Origin: Verrucomicrobiota bacterium
GTDB taxonomy: Bacteria > Verrucomicrobiota > Verrucomicrobiia > Limisphaerales > AAA164-E04
NCBI GenBank assembly: GCA_047947115.1
Contig: CP170459.1
Span: forward strand, 864,001 to 928,000
DNA length: 64,000 bases
Reading direction: 5' to 3'
Part shown: positions 1 to 64,000 of the stretch, in pieces
Numbering within the stretch: the first letter of the stretch is position 1
Layout: each line of letters starts with the position of its first letter
Translations under genes and position numbers: made by a program
The notes under the pieces: model-generated
Databases searched by the model: none
The model's input: the letters and a program-made list of their open reading frames with translations, nothing else
What the model was told of the DNA's origin: nothing

Positions 1-379
1 CCTTGGTCCAGTAGATCACGTTCTTGAAGTCTTCCAGATTGATTTCAGGCTCCCCTTCGATGAATCCCGCATCTTCGAAATTCAGATATGAACCAGGTAT
101 TTCCGCCCACTGATCGAAAGCGGTGCGAACGGCCTCCAGCTCATTCTCCCTGTTGGTTTCGGAGTATGCGCTCTGATCCAGATAATAACGTATGGTTTGT
201 GTTCCCGGTATCGCCGCTGTGGCGGGGAGCTGGCCGTTGGTAGCGATTTTGAACCAATGCTGTGCGAATCCATTGTTGCTCCACTGGGCGACAAAAGCGT
301 GGATGGGAATGGCAACAAGCACCAACATCAAAGAGCCAACTCCAACGAAAATTTTCTTTTGCTGGGATGTCCGCATCAT
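1..379 (-). CDS. Secreted protein, probably matrixin/M10-like metalloprotease (5' part only; runs off window edge)
   Basis: Not in the ORF track. Manual translation from ATG at 379 (ATGA overlap with the upstream stop) gives MMRTSQQKKIFVGVGSLMLVLVAIPIHAF...ELEAVRTAFDQWAEIPGSYLNFEDAG...KNVIYWTK, open to the edge. Signal peptide plus an AVRTAFDQW segment like matrixin N-termini; HEXXH not visible. Confidence 0.55.
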   Translation of the reverse strand, partial: MMRTSQQKKIFVGVGSLMLVLVAIPIHAFVAQWSNNGFAQHWFKIATNGQLPATAAIPGTQTIRYYLDQSAYSETNRENELEAVRTAFDQWAEIPGSYLNFEDAGFIEGEPEINLEDFKNVIYWTK

Positions 380-924
380 TTTACACCTCCCTTTACCTGA
401 GCTTTGAGTGATTCAATCGGCAGTGGCAACTGGTGAGGCAAACGTATCCCGCGTGTCTGCGGTGAGCTGGATCCAGGGGGCGCCCCACCATGAAACACGT
501 TGCGCACGTATAGTTTGGAATCATAATCAGATTTCAACACATCAAACTTTCCCTGAACCATTCCGATCGTTACACCTTGACCCTTGGAATTGATCCGGCA
601 AAACACAACCGCCTCTTCACCGAGAGCAAACTCAACCTGAAAAAGAACTTCAACCTTGCGCAAACCCAGGATCCCTCCACCATGAACCACTTCAAAGGTA
701 TCCCCGGCCACTTCGCCTTTCCAAACATCCTGCACTTGAAACTGGATGGATGTGAATACCCGCCCATCATCATCCCGCGCGACCTTTCTGGAAAGAACCT
801 TCCCCTGAAGCACCACGTCGGCTGCTTCTGTAAGATCTTGAACGGACAAAGGTAACAACGGCCCCGCTACTGCCGGATGAAGCCAGAAGGATAGACATAC
901 AAACAAACAAATTAATCGCTTCAT
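376..924 (-). CDS. Secreted hypothetical protein
   Basis: ORF 376..1125; likely start at ATG 924 (MKRLICLFVCLSFWLHPAVA signal peptide). Translationally coupled to the downstream gene. Confidence 0.75.
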   Translation of the reverse strand: MKRLICLFVCLSFWLHPAVAGPLLPLSVQDLTEAADVVLQGKVLSRKVARDDDGRVFTSIQFQVQDVWKGEVAGDTFEVVHGGGILGLRKVEVLFQVEFALGEEAVVFCRINSKGQGVTIGMVQGKFDVLKSDYDSKLYVRNVFHGGAPPGSSSPQTRGIRLPHQLPLPIESLKAQVKGGVK

Positions 925-1186
925 AAAAACAATACTCAAAAAACGAAAGCCAAACCTAAAAGAACAATATCGAAGGCGCAAAAGAAAATGATGGTTTGGT
1001 AGGCTTTCGATAACATTCAAGGTAACCTTCGCCATCCTGACACGGTCGATTATTTGTAGATTTCCTGAGGTAATCGACCATCTTTTGCCATTCGAATGAA
1101 TAATTTCGGTGGCTTGCCAATCCAAAACAGTCGTTTATGCTGAAGGAAAGCAAGAGACAAGGTTCGCCCTGAGAACAGACCCAGAG

Positions 1187-3538
1187 ATGTACATGCAAAA
1201 AACAACCCTTTTCGGCAAATGGACCGCGATGTTCGCCACCGCCGCCATGACTTATGGTGTCGGCTTGGCGGAGGAATCGTTGTCACCTGCCGCATCCGTT
1301 TTTCAAAAGGAAATGGTTCCGTTTCTAAAGCAATACTGCTACGAATGCCACGGGACCAAAAAGCAGAAGGCAGACGTCGACTTCGAAAACCTTCCGACCA
1401 CTACGGAAATATTCAAAGATACCGAATTATGGGAACTGACCAGGGACCTGTTGTTGGATAACGAAATGCCTCCGGAGAAAAGTCCTCAGCCGGGTATGGA
1501 GGATAAACAACACATCCTGGATCTGATCGACCTTGAGCTGGAACGATTCGATTGCGACTCCCTGTCCAATCCAGGCAGAGTCACCATCCGCCGCCTCAAC
1601 CGCGCTGAATACGACAATACCATCCGCGATCTTCTGGGTGTCAATTTCCAGCCTTCCAAAGATTTTCCATTGGACGAAGTGGGATACGGTTTCGACAACA
1701 TCGGCGATGTGCTTTCCCTGTCCCCCATCCTGATGGAAAAATACCTGAACGCAGCCGAATCCGTGGTAACCAACGCAATTTTGTCTCAAATTCCCGCCTG
1801 GCCGCCCGTCAGCCGACATCAGGCGGAGCAGTTCACCACCACGGAAGACGAAATTATCCGTGCGGAGGGTCCGGTGATGGGCTTTTACCGGGAAGGTTCC
1901 GCAAGCAAGACCATCGAGACCGAGCAGGCTGGTGAATTCAAGTTGATCATCCGAGCCTACGGTCAGCAGGCTGGCCCCGATCACGCCAAACTCGAAATCG
2001 CCATCAACGACAAGGACAAACAAGTCATCGATGTGGATGCTTTCCAGGACAAACCACGGACCTATACTATCAAAACCAACCTGGCGAAGGGTGCCAACCG
2101 TTTGTCGCTGGCCTATCTCAACAACTACAATGTCCAGGACCACCCCGTCGCCGAATTGAACGGGGACCGCAACTTGTTCGTGGACTACGTTGAGATTGAA
2201 GGTCCGCTCAATGTCGAAAGACCTGCGCTGCCAGAATCACATACACGCATCATTCCCGGTCAACCTGAACGCGGCAAAGAAATAGCCTATGCCGGGCAGG
2301 TCCTGAAACCATTCGCCAAACGCGCCTGGCGCCGGCCGGTCAGTGATCGGGAAACAGAAAGACTCACCTCGCTGGTCGCCTATGCGCTGGAACAGAAAGC
2401 CACCTTCGAAGAATCCATTCAAGTAGCGCTTCAAGCCATCCTGACCTCCCCGAGTTTCCTCTTCCGCTGGGAACTGGATCCCAGTGAAAAGGAAGGAGAA
2501 GGCACCCGCCAGTTGAACGAATACGAATTGGCCTCCCGCTTGTCCTACTTCCTTTGGAGCAGCATGCCGGATGAAGAATTGTTCGCCCTCGCTGATGAAG
2601 GAAGACTGAGCGATCCGGAGGTGATCAAACATCAGGTCGAGCGCATGATCCAGGATCCGAAATCGGACGCATTCGTCACGAATTTTGCCGGACAGTGGCT
2701 GCAGTTCCGAAGCCTGGACACCGTCACTCCCGACCCCACCCGATTCCCAACCTACAACGATGAACTGCGTCAGGCCATGCAGCGCGAAAGCGAACTCTTC
2801 TTTTCGGAAATCATGCGCACCAACCGCAGCCTCACCGATTTTTTGGACGCGGACTTCACTTACCTGAACGAAACACTCGCGCGTCACTATGGTATGGAAG
2901 GTGTGCAAGGAAAAGAATTCCAGAGAGTCTCGCTGGACGCCGACAGTCAACGAGGAGGCGTCCTGACCCAGGCCAGCGTTCTGACTCTGACCTCCAACCC
3001 CACCCGCACCTCCCCCGTGTTGCGTGGCAAATGGATCCTGGAACAGATTATGGGCACCCCACCCCCACCTCCCCCGCCTGATGCGCCCCTCCTGGAAGAA
3101 ACCGAGGAAGCGATGCTGTCCGGATCTCTGCGCGAGCGCATGGAGAAACACCGCATCAAACCGGATTGCGCAACTTGCCATGAAAAAATGGACCCGATCG
3201 GATTTGCTTTTGAAAACTTCAATGCAGTGGGCGAATGGCGGGATCTGGACGAAGGTTTCCCCATTGATCCATCGGGCAAGCTGCCCGATGGAACAGAGTT
3301 CAACGGGCCCAAAGACCTGATCAAGGAACTCATGAACCGCGAAACCTTCGTGCGTTCGGTGATCGAGAAAATGTTGACGTTTGCACTTGGGCGCGGTTTA
3401 GAATACTATGATCAGTGCACCGTTGACGAAATTTACGAGGATTTGAGCGCAGATCATCTGAAGTTCCAAACTCTGATTCAATCAATTGTGCTCAGCAAAC
3501 CATTTCAATTGAGAAATCTGGAAGGCGACGCTTTATGA
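1187..3538 (+). CDS. DUF1592/DUF1588/DUF1587/DUF1585/DUF1595 (PSD) family planctomycete cytochrome c protein
   Basis: N-terminal CYECH, RRLNRAEYDNTIRDLLG, YELASRLSYFLWSSMPD, TSPVLRGKWIL, C-terminal CATCH. Start uncertain (ORF from 1109). Confidence 0.92.
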   Translation: MYMQKTTLFGKWTAMFATAAMTYGVGLAEESLSPAASVFQKEMVPFLKQYCYECHGTKKQKADVDFENLPTTTEIFKDTELWELTRDLLLDNEMPPEKSPQPGMEDKQHILDLIDLELERFDCDSLSNPGRVTIRRLNRAEYDNTIRDLLGVNFQPSKDFPLDEVGYGFDNIGDVLSLSPILMEKYLNAAESVVTNAILSQIPAWPPVSRHQAEQFTTTEDEIIRAEGPVMGFYREGSASKTIETEQAGEFKLIIRAYGQQAGPDHAKLEIAINDKDKQVIDVDAFQDKPRTYTIKTNLAKGANRLSLAYLNNYNVQDHPVAELNGDRNLFVDYVEIEGPLNVERPALPESHTRIIPGQPERGKEIAYAGQVLKPFAKRAWRRPVSDRETERLTSLVAYALEQKATFEESIQVALQAILTSPSFLFRWELDPSEKEGEGTRQLNEYELASRLSYFLWSSMPDEELFALADEGRLSDPEVIKHQVERMIQDPKSDAFVTNFAGQWLQFRSLDTVTPDPTRFPTYNDELRQAMQRESELFFSEIMRTNRSLTDFLDADFTYLNETLARHYGMEGVQGKEFQRVSLDADSQRGGVLTQASVLTLTSNPTRTSPVLRGKWILEQIMGTPPPPPPPDAPLLEETEEAMLSGSLRERMEKHRIKPDCATCHEKMDPIGFAFENFNAVGEWRDLDEGFPIDPSGKLPDGTEFNGPKDLIKELMNRETFVRSVIEKMLTFALGRGLEYYDQCTVDEIYEDLSADHLKFQTLIQSIVLSKPFQLRNLEGDAL

Positions 3539-4893
3539 AAAACACACAACACTGGACACGCAGAAACTTCCTCAGAGGCCTGGGCACTGCATTGGCTCTG
3601 CCAACCCTGAGTTCCGTCTCTCCATTACGCGGGTTGGCAGCTGGGGGATCCTCCGAGCATCCACTGCGTATGGCATTCATGTTTGTGCCCAATGGCATAC
3701 ACATGCCAGACTGGACCCCGACCACGACAGGCCGACATTTTGAGTTACCAAAGATCCTCAGTTCCCTCGAACCCATCAAGCAGGATCTGGTGGTGCTCAG
3801 TGGTTTAACCCATGATAAAGGGCGTGCCAATGGGGACGGAGCGGGAGATCATGCCCGTTCAGCCGGGGTTTTTCTCACCGGAGTGCAACCATTGAAAAGC
3901 GAGGGATCCGAAATCCGGGCAGGTGTTTCAGCCGACCAGGTTGTCGCCAAAGCCATCGGGCATCACACTCGGTTCGCCTCCCTGGAAATCGGAGCTGAAA
4001 CAGGACGTCAATCCGGCAAATGCGATTCCGGTTACAGTTGTGCTTACTCCAACAACATTTCATGGCGCGATGAAGCCACTCCGATGACCAAGGAAGTCAA
4101 TCCTCGACTCGTCTTTGAACGTTTGTTTGGCAACCAGATACAAACCGAGGAAACCGAAAGCCTGGCGCGCCGCAAACGCCTTCGGAAAAGCATCCTCGAT
4201 TTTGTGCTCGATGACGCACATCGCCTGGAAAAACGTGCCAGCTACCGTGATAAACAAAAGCTTGGCGAATACCTGACCGCAGTGCGCGAAATCGAACAAC
4301 GTATCGAACGCGCAGAACGCGATGCGAACGAACGTCCGGATTACCTGACAGAGTTTGATGCGCCCGAGGGCATCCCCGCCTCTTATGAGGAACACATCAA
4401 ACTGCTCGGAGACCTCATGGTGCTTGCTTTCCAGGCCGATGTCACACGCATCTCAACCTTTATGCTCGCCAACGAAGGCAGTAACCGCAGCTACCGCCCC
4501 ATCGGAGTCAATGACGGACATCACAGCTTGTCTCATCATCAGAGTGATCCTGTCAAACTGGCAAAAATCAGCGAAATCAATGAATTCCACGTCCGACAGG
4601 CCGCCTACATCCTTCAGAAAATGAAATCGATTCCCGAAGGAGACGGCACCCTGCTGGATCACAGTATGATCGTTTACGGTGCTGGCATCAGCGACGGGAA
4701 CCGTCACAACAATGAAAACCTGCCTGTCTTTCTGGCCGGTGGGGCCAACGGCAAAATCCAGACCGGCCGCCATGTGAGTTACGAATTCGAGACCCCCATG
4801 GCCAACCTGCTCCGCTCCATGATCCATCACATGGGCGTGGAAGCGAATCATTTCGGTGACAGCACCGGGTTGCTGAGAGGTCTGGAAGGCTGA
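3535..4893 (+). CDS. DUF1552 (HXXSHH) family protein, Tat-exported
   Basis: TRRNFLRGLG twin-arginine motif, HHSLSHH motif, ATGA coupling to the DUF1592 gene (known gene pair). Confidence 0.93.
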   Translation: MKNTQHWTRRNFLRGLGTALALPTLSSVSPLRGLAAGGSSEHPLRMAFMFVPNGIHMPDWTPTTTGRHFELPKILSSLEPIKQDLVVLSGLTHDKGRANGDGAGDHARSAGVFLTGVQPLKSEGSEIRAGVSADQVVAKAIGHHTRFASLEIGAETGRQSGKCDSGYSCAYSNNISWRDEATPMTKEVNPRLVFERLFGNQIQTEETESLARRKRLRKSILDFVLDDAHRLEKRASYRDKQKLGEYLTAVREIEQRIERAERDANERPDYLTEFDAPEGIPASYEEHIKLLGDLMVLAFQADVTRISTFMLANEGSNRSYRPIGVNDGHHSLSHHQSDPVKLAKISEINEFHVRQAAYILQKMKSIPEGDGTLLDHSMIVYGAGISDGNRHNNENLPVFLAGGANGKIQTGRHVSYEFETPMANLLRSMIHHMGVEANHFGDSTGLLRGLEG

Positions 4894-5032
4894 TCTTCAG
4901 AACTTGTCCACGTATCGTTGTTTTAAAAAAACAAACTTTGATCGATGGCGGCTCCTGTTCCCGGTGACTGGTGCCGCCATTTTTATTGAATTGTCACTCA
5001 TTCAAATCATTACACATCCGACCAAGTTTTCC

Positions 5033-7285
5033 ATGAATACGAAGCGACCATCGAGCGCAGGAATGTTGTTACTGTCCATCCTGTTGCTGATCTCCGCAAT
5101 CGCCCCCATCCATAAAAGCATCGCACAGGAGAAAAGCGTTGCCGAACTCATCACAGATCTTTCTTCCGGTGACGACCGGACACGCAGGGACGCCGCCATG
5201 TTCTTAAGCAATCTGGCTGCGGAATCCAGTGACGTGATCGAAGCTGTTCCGGCGTTGGTCAAGGCATTGGATGATTCCGAACAACAGGTCTGGTTTCACT
5301 CCGTCACCGCCCTTTCCCGACTCGGCCCCGATGCCGCCCCGGCCATTCCCAAACTGATCGACGACCTCGGCCGGATGAGCCGGCGTGGCGTCAATGTGAA
5401 ATGGTACCGCAGCGCACACGCATTGGGACAAATTGGTGAAGCCGCCGTGGAACCTCTCCTGAAGGCCTGCCAGAATTCCAACTCCAGCACACGAGCCGGA
5501 GCCGCCAAGGCATTCGAATGGATCCCTGAAGCCGTGGTAAGTAGCGTGCCGGCATTGATCCATCTCCTTGAAGATGCCGATGAGGATGTCCGAGACACCG
5601 CTGCCGAGACCCTGGGGGTTCTGCCCGAACCTGCGCTCACAAGCCTGAAGGCAAACATGACTCATGCCAACGCCCAAACCCGTGCCGCCGTTTACCAGGC
5701 TCTCGGAGTCATGGGCTTGAAAGCATCCAGCCTCGCAGACCCCTTGCTGAACCAACTTGCTTCAGAGACGGACACGATCGCCCTTCAAATTGGTTTGGAA
5801 GCGTTGGCCAAAATGGATGTCCCGATCACGCCTTTCGCGGAACAGGTCAAAACACTGTTTTCACGTGAAGAAGAAGTCATCCAACAAGCCGTGGCGAACG
5901 CCATCTTGTCCATGCCTAGTGAAGTATCCGTTCCCATGCTGATCGAACGGCTTGATCACCCGGAATTGGACATCAGCATTCGGGCTGCCGAATTACTCGG
6001 ACATTTGGGATCCAACGCAATACCGGCACTCAAGCCCCTCCTGGACAAAGCTCAAGGCCAACTCACAAACCAAGCCCCCAACCGCACTTATCAGAAGGCT
6101 TTTACGGAAATCGGTTTGTCAGGCGTTCCCATTCTGTTGGAACATATAGGGAAAACTACAAACCGCGGAGATTCGGATTGGATCACCCCCATGTTGGCGG
6201 ATTATGGGATGATAGGGGTCAATTCTCTGAAACAAGGACTGGAAACCGACAATCCAAGACAAATCGAAGTCATCCTGAATGCATTTGCCTTAATGGAAAC
6301 ACAAGCCATGGCAGCGGCGTCCGAAATCTCGGGCCTGACCCATCACAAGGAGCCGAGTGTTCGCTCAGTGGCGGTGGAGGCCCTGGTGTCGATCGGCCTC
6401 AAATCCGCAAAATTTTCGGAAATCATCGAACCACTCCTTACGGATGAATCGCTGGAAGTCCGACAGGCTGCCGTGAGTTCCCTCAGAAAAGTTCCTGAAG
6501 CCGCAGAAGGTCAGCTCGGAAAATTGAAGGGTTTGCTGGATGACCCCTCCGCCAAACTCCGAGCAAGCGCTCTGCTGGCTCTCTCCAGTGTGGGACAAAG
6601 AGCCGCAGACCTGGCCCATCAAGCCGCCACCCTCCTGGCAGACCCAGATGTGGATGTGAAAAAGGCCGCGATTCGCGCGTTGGGCTCCTTTCGATCGGCG
6701 CCCACCTTGGCAATAAGCCAGATGGATTGGCTGGGGTATCACGGTGATCCTGACATTCGATTGCTTGTTTTGGAATCCCTCAGCAAACTGAGCGACCAGG
6801 CAACATCATCACTCCCACTTTTCGAGGCATCCCTGGATCATGAAAACAACGCCATTCGTTTGGCGGCTCTCGAGGGATTCTCCATGATCGAAACCCAACC
6901 AGAAAAACTGCTTCCCATCCTGATGCGTGCCTTGGACGACACCGATCAGGAAATCCGACACGCCAGTCTCAAGGCCATGACGTCCCTGGACGATGCGGCA
7001 GCCGGCGCCATCCCAGCCCTGATCCGGAGACTGGAAGAGAGTGAGGATCGTGAAATGGCTCTGGGAGTCTTGAGAAGACTGCCTTCCGAGACGGATTACC
7101 TCGACAACTATGTCTCCGCACTCGAACACGACGATCCCGGAGTACGGGCATTCGGATGTCGCGCCCTCGGCAAGCTGGGTAAAGAAGCCGAGTCCGCATT
7201 ACCCGCGTTGCGTCAGGCACGCCGCGACCGTTATCGTTTCGTGCGTGAACAGGCGGACGAAGCCATCAAACGCATCGAAGGCTGA
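5033..7285 (+). CDS. Exported HEAT/PBS-lyase repeat protein
   Basis: Many AVPALxxxLxD..VR..AA.ALG repeats; signal peptide after MNTKRP (ORF from 4904). Confidence 0.88.
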   Translation: MNTKRPSSAGMLLLSILLLISAIAPIHKSIAQEKSVAELITDLSSGDDRTRRDAAMFLSNLAAESSDVIEAVPALVKALDDSEQQVWFHSVTALSRLGPDAAPAIPKLIDDLGRMSRRGVNVKWYRSAHALGQIGEAAVEPLLKACQNSNSSTRAGAAKAFEWIPEAVVSSVPALIHLLEDADEDVRDTAAETLGVLPEPALTSLKANMTHANAQTRAAVYQALGVMGLKASSLADPLLNQLASETDTIALQIGLEALAKMDVPITPFAEQVKTLFSREEEVIQQAVANAILSMPSEVSVPMLIERLDHPELDISIRAAELLGHLGSNAIPALKPLLDKAQGQLTNQAPNRTYQKAFTEIGLSGVPILLEHIGKTTNRGDSDWITPMLADYGMIGVNSLKQGLETDNPRQIEVILNAFALMETQAMAAASEISGLTHHKEPSVRSVAVEALVSIGLKSAKFSEIIEPLLTDESLEVRQAAVSSLRKVPEAAEGQLGKLKGLLDDPSAKLRASALLALSSVGQRAADLAHQAATLLADPDVDVKKAAIRALGSFRSAPTLAISQMDWLGYHGDPDIRLLVLESLSKLSDQATSSLPLFEASLDHENNAIRLAALEGFSMIETQPEKLLPILMRALDDTDQEIRHASLKAMTSLDDAAAGAIPALIRRLEESEDREMALGVLRRLPSETDYLDNYVSALEHDDPGVRAFGCRALGKLGKEAESALPALRQARRDRYRFVREQADEAIKRIEG

Positions 7286-7326
7286 AGTCTTTGACACTGA
7301 CAACAAGTATCTCCCATAATGGGCTC

Positions 7327-8166
7327 ATGCGTATTGATGCCCATCAGCATTTCTGGGAGTACGATCCGGAAGACTATCCCTGGATCACCGAAGAACTCGG
7401 TGTGCTCCGGCGTAGTTTTTTACCGCCGCACCTGATGCCGGAACTGGTGAAATCCGATCTGGATGGATCCATTGCCGTTCAAGCAAGACAGACCCTGGAA
7501 GAATCGAGATGGCTGCTCCGGTTGTCGGAGCAAAACCCCGGCATATTGGGGGTGGTCGGCTGGGTGGACCTCTGCTCCGATCAGGTTGAAGAACAACTTC
7601 AGGAATTCGCAAAGCATCCGCAATTTGTCGGCGTTCGACACGTGGTACAGGATGAACCGGATGACAACTTCATGCTGCGATCCGACTTTCAGCATGGAAT
7701 ATCAAAACTCAAGGAATTCGGTTTGACTTATGACATCCTTGTGTTTCCGAAGCAACTGTCCGCGGCCATCGAACTGGTCAGGAAGTTCCCGGACCAACCC
7801 TTCGTCATCGACCACATCGCCAAACCACAAATCCGCGACAAAACAATCGCCCCCTGGGACGACTACATGAGACAACTCGCATCGTTCTCCAACGTCTGCT
7901 GCAAAGTGTCGGGAATGGTCACCGAAGCGGACTGGAAGGAATGGCAGGCAAAGGACATGAAACCTTATCTCGATGTGGTCTTTGATGCATTCGGTCCGGA
8001 TCGACTGATGTTCGGCACGGACTGGCCGGTGTGCCAATTGGCCGGAGAATATCAATCTGTATTTGACGTGGTGCATTCTTACATGAGCTCACTGTCGGAC
8101 GCAGAACGCGCCGCGGTCATGGGCGGCACGGCGGCGAAATTCTATGGAGTTGCCAAACGCCCCTGA
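7327..8166 (+). CDS. Amidohydrolase_2 family protein, L-fucono-1,5-lactonase-like
   Basis: MRIDAHQHFW, VIDHIAKP, CKVSGMVTEA, RLMFGTDWPVC motifs. Confidence 0.85.
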   Translation: MRIDAHQHFWEYDPEDYPWITEELGVLRRSFLPPHLMPELVKSDLDGSIAVQARQTLEESRWLLRLSEQNPGILGVVGWVDLCSDQVEEQLQEFAKHPQFVGVRHVVQDEPDDNFMLRSDFQHGISKLKEFGLTYDILVFPKQLSAAIELVRKFPDQPFVIDHIAKPQIRDKTIAPWDDYMRQLASFSNVCCKVSGMVTEADWKEWQAKDMKPYLDVVFDAFGPDRLMFGTDWPVCQLAGEYQSVFDVVHSYMSSLSDAERAAVMGGTAAKFYGVAKRP

Positions 8167-8221
8167 CATCAATCAAGCCAAGGCACCAAACGAAACAGAA
8201 CTCTTTCATTTCAGGAAACCA

Positions 8222-11002
8222 ATGAATCCCCTGCACGAACAGATTCAGGAAATTGCCGTTCAAAAACTTGTCGGGAAAAGCAATCTTCGCAACGAAGCGA
8301 TTGATATGGCCCCCTATCAGTCCTACCTGAAGAAAGTCACCCTTAAACTGCGAACCGAACATCGCACAGGAAGTTCCGGAATCAACATCGTCCATGCCCG
8401 ATCCTTCATGATGGACTTGTTGATCCAACAACTGTTCAAGGATGTGTCCACATTGTATGCCGAGGAAATCCCTGCGAAAGCGCAGTTGGCGGCGGTAGCT
8501 TTCGGCGGATACGGAAGACACGAACTGAATCCGCAAAGCGATGTGGACATCATGATCCTCAGTGAAGGTGGATTCAAAAAACATGGCGGAGCCGAAAAGT
8601 GGATGGAAAAGTTCTGTGCCCTATTCCATCAAACATTGCTCGATCTCAAACTTAAACTGGGATACATCACGCGCAACATTGACGACTGTGTTCACTTTTC
8701 AAATGAAGACGTAAAAACCAAGACGTCCTTGATCGAAACTCGTTTGCTGGCAGGAAATGGCACGGTTTATCAGAACATGCAGAAGGCGATGCTCGAGCAA
8801 TGCGTTCAGGGAAAGGAAAACGAATACCTCGCGGCCCGACTAAACGACCAGCGCACACGCAGACAGCGCTACGGAAACACGCCTTTCATGCAGGAACCGG
8901 AGATCAAGAACGGTTGCGGAGGATTGCGTGATTATCAAAACCTGATCTGGATGGCCTATTTTAAATATCGGGTCAAATCATTGGAAGATCTGGAGAAAAA
9001 CCGCCACATCAACAAGGCTGAGTACCGACACCTGAGCGAAGCATACGATTTCCTGCAACGTGTGCGAAACGAAATGCATTACCGGAAGAACCGGGCGGAG
9101 GACAAACTGTACAAAAGCATCCAACCTCAGATTGCCTACGGTCTGGGATTCAAGGAAACGTCTCCCAGCAAGCGCATCGAAGCCTTCATGCAGATGGTTT
9201 ACTTCCACATGCGCCAAATCTTCCTGCTCACCCGGCAACTGGAAGAAAGCCTGGCACTGGATCCCAAACCCAAGGCAAAACCTTTCTGGCATAAATTCTT
9301 TCCAAAAACCAAAGAAGTCGAACCACCCAAACCGGTGGATGGTTTTCATATTGAAGAGGAATGGATTCGCGCCCAATCATGGCGTGTCTTCCGTGAACAA
9401 CCTCGTCGGATGATGCGTATCTTTCTGCAGGCACAGCAACGAGGCCTGCGCATCCACCCCCGCACCGCCCAGATGATGCGGCATGGTTTGCAAATCATCA
9501 AAAATTCCTTTCTGACAGATGAACATGTCCGGGAAACCTTTCTGGAAATCCTGACCGAACGCGGCAACGTCAGCCAGATTCTCCGCATGATGCACGAGGT
9601 GGGTGTTCTCGGTAAATACATCCCTGAATTCGGCAAACTGACCGGCATGGTGCAGCATGAGTTCTTCCACATGTATACCGCCGATGAACACACACTCATG
9701 TGTCTCGAACACCTGGACCGTATCTGGGACGCAAATGGGAATTATCACAAACACTACACAGGGGTTTTTCAAGACCTGGAAAATCCACATCTGCTTTACC
9801 TTGCCCTCCTCCTTCACGACACCGGCAAAGCCACCAAAAAGAAAAGTCGCTCCCATTCTGATATAGGAATTGATCTGGCACTGCGCGTCGCCGAACGTCT
9901 CGACCTCCCGGAGGACCACCGCAAAACTTTGGCCCTGTTGGTGGAACACCACCTGACCATGGCAGAAATCTCGCAACGTCGAGACCTGGAAGACAATGAA
10001 GAAATTCAGCGTTTCGCGGAAATTGTCGGAACGGTGGAACGACTCGACATGCTGTTGCTCCTGACCTTTTCAGATTCCATGGGCACCAGTGACGAACTAT
10101 GGACGGGATTCAAAGAAGCCCTGATCTGGACCCTTTATGATCGCGCCCGCCACATTCTTTCCGGCAACCCCCTGGAACAACAGGAAATTGCTGAAGAGAA
10201 GGAAGAAATCCGCACATGGCTGCGCGGGCAGCTCCGTCCAAGCGTCAAGGATGACGAAATCGACGCTCATATGGAGCACATGCCGAAGCGCTACTTTAGA
10301 AACCGGCCCCGAGCCATGATGGCTCAGGACATCACACTGGCTCACCGGTTCATGTGGCGTCAGGTCAGCCGACAGGATCGCGCCCTTGAACCCATTGTTC
10401 ATTGGCGTCATGAACGCGATCGCGGTTATTCAGTGGTGGATGTCTGCACATGGGATCGCCCCGCCATCTTCACCAAATTCACAGGAGCCCTCACTGCAGC
10501 GGGCCTGAACATTTTGAGTGCACGCATTTTTTCACGTGGCGACGGCATCGTGCTGGATAGCTTTGAAGTCGTCGATGCCGGTACTGGCGTACTGGTTAAA
10601 AAACACAAACGCGACAAATTCAGCAAGATCATCAAAGAGGTTCTGACGGGCAGAGCCAACCTGGAGAAGCTGGTGGAGAAAGCCTGCCAAACTCCCCCGC
10701 TCTATCAAGTCGTCGAGCGCGATTCCATCCCCACAAAGGTTGAGTTCGACAACGATCGTCTCCCCAGAAGAACGATCGTGGAAATCGAGACGGAAGATCA
10801 GGTGGGCTTGCTCTACAAAGTGTCACACGTCTTCGCATCGCTGGACATCGACCTTTCCTACGCCAAGATCCTCACCGAAAAGGGGGCTGCCGTGGATAGT
10901 TTCTATATCAAAAACGCCGAAGGTGAAAAAATCACGTCCGCAAAGGAACAAAAAATCATTACCAAGGCCCTGACCGAAGCATTGACGCTGACCAATCGTT
11001 GA
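8222..11002 (+). CDS. glnD: [protein-PII] uridylyltransferase/uridylyl-removing enzyme
   Basis: GGYGRHELNPQSDVD nucleotidyltransferase motif, KNGCGGLRD, HMYTADEH, LLHDTGK HD domain, two C-terminal ACT domains. Confidence 0.95.
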   Translation: MNPLHEQIQEIAVQKLVGKSNLRNEAIDMAPYQSYLKKVTLKLRTEHRTGSSGINIVHARSFMMDLLIQQLFKDVSTLYAEEIPAKAQLAAVAFGGYGRHELNPQSDVDIMILSEGGFKKHGGAEKWMEKFCALFHQTLLDLKLKLGYITRNIDDCVHFSNEDVKTKTSLIETRLLAGNGTVYQNMQKAMLEQCVQGKENEYLAARLNDQRTRRQRYGNTPFMQEPEIKNGCGGLRDYQNLIWMAYFKYRVKSLEDLEKNRHINKAEYRHLSEAYDFLQRVRNEMHYRKNRAEDKLYKSIQPQIAYGLGFKETSPSKRIEAFMQMVYFHMRQIFLLTRQLEESLALDPKPKAKPFWHKFFPKTKEVEPPKPVDGFHIEEEWIRAQSWRVFREQPRRMMRIFLQAQQRGLRIHPRTAQMMRHGLQIIKNSFLTDEHVRETFLEILTERGNVSQILRMMHEVGVLGKYIPEFGKLTGMVQHEFFHMYTADEHTLMCLEHLDRIWDANGNYHKHYTGVFQDLENPHLLYLALLLHDTGKATKKKSRSHSDIGIDLALRVAERLDLPEDHRKTLALLVEHHLTMAEISQRRDLEDNEEIQRFAEIVGTVERLDMLLLLTFSDSMGTSDELWTGFKEALIWTLYDRARHILSGNPLEQQEIAEEKEEIRTWLRGQLRPSVKDDEIDAHMEHMPKRYFRNRPRAMMAQDITLAHRFMWRQVSRQDRALEPIVHWRHERDRGYSVVDVCTWDRPAIFTKFTGALTAAGLNILSARIFSRGDGIVLDSFEVVDAGTGVLVKKHKRDKFSKIIKEVLTGRANLEKLVEKACQTPPLYQVVERDSIPTKVEFDNDRLPRRTIVEIETEDQVGLLYKVSHVFASLDIDLSYAKILTEKGAAVDSFYIKNAEGEKITSAKEQKIITKALTEALTLTNR

Positions 11003-11023
11003 ACCACTCTTGCCGGACACATC

Positions 11024-11569
11024 ATGAAATCACCTGTCATTCGATTATTCCTGATAGCTTTGAACGTGATAGCGCTGGATCAGGTGACAAAGTGGATGGT
11101 CACCGAGCGCTTGGCGCTTGACGAACAACGCGAATGGGTCGAGGGTTTCTTCCGCCTGGTTCACTGGGGAAACACCGGTGCAGCCTGGAGCATGTTTCGC
11201 GGCAACAACCATATCCTGGCAGGCGTGGCAATCATCGCGGTCGTGGTGCTCTTCATGGCGCGCAGACAGTTCGACGCTCATCGCCCCATCGGACAGATTG
11301 CGCTGGGGCTGATGTTCGGAGGAATCATCGGCAACCTGATCGATCGCTTTAGGATAGGTCACGTGGTGGATTTTATTTACTTTTTCACCTATCGAAAAGG
11401 TGGAGGAGAAATCGGTTTTCCAGCCTTCAACATCGCAGATTCGGCCATCTGTGTCGGAGTCTCCTTCCTATTTATTATCTCCATCCAAAAAGACATGGCA
11501 TCCAAAACACCCCCAACCCTGACACCCAGCGGTCCACCCAAACAAGGCGAACTGGACCTGAAACCTTGA
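11024..11569 (+). CDS. lspA: Lipoprotein signal peptidase II
   Basis: DQVTK, NTGAAWS, GNLIDR, VVDFI, FNIADSAI motifs. Confidence 0.96.
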   Translation: MKSPVIRLFLIALNVIALDQVTKWMVTERLALDEQREWVEGFFRLVHWGNTGAAWSMFRGNNHILAGVAIIAVVVLFMARRQFDAHRPIGQIALGLMFGGIIGNLIDRFRIGHVVDFIYFFTYRKGGGEIGFPAFNIADSAICVGVSFLFIISIQKDMASKTPPTLTPSGPPKQGELDLKP

Positions 11570-11581
11570 CTTTCCTCAGGG

Positions 11582-12538
11582 ATGCAACCCCATTCGGCAG
11601 AGGAAAAAGCGCTCCTGAAGTCCGCGCTCTGGATTGCAGGCCCCACCGCCTCCGGCAAAAGCGCCCTGGCTCTGGAACTGGCTCACGCAATGGACGGGGA
11701 GATCATCTCGGTCGATTCCATGCAGGTTTACAGAGGTATGGATATCGGCACCGCCAAACCCACAAAGGAAGAACAACAGCAGGTGCGTCACCACATGATC
11801 GATCTGGTGGAAGTGGACGTACCATTTGACGTGGCGCGCTTCCGGAGAGAAGCCTTGCTGGCGGCCTTGAACATTGCCAATCGACAACGCCGCATCCTGT
11901 TCTGCGGAGGCACCGGGTTCTACTTTCAAGCTCTTATACAAGGCATCGGCCATGCGCCTCCTTCGGATACTTTATTGAGGGAAGCGCTGAATGAACAATC
12001 GATCGAATCACTTTTGGATGAACTGGCAGGCACTGATCCGGCAACTTTCGAACGTATCGACCGCCAAAACAAACGCAAAATCGTCCGGGCCCTGGAGGTC
12101 GTTCGACTCACCGGGAAATCATTCACAACCTTCAAATCCGACTGGACCACCAACCCACTGATTGATCCCTCACGCTTCTGGATATTGGAACAGGAAACGG
12201 ACGCCCTCCGCGAACGGATAAACCAACGCGTCGATACCATGATAAAAACGGGTTGGATCGATGAAACCAAACGATTACTAGAAACCGGTCTTAGAAAAAA
12301 CACCACCGCGTGCCAGGCGATCGGCTACCGCCAAATCATGGACTACCTGAATGACAAACTGTCCCTTGAAGAAACCATATCCCTCATCAAAACCAAAACC
12401 TGGCAATTCGCAAAACGCCAACGCACCTGGTTCCGCCACCAAGCCCGCGGCACACAAATCCAAACGACACCAGGGAATCGACAGGAAACAATCAAAACGC
12501 TCATACAAAACATTCTGCGGGAACCTGCCAATAAGTAG
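11582..12538 (+). CDS. miaA: tRNA dimethylallyltransferase
   Basis: GPTASGKS, DSMQVYRGMDIGTAKP, GGTGFY, AIGY, AKRQRTWF. Confidence 0.96.
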   Translation: MQPHSAEEKALLKSALWIAGPTASGKSALALELAHAMDGEIISVDSMQVYRGMDIGTAKPTKEEQQQVRHHMIDLVEVDVPFDVARFRREALLAALNIANRQRRILFCGGTGFYFQALIQGIGHAPPSDTLLREALNEQSIESLLDELAGTDPATFERIDRQNKRKIVRALEVVRLTGKSFTTFKSDWTTNPLIDPSRFWILEQETDALRERINQRVDTMIKTGWIDETKRLLETGLRKNTTACQAIGYRQIMDYLNDKLSLEETISLIKTKTWQFAKRQRTWFRHQARGTQIQTTPGNRQETIKTLIQNILREPANK

Positions 12539-12613
12539 ATCGTGTCGTCTCTGGCGCGCGCCTTGACATCTTCAAATCATCATCTATCCAAGTTTCGGGA
12601 CTCACGCTGTTCA

Positions 12614-15600
12614 TCACTGTTCAAGGGATTGTAACATTTCAAGGCGAGTCCATTTGTTTCGATCCGTATCGTCCCGGATTTGATTTGAGTTGGCATTGAA
12701 ATATGCTTCCAATTCTTTTTTCTTTTCCTGAAGCAACGGTGTCATTCTCAGGGGAACTCCTTGTTCACGTAACCACTGCAGGGCTTCACGGTTGGCATCC
12801 ATCACTGTTTGTTCCAGTGGTAGCAGATCATTAGGCCCGAGTTGTGCGCGAAGTTGAGGAAAATCGGAAATCAATTCACCCAGGAACTTTTGCGTGGCAG
12901 GCCTGCTTTCCATGCTTCCAAAATGATTCCAAAAGGTTTCATAAGCGACTTCTTCTCGTTTTTCTTACGGTAACAAACTCATCAGCCCCTTCGCCGGCTC
13001 TATGTGCCGGTCAACAAACAAAGCCCAATCGATGGCGCGGTAAACCCATATCATCTTTGAGATTAGGGTTTATATGATGAACGACGGGATCAATATCACC
13101 CTGGCCAGACGCTAGCTTCATCAGTTCATTGAGGAGATAATGTTCTGTTCTACGCGACATTAAGGATTGAATGGGTGTTACTCCCACGAAATTTTGAGAA
13201 TTGATATCCGCTCCATGCTTGATTAACAGCCGTGTTATTTCGTCACCTAACACCACACCCACATGCAGCGGAGATGTCCACCCCCATAGTTGATCGCGGT
13301 CATCGGGCTTCGATTCCATAACTAAATTTTTCCTTATGCCCATTATTAGAAGAGTTGAAATCTCGTACATTTGGAAATAAGTAGACTCTTTTGGCTGAGA
13401 TCGAGATGAAAATAATCCGCTGCGCCAAAAGAAGTCATCTGCTTCCTCTACCACTCCCATCCTATTAGGATCAGCTCCGTGGTTGAGAAGCAGCTGCGCT
13501 ATTTCCAATTGCTTGTGAGGCTCTAAAATGGAATGCGCGAGTTGAGAGAGCAACGGGGTCAATCCGCAACGATTGGTGACGTTCACATTAGCTCCCTTTT
13601 CAATGAACAGCTCACTCATTTTAGTGAAGCCAAGCAGTGAACTGTAATGCAGCGGACTATTCCCTGCAGTTAAGAATGTGGTAAAAAGTTGAGAATTACG
13701 ACCACCACGCCGTCCTTGTTCGATTGTTGGCAATCCCTGACCAAGATATATATTCCTACCAGGATTGCCATTACTCCGGTTAAATCCAGTGACTTGATTC
13801 AGGTCCGCACCAGCCTCAACCAATGCCGTTGCAATCGCCAAGAACCCTTTTACAGCGGCAATATGCAGTGGTGAGGAATAAAAAGGCTCCATAGCATTCA
13901 AATCAATACCACCCATTTGAATCAAGTGTTCCACAACGCTGAGATTTCCCCTTTCGACAGCAATGTGCAAAGCCGTTTTGCCAGAACGGTCCCGCACATT
14001 CATGTCGGTTCCCTGCTCTGCAAGAAAATCAATGACTTTAAGGTAACCATTCATCGCTGCTTGATGAATAGGCGCCTGCCCATGAATAGTTACATGAGTG
14101 AGTAAATCCGGTTGTTCTCGCAACTTGGCTTTCAAATCATTGAGCATGGTTTCCTCCGGACTAGGGGAAACTTTCACCGATTGAGATCCTTGAACCCTAG
14201 GAGGATCGTTCCAATATCCGCAACTTGACTTTAAGCTGCTCGATCGATTGCCCCACAACTTCCTTCATCTGTTTCTGAACAGAATCCAGTTTGGCTTTTT
14301 GCTCTTGGATACGAGGATGGGCCTCGCCCAATACTTGCAATAAACCCTCTAACTCGGTTGTCAGAATTGATTTTTCGTTCAACAGGTTGGTCGGCACTTT
14401 GTGATCCGTTTCCTGGATGAGCATCTGGATGGCAAGGTCGGTGGATGCTTTTTCCAGTTCTTCGATGAAGAGTTTGAGCGTCTCAGGCTGATCCACGAGT
14501 TTTGGAACGTTATTGCTCTCGGCAGCATTGTCAGCATTCTCCAGGATACGAAGCTTTATCCTCAACTGCTCAATGAAGGTTTGCACAGACTCATATAGTT
14601 GGTCGTAGATAAAATCTCGTTTCGCTTTCAGTTCCGCATACAATAGGTGTTTCTCCTTTAATTTTGACAGCTCGAATTCGGCGTCCAATTTTTCCTTTAA
14701 CAATTCAGCAGGCAATTCTATTTCCGCCTCCTTTTTCAACATTTGAAGTGCGACATCGGTGGAAGCTTTTTCAAGCTCATCGATGAGAACTCTTAAAGTT
14801 TCAGCTCGATCAACCAACTTGATTGATCGAATGCCAGGAAGAATTTCTGCTGAATCTTGAGAGGATTGCACCGTTCCACCCCCTTCCTTTCGATTCAATG
14901 CTTTTAATCTGATTTCCAGGAATTTGACTGCTTTTGTAGCATGCTCCCGCATCTGTTTCTCTAACGCAGAAACTTTGAGCTGCTGTTCAACGAGCGGCGG
15001 CCACTTTTCCTTATATCGGGTGCGAAGCTGAGCAAGTTCGGCTTGGGCGATCCGGTATTGACTCAGCAAATCTCCGGCAAGTGTATCTTTCGTAAATTCC
15101 ACCAACATCTGCATAGCTTCGTCGGGAGAGGCCTCTTTGATTTGATCCATGACAAAGTCCAACGATTCTGGATGATTCATGAGCGTTTCATCGCTTGAAA
15201 TGATGAAAGGATTAACCTTTGGTTGCTCACGCTTGGGGACAAATCTCTGACTCAACATTACAAGACTCTGCTTGTCAGGAAACTCCCTGACGATGCGCTC
15301 ATAAAGCGGAGCCGCTTCATCGATGCGGCCGAGTTTACGGAGTGATTCGGCCAGTCGATACATGCTCATCGCGAGCACATCGCGTTGGGCGTCGTAGGTA
15401 GTGAGGATGGATTGATAATGTTCGACCGCTTTCTCCAGGTCCTGATGCACTTCTTCCTGAATCAAACCCTGATCGAATTGCTCGCGCCAATTCAATTCGG
15501 CCGAAAAAATGGATAGAGTAGACAAACAGGCAAGAAGAAACAGGACTGCGCATTCTTTGCCCAGATGAAACAGTCTCCCTTCAAATCCTTTTCCCACCTC

Positions 15601-15684
15601 TGCGCCTCCGCGCCTCGAGCGCAGCGGGCGTGAGATAAGTAGATGGCGACGATACGGGTTTTGATAATCTTTCATGACAGTCAT
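12614..15684 (-). pseudogene. TPR + coiled-coil repeats + ankyrin-repeat exported protein, split into three ORFs (14197..15684, 13011..14258, 12614..12913)
   Basis: N-terminal TPR-like segment (QGLIQEEVHQDLEKAVEHYQ..LYERIVREFPD) and ankyrin repeats (GKTALHIAVERGNLSVVEHLI). Frame change near 14200, a second near 13040 restoring G-x-AIDWAL, and an in-frame TAA at 12967-12965. Confidence 0.65.
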
Positions 15685-15735
15685 TATGTGATGATTGTTT
15701 CAAACTCATTGAAATGGATTGTGCATGGCAAGTTG

Positions 15736-16452
15736 TCAGGGTTTTGTGAATGTTTCCTTCAAAACAAGCCGATAACCCACTCCATGCACGGTTTGGATCC
15801 AGCGGGGTTCGTCCGGTTTGGATTCCAGTTTCTTTCGCAGTTGCAGGATGTGGGTATCCACGGTGCGCGTGGAGGGAAAGGCCGTGAATCCCCAGACTTG
15901 ATCCAAAAACTGATCCCGACTCACCGGTGAACCTTCCGCCTGCGCCAACAGACGCAACATGGCGTACTCGCGAGCCGTCAATTCGAGAGAACATCCTTTG
16001 CGAGTAGCTTCCTGTCGTGCCAGATCAATTCGAATATTGCCCAGATTTAGAATGGTTGGTCCTTCCGATCGTTGTTTGCGTCGGAGCAATGCCCGGATGC
16101 GGGCGAGCAGTTCTTCGGTGCTGAAGGGTTTGATCAGATAATCGTCCGCGCCGGCGTCCAGTCCCTGCACCCGATCGTTGACCTGTCCTTTTGCGGTCAA
16201 CATCAGGACAGGAACCAAGGAACCGGCCTGGCGCAACGAAACACAGACGTTGAAACCGCTCATGCCCGGCATCATCACATCCAGTAAAAGCAGATCCGGT
16301 TTCTCCTGGAGGGCCTTCTCCAGGCCGTCCGGACCATCCGACGCAGTCATGATTCGATACCCCTCATGCGCCAGACAATCCTCCAGGGCGCGGCGCATGG
16401 GCAGCTCATCTTCCACGATCAGAATGCGTGCTTTCGGCAGTGACTCGTTCAC
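15736..16452 (-). CDS. OmpR-family DNA-binding response regulator
   Basis: ILIVEDE, LLDVMMPG, LMLTAK, GADDYLIKPF, RTVDTHI, TVHGVGY. GTG start at 16452 overlaps the kinase stop (GTGA). Confidence 0.95.
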   Translation of the reverse strand: MNESLPKARILIVEDELPMRRALEDCLAHEGYRIMTASDGPDGLEKALQEKPDLLLLDVMMPGMSGFNVCVSLRQAGSLVPVLMLTAKGQVNDRVQGLDAGADDYLIKPFSTEELLARIRALLRRKQRSEGPTILNLGNIRIDLARQEATRKGCSLELTAREYAMLRLLAQAEGSPVSRDQFLDQVWGFTAFPSTRTVDTHILQLRKKLESKPDEPRWIQTVHGVGYRLVLKETFTKP

Positions 16453-18544
16453 AGCATTCCTTTCTGTTTCGGTAGAAGCGGCAGGGACAAGACGAAACAC
16501 GCCCCGCCGTCCGGCGCTTGTTCCACTCGAACACTTCCCTGATGTGCCTGCGCTGTGTGCCAGACCAGGTTGAGTCCAATGCCAACACCCTTTGTCCTGC
16601 GGGTCATTTCGGATCCCAATCGTTCGAATGGCCTAAAGATACGCTCCCGATCTGCGGGATCAATTCCGGGCCCCTGATCGATCACACAAAAATCAATGCA
16701 CGCATTCTCCTCACGCAAGACAAGCTCAGCACGCACCACGCTACCCTTCGCAGTGTGTTTGACGGCATTATCGATGAGATTGACCAAGGCCTGGTGGATG
16801 GCTTGTCCATCCCACATGGCATCGGGCAAAGCTGGGGTATCACTTTGAGACAGATGCCTCACCTCTGACTGAAGCTTGACCTGAACACTGGCAGCCAAGG
16901 GTTCCATGAGCCTCAGCGTTTCCCCAAACAAACGCGTGATATCGACGGCTTCGAAGCTGTAATCACGTTTCCCCAATTCAAGCCGGGAGAACTGGAGGAT
17001 GTTTTGCACCAAAGCACTCAGGCGACGGCATTCCAGTCCGATCCATTGAAAGTAATCCTGACGCTCGGCATCGGTGCGCCCCTTCTGATGGCTCAAGTTT
17101 TCGGTCATCAGCCGAATCGAAGCAATCGGCGCTCGCAATTCATGGGACACACTTGCCACAAAATTGCTCTTCATGCGCCCCAGTTCCACCTGACGTCTGA
17201 ACGCCTTCCATTGCGCAACCCATCCGACCAAACCAGTAACCCCGGCGAGTCCGATCAGCCACAGCATGGATCGAGTGCGCTGGCGTGATAGGGCGAAGTA
17301 GGATTCGGGATTCTTGAGCACACAACGCAAACGAACCGGAGCCGATGTCTCAGAATCCAATGTCACCTCCATAGGTTCCAAAGTCGATTCACTGGTTTCA
17401 TCATCAAACCATGACCCATCTTTTGGCGGGAGAGTCAGAATATCTCTGCCAGCGATTTCAATGGTGAGTTGAAATAAGGATGCATCACCGATGGAACCAA
17501 GCCCCTCTCTCAACCATTACCAACAGATCTTTCGATCATTTGTTTTTCGGTGAGTAGAAAAATAGATTTTTCAACTGTTCCCTTGGAACGTAAAAGAAGA
17601 TAGGAGGAATTATTCAAATCCACCCATCGTGGTTTAAAAGATTGGTCTTGAGCCCACTCTCCCCATTGTTCTTTGGGAGTCAATCGATAGAAACCTCGCA
17701 CCACCTCCGTTTGATCAAGGTAATTTAAAATCGATCGTCCATAGTGGTATTCTCCTACTTTTTGTTCCACTTCGATAAAACATTTTACTATTTGCTTTGT
17801 CCATGGATTCGGATTTCGACTTAGTCGCGAAGCAATAGGTGAAAAATGCGCACCGAGAAGCCCCTTTCGCCGTATGTCATCAGGTATCCCATCAAACAAG
17901 GGCTCTATCAACTGCAATTCGAGAAAATCCACAGCTACTTTCAGGGGCATACCCGATTCAATAAGAACATCATCGGCGACTGTCTCTCGAAAGGATTTTA
18001 AGAGGTCATGCGTTTCTTCAAATCGCCCCAATCGAAGCATTAATACCAACTTGCGGTAAGCCATTAAGGCATCAAAAGGCTCTGGTGGATTCTGTTTCTG
18101 AAAAACCTCGGCACTATTGTGTGCCATTTGTAAGTCCAAATTCGAATGAGCTTGTTGCCAGAGAACAGATTCAAATTCACTCAACCGTGCCCACGGCAAA
18201 GGTTTCGGGTCGGGCAACACTTCGGCAATGGGCCACTCGGGTAAGAGGCACTCCCCTGTTGGATCGATCAAAAGGTGCATTTGATAGGGTGATTGTTGAG
18301 GAAACACAGGAGTCTCTACTTGTGGATTAACAGAATGAGCCCACCTAAGATTGTGATCCACTCGTTTGATTGCTCTGGACGCTGCCTTTTGGATGATTTC
18401 GTAGGCTTCCTGACGAGCAAGTTTTCTTTCCTGGTAAACGATCCACGATCCGATCACCACCAAGGCCAAAACAGGAGCCAAAGACAACCAGGCCCGCCAG
18501 GCTAAACGAGGCTTTTGGAACTCGGTGGATGGAACGGTTTTCAT
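16449..18544 (-). pseudogene. Sensor histidine kinase split by a frameshift (ORFs 17510..18574 and 16449..17513)
   Basis: C-terminal ORF has TM, FVASVSHELRAP, NLIDNAVK, DQGPGI, GVGIGL. N-terminal ORF has TM1 and a periplasmic domain. The junction reads GGT AAT GGT TGA with a TTG one frame back and a TAA just before it; one added base fuses them. Confidence 0.7.
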
Positions 18545-18695
18545 GCGGTTTTGTAACTGGATTGCATCAAACATTAGAATCGACTCTCACTATCTGCAAT
18601 CCATTAAACCCGAAAGCCTTCACCCAGATGTCAAGGTTCTGTCAAATCGGTGGAGTTGAGTTTTGTATGTTCTGGGGTGTTCCTCTGGGCGATGG

Positions 18696-18998
18696 TCGTG
18701 AACATGCATGCCACAAGGACGCGCCAGGGACGGCACGATCTACCCTATGACAATTGCAGGTAGTGTCCCGACAATTCGGGATCTCGATGCGCCCGCGAGC
18801 GGCAGCGATGCGGTTGTGGGGTGTCCAATGCCCTTGGGATTCCCTTTGCACGGCAATCGTGAACATGCATGCCACAAGGACGCGCCAGGGACGGCACGTT
18901 CTATCTAAAGTGTTACCCATGTCTTGCACTCACCGGGGACCTCTAATTCACTATTCACTATTTTAAATTCACTATTCAAAAGGACGGCACGTTCTACC
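18696..18998. repeat. REP-like composite repeat, copy 1 (GTAG-type hairpins plus ATTCACT heptamers)
   Basis: tcgtgaacatgcatgccacaaggacgcgccagggacggcacg at 18696 and 18857, partial at 18982; GGTAGTGTCCCGACAATTCGGGA hairpin near 18759; homologous to 21255-21530. Confidence 0.85.
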
Positions 18999-19111
18999 AC
19001 CTCACCACCCACTCAAAAAGGATGTTACGCGCCTGTAAAACAGCTCGTGAGAATTTCCTTTTGACGCGATCGTCAATCCCCCACATCCTGTCGGGCATCC
19101 AAGTCTACATC

Positions 19112-20689
19112 ATGAACACTTTAATGGTCTTTTTTTCGGAACGTTCACTGCGTGGCATCACGATCGCAATGCTTTGCGCGACGACCTCTTTAACCCTCTT
19201 CTCTACCTCAAGCATCCAGGCGGCGGACCGCCCCAATGTTGTACTGGTGATGGCGGATGATTTGGGTATCGGTGACATTTCGCCCACCAATCCGGATTGC
19301 AAAATCAAGACGCCCCGCCTGAAACGCATGGCTGCCGAGGGTTTGACCTTTGTGGATGCTCACACGCCCAGTTCGGTCTGCACACCCACACGATACGGTC
19401 TTCTTACCGGTCGTTACAACTGGCGATCACGTCTCGCGCGCGGCGTCCTCAGCGGCACGAGCGCACATTTGATCCCGGCAGATCGCCCCACACTGGGACA
19501 TCTGATGCGTGGCGCCGGCTACCACACCTCCATGATCGGCAAGTGGCACCTGGGTTGGGACTGGAACAAACCGGACGGAAAGGAAATTGATTTCACACAA
19601 CCCGTCTTGAACGGCCCCGACATCAATGGATTTGACCAATACTATGCCCACTGCGGATCTCTCGATATGCCGCCCTACGTGTGGGTGGATACCGGCCGTA
19701 TCACAGCGCAACCCGACCGTACGGAAGGCGTCACCAAGCAAGAGGATCGATACGGCTGGTATCGCAAAGGCCCCATAGGATCGGACTTTCACATTGATGA
19801 AGTGTTACCTCACTTATTCGGCAAGGCCATGGATCGAATCAAGGAACGCTCGGGCGAAGCCAAACAGGGCAATCCCTTCTTCATCTACCTGGCTCTTCCG
19901 GCTCCCCACACACCCATCGTTCCGGTTCCGCCTTTCAAGGATGCCAGCGGCTTGAATCCGTATGCCGATTTTGTGATGCAAGTGGATCATCACATGGGCG
20001 AGTTGTTGAACACCTTGAAAGAAGCCGGTATCGATCAAAACACACTGGTCCTGTTCACCAGCGACAATGGTTGTTCACCTGAAGCCAACTTTCCATTATT
20101 GGAAGAGCATGGACATGATCCGAGCGCAATCTACCGTGGACACAAGGCCGACATCTACGAAGGCGGTCATCGTGTTCCCCTGATCGCCCGATGGCCTGGT
20201 CACATCGAGAAGGGTCGCACCACCAAAGCCCTGGCCTGCCTGACCGATATATATGCCACCTTGGAAGACATCACCGGTCAAAACCGAAAAGCCCACGGGG
20301 GCGAGGATGGATTCAGCTTGTTGCCCGTCTTCAAAGGCGAAGAAACATCAGGACGTCATGCGTTGGTCAGTCATTCCATTGGAGGTTCGTTTGCGATTCG
20401 TGATGGCGATTGGAAACTTTGTTTATCGGCCGGCAGCGGAGGATGGAGCGACCCACGCGAAAACGTCGCCAAACAACAGGGACTCCCTCCCATCCAACTG
20501 TTCCATCTGGGAGTGGATCCAGGCGAAACCCACAATTTGTCAGCCATTTACCCTGAAAAAGTCGACGCATTGATTGGCCTGTTGAGCACCTATGTGGAAG
20601 AAGGACGCTCCACGCCGGGCAAAGCGATTTCAAACGACCGGGACATCCAGTTCCTGCCCGACGCGCTCACTTCGCCAAAAGCCAATTGA
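19112..20689 (+). CDS. Arylsulfatase (formylglycine-dependent S1 sulfatase), exported
   Basis: RPNVVLVMADDLG, CTPTRYGLLTGRY, GKWHLG, SDNG, YEGGHRVP. Confidence 0.95.
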   Translation: MNTLMVFFSERSLRGITIAMLCATTSLTLFSTSSIQAADRPNVVLVMADDLGIGDISPTNPDCKIKTPRLKRMAAEGLTFVDAHTPSSVCTPTRYGLLTGRYNWRSRLARGVLSGTSAHLIPADRPTLGHLMRGAGYHTSMIGKWHLGWDWNKPDGKEIDFTQPVLNGPDINGFDQYYAHCGSLDMPPYVWVDTGRITAQPDRTEGVTKQEDRYGWYRKGPIGSDFHIDEVLPHLFGKAMDRIKERSGEAKQGNPFFIYLALPAPHTPIVPVPPFKDASGLNPYADFVMQVDHHMGELLNTLKEAGIDQNTLVLFTSDNGCSPEANFPLLEEHGHDPSAIYRGHKADIYEGGHRVPLIARWPGHIEKGRTTKALACLTDIYATLEDITGQNRKAHGGEDGFSLLPVFKGEETSGRHALVSHSIGGSFAIRDGDWKLCLSAGSGGWSDPRENVAKQQGLPPIQLFHLGVDPGETHNLSAIYPEKVDALIGLLSTYVEEGRSTPGKAISNDRDIQFLPDALTSPKAN

Positions 20690-20721
20690 ATTCTTTCCCA
20701 ATCAAGCTTATATACAATTCT

Positions 20722-21204
20722 ATGGCAAAAGGCATTGAGTTATCATTAAAAGAAGGCGACAAAGCACCCGCGTTCAAGACAAGCACCAACGGAGGAACAA
20801 CGGTACAACTCAAGGATTTTAAGGGCAAATACGTCGTGTTGTATTTTTATCCCAAAGACAACACGCCAGGTTGCAACAAGGAAGCCTGCGCCTTTCGGGA
20901 TCGGCATGGCGAATTCGGCGAGGCCAACGCGGTGGTGTTGGGGGTCAGCGTTGATTCGGTCAAGTCACATGACAAATTTGTGGACAAGTTTGATCTGCCC
21001 TTTCAACTGCTGTCGGATGAGAGCAAGGAAATCGTCAATGCCTACGGGGTATGGGGACAGAAGCAATTCATGGGGCGTACATTTGACGGCACCCATCGCG
21101 TGACCTTTCTGATCGATCCCAAAGGCAAGATCGCCAAGATCTGGCCCAAGGTAAAACCGGAAACCCATCCGGCGGAAGTGTTGGAGGCGATTCAGGCATT
21201 GTAG
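20722..21204 (+). CDS. bcp: Thioredoxin-dependent peroxiredoxin (BCP/PrxQ)
   Basis: YFYPKDNTPGCNKEACAFRD motif. Confidence 0.94.
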   Translation: MAKGIELSLKEGDKAPAFKTSTNGGTTVQLKDFKGKYVVLYFYPKDNTPGCNKEACAFRDRHGEFGEANAVVLGVSVDSVKSHDKFVDKFDLPFQLLSDESKEIVNAYGVWGQKQFMGRTFDGTHRVTFLIDPKGKIAKIWPKVKPETHPAEVLEAIQAL

Positions 21205-21254
21205 GGATTCTATTCGGAGGGGAACACGACTGCGTGGATCTCGATGCGGGGGCG

Positions 21255-21530
21255 GGTTTTCCATTGTCCTTGGGTTTTCCATTGCACGGGAGTTGTGAAG
21301 ATGTATGCCACAAGGCACGCGCCGAGGACGGCACGTTCTACCTTATGGTAACCGCAGGTAGTGTCCCGACAAGTCGGGATCTCGATGCGCCCGCGAGCGT
21401 CAGCGATGCGGATGTGGGGTGGTTGAATGGTGAATGGTGAATTTAGAATGGTGAATTTGGGGTTTTCCTTTGCACGGCTGTTGTGAAGATGTATGCCACA
21501 AGGCACGCGCCGGGGACCGCACGTTCTACC
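21255..21530. repeat. REP-like composite repeat, copy 2
   Basis: ttgtgaagatgtatgccacaaggcacgcgcc..gcacgttctacc twice; gcaggtagtgtcccgacaagtcgggatctcgatgcgcccgcgagcg block nearly identical to 18756-18811; TGAATGG heptamers at about 21424-21458. Confidence 0.85.
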
Positions 21531-21542
21531 TGTGGGAGAACG

Positions 21543-21776
21543 TCACTTTTTCTTGAACCACCAGAGTTCGGGGAATTCTTCTTCGTCTCGATCTTTGGGT
21601 GGGGATTTCAACAAGATAACGATGACTGAGAGGCTCAACAGAACAGTCATCCCCAAAAGCAGGTATTTGGCGAAAGTCAGTAAGGCTCCTACAATATCCG
21701 GCATTTCCATCTTTAAGACTCCTGCGTTAAACATACGACACACATGATCCGCCACAATTGCATCAAACGGATTCAC
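21543..21776 (-). CDS. Small membrane protein, hypothetical
   Basis: 77-aa ORF with one hydrophobic helix, downstream of the rhomboid gene on the same strand. Confidence 0.5.
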   Translation of the reverse strand: MNPFDAIVADHVCRMFNAGVLKMEMPDIVGALLTFAKYLLLGMTVLLSLSVIVILLKSPPKDRDEEEFPELWWFKKK

Positions 21777-21810
21777 CCAACGCCCATGGCTCCTGAAATC
21801 TACTTGTAAC

Positions 21811-22719
21811 TTATCGAGCAGTTCTGCGCAAGCTGTTCAGAAGACCCAAAAGGCATCCCGCGACCAAGCCACCAATATGGGCTGTGTTGGCAACGCGCAT
21901 TCCGAACCCGGCCTCAAGGGCGCCCGACACCCCCAGCCCCAGCCAAAGCAGCATCATGAACACGACTCCCTGTGGCATGAACATTCCGGCTAAGGGATCG
22001 AACTTTCCTTTCATCCAGATGTATCCGAGCAAACCAAAGACCACGCCTGAGATCCCATAAAACATGGGGCCTGAGATGTAATACTGCGCGAGATTGGATA
22101 CCCCACCTGTTACAAGTACCACCACGACCAGCCATTTCCAACCCTGACGATATTCGATAATGGTTCCCAAAATACGCATCCACATCAGATTAAAAAAGAT
22201 GTGAATAAAAGAACCATGCATGAAAATGGGAGTAATCACACGCCAAACTTGTCCCTGCCTCACTTCTGGCAACCCAAGCGATCCTCCTCCGCGTTGGTAT
22301 TTGGATATGCCGAGCCATTTGAAAACCAATTCCTCATTCCAGAAAGACTGCAACAGAAACACCACACCGCAAATAACCATCAATATGAGTGTCAGACGTC
22401 CGGTGGAAACCTCGGGGCCGGGATTGGTAATCTCCCGACTGTCCTTCACTTTTTTAGCGTAAGCCTCTTTTTCAAGGGCTTCCCTGAGGCGTTGTTCCTT
22501 GGCCTTGGAGGCCGCATCGACAAAATGTTGGCCTTTTGGATTCGACTGAAATTCTCTGAGATAATCCTTCCCTCTTTCGACCTGGTCTTCGGATTGAATC
22601 CAGACCTCAAAACGATCACCCTGTTCACGATCCACCTGGTTGCCAATCCCCTGCGCATACAGAAAATCACCAAACGTGCGCGCATGATCCGCGCCTTGTA
22701 TATAACCTATCAATCTCAT
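21811..22719 (-). CDS. Rhomboid intramembrane serine protease, GlpG-like with N-terminal soluble domain
   Basis: WRVITPIFMH, HIFFN, GISG catalytic Ser, AHIGG catalytic His. Confidence 0.92.
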   Translation of the reverse strand: MRLIGYIQGADHARTFGDFLYAQGIGNQVDREQGDRFEVWIQSEDQVERGKDYLREFQSNPKGQHFVDAASKAKEQRLREALEKEAYAKKVKDSREITNPGPEVSTGRLTLILMVICGVVFLLQSFWNEELVFKWLGISKYQRGGGSLGLPEVRQGQVWRVITPIFMHGSFIHIFFNLMWMRILGTIIEYRQGWKWLVVVVLVTGGVSNLAQYYISGPMFYGISGVVFGLLGYIWMKGKFDPLAGMFMPQGVVFMMLLWLGLGVSGALEAGFGMRVANTAHIGGLVAGCLLGLLNSLRRTAR

Positions 22720-22811
22720 GTTGCCTTTGAGTCCGGTGTTCCCCTGTGGAAAAGTCGCCAAAGAGGGGTATCCTCAACCATTTTCTCTTCCGAAACCAGC
22801 AAAAGTCTCCA

Positions 22812-25475
22812 TCATTGAGATTCCTCTCTCCCATCAGATAGAGGAGGGAAAGAAATCTCCGACCGGAAATACCGCGGACCGGTTCCTGGCAACCCAACTT
22901 CCCATTTCCACAATCCACGGCCATCATCAACGATTTCCAAAGGATCAACCGCTTGCCACTCGGCGTCGGGTTGAATGCTTGAGGCATACCTCAATTGAAA
23001 GCTCACTTCTGGATGATGGATTTTTGGAAAAGACAGAGTGAAATCCTCACGATTGATCCGCATCCGCCATTCATCAAACCGGATGGTTGGATCGGTTCCC
23101 AGGAAAAACTCGGCTCCATTGGTCCAGCCATCGCCATCGGCATCCTCATCGGGTTCGGTGCCTCCGGCAGCCTGATCACCAAACGCAGTGCTTTGCCACT
23201 GCTCATAGGTCCTGGACGAATTCAATGAAGTGATCCATGCCTGCATCAATTCGATCCCTGCATCATCCAGCACGTGACTACCCACCGGTGGCATACGTTT
23301 GGAACTTGCCTTGGAAATGCGTTGATACATCTCCGAACGATCAAGGTCGCCCGGAACAATCACGCGTTGTTCCACCGCTCCCTCATCCCGCACCAGGATG
23401 CCATTGAGAAGACCGGCTTCCAGCAAAGGAGTTTCGTAACGGGCATCCCAATAACCCAGGGCTTCCCCACCAGGTCGATGGCATTGTGAACAATTGGCGG
23501 CCAAATACGATTTCACGCGATGCGTCAGACTCGCCGAAGCATCACTCACGGCAACCATCGCCGGTAATTTTTCAATGTCACCGGGTTGCCCATCGAGATA
23601 GCCCATCTTATCGAGCCATTCAAGCTGCGAAACAGATGCTCCATCTCTCAAGACTTCACGATTCAACTGCGCAGTGTGGAATGCCAGGGCTTGGCCGGAG
23701 GTGGCGGTGTGGCACGCCAGGCATTCGCTCCGGCTCGGGTATCGCCATACCTGCTCAATGGTCTGATCACCATCCTGAATCACAAAGGTCTCGTCCTTTC
23801 CTGATGCATCGACCAAATGGGCGTTCTCCTGCTCCTCATCCCATCGATAAGTCAATCCGTAGATCCCACGCTCGCTCTTGACCAGAAACCGTGTTTCCAA
23901 TCGCCGCTTGCTGGACGGGTCACCACGAACCAACTCCAAGTCAAAATGCTTGATCCAAACCATTCCAGCGGGAAATGACCAAAGCCCCTGCGCACTCCAC
24001 CCGACAAGCCCCTCCGGATTAGGCACGGAAAACCAGCGGGATTTGATTGCATGATCCGACCAGAATGGTGTGTTGATTTCGTAGGGTATGATACCTTCGT
24101 GAGGCTCGAGTGTTTCAAGATCCCTGAATGCTCCAGTTTCTGCCAAAGTAGCTGGCAATGGAACTTCGGGGGTGGTCTCCGCTGCCACCAGACGCAAGAT
24201 GCGTCCGGAACCATGATCCGCCATCAATATGTCTCCCTGACGGGGATCGATCCCAAACCCTGCAATCCCGGAATCCCGCGCAAGATTCCACCATTGGATG
24301 ACCCGTTCGCCATCATGATGCAGTGCCCATATGTGACCGCTGACAAAATCCGCAAAAATGTAGGCCCCATACAATTCGCTATGAAGATTGCCTCGATAAA
24401 CCACGCCTCCGGTGATGGAGTTCCCTTGATTCAGGCGGGAACCGTGCTCGTATTCGAGCAAGGGAGGAATGTCTTCAAATCCCTCTGGCGCGCGACGAAT
24501 CCCCGGACCATTCATGGTACCTTCCTTGAAATACCAGCCGTAGTTGCCCCCCTTGACGATGATGTCCACTTCTTCCAGACGACCCTGCCCAACATCCCCC
24601 GCGTATAGCCTGCCCGTGACCGAATCGAACGACATGCGCCAGGGATTACGCAAGCCCACCGCCCAGAATTCCGTGCGTACTTTTGCTTTCTCGACCGGAC
24701 TGCCGAGGAATGAATCGGCATCCACAAAAGGATTGTCCTTGGGCACCAAATAATGTCCGATCACGCTTGGGTGTGGATTTGGAGGTAAGTTCCCCGGCAA
24801 TTCATCCACATCAATACGCAAAATCGCGGCAAAGAAATCCTTATCGATCTGTTGACTATTGCGAAAGGAATCGTTTGCGGCACCTTCGTCACCCAGAGCC
24901 ACGTAGAGGTAACCATCAGGCCCGAAATGCAGATCGCCTCCGTTGTGGTTGGAGGCTTCATCGTGTTGGTTGATGAGGATGGTTTCCGAGTCCGGCAAGC
25001 CGATGAAGGGTTGCTCAGGATCGACCTGAAACCTGGACAATCGATTGGGAGCACCCGATTCGTTGGCGGTATAAAACACAAAGAACAATCCATTCTCCTG
25101 AAAGCGCGGATGAAACGCCAACCCCAGCAAACCCTGCTCACCATTCCCTGATCCGGATCGCACACGCGATGAAATGTTCAGGAAGACATCGTCAGAAATT
25201 TCGGTTTCACCAAAGGTCATCATTCGGATACGCCCGGTTTTCTCAACGATAAACACCCGGTCCAGATGCCCCGGCATCTGAACGATACCGACGGGTGAAG
25301 AAAACCTTTTTCCCGGAAAAGCATCCTCCAGCTGATAATCCCCGGCAGGTAAAATTGGAGGCAGCGTCAAAGTGTTGTTACCGGGATGGGTTGCCCCGGA
25401 CGCAACGCCGGACAGCAGGCAGCATAACGCGAGACCCGCTTTGATGAGGCACTTTCCTTTGAATTCAAAAATCAT
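22812..25475 (-). CDS. PQQ-dependent glucose/sorbosone dehydrogenase family protein fused to a diheme cytochrome c domain
   Basis: GEQGLLGLAFHP, NHNGGDLHFGPDGYLY, GLRNPWRMSFD; CLACH and CSQCH; C-terminal DADGDG/GTDP tail. Start uncertain. Confidence 0.9.
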   Translation of the reverse strand: MIFEFKGKCLIKAGLALCCLLSGVASGATHPGNNTLTLPPILPAGDYQLEDAFPGKRFSSPVGIVQMPGHLDRVFIVEKTGRIRMMTFGETEISDDVFLNISSRVRSGSGNGEQGLLGLAFHPRFQENGLFFVFYTANESGAPNRLSRFQVDPEQPFIGLPDSETILINQHDEASNHNGGDLHFGPDGYLYVALGDEGAANDSFRNSQQIDKDFFAAILRIDVDELPGNLPPNPHPSVIGHYLVPKDNPFVDADSFLGSPVEKAKVRTEFWAVGLRNPWRMSFDSVTGRLYAGDVGQGRLEEVDIIVKGGNYGWYFKEGTMNGPGIRRAPEGFEDIPPLLEYEHGSRLNQGNSITGGVVYRGNLHSELYGAYIFADFVSGHIWALHHDGERVIQWWNLARDSGIAGFGIDPRQGDILMADHGSGRILRLVAAETTPEVPLPATLAETGAFRDLETLEPHEGIIPYEINTPFWSDHAIKSRWFSVPNPEGLVGWSAQGLWSFPAGMVWIKHFDLELVRGDPSSKRRLETRFLVKSERGIYGLTYRWDEEQENAHLVDASGKDETFVIQDGDQTIEQVWRYPSRSECLACHTATSGQALAFHTAQLNREVLRDGASVSQLEWLDKMGYLDGQPGDIEKLPAMVAVSDASASLTHRVKSYLAANCSQCHRPGGEALGYWDARYETPLLEAGLLNGILVRDEGAVEQRVIVPGDLDRSEMYQRISKASSKRMPPVGSHVLDDAGIELMQAWITSLNSSRTYEQWQSTAFGDQAAGGTEPDEDADGDGWTNGAEFFLGTDPTIRFDEWRMRINREDFTLSFPKIHHPEVSFQLRYASSIQPDAEWQAVDPLEIVDDGRGLWKWEVGLPGTGPRYFRSEISFPPLSDGREESQ

Positions 25476-25555
25476 GAAGCAATCCTTCCACGCTTGGAGC
25501 ATTTGTCACCCCTTAACTTTGAAAACAATCTTACAAAAGATGTCGGGCGGTTGTT

Positions 25556-26032
25556 TCAAAGCCGATGCTTCATGGAAAGTTTTTCGATTTTTTCGGCGAG
25601 CAAATGTTTGTGCCGCATGGCCTCATCCCATTCACGTTCACTGCCATGTGAATCACCTTTTCGCTCCAACATTTCAGCGCGTTTCTGATGGAACCGGGAC
25701 AGGGCTGCGAGGCCCTGGAGATAAGACTGGTCACGGTCGGCATTGACCTGCTCTTCAAGCACCTGATTCGCATATTTCAAATGCATCTGCTGGGCTCTCA
25801 GTTCCTGACGCTGCAAATACAAGGCCCAAGTGATGAGGATGCAGGCCAATCCACTGAGAATGGAGGTCAAAGCACCAAAGGATTCTCCAAACTGCGCACG
25901 ACGATCGATGCGCCACATCAGTCCAGCCGCATCGAGCCCTTTATCAAGCAAATAGGGATACAACACGCAAAGTCCCAAAGTAGCGGACAAGGCAGTCAAC
26001 CAAAACCGGGTAGTTAATCTAGATTCATTCAT
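25556..26032 (-). CDS. Hypothetical membrane protein
   Basis: Two TM segments with FGESFGALTSILSGLA..LQRQEL, followed by a coiled coil. Confidence 0.7.
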   Translation of the reverse strand: MNESRLTTRFWLTALSATLGLCVLYPYLLDKGLDAAGLMWRIDRRAQFGESFGALTSILSGLACILITWALYLQRQELRAQQMHLKYANQVLEEQVNADRDQSYLQGLAALSRFHQKRAEMLERKGDSHGSEREWDEAMRHKHLLAEKIEKLSMKHRL

Positions 26033-26342
26033 AAGCGTTTCTCCAATCAATATATACATACGCCAAACCAATAAAACTGTCATTTTAAATGTCGCCGCAC
26101 ATAGCCGTGCAGAGCAGGTGACCGATATCCATACAGGATCCTGCTACCCTACCGTCACGTCGCAGCAGTTCGGTCGGAGACTACCGCCTTGGATAAGTCA
26201 GGCTAAGGTCTTGTAAATCGCGCTATTCAAAAACCACACAATACCGGAAGCACCAACTGCGCTTTATGCTTGGATATTCGCTCTCAGTCCGATTCAATCA
26301 TGGCATCCCGAATCGGACATTCTGAACAAAAAGGAATTTCGT

Positions 26343-27641
26343 ATGAAAAAGAACACGACCTTTGAATACCTATCGCCCGTGCGTCGCCGTGCGTTCATCG
26401 GACAACTGTTCGCAGCAGCCGGCTTCGCAACTGTGGACATGCGACGAACATTCGCGGCAGATAAGGCCGGCGATCAACCTTATCCCGGTTTCGTCTCACC
26501 CCACGCGCAGGAATGGAGCACGTTCAAACCGGAGATTCGCATCACTCGGCTGGAAACCTTTTTGATCCAGCCCCGGTGGTTGTTTCTGAAAATACACACC
26601 GACGCCGGCATCATAGGTCTGGGTGAACCCATCACCGAAGGCCGCGCCAAAACATGCGCCGCGGCGGTGGCTGAAATGGAACCTTACCTCGTCGGCAAAG
26701 ATCCACGCCATGTAGTGCATCATTGGCAGGCCCTGTACCGTCACACTTTTTACCGGGGAGGTCCGGTCCTGACCAGCGCCCTCAGCGGTATCGAACAGGC
26801 ATTGTGGGATATCAAGGGCAAGGCACTCGGCGTTCCTGTGTATGAATTGCTGGGAGGCCCGACCCGTGATCGCGTCAGGGTTTATGCACACGTCGGTAAC
26901 GATCCCGAACGCATCAAAGCCCGAAAAGCGGAAGGGTTCACCGCTTTCAAAACCGGGGTTCATTCTCGCAACGAACTGGGAGTGGTCGCATCTCAAGCCG
27001 ACATCGAAATGGCGGCAGAAACTTTTGCCCGGATTCGTGAGGCGGGTGGCAAGGATGTGGATATCGGGATCGATTTCCACGGCGCCATTTCGCCACAGAA
27101 CGCCAAACTTCTCATCAAGGTATTGGAACCCTATCAACCCCTGTTCATCGAAGAACCGGTCCAGTGCCAGAACGTGGATATCATGGCGGATATCGCCCGA
27201 GGCACCCATCTGCCTATTGCCACCGGCGAACGCATCTTCACCAAATGGGGATTCCGTGAGATACTTGAAAAAGGCGCCGCCAGCATCCTGCAACCCGATC
27301 TATGCCATGCAGGCGGGATCCTTGAGACACGTTTGATCGCCGGGATGGCCGAAGCCTATTATGCATCGATCGCACCGCACAATCCGCTTGGCCCGATTTC
27401 GCTGGCAGCCGGATTGCAGGTAGCCGCGTCAGTGCCCAACTTCCTCTGCCAGGAACAAGTCAGCCTGGGTGATGGTTATTTGAAACAACCTTTCAAAGTC
27501 GAAAAAGGCTATGTCAAAGTCCCCACCGCACCAGGCCTCGGTATCGAGCTGGATGAAGAGGCCATTCAGGATAAACTCGGTCACGACTGGCGCAATCCCG
27601 AAACCTACGACGAACGCGACGGATCCGTCGTGGATTGGTAA
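26343..27641 (+). CDS. dgoD: Galactonate dehydratase-like enolase-superfamily enzyme with Tat-type leader
   Basis: PRWLFLKIHTDAGIIGLGEP, FYRGGPVLTSALSGIEQALWDIKGK, DFHG, EEP, ATGER, APHNPLGP, DGSVVDW C-terminus. Confidence 0.85.
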   Translation: MKKNTTFEYLSPVRRRAFIGQLFAAAGFATVDMRRTFAADKAGDQPYPGFVSPHAQEWSTFKPEIRITRLETFLIQPRWLFLKIHTDAGIIGLGEPITEGRAKTCAAAVAEMEPYLVGKDPRHVVHHWQALYRHTFYRGGPVLTSALSGIEQALWDIKGKALGVPVYELLGGPTRDRVRVYAHVGNDPERIKARKAEGFTAFKTGVHSRNELGVVASQADIEMAAETFARIREAGGKDVDIGIDFHGAISPQNAKLLIKVLEPYQPLFIEEPVQCQNVDIMADIARGTHLPIATGERIFTKWGFREILEKGAASILQPDLCHAGGILETRLIAGMAEAYYASIAPHNPLGPISLAAGLQVAASVPNFLCQEQVSLGDGYLKQPFKVEKGYVKVPTAPGLGIELDEEAIQDKLGHDWRNPETYDERDGSVVDW

Positions 27642-27667
27642 CACCTTTTACAATGAACAAAAGTATC

Positions 27668-30304
27668 ATGAATAAAAAACTACTCGGACTGGGCTGTGCC
27701 ATCGGCTTGACCAGCCTGGCAACCCAGGCCCAGCATGAAGTCGTTCCTCTGGAGTTGTTCCACACTCTGGAAGGACTGGAAGTCACGCTATGGGCTCAAT
27801 CCCCCATGATCTACAACCCGGCCAATATGGACATCGACAAAGATGGCCGTATCTGGGTCACCGAAGGAGTGAACTATCGCGGACACTACGACCGCAAACC
27901 GGAAGGTGACCGCGTCGTGGTGCTGGAAGACACGGATCGCGACGGAAAAGCAGACAAGGAATGGGCCTTCGTCCAGGAAGAATTCCTGCGCTGCCCCATG
28001 GGAATCGCCGTCATCGACAACAAGGTGGTCGTTTCCATGACACCCGATTTGATCGTTTACACCGATGTGGATCGTGATCTCAAATTCAATCCTGAAGTGG
28101 ATAAACGCGAAGTATTGCTCACCGGATTCAACGGACGCGTCCACGATCACAGCCTGCACTCCGTCACCGTCGGCCCCGATGGCCAATGGTATTTTAACGC
28201 CGGCAACTGCGGCTCGGTCTTCACTGATCGATCCGGTCGTACTTTCCGCATGGGCAGCGCCTACATGACGCAGGAAGTAGCCGGTCAGAAGAGCGATGAC
28301 GGTCACGTCTACATAGGCGCTTTCACCGCCCGCATGAATCCTGACGGAAGTTGGGTAAACATCATCGGACACAATTACCGCAACAGCTACGAACAAACCG
28401 TCACCTCATTTGGCGACGTGTTCCAAAATGACAACGATGATCCACCCGCCGCGCGCACGGGCTTCCTGATGGAATACGGCAACGCCGGTTTCAGCAGCTT
28501 CGACGGCAAACGCTCCTGGGGAGCGGACCGACGTCCCGGCCAAACCACCCCTATCGCGGAATGGCGTCAGGAAGACCCCGGCACCATGCCTCCAGGAGAT
28601 GTTTACGGTGGCGGGGCGCCCACAGGGATTGCCTATTACGAAAACGGTGCGCTCGGCAAGGGGTACCAAGGCATGTTGCTGTCCTGCGAACCCGCCCGTA
28701 ACACGGTGTTCGGTTACCTCCCGACCAATCAAGGAGCCGGATTCAAATTGGAACGATTCAATTTCCTGACCACCAACAGTGATGAAGAGTTCTCCGGCGC
28801 GGACTTCACCGGCGGCGGCCGCAACATGACCAACGAAAAGAAAACTTTGTTTCGTCCTTCCGACGTTGCCATCGGACCGGACGGCGCAGTGTATGTCACC
28901 GACTGGTATGATGCTCGTGTCGGGGGACATGGTGATTTGGATGACACTCTTTCCGGTGCCATTTATCGTGTGGCGCCGAAGGGATTCAAACCCGAGGTCC
29001 CCAAATATGACATCAATAACAGCGCAGCCCATGCAAGCGCTTTGTTGAGCCCTGCCATCAATGTCCGTGCTATTGCCGCATCCAAATTGCGTGAATCAGG
29101 CGAATTCTCTGTAAACGAGGTGTCAACTCTTCTGGAAAAGGAAAACCCCTATTTTCGAGCGCGCGCAGTGTGGGTTCTTAGTGAAATGGGAGAAGCCGGA
29201 CTTCGTCAAGTAAGGCGTCAACTGAATAGCGACGACGAACAAACACGTGTCGTCGCCTACCGCGCATTGCGCCGGCAAGGTAAAGGCCTGATCCGCCTTT
29301 CAAAACGCATGGCCAAAGATCCCTCCCCTGCGGTACGCCGCGAAGTGGCTCTGGCAATGAGGGACATTCCATTTGCTCGCGCCAAGGAGGTGCTGGTGGA
29401 AGTGGCCAAAGGATATGATGGTTCAGATCGTTATTACCTCGAAGCACTCGGCACCGGCGCGACCAGCAAGGAAAGCAAACTCTACGATGTCCTGTTATCC
29501 GAACTCGGCAGTCAGGACGCCACCAACTGGTCCCAGGCATTCGCCAACATCGCCTGGCGTTTGCATCCGGAGCAATCCGCCAAAGCATTCACCGCTCGCG
29601 CTCTTTCCGATAACTTGAGCGAAGACGACCGCAAGGCCGCACTCGTGGCCCTGGCCTACAACGGGACTCAGGAAGCGGTCAACGGCATCGTGGAAGCTGC
29701 CTCCAAAACAACCGGCATGGTGAAAGCCCACGCCGTCTGGTGGTTGCTGAATCGCAAAGGAAGTCTCTGGGCGGATTACAATCTGGATGCAGCATTGAAA
29801 GAGCAGGGTATTTACGATCCCGACAGCGTACAGGTCGTTCCCATGCAAATCCCTAAAGCACCGGCATCCCAGCTTCCGGCTATTGAGGACATTCTGAAAC
29901 TCAAAGGCGATGCGGAAAAAGGCAAACTTCTGACAACTGCGTGCTACATGTGCCATAAGGTGGGCGAAAACGGCATCGACTATGGACCGGACATCACCGC
30001 ATTCGCGCGGGCACAAACCTCTGAAGTCGTTCTGCGCGCGATCATCGATCCTTCAGCGGAAATTTCCCACGGCTACGAAGGTTCCGTCATCACAACAAAA
30101 GATGAAGAAATCGTTCATGGACGGGTGCTCTCCCGATCCGATCCCGTCATCGTCCAATGTCAGGGAGGGGTCATGCAAATGATTCCGAAAGACAAAGTGG
30201 AATCCATACGGGGACTGCGCCGTTCGCTGATGTTAAGCGGCGAACAACTCGGCATGGATGCCCAGGCCCTGGCTGATGTATTGGCCTATTTGAAAACACT
30301 CTGA
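27668..30304 (+). CDS. PVC-type membrane-bound dehydrogenase-like protein (beta-propeller + HEAT + heme c domain)
   Basis: NMDIDKDGRIWVTEGVNYR, RNSYE, FRPSDVAIGPDGAVYVTDWYD, HEAT repeats, GDAEKGK..CYMCH..GPD. Confidence 0.9.
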   Translation: MNKKLLGLGCAIGLTSLATQAQHEVVPLELFHTLEGLEVTLWAQSPMIYNPANMDIDKDGRIWVTEGVNYRGHYDRKPEGDRVVVLEDTDRDGKADKEWAFVQEEFLRCPMGIAVIDNKVVVSMTPDLIVYTDVDRDLKFNPEVDKREVLLTGFNGRVHDHSLHSVTVGPDGQWYFNAGNCGSVFTDRSGRTFRMGSAYMTQEVAGQKSDDGHVYIGAFTARMNPDGSWVNIIGHNYRNSYEQTVTSFGDVFQNDNDDPPAARTGFLMEYGNAGFSSFDGKRSWGADRRPGQTTPIAEWRQEDPGTMPPGDVYGGGAPTGIAYYENGALGKGYQGMLLSCEPARNTVFGYLPTNQGAGFKLERFNFLTTNSDEEFSGADFTGGGRNMTNEKKTLFRPSDVAIGPDGAVYVTDWYDARVGGHGDLDDTLSGAIYRVAPKGFKPEVPKYDINNSAAHASALLSPAINVRAIAASKLRESGEFSVNEVSTLLEKENPYFRARAVWVLSEMGEAGLRQVRRQLNSDDEQTRVVAYRALRRQGKGLIRLSKRMAKDPSPAVRREVALAMRDIPFARAKEVLVEVAKGYDGSDRYYLEALGTGATSKESKLYDVLLSELGSQDATNWSQAFANIAWRLHPEQSAKAFTARALSDNLSEDDRKAALVALAYNGTQEAVNGIVEAASKTTGMVKAHAVWWLLNRKGSLWADYNLDAALKEQGIYDPDSVQVVPMQIPKAPASQLPAIEDILKLKGDAEKGKLLTTACYMCHKVGENGIDYGPDITAFARAQTSEVVLRAIIDPSAEISHGYEGSVITTKDEEIVHGRVLSRSDPVIVQCQGGVMQMIPKDKVESIRGLRRSLMLSGEQLGMDAQALADVLAYLKTL

Positions 30305-30324
30305 CCAAAATCGCAAAACACCAT

Positions 30325-30353
30325 GGGGGCGTCCACTGGGACGCCCCCTTTTT
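30325..30353 (+). terminator. Rho-independent terminator
   Basis: GGGGGCGTCC-actg-GGACGCCCCC hairpin followed by TTTTT, just after the stop at 30304. Confidence 0.85.
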
Positions 30354-30357
30354 GATC

Positions 30358-30732
30358 ATGCAAAGAGACGCACGCATTCCGATCATCGAAGTTCTCGAAA
30401 TGGCAGCCAGTGAAAATGGTTTGCCCCGGGAACTGATTGCCGGAGAAAACGTGCACGATGTCTCCCTCTACCACGACCTCATCGATCAAGGTTACCTGAT
30501 GGGAACCATCCTCAGCGATGGCAAACGCCCCTACTTCATCGAAGGTTGTCACATCACCACCAAAGGACGGGAATACTTGATGCAACTCAAAGGAAACGTC
30601 CGACAAAGACCACCCTTCTGGTCGGGAACTTTCAAATACACCCTGATCGGTTTTATCATTGGAACAACAATCGGACTGGTGGTCACGCTCTGGTGGATTC
30701 GTAAATTCGGAATGCCCGAGTGGATGAATTGA
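30358..30732 (+). CDS. Hypothetical protein, possible winged-helix fold plus C-terminal TM
   Basis: LIDQGYL..ITTKGREYL pattern and a hydrophobic C-terminal helix. Confidence 0.6.
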   Translation: MQRDARIPIIEVLEMAASENGLPRELIAGENVHDVSLYHDLIDQGYLMGTILSDGKRPYFIEGCHITTKGREYLMQLKGNVRQRPPFWSGTFKYTLIGFIIGTTIGLVVTLWWIRKFGMPEWMN

Positions 30733-30895
30733 ACCCATGTCTTTGGACTGCGGCAAGTCATTACCACTCTGGATACCTTGCGACAACTTTGTGGAATTCG
30801 GATCTTTCTGAATGTTCATCTACCCTTTTGGGCAAATTGCGGGGTGTCAGTTTGTCAGTTGAGATAATCTTACGCCAGGGGTATACGGACCGTAT

Positions 30896-30998
30896 CCAGA
30901 GCTCCGATGACTCGGAGCACTCCAGATGGCGCTGGCCTTGTTGAAAGCTTTTAAAGATCGAAGCAATTCTGGAGTGCTGGGGAAGTATCGCCGCTCTG
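30896..30998. repeat. Inverted pair of GGAG-type REP-like hairpins
   Basis: Reverse complement of 30896-30926 is TCTGGAGTGCTCCGAGTCATCGGAGCTCTGG; 30968-30998 is TCTGGAGTGCTGGGGAAGTATCGCCGCTCTG. Confidence 0.65.
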
Positions 30999-31120
30999 AA
31001 TGCCTCAGGTCAACGTCACAGGCTTTATATCAAAACGGCGGTCCACCGTTTCAAAGGTTAGCCACCGTTTCAATTCGATTTTCATAAACGTTTACCAACT
31101 TGGAAAACAGGAGTCGGGAT

Positions 31121-32038
31121 TCAATCATTTACGGCTTGGAATTTGGCATACCAACCGGCATAAGGAACCAGAAGCCCTTGCTCGCGCATCCGAATCTCGC
31201 TAACCGGATTTCTACCCCTCGGAGATTCCTCTCCATAATCCATGAGCTCCAACGGTAAATCTTCCATCCCTTTCATATTGTAAAACAACCGGTAAATCAG
31301 ACCATTAGCATTGGCCTTTCCTACGGCTGTAGCGAACTCGGTATGAAACCATTTCCAATCCCTTAAGCGCTCACGCAGGTTGTTTAATGCTTCATCTACC
31401 TGCGCATTCCACGTCACATCTGGAAACAGCACCTTTTGAATTCCCACATTTTCACTCACACGAGGTTCCCTGGATTTTGTTTCGCGAGCCACATGATGAA
31501 ATCGCCGAAAATCCCGAAAACAAAGCGCCACCAAAACCGGATCATGCCCGCGGTCATGCTCACTGAGAATGGTATGGAACTGTTTGAAGGGCAACGTCAG
31601 CCTGATCTCATCCTCAAAGAACCGTTCCAGGAACGTATGATTGAAGTGCGCAATCGATGGGAGGTCTCCCAATTCCGAAACACCCTTCTTCCTTTCCAAA
31701 TCCAACGCCAACTCCGATCCTGGTACCGGGCGCCACGGAAAATTCACCCTCCATTCCGCCAACTTCTCCATTTCCTCCTGAAGAGCTTTCATGCGGCGTT
31801 TATGCGGTGTCATGACGTATTCGATGCGTGATATATTGTAGTCAACGGCTTGAGCGTGACGATGTGAGATATGCATTAAAACGTTATGCACCCAATGACG
31901 AATCTCCCAATCACCGGGCTGCGGACCTCGATGTGACCAATAAACCCTTGAATCACCGAAAGTCAAAACCAGGAGACAAATCACCATTCCAAAAATCATC
32001 GCCCCAAAAAAAAGCTTCAACCGTTTTCGTTTAGTCAT
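31121..32038 (-). CDS. Unknown-family membrane-anchored paralog B4 (lacks the C-terminal module)
   Basis: N-terminal TM; LAEWRVNFPWRP, NHTFLERFFED, RGHDP, LLVPYAGW. Confidence 0.75.
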   Translation of the reverse strand: MTKRKRLKLFFGAMIFGMVICLLVLTFGDSRVYWSHRGPQPGDWEIRHWVHNVLMHISHRHAQAVDYNISRIEYVMTPHKRRMKALQEEMEKLAEWRVNFPWRPVPGSELALDLERKKGVSELGDLPSIAHFNHTFLERFFEDEIRLTLPFKQFHTILSEHDRGHDPVLVALCFRDFRRFHHVARETKSREPRVSENVGIQKVLFPDVTWNAQVDEALNNLRERLRDWKWFHTEFATAVGKANANGLIYRLFYNMKGMEDLPLELMDYGEESPRGRNPVSEIRMREQGLLVPYAGWYAKFQAVND

Positions 32039-32156
32039 AAGCAGGGAGGTCAAAATTTATTATCGCCAGGGTGTGTCACATCAATCGATCGACCGGCCAG
32101 GGATTTTTGATTGGCGTATATTGGACACCGTTGTGAGGTGATAATAATTCATTGAA

Positions 32157-34493
32157 TTATTGAAAATCTTCATAATTGACGCTTTGTTCTGAATATCCTT
32201 GCTGAGCTTGGTTTCCTAATTCCGTTAGAAAACGAGCGAAGCGGTCGATTTCATCCCGTGAAGCATCACGTATTCGCCCCTCTTGCCGCATAACTTTCAC
32301 TTCACTGGGAGAAGGAATGGTCACTCTCCCCTTTTCATCAACAGCGAGCGGTACCGCCTCATTAACACAATTGATCATGGTGACTTGAAGGCCTTCAAAA
32401 TTTCCTACGGGATTACCTCGACCATCCTCCAATTGCCCCTTCCTGACTCGCCTGGGAGGGGACCAATTGGGATCATCATTAATGGCCGGGTCAGTCGCGT
32501 CGTATTTGATTCGAATTTTGCGATCTTCCTCAAACTCTTTCAAAGCGCATTCCTGATACCATCCGATGTAGGGCGAGAGAAGCTTGTCCTCCCCATTCAT
32601 CAATGCTTCAAATTCAGGAGAATCACTGTGTAAACTGCCAACGTACGACATAACCTCAGTTGGCAATTCATCCAGCCATTTGATCTCTTTTAGCAGACGT
32701 ATGATCAAGCCTTCCATTTCGATCTTGCCGGTCTCAGTGGAAAACTCGGGTTTAAGCCACGCATCTTCGCATAGCATCCTTCGCAACCTCCGAAGCTGAG
32801 TCTCAGCTTCCTCTCCACAAGTAACGAATCCAAACATGCTACTCGAAACACGCTTTCCGTCGCGAATAACGTACTCGTCGGGTTCATGTTCAAACGCCGC
32901 GTGGTAATATCGGCGAAAAGCGTGAAAGCATTTCCCCACCATCACGGGATTGTGTCCTCGATCATGCTCCTTGAGAATGTTGCAGAAAGTTTCGAATGAT
33001 GAGGTGAAGCGGTTTTCGTCCTCAAAGAATTTCTTAAGGTAAGCGTGATTTGGCCCGATACCCCATTCAGTCTGGCTTCTTCTTTTCCACTGACGACGCA
33101 TTTCCACTTTCTTCTCCGGTGTCAAATGTGAACCACTAACACCATGCAGGTAAAGATAAGGCTGAGATGGATCGAAAGTCAGATTTAGATCATGGGTAGG
33201 TTTCCAAGGGAAATTAGTCTTCCAATGAGCAAGCCTTTCGGCTTCGGCTCTTCGGGCCTTTGGGTCCATGGCAATCATCCTTTGGATGACAATCGATGGC
33301 TCATCCGGACCTGCCCTATGAATGCCTCCGTTTTTTCGCAGGCGTTTGATCTCTTCCGGTGTGGGAATCGTTATGAATCCATCCGCATCTACCTCCACAG
33401 GGATCAGCTCATTTTCACCATTTATTATGCTGACCTTCAGACTGTCACATTGTTCCACGGGTTCTCCCCAATGATCCACCAATCGGCCGAGTTCGACACG
33501 CGCAGTTGGATTTGATTCAGGATCTCTCTGAATAAAGGTCCAAACGGATGCATCATGAATGCGAAACTGTCCATCCAGCTCCGCCTGCAACATTGCACTT
33601 TCTTGATACCAACCGACGTAAGGCGTCAGTAATTGTTCCTCACCATTGACCAAAGCCTGATATTGAGGAGACTCTTTGTTTATTCCCACCAAGTAATTCA
33701 TGATGTTCTTCGGAAGATCATCCATTTCCGGAATTTCCGTCACCAAACGACTGATGAGACTTTCTACCTCAGCCTTACCCGCTGCGGTAGCAAATCGCGG
33801 ACGAAGCCAATCCCAATGACTCAGGTGCCATCTTAGTGAGCCAAGTGTCCCCTCAACCCGATCCGCCCACGTCATATAACCGAACCGCCCCTTCGGAGCC
33901 CGCGATTCATCTGAAGGAAAATATTCGTCCGGTTCGTGTTTAATGACAGCTTCAAAATAGAATCGGAAGGCCTGGAAGGACTCTCCCACCATGGCAGGAT
34001 TATGCCCCCGACCATGTTCCTTGAGTATCTGGTAGAACTTTTGAAACTGGGGCGTGAACCGAATATCATCCTTGAAAAATCCACGAAGAAACCAATGGCT
34101 GCGCCCAATGGAACTCTCAGTCTGGCCTCTCCTTTCCCAAAGACGATGAATCCTTCTATTATCTTCTTGAGTCACCTTCGATATATCATAGGTAAGTAAA
34201 TAATTGTAAGGCTGGGAGGCATCGAAAATCAGCGTGGGGTCATGAGTCGGTTTCCAGGGGAAATTTTCTTTCCAGTTGGCAAGCCTTTTCGCTTCAAGCT
34301 GCCTAGCTTCCTCGCTCAATGGATTCGATGAGATAGAAGTTTTGGGTACTTGTCCCAAATGGAGGGTTTCATTGGGAAATGCTTTATGGTAATTTGAATG
34401 AAATGTCCCCACCCACAACCACACAACCGAGACTGTGATTAACAGGACTGCCATGATCGCGATCAAGTACTGCGGTTTTGTTAGCTGTTTCAT
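32157..34493 (-). CDS. Unknown-family membrane-anchored paralog B3 with two tandem domain copies
   Basis: N-terminal TM; RLANWKENFPWKPTHD and RLAHWKTNFPWKPTHD; RGHNP twice; PYVGW and PYIGW. Confidence 0.85.
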   Translation of the reverse strand: MKQLTKPQYLIAIMAVLLITVSVVWLWVGTFHSNYHKAFPNETLHLGQVPKTSISSNPLSEEARQLEAKRLANWKENFPWKPTHDPTLIFDASQPYNYLLTYDISKVTQEDNRRIHRLWERRGQTESSIGRSHWFLRGFFKDDIRFTPQFQKFYQILKEHGRGHNPAMVGESFQAFRFYFEAVIKHEPDEYFPSDESRAPKGRFGYMTWADRVEGTLGSLRWHLSHWDWLRPRFATAAGKAEVESLISRLVTEIPEMDDLPKNIMNYLVGINKESPQYQALVNGEEQLLTPYVGWYQESAMLQAELDGQFRIHDASVWTFIQRDPESNPTARVELGRLVDHWGEPVEQCDSLKVSIINGENELIPVEVDADGFITIPTPEEIKRLRKNGGIHRAGPDEPSIVIQRMIAMDPKARRAEAERLAHWKTNFPWKPTHDLNLTFDPSQPYLYLHGVSGSHLTPEKKVEMRRQWKRRSQTEWGIGPNHAYLKKFFEDENRFTSSFETFCNILKEHDRGHNPVMVGKCFHAFRRYYHAAFEHEPDEYVIRDGKRVSSSMFGFVTCGEEAETQLRRLRRMLCEDAWLKPEFSTETGKIEMEGLIIRLLKEIKWLDELPTEVMSYVGSLHSDSPEFEALMNGEDKLLSPYIGWYQECALKEFEEDRKIRIKYDATDPAINDDPNWSPPRRVRKGQLEDGRGNPVGNFEGLQVTMINCVNEAVPLAVDEKGRVTIPSPSEVKVMRQEGRIRDASRDEIDRFARFLTELGNQAQQGYSEQSVNYEDFQ

Positions 34494-34517
34494 TGAAATG
34501 CTCTAGGATATTCCTGC

Positions 34518-35765
34518 CTATTTAGGCGGTTGACTCATTTCCATGATTTTCTGGATGATGGGTGAAGCTTCATCCAAAGTGGCAGGCCTGACATCACCGT
34601 TCTGGCGCATAAGCTCGACCTCCTGGGGCGTGGGTAATGAAATACTCCCATCGTCCTCGACAACGACCGACACCCGCTCACCACGTTCATTAATGAGGGC
34701 TATCTCTCCGCTTTCTGACCATTTGACGGGATCTCCGTCTTTGTCGACAAGTTGACCGTTTATGATATCGACTGGTGGAAACAACTCCGGCATTGCTGCC
34801 TTGAGGAATGGATCCCCCTGTTCATAGCTTGTTTGAAATTGCCTTCTTTGTTCGCCTTCCATCATGGCATGTTCTTCTGTCCATCCAACATAAGGCACCA
34901 AGAGTTCCTCTTCTCCGGAAATTACACCTGCTGCTTCAGGATTAGTAGAATTCATACCACTTACTATCGCGTACTCCATGACGTCAACGGGCAGTTTATC
35001 CAAACCTTCTACTTCACCAAGCAGACGTTCAATCAATGCAAAAGCATCAGCTCTTCCCTCATCGGAAAGGAATCCTGGACGATGCCATCTTGACGTAATG
35101 AGTTTAACATGAAGTGAACCCAGAAGCTTATCTGCATATTGGCCCCATGTTTTGACTTTGAGACGTCGTATTGGAATGTTATCGCTTTCATTGATTTCAT
35201 CGTTTTCACCGTGTTCGTATGCCGCGTGGTAATAGCTTCGTAGTGAGTGAAAAACGGCTGCTGCTGCTACGGGATCATGCCCGCGATCATTTTCTTCAAG
35301 TATTCGGTAAAACTTCTCAAATTGAGGAGAAAATCGTGATTCATCATCAAAAAAGTTTTTCAATACATAATGATTGGCTCCGGTAAACATATCTGTCGCA
35401 CTCATAGGTCCCGGCCTTTTGCTTTCTGCCAAGTAACGACCTGGATCAGATTTAAGATATGGATCATGAGTTGGTTTCCACGGAAAATTGACTTTCCAAT
35501 TCCACAACCTTTCACTCTCTGTATCATGGTTTTGGCTTGTAGAAGCGCCTGGGTTCAATGCAATGCCCGGAAAAGAAGGATTGAATTTCCTATGCTGGTA
35601 ACGGTTTGTTTGTACTGAATCATCTTGATTCAGATTTCCCCTGTTTGTATTAGATGTGATTGACTGCCTTTGTACGAAATTTTGAAATGAGAGCAAAAGG
35701 ACAAGTATTAGCCCTCCCAAACCGCACATGAAAACAATCATTTTCAGCATTTTGTTGTTTTCCAT
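34518..35765 (-). CDS. Unknown-family membrane-anchored paralog B2
   Basis: N-terminal TM; RLWNWKVNFPWKPTHD, RGHDP, LLVPYVGW, C-terminal NGQLVD module. Confidence 0.85.
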   Translation of the reverse strand: MENNKMLKMIVFMCGLGGLILVLLLSFQNFVQRQSITSNTNRGNLNQDDSVQTNRYQHRKFNPSFPGIALNPGASTSQNHDTESERLWNWKVNFPWKPTHDPYLKSDPGRYLAESKRPGPMSATDMFTGANHYVLKNFFDDESRFSPQFEKFYRILEENDRGHDPVAAAAVFHSLRSYYHAAYEHGENDEINESDNIPIRRLKVKTWGQYADKLLGSLHVKLITSRWHRPGFLSDEGRADAFALIERLLGEVEGLDKLPVDVMEYAIVSGMNSTNPEAAGVISGEEELLVPYVGWTEEHAMMEGEQRRQFQTSYEQGDPFLKAAMPELFPPVDIINGQLVDKDGDPVKWSESGEIALINERGERVSVVVEDDGSISLPTPQEVELMRQNGDVRPATLDEASPIIQKIMEMSQPPK

Positions 35766-35785
35766 AAATCACCCTTCCATAGATT

Positions 35786-36289
35786 TCAAAGGTTTTTGTC
35801 ATCCAATACATATGTATACTTCTTGTTAACCCAATTGGTTGTTGTGATCAGAAGTGGATTAATGACATTGTTTTGATTATCAAGGTTGGAAACTGGCGTT
35901 TCCTCTGCTTTAACCGAAGATTTGACCAAGTTTGTATGCCACCAATATTGTTTTCCGCCTGAGACTCCGACATCTGATATTAAACACGATTCAGGGCAAA
36001 CAGGTTCAGATTTATAGTCATATTTGTAAGCGGGAAAACCTATAGCTTTCTTATGACTTTCCCATCCTTCCTTCACCCAAGTTCCGTTGTCGGGATGATT
36101 GAGGTCATTGATATCATCGGCCTGGTTGGACCAGCATGCAACTTGCCCCCAGGTAATAAAAGTTCCTCCAACTTCAAGATGACGAAATACCTTTTGTCCA
36201 GCAGCCACCCATAACCAAACAACCGCAGCTGCGACAAAACTCACCGCTAAGTTCGCGGTCAAATACAGTGGTTCGGGTAATCGTTTCAT
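35786..36289 (-). CDS. Small exported protein A2 (possibly eroded)
   Basis: Hydrophobic N-terminus and GGTFITWGQV motif shared with 37597..38643; tightly spaced between B1 and B2. Confidence 0.7.
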   Translation of the reverse strand: MKRLPEPLYLTANLAVSFVAAAVVWLWVAAGQKVFRHLEVGGTFITWGQVACWSNQADDINDLNHPDNGTWVKEGWESHKKAIGFPAYKYDYKSEPVCPESCLISDVGVSGGKQYWWHTNLVKSSVKAEETPVSNLDNQNNVINPLLITTTNWVNKKYTYVLDDKNL

Positions 36290-36313
36290 TGATAACCTTT
36301 AAAAGGTATCTGA

Positions 36314-37582
36314 CTACTGGGCCGGTTGTTCCATTTCCATGATACTTTGAATAATAGGAGCAGCCTCTTCCATCGTGGCAGGCCGAATATCACCTCTCTG
36401 ACGCATGAGCTCAACCTCCTCGGGCGTGGGCAACGAAACACTCCCGTCGTCTTCAACGATGACAGGTATTCGCTCTCCACGTTCGTTAATAAGAGCCATC
36501 TGCCTGCTTTCTGACCATTTGACAGGATTATCGTCCTTGTCCACTAACTGACCATTCTTTATATCGACGGGTGGAAATAACTCCGGGGCGGCTTCTTTAA
36601 GAGATGGGTCACCTTGTTTAAAATCCATTTCGAATTGCCGGTTTTGAATTCCTTCATAAACCTGGCTCTGTTCGAACCAACCAACATATGGCACTAACAT
36701 TTCCTCTTCACCATTCCGTATGGATTGATAGTCTGGAGACTGATCGCTCATTCCGGTGCCGTATGCCATCACATCAAGAGGGAGATTCTCCAGCCCTTGG
36801 ATTTCCGTGACCAACCGTTTGATCAACGCATTGGCTTCGGCCTTTCCTGCGTCTGTTCCAAACTTAGGATTCAACCATTCCCAATGTCTTAACCAACCGC
36901 GCAGGCTTTCATACAGCTCATTTGACTTGTCTCCCCATGTAACGTAGCCGAAGAGTCCTTTTCGAATCCGTTTTCCATTTCTTTGAATGTATTCACTTGG
37001 TTCGTGCTCATATGCCGCGTGGTAGTATTGGCGCAAAGCCCAGAAACAGCTCCCTGTCATTACAGGATTGTGCCCGCGTTCATGGTCTTTGAGTATCCTG
37101 CAAAACTTTTCAAACTGGGGGGTGAATCTATTCTTGTCTTGAAAAAATTTCTTGAGAAAGGAGTGGTTCACTCCAGCGGCCATTTCTGAATTGCTTTGAT
37201 GTTTCCAGAAAGCGCTCAGGTCGTCACGTTGCTGATCTGTAAAATCTGTTGCATCCACTCCATTTAAAAACTGGTAGGGTCGCAACGGATCATAGATCAC
37301 TTTAGCATCATGCGTCGGCTGCCACGGAAAATTTTCTTTCCATGATTGCAATCTCTGCTCTTCCAAAAGTTTTTCCTTTTCGCTGAGCAAAGAAGGTTCC
37401 ATTAACTTTTTATAGCTGCTTTTACTTTGGGGCTGGATTTGATTGTCAGACAATTCAATTGTAGATCCTGCTTCCCTTCCGGAGGCAAACTCAAAACCAA
37501 CTTTATTCAAGTAGAAAACACCAATCAAACAAATGACCAATGTCGTTGAAACAACCACATATTGATTAACTTTTCGTTTCAT
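36314..37582 (-). CDS. Unknown-family membrane-anchored paralog B1
   Basis: N-terminal TM; RLQSWKENFPWQPTHD, RGHNP, MLVPYVGW, C-terminal NGQLVD module. Confidence 0.85.
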   Translation of the reverse strand: MKRKVNQYVVVSTTLVICLIGVFYLNKVGFEFASGREAGSTIELSDNQIQPQSKSSYKKLMEPSLLSEKEKLLEEQRLQSWKENFPWQPTHDAKVIYDPLRPYQFLNGVDATDFTDQQRDDLSAFWKHQSNSEMAAGVNHSFLKKFFQDKNRFTPQFEKFCRILKDHERGHNPVMTGSCFWALRQYYHAAYEHEPSEYIQRNGKRIRKGLFGYVTWGDKSNELYESLRGWLRHWEWLNPKFGTDAGKAEANALIKRLVTEIQGLENLPLDVMAYGTGMSDQSPDYQSIRNGEEEMLVPYVGWFEQSQVYEGIQNRQFEMDFKQGDPSLKEAAPELFPPVDIKNGQLVDKDDNPVKWSESRQMALINERGERIPVIVEDDGSVSLPTPEEVELMRQRGDIRPATMEEAAPIIQSIMEMEQPAQ

Positions 37583-37596
37583 ACCGGAACAAGAGG

Positions 37597-38643
37597 TCAG
37601 TCATTTGAAAGTTCCGTAGCATACGGAACGTAATTTAGGTTTTGTTGGATCTGTCCTCCTTTTTCTTCGATATCCCCAAATCTGTTTCCAAACCGATCAA
37701 CTTCTTGCACTTGTATCAGTGCTGTTGAATACGTCACATTTCGGTTCCAAACGATATCCATCCCCCCGTTAACGCGCTCCCATGCAATTCGATGATGCGA
37801 TGGGCACAGTTTTTTCGGAACAGTCTTATCCTCGTACCCAGGAAACCAAATTTCTACCGGCTTTTGAGTAAGCATATCACCACTTGCCCAACGACTGCCA
37901 TACTGGTCGGTTATCCATTCTAATTTTTGGAGTTTGAAATGAACTTTTGCAGTGTATCCCATTCCGAGTGCCTTTGCTTGGTTTACCAATTCACCATCCA
38001 ACGCAACTCCAAACCATTCAGGATTCCAAACGTCAGATTCAATGTCGACATCAGGGTATTCAAACTTTGTTGATTCACCATAAGTGAACCAATACCCACC
38101 CTGTTCCCATTCATCTTCCAAAGGCCAAAAAAAAGTTTTCTTTTGAGCTGCTCCAACTAAACCCGTCACCCATTCGAACCTCGACTTATCCCAGTATTCC
38201 GGCATGTACGCTCGTCCCTTGAGGTCTGGATTTACTTTATGTTCCCCTTCTTCTTCATCCCATTCGATGAATATCCAATCAATGTATGTCACCCCATAAT
38301 TGGCTCGATCTCTTACTGAAAAATTCGCAGTTTCCACCGATTCCCCATATGCCACACCTTCATATATGCTCGAATTCCTCATCCTTTCATAGGAAATCAA
38401 ATTTGGACGTGCTCGCAATTTTGAATCCGTGCTATCTGGTTTAAAAATTTCGCGGTATAGTTGTCCGTACGTAATCATAGTACCAGCACCACTAATAATT
38501 CTGTATGCCCACCCAACAGCACTACCCTCACCCACCAACCATGGTCCTGCTACAATCGGAGCTGCAGAATAGATGCTAACAGTGGCCAGCAGTGAGACCA
38601 CCACCATTGTAATAACCTTTTTTGATTGGATGATGTGTTTCAT
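37597..38643 (-). CDS. Secreted hypothetical protein A1
   Basis: Start at ATG 38643 (MKHIIQSKKVITMVVVSLLATVSIYS signal peptide); GAGTMITYGQL motif; Trp/Tyr-rich body. Confidence 0.8.
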   Translation of the reverse strand: MKHIIQSKKVITMVVVSLLATVSIYSAAPIVAGPWLVGEGSAVGWAYRIISGAGTMITYGQLYREIFKPDSTDSKLRARPNLISYERMRNSSIYEGVAYGESVETANFSVRDRANYGVTYIDWIFIEWDEEEGEHKVNPDLKGRAYMPEYWDKSRFEWVTGLVGAAQKKTFFWPLEDEWEQGGYWFTYGESTKFEYPDVDIESDVWNPEWFGVALDGELVNQAKALGMGYTAKVHFKLQKLEWITDQYGSRWASGDMLTQKPVEIWFPGYEDKTVPKKLCPSHHRIAWERVNGGMDIVWNRNVTYSTALIQVQEVDRFGNRFGDIEEKGGQIQQNLNYVPYATELSND

Positions 38644-39046
38644 TTTGTTCCTTTGTTTTTCGTTTTTAAATTTGATCAGATCACAGCTCCGCTGGCGTAG
38701 TTCTGCACAGCAGAGTACGTTGATTGAAATTGATTCATTGCTCCGTTTTTTCCGTATGTTCCAGTTGCTGGAACCTGGTGGCTTGATCACCTTGTGTCGG
38801 GCTATTCAGGCAGGACCCGAGATACGGTAAAGCAATAACCAAGCAGTAATGCTACTGTGGAATGGTGTCAATGGGAAAAGTGACTTTTTGCTACAAATTT
38901 ACATAACCGCTAACACACTTGCTACAGGCAAGTTCCACGATATATTAAAATCTTTTGTACTTTCTAATCACAATGTCGGTTTTTCAGACTTATGTCGCCT
39001 TTTTGAACCGATTGTTAGATAATAGGGAAACGGTTTCACACTTTGC

Positions 39047-39138
39047 CTCACACTAAGTCACGAAGCCACAAAGAATCAGGTTTTGATAAAAATATTGAGT
39101 TCCCTTTAAATACTTCGTGACTTTGTGCCTTGTGCGAG
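39047..39138. repeat. Imperfect inverted repeat (REP-like) at the gspE stop
   Basis: ctcacactaagtcacgaagccacaaag at 39047-39073 versus reverse complement of 39113-39138, ctcgcacaaggcacaaagtcacgaag. Confidence 0.6.
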
Positions 39139-39139
39139 A

Positions 39140-40381
39140 TCACTTATCGGTTGGGATGGAACGGATGATTTCTTCCAGGGGGGTTTCGCCGCGGATGACG
39201 CGCTCGATGCCGGCTTGCCAGAGGGTTTTCATGCCTCGTTCGATGGCTATGTCCTGGAGTTTGCGGGTGGGGAGTTTGTCCATGATGGCTTCGCGCATGG
39301 TTTCGTCGACTTCGAGCATTTCAGTGACAGAGGCTTGTCCACTGAATCCGGTTCCCGCGCAATGTTCGCATCCTCCTCCGTTACGTAAACTGGCTTCTTC
39401 CAGGAGCGTGTCGGGTATCAGTTTTTGATATGAAACTTCGGGTTGGTAGGGTTGGGCACAGTAGGGACAGGTGGTTCGGATGAGGCGGAGTCCAAGAACG
39501 CCAATCACGCTGGATGCCAGAAGAAAGGGTTCGATCTTCATGTTGATCATGCGCGCAAAGACCCCGGCAGTGCTGCCGCTGTGAATGGTGCTGATGACCA
39601 GGTGCCCGGTGAGTCCGGCCTGCACCGCGATGTTGGCCGTTTCCGCATCGCGGATCTCACCGACCATGATGACCTGTGGATCCTGTCGCATCAGGGATCG
39701 CAGAGCGACCGGATAGGTGAATTCCTTGGCGTGGTGGATCTGGGCCTGACTTATCATGGGCAGGTTGTATTCCACCGGATCTTCCACCGTGCTGATGCTG
39801 ATGGCCGGTCCGTGTTTTTCAACCAGGTGCGTCAATGCGGCGTAAATGGCGGTGGTCTTACCAGATCCGGTCGGGCCGGTGAGGAGGATCATGCCGCTGG
39901 GTTTGGAGAGCAGTTGTTTCATGCTATCCAAAGTGGATGCTTCGAATCCGAGGTCGTCCAGATTGAAGCTGCGTCGGTTGGGATCAAAGATGCGGATGAC
40001 GATTTTCTCCCCACGCAAAACGCCCCCTTGATGATTCCCCCGAACTACAGGAAAGAAGGACATGCGAAGTTCGACGCCCCCCATCTCCTGCCCTGTCTGT
40101 GCATGCCCTTCCTGAGGGCGGTCCATTTCGTAACTGACCAGATTGGCCATGACTTTGAGCCGGCCTCCGACCTTCTCCATGAGTTCGACCGGCAGATGCA
40201 ACAACTCCTGCAACACCCCTTTCAACCTTATCCGCACGACCAGACTGGCATCCCAGGGTTCGATGTGGATGTCACTGGCACCGGATTCGATGGCATCGCT
40301 GATCATCAGGTCCACCAAGCGCGTGATTTCGAGCGACTCCACGGAGTCCGCTGACTGAAGATATTCGGAGGCCTTGTTCAT
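39140..40381 (-). CDS. GspE/PulE/PilB-family secretion ATPase without the long N-terminal domain
   Basis: ASDIHIEP, GPTGSGKTT, TVEDPVEY, RQDPQVIMVGEIRD, TGHLVISTIH, CPYC..CEHC. Confidence 0.92.
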   Translation of the reverse strand: MNKASEYLQSADSVESLEITRLVDLMISDAIESGASDIHIEPWDASLVVRIRLKGVLQELLHLPVELMEKVGGRLKVMANLVSYEMDRPQEGHAQTGQEMGGVELRMSFFPVVRGNHQGGVLRGEKIVIRIFDPNRRSFNLDDLGFEASTLDSMKQLLSKPSGMILLTGPTGSGKTTAIYAALTHLVEKHGPAISISTVEDPVEYNLPMISQAQIHHAKEFTYPVALRSLMRQDPQVIMVGEIRDAETANIAVQAGLTGHLVISTIHSGSTAGVFARMINMKIEPFLLASSVIGVLGLRLIRTTCPYCAQPYQPEVSYQKLIPDTLLEEASLRNGGGCEHCAGTGFSGQASVTEMLEVDETMREAIMDKLPTRKLQDIAIERGMKTLWQAGIERVIRGETPLEEIIRSIPTDK

Positions 40382-40494
40382 GTTGTTTATCAATCGTTGT
40401 TTTGCTATAAATGCGAGCACAAAATGTGCCGGTTATTGCCATGCTTTGTCGTAATTACCTATTTCGTAATCCCACTGGATCAAATCTTTGTCAC

Positions 40495-50412: not shown

Positions 50413-51612
50413 TCAGCGCGCCCAACTGGGCTGTGACTGCTCACCGGCGGTTTGACGGACATCCTTGACATGTTTGGTGGGAACGTCAAGCAAAGACAAT
50501 GTTTTCCGGCCGTTTTTCTCACGCATAAAGACCAAATTACGAGAATTGGGAGCCCAGCAGGGATCCTCTCCTGCAAACAACGGTGTTGCCTCGCCTCCAG
50601 ATGATTCCACCACACAAATGGTCCCTCTCCCTCCGATCACGGATGTAAAGGCAATCCATTTGCCATCCGGCGACCAATCCGCTTCGGTAATACTCCCACC
50701 AATCGTTCCGGTGCTGATACGGCGAGCTGTTCCACCTGTGGCGGGTAGGGTGTATAGCCGAACACCACCGCGAGCGGATGAGGTAAAGCATATCGACCGA
50801 CCATCTGCCGACCACGTCGGGCAGGCTTCTTCTTCTAATGATGTTGTCAATCGAACCACTTCCGACCCATCCTTACGGGCCACATAAAGGTCAGGACTGC
50901 CGGCTTTGCTGAGGATCATGGCCAGCTTCTGGCCATCGGGCGAAAGAGCAGCGCTGGTGTTGAGACCGGTGTTGCGGGTGATGCGTGCTCGGTTTCCTGA
51001 CCGCAAATCGTGCGAAACAATGTTGGGACTTCCCAATTTGTAGGAGGTATAGTACAGGCCTAGTTCTCCGGGAATCCAGGTTGGAGCAGCTACATTGGAT
51101 CGGTCATTGGTCACCATACGGGCATTGTGGCCATCAAAATCTGACACAAAAATCTCCCAATGCCCATCCACCTTCCCGCGGAATGCAATGCGCGTGTGTC
51201 CGATGCCATCGGTTCCGAGCACTGCTTTGACCACATCATTCGACAAAGTATGTGCACGATTGCGCTCATCACCTGCATCATAGCCTCGGAAAAACAAGTT
51301 TCGACCACTTCCCGAATCTTTTAGCCGCCCCTCGAGCTTGGCCCGACCGCTGGATCCCAATAACTGGAAGGAGGCCTCAGCGACCGGGACAACCTTAAAT
51401 CCCTGGACCTCGAGGTCATACCGCAGGATGCTGGTAGTCGTGCTGGTAAATCCGCTGAGACTGATGGGGATCTCCTCGCCCTTGCGGGAACGGTCAATGT
51501 GTAAGTCCTGCTGAGCCAAGAGGTCCATCACAAAACAAGCCAGGAGAGTCCAGACGACACCTGCCTGAATGCGGGTTAATAGGGTTGTGCGATTATTGGG
51601 TCGAAAAAACAT
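50413..51612 (-). CDS. tolB: Tol-Pal beta-propeller protein TolB
   Basis: TRIAF, PD40 repeats (SPDG, WSPDG); lies between the tolA-like gene and pal. Confidence 0.88.
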   Translation of the reverse strand: MFFRPNNRTTLLTRIQAGVVWTLLACFVMDLLAQQDLHIDRSRKGEEIPISLSGFTSTTTSILRYDLEVQGFKVVPVAEASFQLLGSSGRAKLEGRLKDSGSGRNLFFRGYDAGDERNRAHTLSNDVVKAVLGTDGIGHTRIAFRGKVDGHWEIFVSDFDGHNARMVTNDRSNVAAPTWIPGELGLYYTSYKLGSPNIVSHDLRSGNRARITRNTGLNTSAALSPDGQKLAMILSKAGSPDLYVARKDGSEVVRLTTSLEEEACPTWSADGRSICFTSSARGGVRLYTLPATGGTARRISTGTIGGSITEADWSPDGKWIAFTSVIGGRGTICVVESSGGEATPLFAGEDPCWAPNSRNLVFMREKNGRKTLSLLDVPTKHVKDVRQTAGEQSQPSWAR

Positions 51613-51628
51613 GGGCGGAGGTAGGGTA

Positions 51629-52534
51629 TCAGTTAATGTTAAAGTTAATGGTGAAAGTTCGGTCGGATAGCGATGCACCTGCCGGTGGAGCTTCCGGAAT
51701 ATGGGTCACAAGATCCAGCAATCGTTCGATGGATTGGTTCAAGGAAGCCACTCCGGATTCTTTGACAACTTTGGCGGAGACAATCGAACCGTCGGTTCCC
51801 ACCACCACACGGACCTGAACCGTCGCGTTGCGATTGGAAAGGTTCTCCGACTGGGTCCAACGCCGATCATAAGCTGACTGCACCTTCAGCCCATAATTAC
51901 CCAAAGCACTGCCAAACACGGTGGTGACCCCCTTGATCTTACTGCCCTTCCCCACACGCTCGAGCCTGCTTGGGTCAAAATCCGACGCTGGGTTACGTCG
52001 GACGGGTGCAGGCGTCTCATTTTTTTCAGGTGAAGTTTTAACCGGAGCCTTGGTGGTGTTCTTTTTGATGACGGTGCTGATTTTGATGACCGGCTTCTCC
52101 TTTTTCTTGGGCTCCTCCTTTTTCGAAATCGTGTTTTCTTTGGGTAGCTCCTTCTTGGGCACTTTGACAGGCTCCGGTTTGGGTTCCGGCCTGGGCTCGG
52201 GTTTGACCGGCTCCGGTTTCACTGGTTCGGGAATGACGACCGGGGCAGGATCGGGCTCGGCTTGCTTGATGGGTTCGGGTTCTGGCTGAGGCTGTTCAAC
52301 CTCGGGAGGAGTTTGAACGGGTTCCACAACGGGTTCGGGTTGTGGTTCTCCTTGAACATCAGCCGGGTCATCGAACAGAGATTCGATAACAGATGCAGGC
52401 ATCATGTGGAATGGTTCCATGTCCTGCTTGACGAGCTTTTTCGGAAGGAATCCCGCGCCAAATATAACCGCCGCCAGCAGGATCAGGTGGAGCCCCGCTG
52501 AAGCAAAAAAACACTGTTTGCTGAGTCGACTCAT
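51629..52534 (-). CDS. tolA: TolA/TonB-family protein
   Basis: TM with SAGLH motif, Pro/Glu/Lys-rich linker, TonB_2-like C-terminal domain. Confidence 0.8.
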   Translation of the reverse strand: MSRLSKQCFFASAGLHLILLAAVIFGAGFLPKKLVKQDMEPFHMMPASVIESLFDDPADVQGEPQPEPVVEPVQTPPEVEQPQPEPEPIKQAEPDPAPVVIPEPVKPEPVKPEPRPEPKPEPVKVPKKELPKENTISKKEEPKKKEKPVIKISTVIKKNTTKAPVKTSPEKNETPAPVRRNPASDFDPSRLERVGKGSKIKGVTTVFGSALGNYGLKVQSAYDRRWTQSENLSNRNATVQVRVVVGTDGSIVSAKVVKESGVASLNQSIERLLDLVTHIPEAPPAGASLSDRTFTINFNIN

Positions 52535-52537
52535 GAG

Positions 52538-52951
52538 TTACTGGCTCAATTCGTTTCTGAAATAAATGTTATGCAATCCCAGTCCTTTGGCTTTGTCGAG
52601 CACCTTGTAAATATGCTCCCAAGCCGCTTTCATATCGCCACGAATGACAAGCACCAAGTTGGGGTTTTCACCAAAGGACCGAGCCAAATCCGCCTGGAGG
52701 GCATCCATGGAAACAGGCTGGGTTTCTATGTAGTAATTGCCTGACGGATCCACCTCCACCGTCTTGAGATCACGCTTTTCGGGCGCATGATCGGCGACCT
52801 GCCCTTTGGGGAGCTGCAACTGGAGTCCCTGCTCCATCAACGGAGTCGTGATCATGAAAATGATCAACAAAACGAACGCAAGGTCAAGCAGCGGCGTGAT
52901 ATTGATGTCGCTAAGCGTGACGAGTGCTGTTTTCTGTGTGTAGCGTCGCAT
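52538..52951 (-). CDS. tolR: TolR/ExbD biopolymer transport protein
   Basis: INITPLLDLAFVLLIIFMITTP, IRGD. Confidence 0.88.
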   Translation of the reverse strand: MRRYTQKTALVTLSDINITPLLDLAFVLLIIFMITTPLMEQGLQLQLPKGQVADHAPEKRDLKTVEVDPSGNYYIETQPVSMDALQADLARSFGENPNLVLVIRGDMKAAWEHIYKVLDKAKGLGLHNIYFRNELSQ

Positions 52952-52977
52952 AGGTTTCGATGATTAAAGGCCCTCCG

Positions 52978-53277
52978 TTAAAACAAGGTGAACACAAAAT
53001 ACAAAAAGGCCAGCAAGATGAGGTAAAAGATCAACTGAGGCGCTTTACGCCATAATTTCTGAAGCCGTGTTTCTTTGGAGACATCCCGGAGATGATGGTT
53101 ATTTTCGCCACACGACGGACACAGGTCCAGGAAACGGGCGAATTTCTGCCGGCACTTCCGGCAAATAAGATACAAATGACCACCGCAGGATCGGCATTTA
53201 TTGCGACTCGCTTCGTTATGGGCCCTGCATTTGCCGCATTGCACCCGTCCTATGTTGCTGTTTCCTGCCATTGTCAT
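52978..53277 (-). CDS. Double zinc-ribbon protein with C-terminal TM
   Basis: Four CxxC pairs (CGKC, CRSC, CRKC, CPSC) plus a hydrophobic tail; same strand, within the tol operon. Confidence 0.75.
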   Translation of the reverse strand: MTMAGNSNIGRVQCGKCRAHNEASRNKCRSCGGHLYLICRKCRQKFARFLDLCPSCGENNHHLRDVSKETRLQKLWRKAPQLIFYLILLAFLYFVFTLF

Positions 53278-53289
53278 TGATACCAGTTC

Positions 53290-54006
53290 TCATTCGTCAG
53301 GGATGTATTCTGTCTCCATTTTTGATGCGAGTTCCTGGGCGAAATTGTCCATTTCCACGCTGAGCACCCTGATATTATGGACCAACCAGTTGTAACCGAA
53401 CATCGACGGAATCGCCACCAGCAGGCCGGCAACCGTTGTGACCAAAGCACCCGCCACACCGGGCGCAATGGTGGTCAACTGCGCATTTTGTTGACTTGCC
53501 ACACTAGCGAACACGCTCATCACTCCCCAAACCGTCCCCAGCAAGCCAAGAAAAGGAGCGCCGCTCACCGCAATCGCCAACAAAATCAAACCCGACTCCA
53601 ATCGAAGCGATTCCTGAGCCACTCCCCGTTCCAGGGCGCGCTTGACGTGTTCCATGGATTTGAGAGAGATCATATCTTCGTCTTTCCCTCCCTTTTCTTT
53701 ATGATGTCGCTGACAATCCGACAATTCTCGGTTCCCCATGGCATAGATCGTATACAGCGGGCATCCATCAACCTGGATGTTTCGCTTGAAAATATCCATC
53801 AGGCTCTTTTGCTGCCTGAACTCCTGGTCAAACAGACTATTCAGCTTTCTGGCACGACGGATCTGCATCGATTTGGCCGTCATGACAGACCAGGCGAAAA
53901 TAGAAAACAGAACGAGCACGATGATGATCGCCTTGCCCTCCGGGCGCGCCTCGCTCCATACATACAGGAATTCTACCTGCCCTTCTGCCAATAGGATTGG
54001 AATCAT
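53290..54006 (-). CDS. tolQ: TolQ/ExbB proton channel protein
   Basis: APFLGLLGTVWGVM, IAPGVAGALVTTVAGLLVAIP. Confidence 0.9.
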   Translation of the reverse strand: MIPILLAEGQVEFLYVWSEARPEGKAIIIVLVLFSIFAWSVMTAKSMQIRRARKLNSLFDQEFRQQKSLMDIFKRNIQVDGCPLYTIYAMGNRELSDCQRHHKEKGGKDEDMISLKSMEHVKRALERGVAQESLRLESGLILLAIAVSGAPFLGLLGTVWGVMSVFASVASQQNAQLTTIAPGVAGALVTTVAGLLVAIPSMFGYNWLVHNIRVLSVEMDNFAQELASKMETEYIPDE

Positions 54007-54197
54007 TTGTAAGCCGTTGAAAAACCGGATCTGTTCAAAGAAAACAACCTAACACATGTTGAGTCTCGTTTCAAAAAATTTGGTGAGAATCATTAACACC
54101 GACGAGCTAGGGTTCACTGACATTCAGGTTTATTTGATTGATCTTCGTACAAAGGACGGCAATAAATCGGATATCTCAAACGCAACCACCCCGAAAA

Positions 54198-55061
54198 ATG
54201 AAACCGATCCAAGCCTCGCCGTCCCCTCGAATCCCGGTATCACAACAATGGATACTGATAGTTTTCATCACCGTTCTACACACGATCATGCCAGACAAAT
54301 TGAACGCCGGAACGCCTTCAATCGTTGCCCATAGAGGGGCGTCGCACGCCGCCCCGGAAAATACACTGCCTTCCGTATTACTCGCCTGGGAAGAAAACGC
54401 CGACGCGACGGAAGTGGACATCCACCTCACTAAAGACAATCAAGTCATTGTCTTGCATGACAAAACCACCGGTCGAACGGCAGGAACGGATCTGAAAGTT
54501 GCCGAAGTTTCCTATGAAGATCTGAAATCACTGGATGCAGGAACCTGGAAATCCAAGGAATATCAGGGCACGCCGATCCCCCTGCTCAAGGACATCCTGG
54601 CACATATCCCCCAGGGCAAACGCATCTTCATCGAAATCAAATGCCCCAGCGATGTGCTGCCACATCTGGAAAAGGCAGTACGTGACTCCGGCCTCTCATC
54701 CGAACAGACGGTGTTTATTGCATTTGACTGGGACACGATTCGTCTGACCAAGGAACGTTTTCCGAATTGCTCATGTTTCTGGCTGTCGGGATTCAAAAAG
54801 GACAAACAGACAGGCGATTGGGATCCGAGTCCAGACCACGTGCTTCAACGAGCGTTGGACGCCAAAGTGGATGGAGTGGATGTTCACCACGGCGGACCGG
54901 TGGATCGTCACTTTGTTGAATCGGCCAAATCCAAAGGGCTCGAGGTGCATGTCTATACCGTCAATGATCCGGTGGATGGCAAGCGGATGCTGGAAGCGGG
55001 AGTGGACGGCATCACGACCGACAAGCCCGCCTTCATGAAAAAGACTTTGGGATTGGAATAG
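54198..55061 (+). CDS. Glycerophosphodiester phosphodiesterase
   Basis: AHRGAS..PENTL, EVDIHLTKD, HD, IEIK, YTVN, GITTDKP. Confidence 0.93.
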   Translation: MKPIQASPSPRIPVSQQWILIVFITVLHTIMPDKLNAGTPSIVAHRGASHAAPENTLPSVLLAWEENADATEVDIHLTKDNQVIVLHDKTTGRTAGTDLKVAEVSYEDLKSLDAGTWKSKEYQGTPIPLLKDILAHIPQGKRIFIEIKCPSDVLPHLEKAVRDSGLSSEQTVFIAFDWDTIRLTKERFPNCSCFWLSGFKKDKQTGDWDPSPDHVLQRALDAKVDGVDVHHGGPVDRHFVESAKSKGLEVHVYTVNDPVDGKRMLEAGVDGITTDKPAFMKKTLGLE

Positions 55062-55086
55062 CCCAATTGAACTGAGCTGGGTGTTG

Positions 55087-55875
55087 TTAATCAAGGGCGG
55101 GTGCGATTCGCACAGGAATGCCTTTGGCGTCGAGGAAAGTCTTTACTTCACCCACAGTATATTCACCAAAGTGGAAGATACTGGCGGCAAGCACCGCGTC
55201 GGCTTTGCCTTGCTCAAGCACTTCGGCCATATGCTCCAGATTTCCCGCCCCACCACTGGCGACGATAGGAACTGAAGTCGATTCACTGATCTTGCGAGTG
55301 ATCGCCAAATCGTAGCCTGCTTTGGTGCCATCGGCGTCGATGCTGTTCAAGACAATTTCCCCTGCCCCGAGTTCCACGGCTCGACAGGCCCATTCGACAG
55401 CATCCAAGCCGGTGTTTTTACGACCGCCATGGGAGAAGACATCCCACCGGTCCTCACCCACTTTCTTGGCGTCGATGGAAACCACAATGCATTGACTTCC
55501 AAATTTCTGAGCGCCTTGACCGATCAGTTCGGGGTTTGAGATGGCGGCGGAATTGATACTGACTTTGTCAGCCCCCGCTTTCAACATCACCGACATGTCT
55601 TCCAGAGTGCGAATCCCTCCCCCAACAGTCAGAGGCATGAAGCAGCAATCGGCAGCACGTTCAATCACATCCACCATGGATGCACGGGCATGGGCGCTGG
55701 CGGTAATGTCGAAGAACACCATTTCATCAGCGCCCTGGTCATTATAGCGGAGCGCCAACTCGACCGGGTCCCCCACGTTACGCAGTTCACCCGCTTCCGC
55801 GCGGCCAAACTGCACCCCACGGGTCACTTTACCATCATGCACATCCAGGCATGGAATCACGCGTCTTGCCAACAT
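55087..55875 (-). CDS. hisF: Imidazole glycerol phosphate synthase cyclase subunit
   Basis: [41 protein letters not shown]. Confidence 0.97.
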
Positions 55876-55972
55876 GCACTCGAGATAACCGAACCGCCCG
55901 TGCTTTCACAGCCTAAAAACAAATAACGATGCAAAAGATGAACGAACCCGGTCTTATCAAAGTCCGATGATT

Positions 55973-58900
55973 TCAATTGGAAAGCTTGCGCACAGCAACG
56001 CGTGAAGCCGCGATCATTGCCGGCATCCAGAGGACCTTGGCGGAATCGAATGGCGGACCGGCTGCTTCGAGCATCAAATAAATAGCTGCCGCCACGCAGA
56101 ATACGTTCCATCCCACTGACCGGACCCTCTGGATCCGTCACATTGCCACCTGGATACTGATCGGCATACCAATCAGCACACCATTCCCAGACATTGCCGC
56201 TCATATCGTGAAGGCCCCAGGCATTAGGAAGTTTCTGGGCGACCCGTTGGGTGGTGCCTGCGCTGTTAAGGCTGTACCAGGCATAGTTGGGCAATGTCTC
56301 ATATGAGAGATCCTCACAGTAATAGAAGGGAGTGCCCGGTTCCCGGGATGGCAAGGCGCGACAGGCGTATTCCCACTGCGCCTCGGTCGGCAACGCGCAC
56401 TCATATCCATCAAGAAGCAACCCCTGCTCCCGGGCCTTGGCCGTCAGCCATTCGCAGTATGAGACAGCTGCCTGCCAATTGATCCGCACCATCGGCTGAC
56501 GCCCGTCTGATCCCAAGGCATTGCCCCTGAGACTAAACTGCGCATCGTTATTGATCGGGCAATCCGCCGCCGAAAAGTTCACACCCAGCTTGTCGCCAAC
56601 CGCCATCAGGTACTGGCGAAACTGGTCGATGGTGACTTCAGTTTGCCCTAACCAGAAAGCATCGCTGATCGTTACCGTGGTCAAAGGCGCCTCATTGGTG
56701 GACCGATCCAATTCAATGCTAGGGCTGCCCATGACAAAGGTTCCTTCGGGAATGGGCAATAAGGTCATGCTCAAGTCGGATAGAAAAATGGGGTTGCCAG
56801 GCTGAACAGGTTCCGGATCGGTGTTTGGATCAACGGTAAACTTGACTACATTAAATCGCCAAACGGCTCCCTCGCGGGAAGCATCGTTATTGTGTGCGAC
56901 AATTTTCCAATACCAGGCGCCCTCGGACAATTGAACATTCACATTCCATTGCGATTTGGTCACCCCGGACGCCACCAAGGCGGTCGGATCGGGGTTGTCC
57001 TTGTCCAGGAAGACATCATAGCCCGTGCTTGGAGCGGAATCCGTCCATTCAAATTGTTCAGGCACATCGGTGGTAAAGAAAGCGTTGTTATTTCCCGGTG
57101 ATACATTCGCGAATGCGCCGGGGTTTTTTGTCCGGATGTTCAGGCCGTTTTCGGTCCAGTCCGTACTACCGGTGGCATACCAATCATCCAGAAGTGTTTC
57201 GACCATCATCGCATCACTATATGCCCCCACCGATGCGAAGGTTTGATTCCATTCTAGGGTCAAAGTTTCTCCCGCAGGAATGGTGGCTGTGGCCGCTTGA
57301 AACGCGGGGACTTCCGGGCCATTCAGCGGATTCCTTGCATAGACATAGGAGATCCTCACCTCCCTGGCCTGGTCGGAAGGGTTCTTGACCTGGGAGCGAA
57401 CGATGAAAGGATCCTGCTGTTCAAGTTCCACTGCAAGCAACCCATCTGCAGGATCAATCAATGAATAACCCAAAACATAAGGCTGATTCCTGCGAACCGA
57501 CCAATCGTTGTTGCCCGATTCAATGATACCGTAATCTCCGCCCAAAGTTCGGAAACCTCCCAACGATTTCCGCGACGATGGAACACCCTCACATCATGGT
57601 CTCCAGGGAACAAATTAGGCACTTCCACCGTAGAACTTTGTGCCTGATACGTCTGCCCCGAAACCAGCCAAGTTGAATTGTTCACGTTGCTGAGGGAGCC
57701 GTCATCCAGCCGCAACCGACCGATAAAATGAGCATCCGGCAATTCGAATATCGGTTGCCTGCTGACGAGTGCACGGTAAAACTGCAAAGGAAATGCCTGT
57801 CTGTCGCCTGCCAGCACATTGGTCAATCTGAAAGAGGAATTCTGTACGGTGAACGGTCCCTTGATTGCAGGATCTGCAAAGGTCAACTCATTATCCTGTT
57901 GCACATATAAGGTCGTCCCGGCCACCAGGTTTTGAACCAGAAGATCGTCCCCAACCACCTCCAGGCGAGGCTCGGGCAAAGTGGCTTCTGCCGGCTCGCC
58001 AATCCGCCACAGGATCACCCTGCCCGATGTATCCGCGCTAAGCAGCCGACTTCCATCCAGACTAATGATGGGAGACTGATGCCCTTCAGCCACACGCACA
58101 TCCGTTGCGTTTTCCCGGGTGCGGATGGTGACATTCCGGTCAGCACCGGCGGTGGCATACCAATCAGTTCCAGGAATCCATTCCAGATCCCATGCCCCTT
58201 TCAAGCGGGAGTCAATCTGGTACACAGGCGAGGGACTGCTAATGTTGTGCAGAAAGACCTCTCCGAAATCATTGATGACAGCAAAATGGGTGTCATCCGG
58301 CGCAAAATCCAATCCCTCGACGCTTCTGGTTTGGGCAAATCCCCCCAATAGTGCCCCATTGGTGGCATTCCATAAAAAAGTGATGTTGCCGTTTCCGGTC
58401 AATAATTTGTCCCGCCCATGAGAAAACCGGACATCAGATGGCGGTGTGACCCCGCCTGTGAAACTGATTTCCTCAAGGCTGTTCTCCATATTCCAGATAA
58501 CCACCTTATGATCTGCGCTCACACTGGCCAACCTGAGACCGTCATCGGAGAAATCCAGACTATTGATGACATCCTTTTGCTCGGTGAACTTGCCGAGCGA
58601 AAAGTCCGCAACCCCGGACCATAACCAAACATCATGATCATCGTCGGCAACGGCCATCCATGCGCCGTCCGGGGTAAAAACACCAAACGTATAGGTGACG
58701 CCGGCTTCGCCGAAGGTTCGGATGCGTTCGCCGGTTGCCGCATCCCAATGAATGACAAATCCATCACCAAACGTGATGAACGACCTGCCATCAGGCGCCA
58801 GCGCAGCCCCTTGAATATTTCCAGTATCCCACTGTTGAAGGATTACGGGAGTAGGGATTTCGTCGGCGGTTTCTTGCGAAAGGCATTTCAAGGAAGCCAT

Positions 58901-58975
58901 GTTGAAGGTGAGCAGAAATAGCGCGGAGTACCAAAGAGCAATCTTCGGAACCAATGAATTCCAGTTCTTGTGCAT
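55973..58975 (-). pseudogene. Secreted WD40 + Ig-like + FGE-sulfatase (SUMF1/CLec-fold) domain protein, frameshifted (ORFs 57458..59086 and 55857..57563)
   Basis: Signal peptide and WD40 repeats; LPTEAQWEYACRA, PNAWGLHDMSGNVWEW, RGGS. Overlapping ORFs near 57530; removing one base at 56003 restores GFRVAVRKLSN* ending at 55973. Confidence 0.7.
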
Positions 58976-59185
58976 GTCAGTTGGATAGGTTGATGCAGAC
59001 TTGCTTGTTCCGGATACCTCCTGTTTTTTCCGGTAGAATCCTGCGATCCTTGCTACTGATTTAGTGCCAAGTCCTGCTTCGGTCAAGCAACTGTTGGGTC
59101 TTTAGTTGGAGGTAAAGTCATCCCTGAACCTGAAATCCAAAGCCCGTTTCGCTCCCATACATACCTGACCCTGAGTGCATAAAAC

Positions 59186-59215
59186 AAAAAAGCCCATGCA
59201 CGCGGCATGGGCTTT
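59186..59215 (-). terminator. Rho-independent terminator
   Basis: Minus strand AAAGCCCATGC..GCATGGGCTTTTTT, after the cytochrome gene. Confidence 0.8.
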
Positions 59216-59232
59216 AAGGAGAAAGGAAAAAA

Positions 59233-59661
59233 TCAGTGCTTGGGTTTGTGCTCGGAATGGCATGCTTTGCAGGAAGCGCCAAGCTTCTTGAAACCGGCCA
59301 ATGCTCCTTCAATATCCTTCTTTTCGATGGCAGCCGCAGCCGCGGCGCTGCCTTCGCGCAGATCTTTGGTGCAAGCGTCAGCCCAAATGCTGTCAGGGCA
59401 ACGACCATCTTCCATCATGGTGTAGCTGGATTCGTTCAAAAGAGCGGCACTCAATGCGAGCTTCTTCCAATCTTCATCGGAAGAAGGCTTGGAATCCACC
59501 AAACCCTTTTTGAGTTCACCCATATGAGGTTTGACGATGGCCTCCATCAACTGTTCGGTAGTTAACGGACGGGTTTTCCCCTTCTTCACCTGAGCCAACC
59601 CCGTGTTCAATGCGCCAATTGCGAGTCCGGCCACAAGAATGGCAGGCAGAATACGTTTCAT
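59233..59661 (-). CDS. Class II cytochrome c (cytochrome c'-like)
   Basis: Signal peptide, helical body, C-terminal CKACH. Confidence 0.85.
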   Translation of the reverse strand: MKRILPAILVAGLAIGALNTGLAQVKKGKTRPLTTEQLMEAIVKPHMGELKKGLVDSKPSSDEDWKKLALSAALLNESSYTMMEDGRCPDSIWADACTKDLREGSAAAAAAIEKKDIEGALAGFKKLGASCKACHSEHKPKH

Positions 59662-59909
59662 GGAAATCATCATGTTATGTAAGATATTTCGAATTATTGG
59701 CCAAGAGGATGTTATTTTCCAGTCACCAGAAATCAAACTTTCTTTTTTCTAAAAAAACTGCTGCACCCATTCTTCAAAACAACCCTTTCTCATTCGTTCA
59801 TTCCCGGCAATGTAACTCCAAAGCGGATGTTTACTTCAGGGCTGGAACACTTGACTCCACAACATTTGGTATGATAGTTTTTTTGGTATACATTTACATG
59901 TGGTGACGA

Positions 59910-60365
59910 ATGAAATGCCCTAAATGCAGTTGCATCGATGACAAGGTGGTCGATTCCCGTTCTTCCAAAGAAGGAGCGGTCATCCGTCGCCGCCGTGAAT
60001 GCCTGGAATGTGGGCATCGATTTACCACTTATGAAGAGATCGAACGGGAAATGTTGATGGTTATCAAACGCGATGGCCGCCGGGAACTCTTTTGTAAGGA
60101 AAAACTTGGAGCAGGATTACACCGTGCCTGCGAAAAGCGTCCTGTCAGCCAGCAAGTCGTGCATGAATTGATTGACCGCATCTACAACAGCGTATTGGAC
60201 GAATATGAACGAGAAGTCCCCAGCATGATCATCGGAGAACGGGTCATGAACGGACTTCGGGTGGTTGACGAAGTTGCGTATGTGCGGTTCGCGAGCGTTT
60301 ACCGTCGTTTCACGGATGCGACCGAATTTGTTCAGGAAGTCAGAAAACTGGAAACAACCATATGA
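59910..60365 (+). CDS. nrdR: Transcriptional repressor NrdR
   Basis: MKCPKC..VVDSR..RRRRECLECGHRFTTYE, ATP cone, AYVRFASVY. Confidence 0.97.
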   Translation: MKCPKCSCIDDKVVDSRSSKEGAVIRRRRECLECGHRFTTYEEIEREMLMVIKRDGRRELFCKEKLGAGLHRACEKRPVSQQVVHELIDRIYNSVLDEYEREVPSMIIGERVMNGLRVVDEVAYVRFASVYRRFTDATEFVQEVRKLETTI

Positions 60366-60922
60366 TTCAGCTTAACCCAGATTGTGTGATGGTGGAACTA
60401 GAGAACGGCAAGGCGTTGCCCTGTTCCGTCGAGCTTCTGACCGTTGAAATGCTTGGTGAGAAAGCTTCCTGGATGGACCCCGAAATCCTGCAGAACATCT
60501 GCGAAGCGGTCATGCTTTACCTGAGAGACGAATTAGGGAAGGGAAGTGTCCCGTTCCATGAATTTGCCCAGGTCTTGGAAGATGTGTTGCGAGGGTTTGG
60601 ATTTGAGGTCTGTGTTCCTAAAAAATCCCATCCCTCCCTGCCTGTCAGAAAAACAGATCTTGCCGACTGGTTGGGAAGGCAGGAACTGGGATTTGATCTC
60701 ATGCTTTTCCAACGATTGCGTGAAGAACTCACCGAACGGTTATTGGAAGAACCAGCTGGAGTTCTTTGGATTCATGGCACGCACAACTGCGTGAAGGCAC
60801 ACCTGGGTGCCCGACGTTGGAGCCGCAAATGCCAACAATTGAACGACCAATTGGTGGCCTTTATTCGGGAATGCTTCGACCGTGAAGCCAATGCAGGATC
60901 CTCGCTCATCGTCCACGCTTGA
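60362..60922 (+). CDS. Hypothetical protein coupled to nrdR
   Basis: ATGA overlap with nrdR; 186-aa ORF. Confidence 0.75.
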   Translation: MIQLNPDCVMVELENGKALPCSVELLTVEMLGEKASWMDPEILQNICEAVMLYLRDELGKGSVPFHEFAQVLEDVLRGFGFEVCVPKKSHPSLPVRKTDLADWLGRQELGFDLMLFQRLREELTERLLEEPAGVLWIHGTHNCVKAHLGARRWSRKCQQLNDQLVAFIRECFDREANAGSSLIVHA

Positions 60923-60932
60923 GGAACACATC

Positions 60933-61274
60933 ATGAGCACCACGCTGTTTGAAAAAATCATTGCCCGTGAAATACCCGCAGACATTGTCTTCGAAGATGA
61001 TTCGGTGCTGGCCTTTCGCGACATCAACCCACAGGCCCCCACTCATGTCCTGATCATTCCGAAAAAAGTCATCCCGAGAGTTGGCGAAGCTCAGGAGGAA
61101 GATCAGTTGCTTCTGGGTTACCTCCTCCTGAAGGCGGGAGAGGTCGCCCGAAAACTCAACCTTGAAAACGGATTTCGACTGGTTATCAACAATGGCAGAG
61201 ATGGTGGAGAAACCGTGCCCCACCTCCATTGCCATCTTCTGGGGGGACGCCCTCTGGAATGGCCCCCGGGTTGA
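60933..61274 (+). CDS. hinT: Histidine triad nucleotide-binding protein
   Basis: TLFEKII, AFRDINPQAPTH, HLHCH, WPPG. Confidence 0.93.
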   Translation: MSTTLFEKIIAREIPADIVFEDDSVLAFRDINPQAPTHVLIIPKKVIPRVGEAQEEDQLLLGYLLLKAGEVARKLNLENGFRLVINNGRDGGETVPHLHCHLLGGRPLEWPPG

Positions 61275-61275
61275 A

Positions 61276-61866
61276 ATGACCGTTGCGAACCAAATTACCA
61301 TCCTTCGCATCCTGATCGTCCCGGTCTTTATTGTGGCCGTGCTGTACTATGTCCATGGCGGCAATGAATGGATGCGTTATGCGGCTCTCGGACTATTCGG
61401 CCTGGCATCTCTGAGCGACGCCATCGATGGCTTCATTGCCAGAAAATACAATCAGATCAGTGAACTGGGAACCGTTCTGGATCCCCTGGCAGACAAATTG
61501 CTGCTTATTTCGGGCTACATTGTGTTGAGCCTGGATAACGATCCTTACCTCCCGAGCATTCCAATTTGGTTGACCGCCCTGATTTTCAGCCGGGACGTGT
61601 TGTTGGTGCTGGGACTGATCCTCCTTCACTACACATTCGGAAAAATCCAGGTTCAACCCCGACTGATTGGCAAACTGGCAACCGCGCTCCAAATGCTCAT
61701 CATTCTGCTCGTCCTGGCAAAATTGCCGCCACACATGATCATTTATCTGTTCTATGGAGCAGGATTTTGCACGGGTGTGTCGGGAATCCTCTATGTCTGG
61801 GATGGCATCCGCCAACTCGGCACCCATCCTTCCAGCTCTCCCATCCAACCAAAGGATAAGGAGTAG
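61276..61866 (+). CDS. pgsA: CDP-alcohol phosphatidyltransferase, PgsA-like
   Basis: ANQITILR, DAIDGFIAR..G..LDPLADK. Confidence 0.82.
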   Translation: MTVANQITILRILIVPVFIVAVLYYVHGGNEWMRYAALGLFGLASLSDAIDGFIARKYNQISELGTVLDPLADKLLLISGYIVLSLDNDPYLPSIPIWLTALIFSRDVLLVLGLILLHYTFGKIQVQPRLIGKLATALQMLIILLVLAKLPPHMIIYLFYGAGFCTGVSGILYVWDGIRQLGTHPSSSPIQPKDKE

Positions 61867-62724
61867 TCAAAGAGTTTGACAGGTGGGGCAGTAGTAAGTT
61901 CCCCGTTGGGAGATCATCATGCGCAGGATCGGTGTGTCGCATGCCGGGCATGGTTGGCCTTCGCGACCATAAACCCTGAAACGTTCCTTCACCTCACGAT
62001 CGGCCTGCCCTGAACGGCCGAAATAAAAAAAACCATCTCCACGCCCGGTGCCTTCAAAATCAAGATCTGAAGAGGTTCCAAGCCGAACCGCTTCCGTCAA
62101 CGTCTTGCGAATGGCCTGACACAGAACGACCAAACCGGGTTTGGGTATGGTCCCGGCCGGCCGCATTGGATGCAAACGAGAAAGAAAAAGGACTTCGTTG
62201 ACATAGATATTGCCCAAACCAGCCACCCGTTCCTGATGCATCAACAGGTCCTTTATTTTAACCGATCGATCACGGCAAATCTGCTGCAGATACTCGGGGT
62301 GAAAGGTGTCTGGGTCCAATGGTTCCGGCCCCATGCGTTCAAGGGACGAAACATCAAAAGTCCAGCGACCAAACCCTCGCACATCCACATAGCACAACAC
62401 CCTGTCATCGCCTTCGAGCGCCACCGCCAGATGAGGGATGTCCTGAAAGGCATCCGACCTATCCCTGAAAAACAGACGTCCACTCATGCCCAGATGGATG
62501 ATCAATGGTTTGAAAGGTGAGCCACCGTTCAGGTGCACCATGAGAAATTTCCCACGCCGATCGATATGGTGAATGGTTTGGCCCCCAAGCAGGCGTTTGA
62601 AAGCCGTGACGGATTCGGGTCGAACGATACGCGGCTTGTTGACGAGGATTTTTTGAACACGGAATCCCCTGGCGACACCGTCCAGGTGCTGACGCAAGGT
62701 TTCAACTTCAGGTAATTCCGGCAT
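61867..62724 (-). CDS. mutM: Formamidopyrimidine-DNA glycosylase
   Basis: MPELPEVET, RRGKF, HLGMSG, GLGNIY, C-terminal zinc finger CPAC..CPTC. Confidence 0.95.
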   Translation of the reverse strand: MPELPEVETLRQHLDGVARGFRVQKILVNKPRIVRPESVTAFKRLLGGQTIHHIDRRGKFLMVHLNGGSPFKPLIIHLGMSGRLFFRDRSDAFQDIPHLAVALEGDDRVLCYVDVRGFGRWTFDVSSLERMGPEPLDPDTFHPEYLQQICRDRSVKIKDLLMHQERVAGLGNIYVNEVLFLSRLHPMRPAGTIPKPGLVVLCQAIRKTLTEAVRLGTSSDLDFEGTGRGDGFFYFGRSGQADREVKERFRVYGREGQPCPACDTPILRMMISQRGTYYCPTCQTL

Positions 62725-62729
62725 GACTC

Positions 62730-63167
62730 TCAACCTTGATAACGCAACGGTTCCGTCATCGGAAACGCATTGGGAAGATGCCGTACTTCGTCCACATGCT
62801 CCTCATCATCCAACAACACTTCCACGATGTCGAACTGTACCTTGCATCGGGGAAAGTGCAGTTTTTTCAAATAATCCAGAGCCGTTTTGCAGATGTTCTT
62901 TCGTTTGTCAGCATCCACCGCGGCAGCCGGTCTTGACCAGGATTCACCCGTTCGCGTTTTAACTTCCACAAACACCATGCAGTCCCGATCACGAAAGATC
63001 AGATCGATCTCACCGCGTTTGGAAGCGAAATTCCGCGCAAGCAATTTGTAGCCCCGACGGCGTAGAAATCGTTCGGCGGCTTGTTCTCCCAACGAACCTT
63101 TCCGAAGATGATCCGGAGTGTCATCCGGTCGAAAAAGTCCCTGCAGAAGCTGAATCAGTCGTCCCAT
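62730..63167 (-). CDS. YraN (UPF0102) family endonuclease-like protein
   Basis: GEQAA..GEIDLI..VFVEVKTR. Confidence 0.92.
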   Translation of the reverse strand: MGRLIQLLQGLFRPDDTPDHLRKGSLGEQAAERFLRRRGYKLLARNFASKRGEIDLIFRDRDCMVFVEVKTRTGESWSRPAAAVDADKRKNICKTALDYLKKLHFPRCKVQFDIVEVLLDDEEHVDEVRHLPNAFPMTEPLRYQG

Positions 63168-63838
63168 TGAAACAAGGTTTGTTGCTGTATTTTGCCAAGG
63201 AAACTGCGACGATGCAACACGCAGGGACCGTGTTCCACGATGGCAGCACGATGCTGCGGAGTGCCATAACCTTTATGCTGTGAAAAACCGTATTCAGGGA
63301 ATTGGGCATCCCATTCCAACATCAATCGATCCCGATGTACTTTCGCCAGAATGCTGGCCGCCGCGATGGAAAAACTCTTGGCATCACCCTTCACAATAGG
63401 AGTATGTGGAATGGGCAAACCCCGAACCGCCAGTCCGTCCACCAAGGCATGGTCGGCCCGAAATCCTTTCATCTCCTCAACCGCCAGAGCCATGGCTCGG
63501 TGCGTGGCTTTCAAGATGTTGATGGCATCGATTTCCTCCGCCTCGACTTGTGCCAAACCAAAATGAATGTCCGGATGCTGACAAATAACATCAAACAGCA
63601 AGGCACGCTTTGCGGGTGAAAGCTTTTTGGAATCATTGATACCGCTCAGGGTCTCGGGTAATCTGGATCCATACCATGAAGGAGGCAAAGCAACCGCAGC
63701 AGCCACCACCGGTCCGGCCAAAGGCCCCCTTCCCGCTTCATCAATGCCAACCAGAGCTCTCGCACCTTCGTCATGCAGTTTGTTTTCCCAATCAAACCGC
63801 CCGACCATCGCTTCAGTGATAGGTGAACCACTTGTCAT
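63155..63838 (-). CDS. rnhB: Ribonuclease HII
   Basis: GIDEAGRGPLAGPV, DSKKL, VDG, SIAAASILAKV, HKGYGT, HRRSF. Confidence 0.96.
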   Translation of the reverse strand: MTSGSPITEAMVGRFDWENKLHDEGARALVGIDEAGRGPLAGPVVAAAVALPPSWYGSRLPETLSGINDSKKLSPAKRALLFDVICQHPDIHFGLAQVEAEEIDAINILKATHRAMALAVEEMKGFRADHALVDGLAVRGLPIPHTPIVKGDAKSFSIAAASILAKVHRDRLMLEWDAQFPEYGFSQHKGYGTPQHRAAIVEHGPCVLHRRSFLGKIQQQTLFQWDD

Positions 63839-64000
63839 GGTTGGGCAAGGTATTCGATCAAATCCCGCAACTCACGCTTGGTCAGCATTTCGATCAATCC
63901 TTCCGGCATGGGCGACAACGTCGATCGACGGCTTTCGATTTCGGATTTGGAAAGAGTATGAACCGTGCCATCCGCAGACTGCAACACGAGTTCTGATTCA
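63835..64000 (-). CDS. 3' end of a PVC-type heme-binding/dehydrogenase protein (partial)
   Basis: Manual translation ..SRRSTLSPMPEGLIEMLTKRELRDLIEYLAQP*, similar to the C-terminus of 27668..30304; ATGA overlap with rnhB. Confidence 0.75.
   Translation of the reverse strand, partial: ESELVLQSADGTVHTLSKSEIESRRSTLSPMPEGLIEMLTKRELRDLIEYLAQP

Follow-up and report, generated by a model that had tools for sequence, protein, structure and literature searches.

Why does a marine bacterium keep a row of related membrane-anchored proteins when only the first of them stands behind an intact exported partner? The question is posed by positions 31121-38643 of the window (the whole 64,000-nucleotide stretch analysed), where two A genes and four B genes lie in line. 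Here, A is read as a new Sec-exported antibacterial toxin and B as a membrane-anchored immunity protein, the pair evolving in the manner of Vibrio effector-immunity arrays, a reading given slightly better than even chances. A swappable module whose old partners are kept after the exported gene has been replaced or broken likely marks a new toxin-immunity family.

The six genes and their two protein families

Six co-oriented, closely spaced genes had been described in the initial annotation, and six minus-strand ORFs were indeed found at those positions: A1 (37597-38643; 348 aa from its ATG), B1 (36314-37582; 422 aa), A2 (35786-36289; 167 aa), B2 (34518-35765; 415 aa), B3 (32157-34493; 778 aa) and B4 (31121-32038; 305 aa from its ATG), with intergenic gaps of 14, 24, 20, 24 and 118 nt in that order. 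The DNA is AT-richer, as had also been noted: GC content is 45.4% at the locus and 51.1% in the genome, and equally low values occur in 17 of 810 genome windows of 7.5 kb. The N-terminus of each of the six proteins is one strong hydrophobic stretch. Promoter and terminator scans stood at shuffle level (13 vs 12.8 and 10 vs 8.9).

The five domain copies ascribed to the four N-anchored B proteins are real, B3 consisting of one anchor and two B domains in a single frame, and all six conserved motif blocks were found in every copy; pairwise identity among the copies is 30-53% (BLASTP E 1e-35 to 1e-124). The proposed domain length of about 350 aa needs qualification, since a C-terminal part of about 110 aa is absent from B4, which puts the core common to all copies at about 230 aa. 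B4-like short forms are frequent in the B family, in which protein size ranges from 240 to 480 aa, and H81 and R93 are each conserved in 131 of the 143 members of the B alignment. B1 comprises one N-terminal hydrophobic anchor, a linker, a helical core and a C-terminal subdomain. Judged from sequence, a single N-terminal helix probably keeps B tethered while the helical domain lies outside the cytoplasm, and B1, the cognate partner of A1, would be an immunity protein.

A1 is an intact member of the A family and a putative toxin, modelled as a signal peptide, a Gly/Ala-rich segment of amphipathic type and an elongated all-beta body; Sec export with cleavage of the signal peptide is predicted. 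The top window for hydrophobicity plus moment sits directly behind the signal peptide in 37 of 43 A sequences, the scored window taking in the end of the signal peptide in some of them, and small-xxx-Gly motifs occur in the post-signal segment at 4.4 vs 2.5 per 100 aa. The same segment was modelled as low-confidence coil and strand (pLDDT 51-67) without helix, a point against the toxin reading. Longer forms of A accounted for none of 7994 candidates scored, which is weak evidence. Once exposed by cleavage, the Gly/Ala-rich segment may insert into the membrane of related bacteria, while target binding and oligomerisation would fall to the beta body; by binding its cognate A, B would prevent the insertion. 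The insertion step specifically is offered tentatively, at a probability clearly below even.

The statement that the domain could not be assigned to any family was upheld, and for neither A nor B was a characterised family found. Pfam gave nothing above cut-off for the six window proteins or for all 50 A sequences, NCBIfam and PHROGs gave no match, the A and B profiles both lacked a match below E 0.1 among PDB sequences, and the ESM Atlas gave no usable match. A single 37-residue PADLOC match on A1 (E 0.001) was taken as chance, and an Imm5 match at E 0.06 in the Pfam scan falls on the linker of B2. AlphaFold models were confident, showing A as elongated and almost all beta and B as helical. 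The B model had no Foldseek match at E<=0.001; in a structure comparison that hardly took in model residues 210-363 and also served to look for a foldase fold, its best match was 1u84 (Z 6.2, rmsd 2.7, 74 aligned). For A, the best structural Z was 3.1 and the best viral match had a TM of 0.09. The aerolysin-type 5zu4 was matched by Foldseek at E 2e-4, but with a TM of 0.11 and an rmsd of 37 A, and fell below Z 2 on realignment; the CDCL 8g33 gave Z 2.1 (rmsd 3.8, 105 aligned) and 5imw, as a test for the CDC/MACPF fold, Z 2.9 (rmsd 4.3, 69 aligned). Misses in structure searches would not prove the folds of A and B new.

These searches turned up neither a toxin fold nor a toxin domain in A, which tells against the toxin reading and would suit a pair of proteins that recognise each other allele by allele (for kin discrimination or adhesion, or as a phage or predator decoy), with no killing by A. 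Exchange of alleles with retention of old B alleles also fits such a pair, as does expansion to at least 30 B matches in some genomes. The proposal leaves both the hydrophobic Gly/Ala segment of A and the near-absence of intact A without intact B unexplained, the module has no recurring neighbours that would be linked effector genes, and the proposal is considered improbable.

Exchange of A alleles behind a shared signal-peptide region

The initial annotation placed an exported A gene directly upstream of a B gene twice and took the partners to be variable proteins. The first pair, A1-B1, is intact, but A2 proved to be an A1 homologue with an internal deletion, and the two are alleles of one family, not partners of different kinds. 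The 188 codons (564 bp) lost from A2 were bounded by the two copies of a 10-bp repeat near 36100-36112, and its start is a B3-like stub replacing its own signal peptide; positions 36205-36504 are 72% identical to 34409-34708. It shares 92% identity over 120 aa with a full-length allele in L089 and L035, and 53% with P0052. A2 is the decayed remnant of a displaced A allele.

Strain comparison shows how the displacement took place. A shared 5' anchor on the minus strand (38557..38676), made up of upstream DNA and the signal-peptide coding region, is common to three A alleles; its DNA is 81-87% identical to L089 and L035 and 91% identical to L128, and the identity ends at 38557-38558. Behind it lies the inserted cassette (36212..38556, minus strand), consisting of mature A1, B1 and the B3-like 5' stub. 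Contigs from three of four DNA runs connect 38557 directly to 36211, and there are strains with the A2 allele in first position and without the A1-B1 cassette. In L089, L035 and L090 the same slot is occupied by a complete A2 allele with B2 and B3 after it, and in G001 by a third A allele with its own B, plus B4. The A1-B1 cassette was inserted behind the shared signal-peptide region while B2, B3 and B4 were kept intact. Alleles of A are homologous over their full length, with only the signal-peptide region serving as the common part, and it is behind this region that they are exchanged.

The description of the B genes behind the first pair as orphans also stands. B2 is the intact cognate partner of the A2 allele and shares 95-96% identity with the B gene that immediately follows full-length A2 in L089 and L090; none of the strains compared has an A directly before B3 or B4, and B4 is 62% identical to its counterpart in the congeneric genome L128. 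RNA contigs did not cover 32010-33211, in B3, which is uninformative taken alone.

Selection on the orphans and the order of gene loss

The displaced B genes are intact and under purifying selection, with dN/dS of 0.15-0.36 for B2, 0.22-0.24 in each of the two domains of B3 and 0.26-0.29 for B4 (p<0.01 for each gene). Intact A genes are likewise under purifying selection (0.11-0.37), and dN/dS exceeded 1 in no comparison, A and B both lying at 0.04-0.49. Under the toxin-immunity reading, old B genes would protect a cell carrying a new allele from sisters still making the old one.

Loss was surveyed in 77 distinct modules found through A in eight genomes, with six automatic calls corrected by hand. 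Both genes are intact in 39; A is broken and B intact in 18 (15 sequence clusters), the reverse holds in two, both are broken in 11, a broken A stands without B in four and three are cut by the locus edge. A breaks before B, 18 vs 2 (binomial p=2e-4, a value overstated because 56 of the 77 modules come from three genomes that share orthologues). Each exception has a spare: in G016 a 100% identical intact B lies elsewhere in the genome, and in G017 a spare intact B is 82% identical over the surviving 71 aa. When modules were instead collected through B, giving a set that overlaps the first, automatic calls showed a broken B beside an intact A in 0 of 48, and the source genome itself has four broken A genes, each with an intact B. 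Few long homopolymer runs occur in either set (two in the 18 broken-A modules, two in the 39 intact), which makes slipped tracts or read errors an unlikely cause of the 18 broken A genes. An A that does harm when unassisted, or a B that functions on its own, would also produce this asymmetry.

Of the two options first proposed for the locus, effector and immunity protein agrees with what the strains show and with the order in which genes are lost, while substrate and chaperone stays as a rival. In the latter case A would be a variable adhesin or surface protein, and B its own membrane-anchored factor for folding or maturation, or its anchor at the surface; this is judged rather unlikely. Lipases and their lipase-specific foldases are arranged in this way, with an N-anchored helical periplasmic partner encoded directly behind the exported protein, although the lipase is an alpha/beta hydrolase, whereas the A model is almost all beta with no Pfam match, and orphan foldase arrays are not known. 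A natural fusion of A and B in a single 768-787-aa frame (G011) is explained by a helper or anchor no less readily than by an immunity protein, and the Ig-like and jelly-roll-like beta parts of A (Z 2-3) and the conserved B residues H81 and R93, which could be functional, point the same way. The A and B trees are congruent (43 pairs, Spearman 0.71, reached by 0 of 2000 shuffles), in line with a helper as well as with a toxin-immunity pair, an agreement also expected from linkage alone; contact prediction would need more than these 43 pairs (Neff/L 0.07). Helpers of lost substrates, however, would be expected to decay, whereas B3 and B4 remain constrained (dN/dS 0.22-0.29) without an upstream A, and either gene should be lost first about equally often, which is not the 18 vs 2 seen. 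Nor would a helper need the B chimeras and tandem B arrays of L088 and L004.

Alternatively, B may have its own A-independent envelope function, with A an accessory gene decaying under relaxed selection. Of 70 distinct B ORFs of at least 240 aa, 49 have A directly upstream, which speaks for the toxin-immunity reading and is in keeping with the expectation that homologues retain an A-like upstream neighbour; another B precedes four, and the 17 with neither favour independence. The same is true of G014, with 16-18 B matches and no A match, and of the short B genes in L004, where the preceding gene has no detectable relation to A. An independent B is nevertheless thought unlikely by a wide measure, given that intact A is under purifying selection, that the two trees agree and that in G014 an ORF with a signal does precede several of the B genes, often cut by insertion sequences and in one case weakly matching A. 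An RHS-like ORF before one G014 B gene did not hold up in the wider region.

Comparison with known systems and distribution

In the account of Kirchberger et al. (2017, PMC5361080), sequential displacement builds orphan arrays at V. cholerae T6SS effector-immunity loci, and the parallel with the toxin-immunity reading is close: insertion behind a homologous anchor, an effector remnant pushed back and an old immunity gene kept. The arrays described there mix unrelated types, whereas here every A belongs to one family and every B to another, and A differs in carrying an N-terminal signal peptide without VgrG, PAAR or adaptor domain (no Pfam match to any of these in 50 A sequences). As in the signal-peptide-bearing MafB/MafI polymorphic toxins described by Jamet and Nassif (2015, PMC4436062), a secreted-protein gene is directly followed by its partner gene, with orphans downstream and differences between strains. 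Polymorphic toxins in that account join a conserved trafficking domain to unrelated C-terminal toxin domains, whereas here the whole mature protein is swapped, and B, unlike their partners, is large, membrane-anchored and without a SUKH or Imm domain. Typical immunity proteins are smaller than B, which, like the lack of any dN/dS above 1, weighs against the toxin-immunity reading.

The Bacteroidota system of CDC-like (CDCL) pore-forming toxins with BcdI immunity (PMC11169675) likewise places an exported beta-rich antibacterial protein and an envelope-bound protector of about 30 kDa in one operon on mobile DNA, roles that are predicted for A and B. CDCLs, however, consist of two components and are activated by protease, and the gene for the lipoprotein BcdI lies upstream (PMC11169675); unlike BcdI with its SpII signal, none of the six window proteins has a lipobox. 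A bolder claim is that A founds a class of secreted bacteriocins not described before, pore-forming and built on a new elongated beta fold with an N-terminal membrane-inserting segment, and that B has a new immunity fold. The two would then make up an arsenal specific to the marine Limisphaerales lineage, exchanged as a whole behind the common signal peptide and, in some species, amplified to dozens of modules in a single genome. This is speculative and clearly more apt to fail than to hold.

No literature linking Verrucomicrobia or Limisphaerales with toxin-immunity proteins was found, and likewise nothing on the A and B families. If the toxin-immunity reading is true, two unclassified folds would be added to the toxin-immunity repertoire, a weapon system of marine Verrucomicrobiota would be open to test, and Vibrio-style effector displacement would extend to whole Sec-exported proteins with the signal peptide as recombination anchor. 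Bacteriocin research would have an interest in a membrane toxin of narrow spectrum and new fold, and specificity is testable with natural cognate and non-cognate pairs (A1 with B1, the L089 allele with B2, and the orphans B3 and B4). Were B instead a chaperone, the locus would still provide a new pair of exported protein and helper with a natural fusion.

A was found in 18 and B in 19 of 61 genomes, the sets being identical except for G014, and the order of A upstream of B spans a single family within the Limisphaerales (Verrucomicrobiota). Across the phylum, B had seven further weak matches (E 1e-4 to 1e-5), confined to anchor and linker; four of the seven were inspected and rejected. A specific link to the neighbouring GspE ATPase (39140-40420) was also rejected, as the genome has eight strong GspE/PilB-type ORFs and ten secretin matches, and no GspE cluster is among the neighbour families recurring in at least three of 72 loci. 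Further support for the toxin-immunity reading comes from G130, a genome of another class, in which a single contig carries three modules together with ParB and IS21 genes.

Composition of the array and its two protein families

The host genome is a single 6.08-Mb contig (window C1:864001-928000) in which the six minus-strand genes of the array (31121..38643) are present as first described, with gaps of 14-118 nt. The initial annotation's five domain copies and six motif blocks all hold, the copies being 30-53% identical to one another. B4 lacks the C-terminal subdomain, which is also absent from many relatives. Each of the six proteins has one N-terminal hydrophobic stretch and none has a lipobox. 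Array GC is 45.4%, a value equally low in 17 of 810 windows of equal size. Directly upstream lies a GspE/PilB-type ATPase ORF (39140-40420), while downstream an imperfect inverted repeat (30744-30924), at which many contigs stop or branch, has 14 more partial matches within the genome.

The domain had been called unrecognised, and neither A, the predicted exported family, nor B, its predicted membrane-anchored partner, is catalogued in Pfam, NCBIfam, PHROGs, PADLOC, PDB sequences or the ESM Atlas. The A-like upstream neighbour is conserved at most B genes: A lies directly upstream of 49 of the 70 distinct B ORFs, another B of 4 and neither of 17. A-B is a real, new two-family module. The A and B trees are congruent (43 pairs, Spearman 0.71, reached by 0/2000 shuffles), an agreement that linkage alone could also produce. 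A is more divergent than B, with a median identity of 16% versus 27%.

Order of gene loss and history of the array

The 92 A matches, from 8 genomes, come down to 77 modules once redundant ones are set aside, 8 being second fragments of a module already counted and 7 being identical to another copy; classes were assigned automatically, with six corrected after the frames were read. Both genes are intact in 39 modules and broken in 11, A is broken with no B in 4 and 3 are cut by an edge. A broken A accompanies an intact B in 18 modules (15 sequence clusters) and the reverse occurs in 2, for which p=2e-4 is overstated because three related genomes contribute 56 of the 77 modules. In one exception the break falls in a G run within the B anchor and an identical intact B exists in the same genome; in the other B is truncated and an intact paralogue (82%) is present. 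In an overlapping set found through B, intact A with broken B occurs in 0/48 by automatic calls.

The last 120 residues of A2 are 92% identical to the full-length A proteins of two other loci, L089 and L035. A2 lacks 188 codons, the gap being flanked by two 10-bp repeat copies, and it starts with a B3-like stub rather than its own signal peptide. At L089 and L035, DNA of the A1 signal-peptide region joins directly to the A2 mature start, and the A2 allele is followed by B2 (95-96%) and then B3 (90-92%); the same joint, 38557 to 36211, occurs in contigs of 3 of 4 DNA runs. From these joints it follows that the A1-B1 cassette is an insertion behind a shared anchor of upstream DNA and signal-peptide region; the A2 allele that it displaced decayed, and B2 remained whole. 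In the congeneric genome G001 the same slot is occupied by a third A allele, 37% identical to A1, together with its own B and a counterpart of B4. Locus L088 holds a chimera of a B1 core on a B3-type anchor.

The dN/dS of the orphans B2, B3 and B4 is 0.15-0.36. Part of the B2 value reflects the period that gene spent paired with its A; no compared strain has an A directly upstream of B3 or B4. Intact A genes give 0.11-0.37, two housekeeping controls are lower at 0.04 and 0.06, and no comparison made exceeded 1.

Known systems and a candidate mechanism

The proposed likeness to polymorphic effector/immunity loci fits: in its manner of working the array resembles polymorphic toxin loci and the effector-immunity arrays of Vibrio. 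Polymorphic toxin loci have a modular-toxin feature (PMC4436062), the Vibrio arrays a T6SS feature and CDCL/BcdI a lipoprotein feature (PMC11169675); A-B lacks all three and is therefore assigned to none of these systems. A literature search on Verrucomicrobia or Limisphaerales with toxin and immunity proteins returned no paper.

Toxin plus immunity is the best-supported reading of A-B, and we lean modestly towards it. Sec would export A, which would then reach related cells (the host genome encodes several secretin systems) and use its N-terminal segment to damage membranes; its cognate B, anchored outside the cytoplasm, would neutralise it. The B genes that are retained would shield the cell from sisters carrying older alleles, a role that PMC5361080 proposes in V. 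cholerae. A prepilin-type motif occurs in 90 ORFs of the host genome, which further has 10 secretin matches and 8 strong GspE/PilB-type ATPase ORFs.

Among the 43 A sequences that were long enough (7 of 50 being excluded as too short), the segment following the signal peptide is the most hydrophobic and amphipathic window in 37, and it is enriched in small-xxx-Gly motifs; bacteriocins and actinoporins have membrane-inserting segments of this kind. Against toxin plus immunity, however, no toxin fold was found for A, its model shows no helix and positive selection was not seen. Mature A1 is modelled as elongated and nearly all-beta (pLDDT 89, pTM 0.74, 50 sequences), with its first 40 residues as low-confidence coil and strand. 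The top two Foldseek matches were aerolysin-type proteins, yet with a TM of 0.11, and they were not listed on realignment of the model (best Z 2.9 and 3.1). B1 (residues 60-422) is confidently modelled as helical (pLDDT 93, pTM 0.86, 143 sequences), and Foldseek returned no match for it at E<=0.001; the best Z was 6.2, in a comparison barely covering the C-terminal part.

A natural in-frame A-B fusion in genome G011 (protein P0111, L233:4365-6725) also counts against toxin plus immunity. It matches the A profile at E 5e-12 and the B profile at E 2e-52, and is the sole A match of a genome with 8 B matches. The fusion supports joint action of A and B and is equally compatible with B being a chaperone or anchor for A, a role that fits as well.

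Further loci, spread and habitat

Four further A/B loci exist in the host genome. L001 holds A, B and a second, frameshifted B; L002 has three modules in which every B is intact and every A is disrupted, one by an early stop, another by several stops and the third by an inserted transposase; L003 is one intact pair. At L004, short divergent B genes follow a 256-aa signal-bearing gene with no detectable relation to A, and proteins of the B superfamily may have partners other than A. The L004 genes are five anchored, B-like ORFs of 232-286 aa (L004:2956-9678, C1:5508955-5515677), two of which match the B profile, at E 3e-13 and E 4e-14. Elsewhere, a collagen-repeat exported protein replaces A directly upstream of a B gene (L047:3467-4723), and a second N-anchored family (336 and 322 aa) lies on both sides of another (L030:345-1355 and 2578-3546). 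Long N-terminal extensions mark the A or A-like proteins (490-590 aa) at L187 (G017), L159 (G016), L132 (G013) and, in G014, at L121, L122 and L125; a Pfam scan of those from L187, L121, L122 and L125 gave nothing above cut-off. Insertion sequences interrupt many G014 partner genes.

B relatives number 115 among 1.84 billion cluster representatives. B is present in 19 of 61 related genomes, namely the host, 17 of 21 other members of its family and 1 of 39 from the order's other families, and reaches 29-33 matches per genome in some; A occurs in 18, the same set minus G014. Phylum-wide (301 genomes), strong matches are confined to the host and G130, a genome of another class. There, three A-B modules share a ParB- and IS21-bearing contig (G130:C2), which suggests horizontal spread, although mis-binning may explain them. 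This 76-kb contig (L234, L235, L237 and L238), whose three modules differ, carries a duplication of 11 kb, besides ORFs resembling two CRISPR-Cas sets and a terminase.

The window's own array was found in estuary, marsh and seawater runs, with at least half of its words in 15 of the 20 runs that contain it. All four metatranscriptomes examined contain contigs that match parts of A1, B1, A2 or B2 at few differences, and hardly any contig covers the adjacent FG-GAP gene; single contigs span the A1-B1, B1-A2 and B2-B3 borders, although contigs alone are no proof of transcription. By title, the 53 loci from the genome collection comprise 47 Limisphaerales, 2 Pedosphaera, 2 Verrucomicrobiota, 1 Opitutales and 1 Lentisphaeria. 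Three of them bear the isolate name bin4_1_edit, and PMC9600693 gives the contig name bin4_1_edit_10 to a sponge symbiont of family AAA164-E04.
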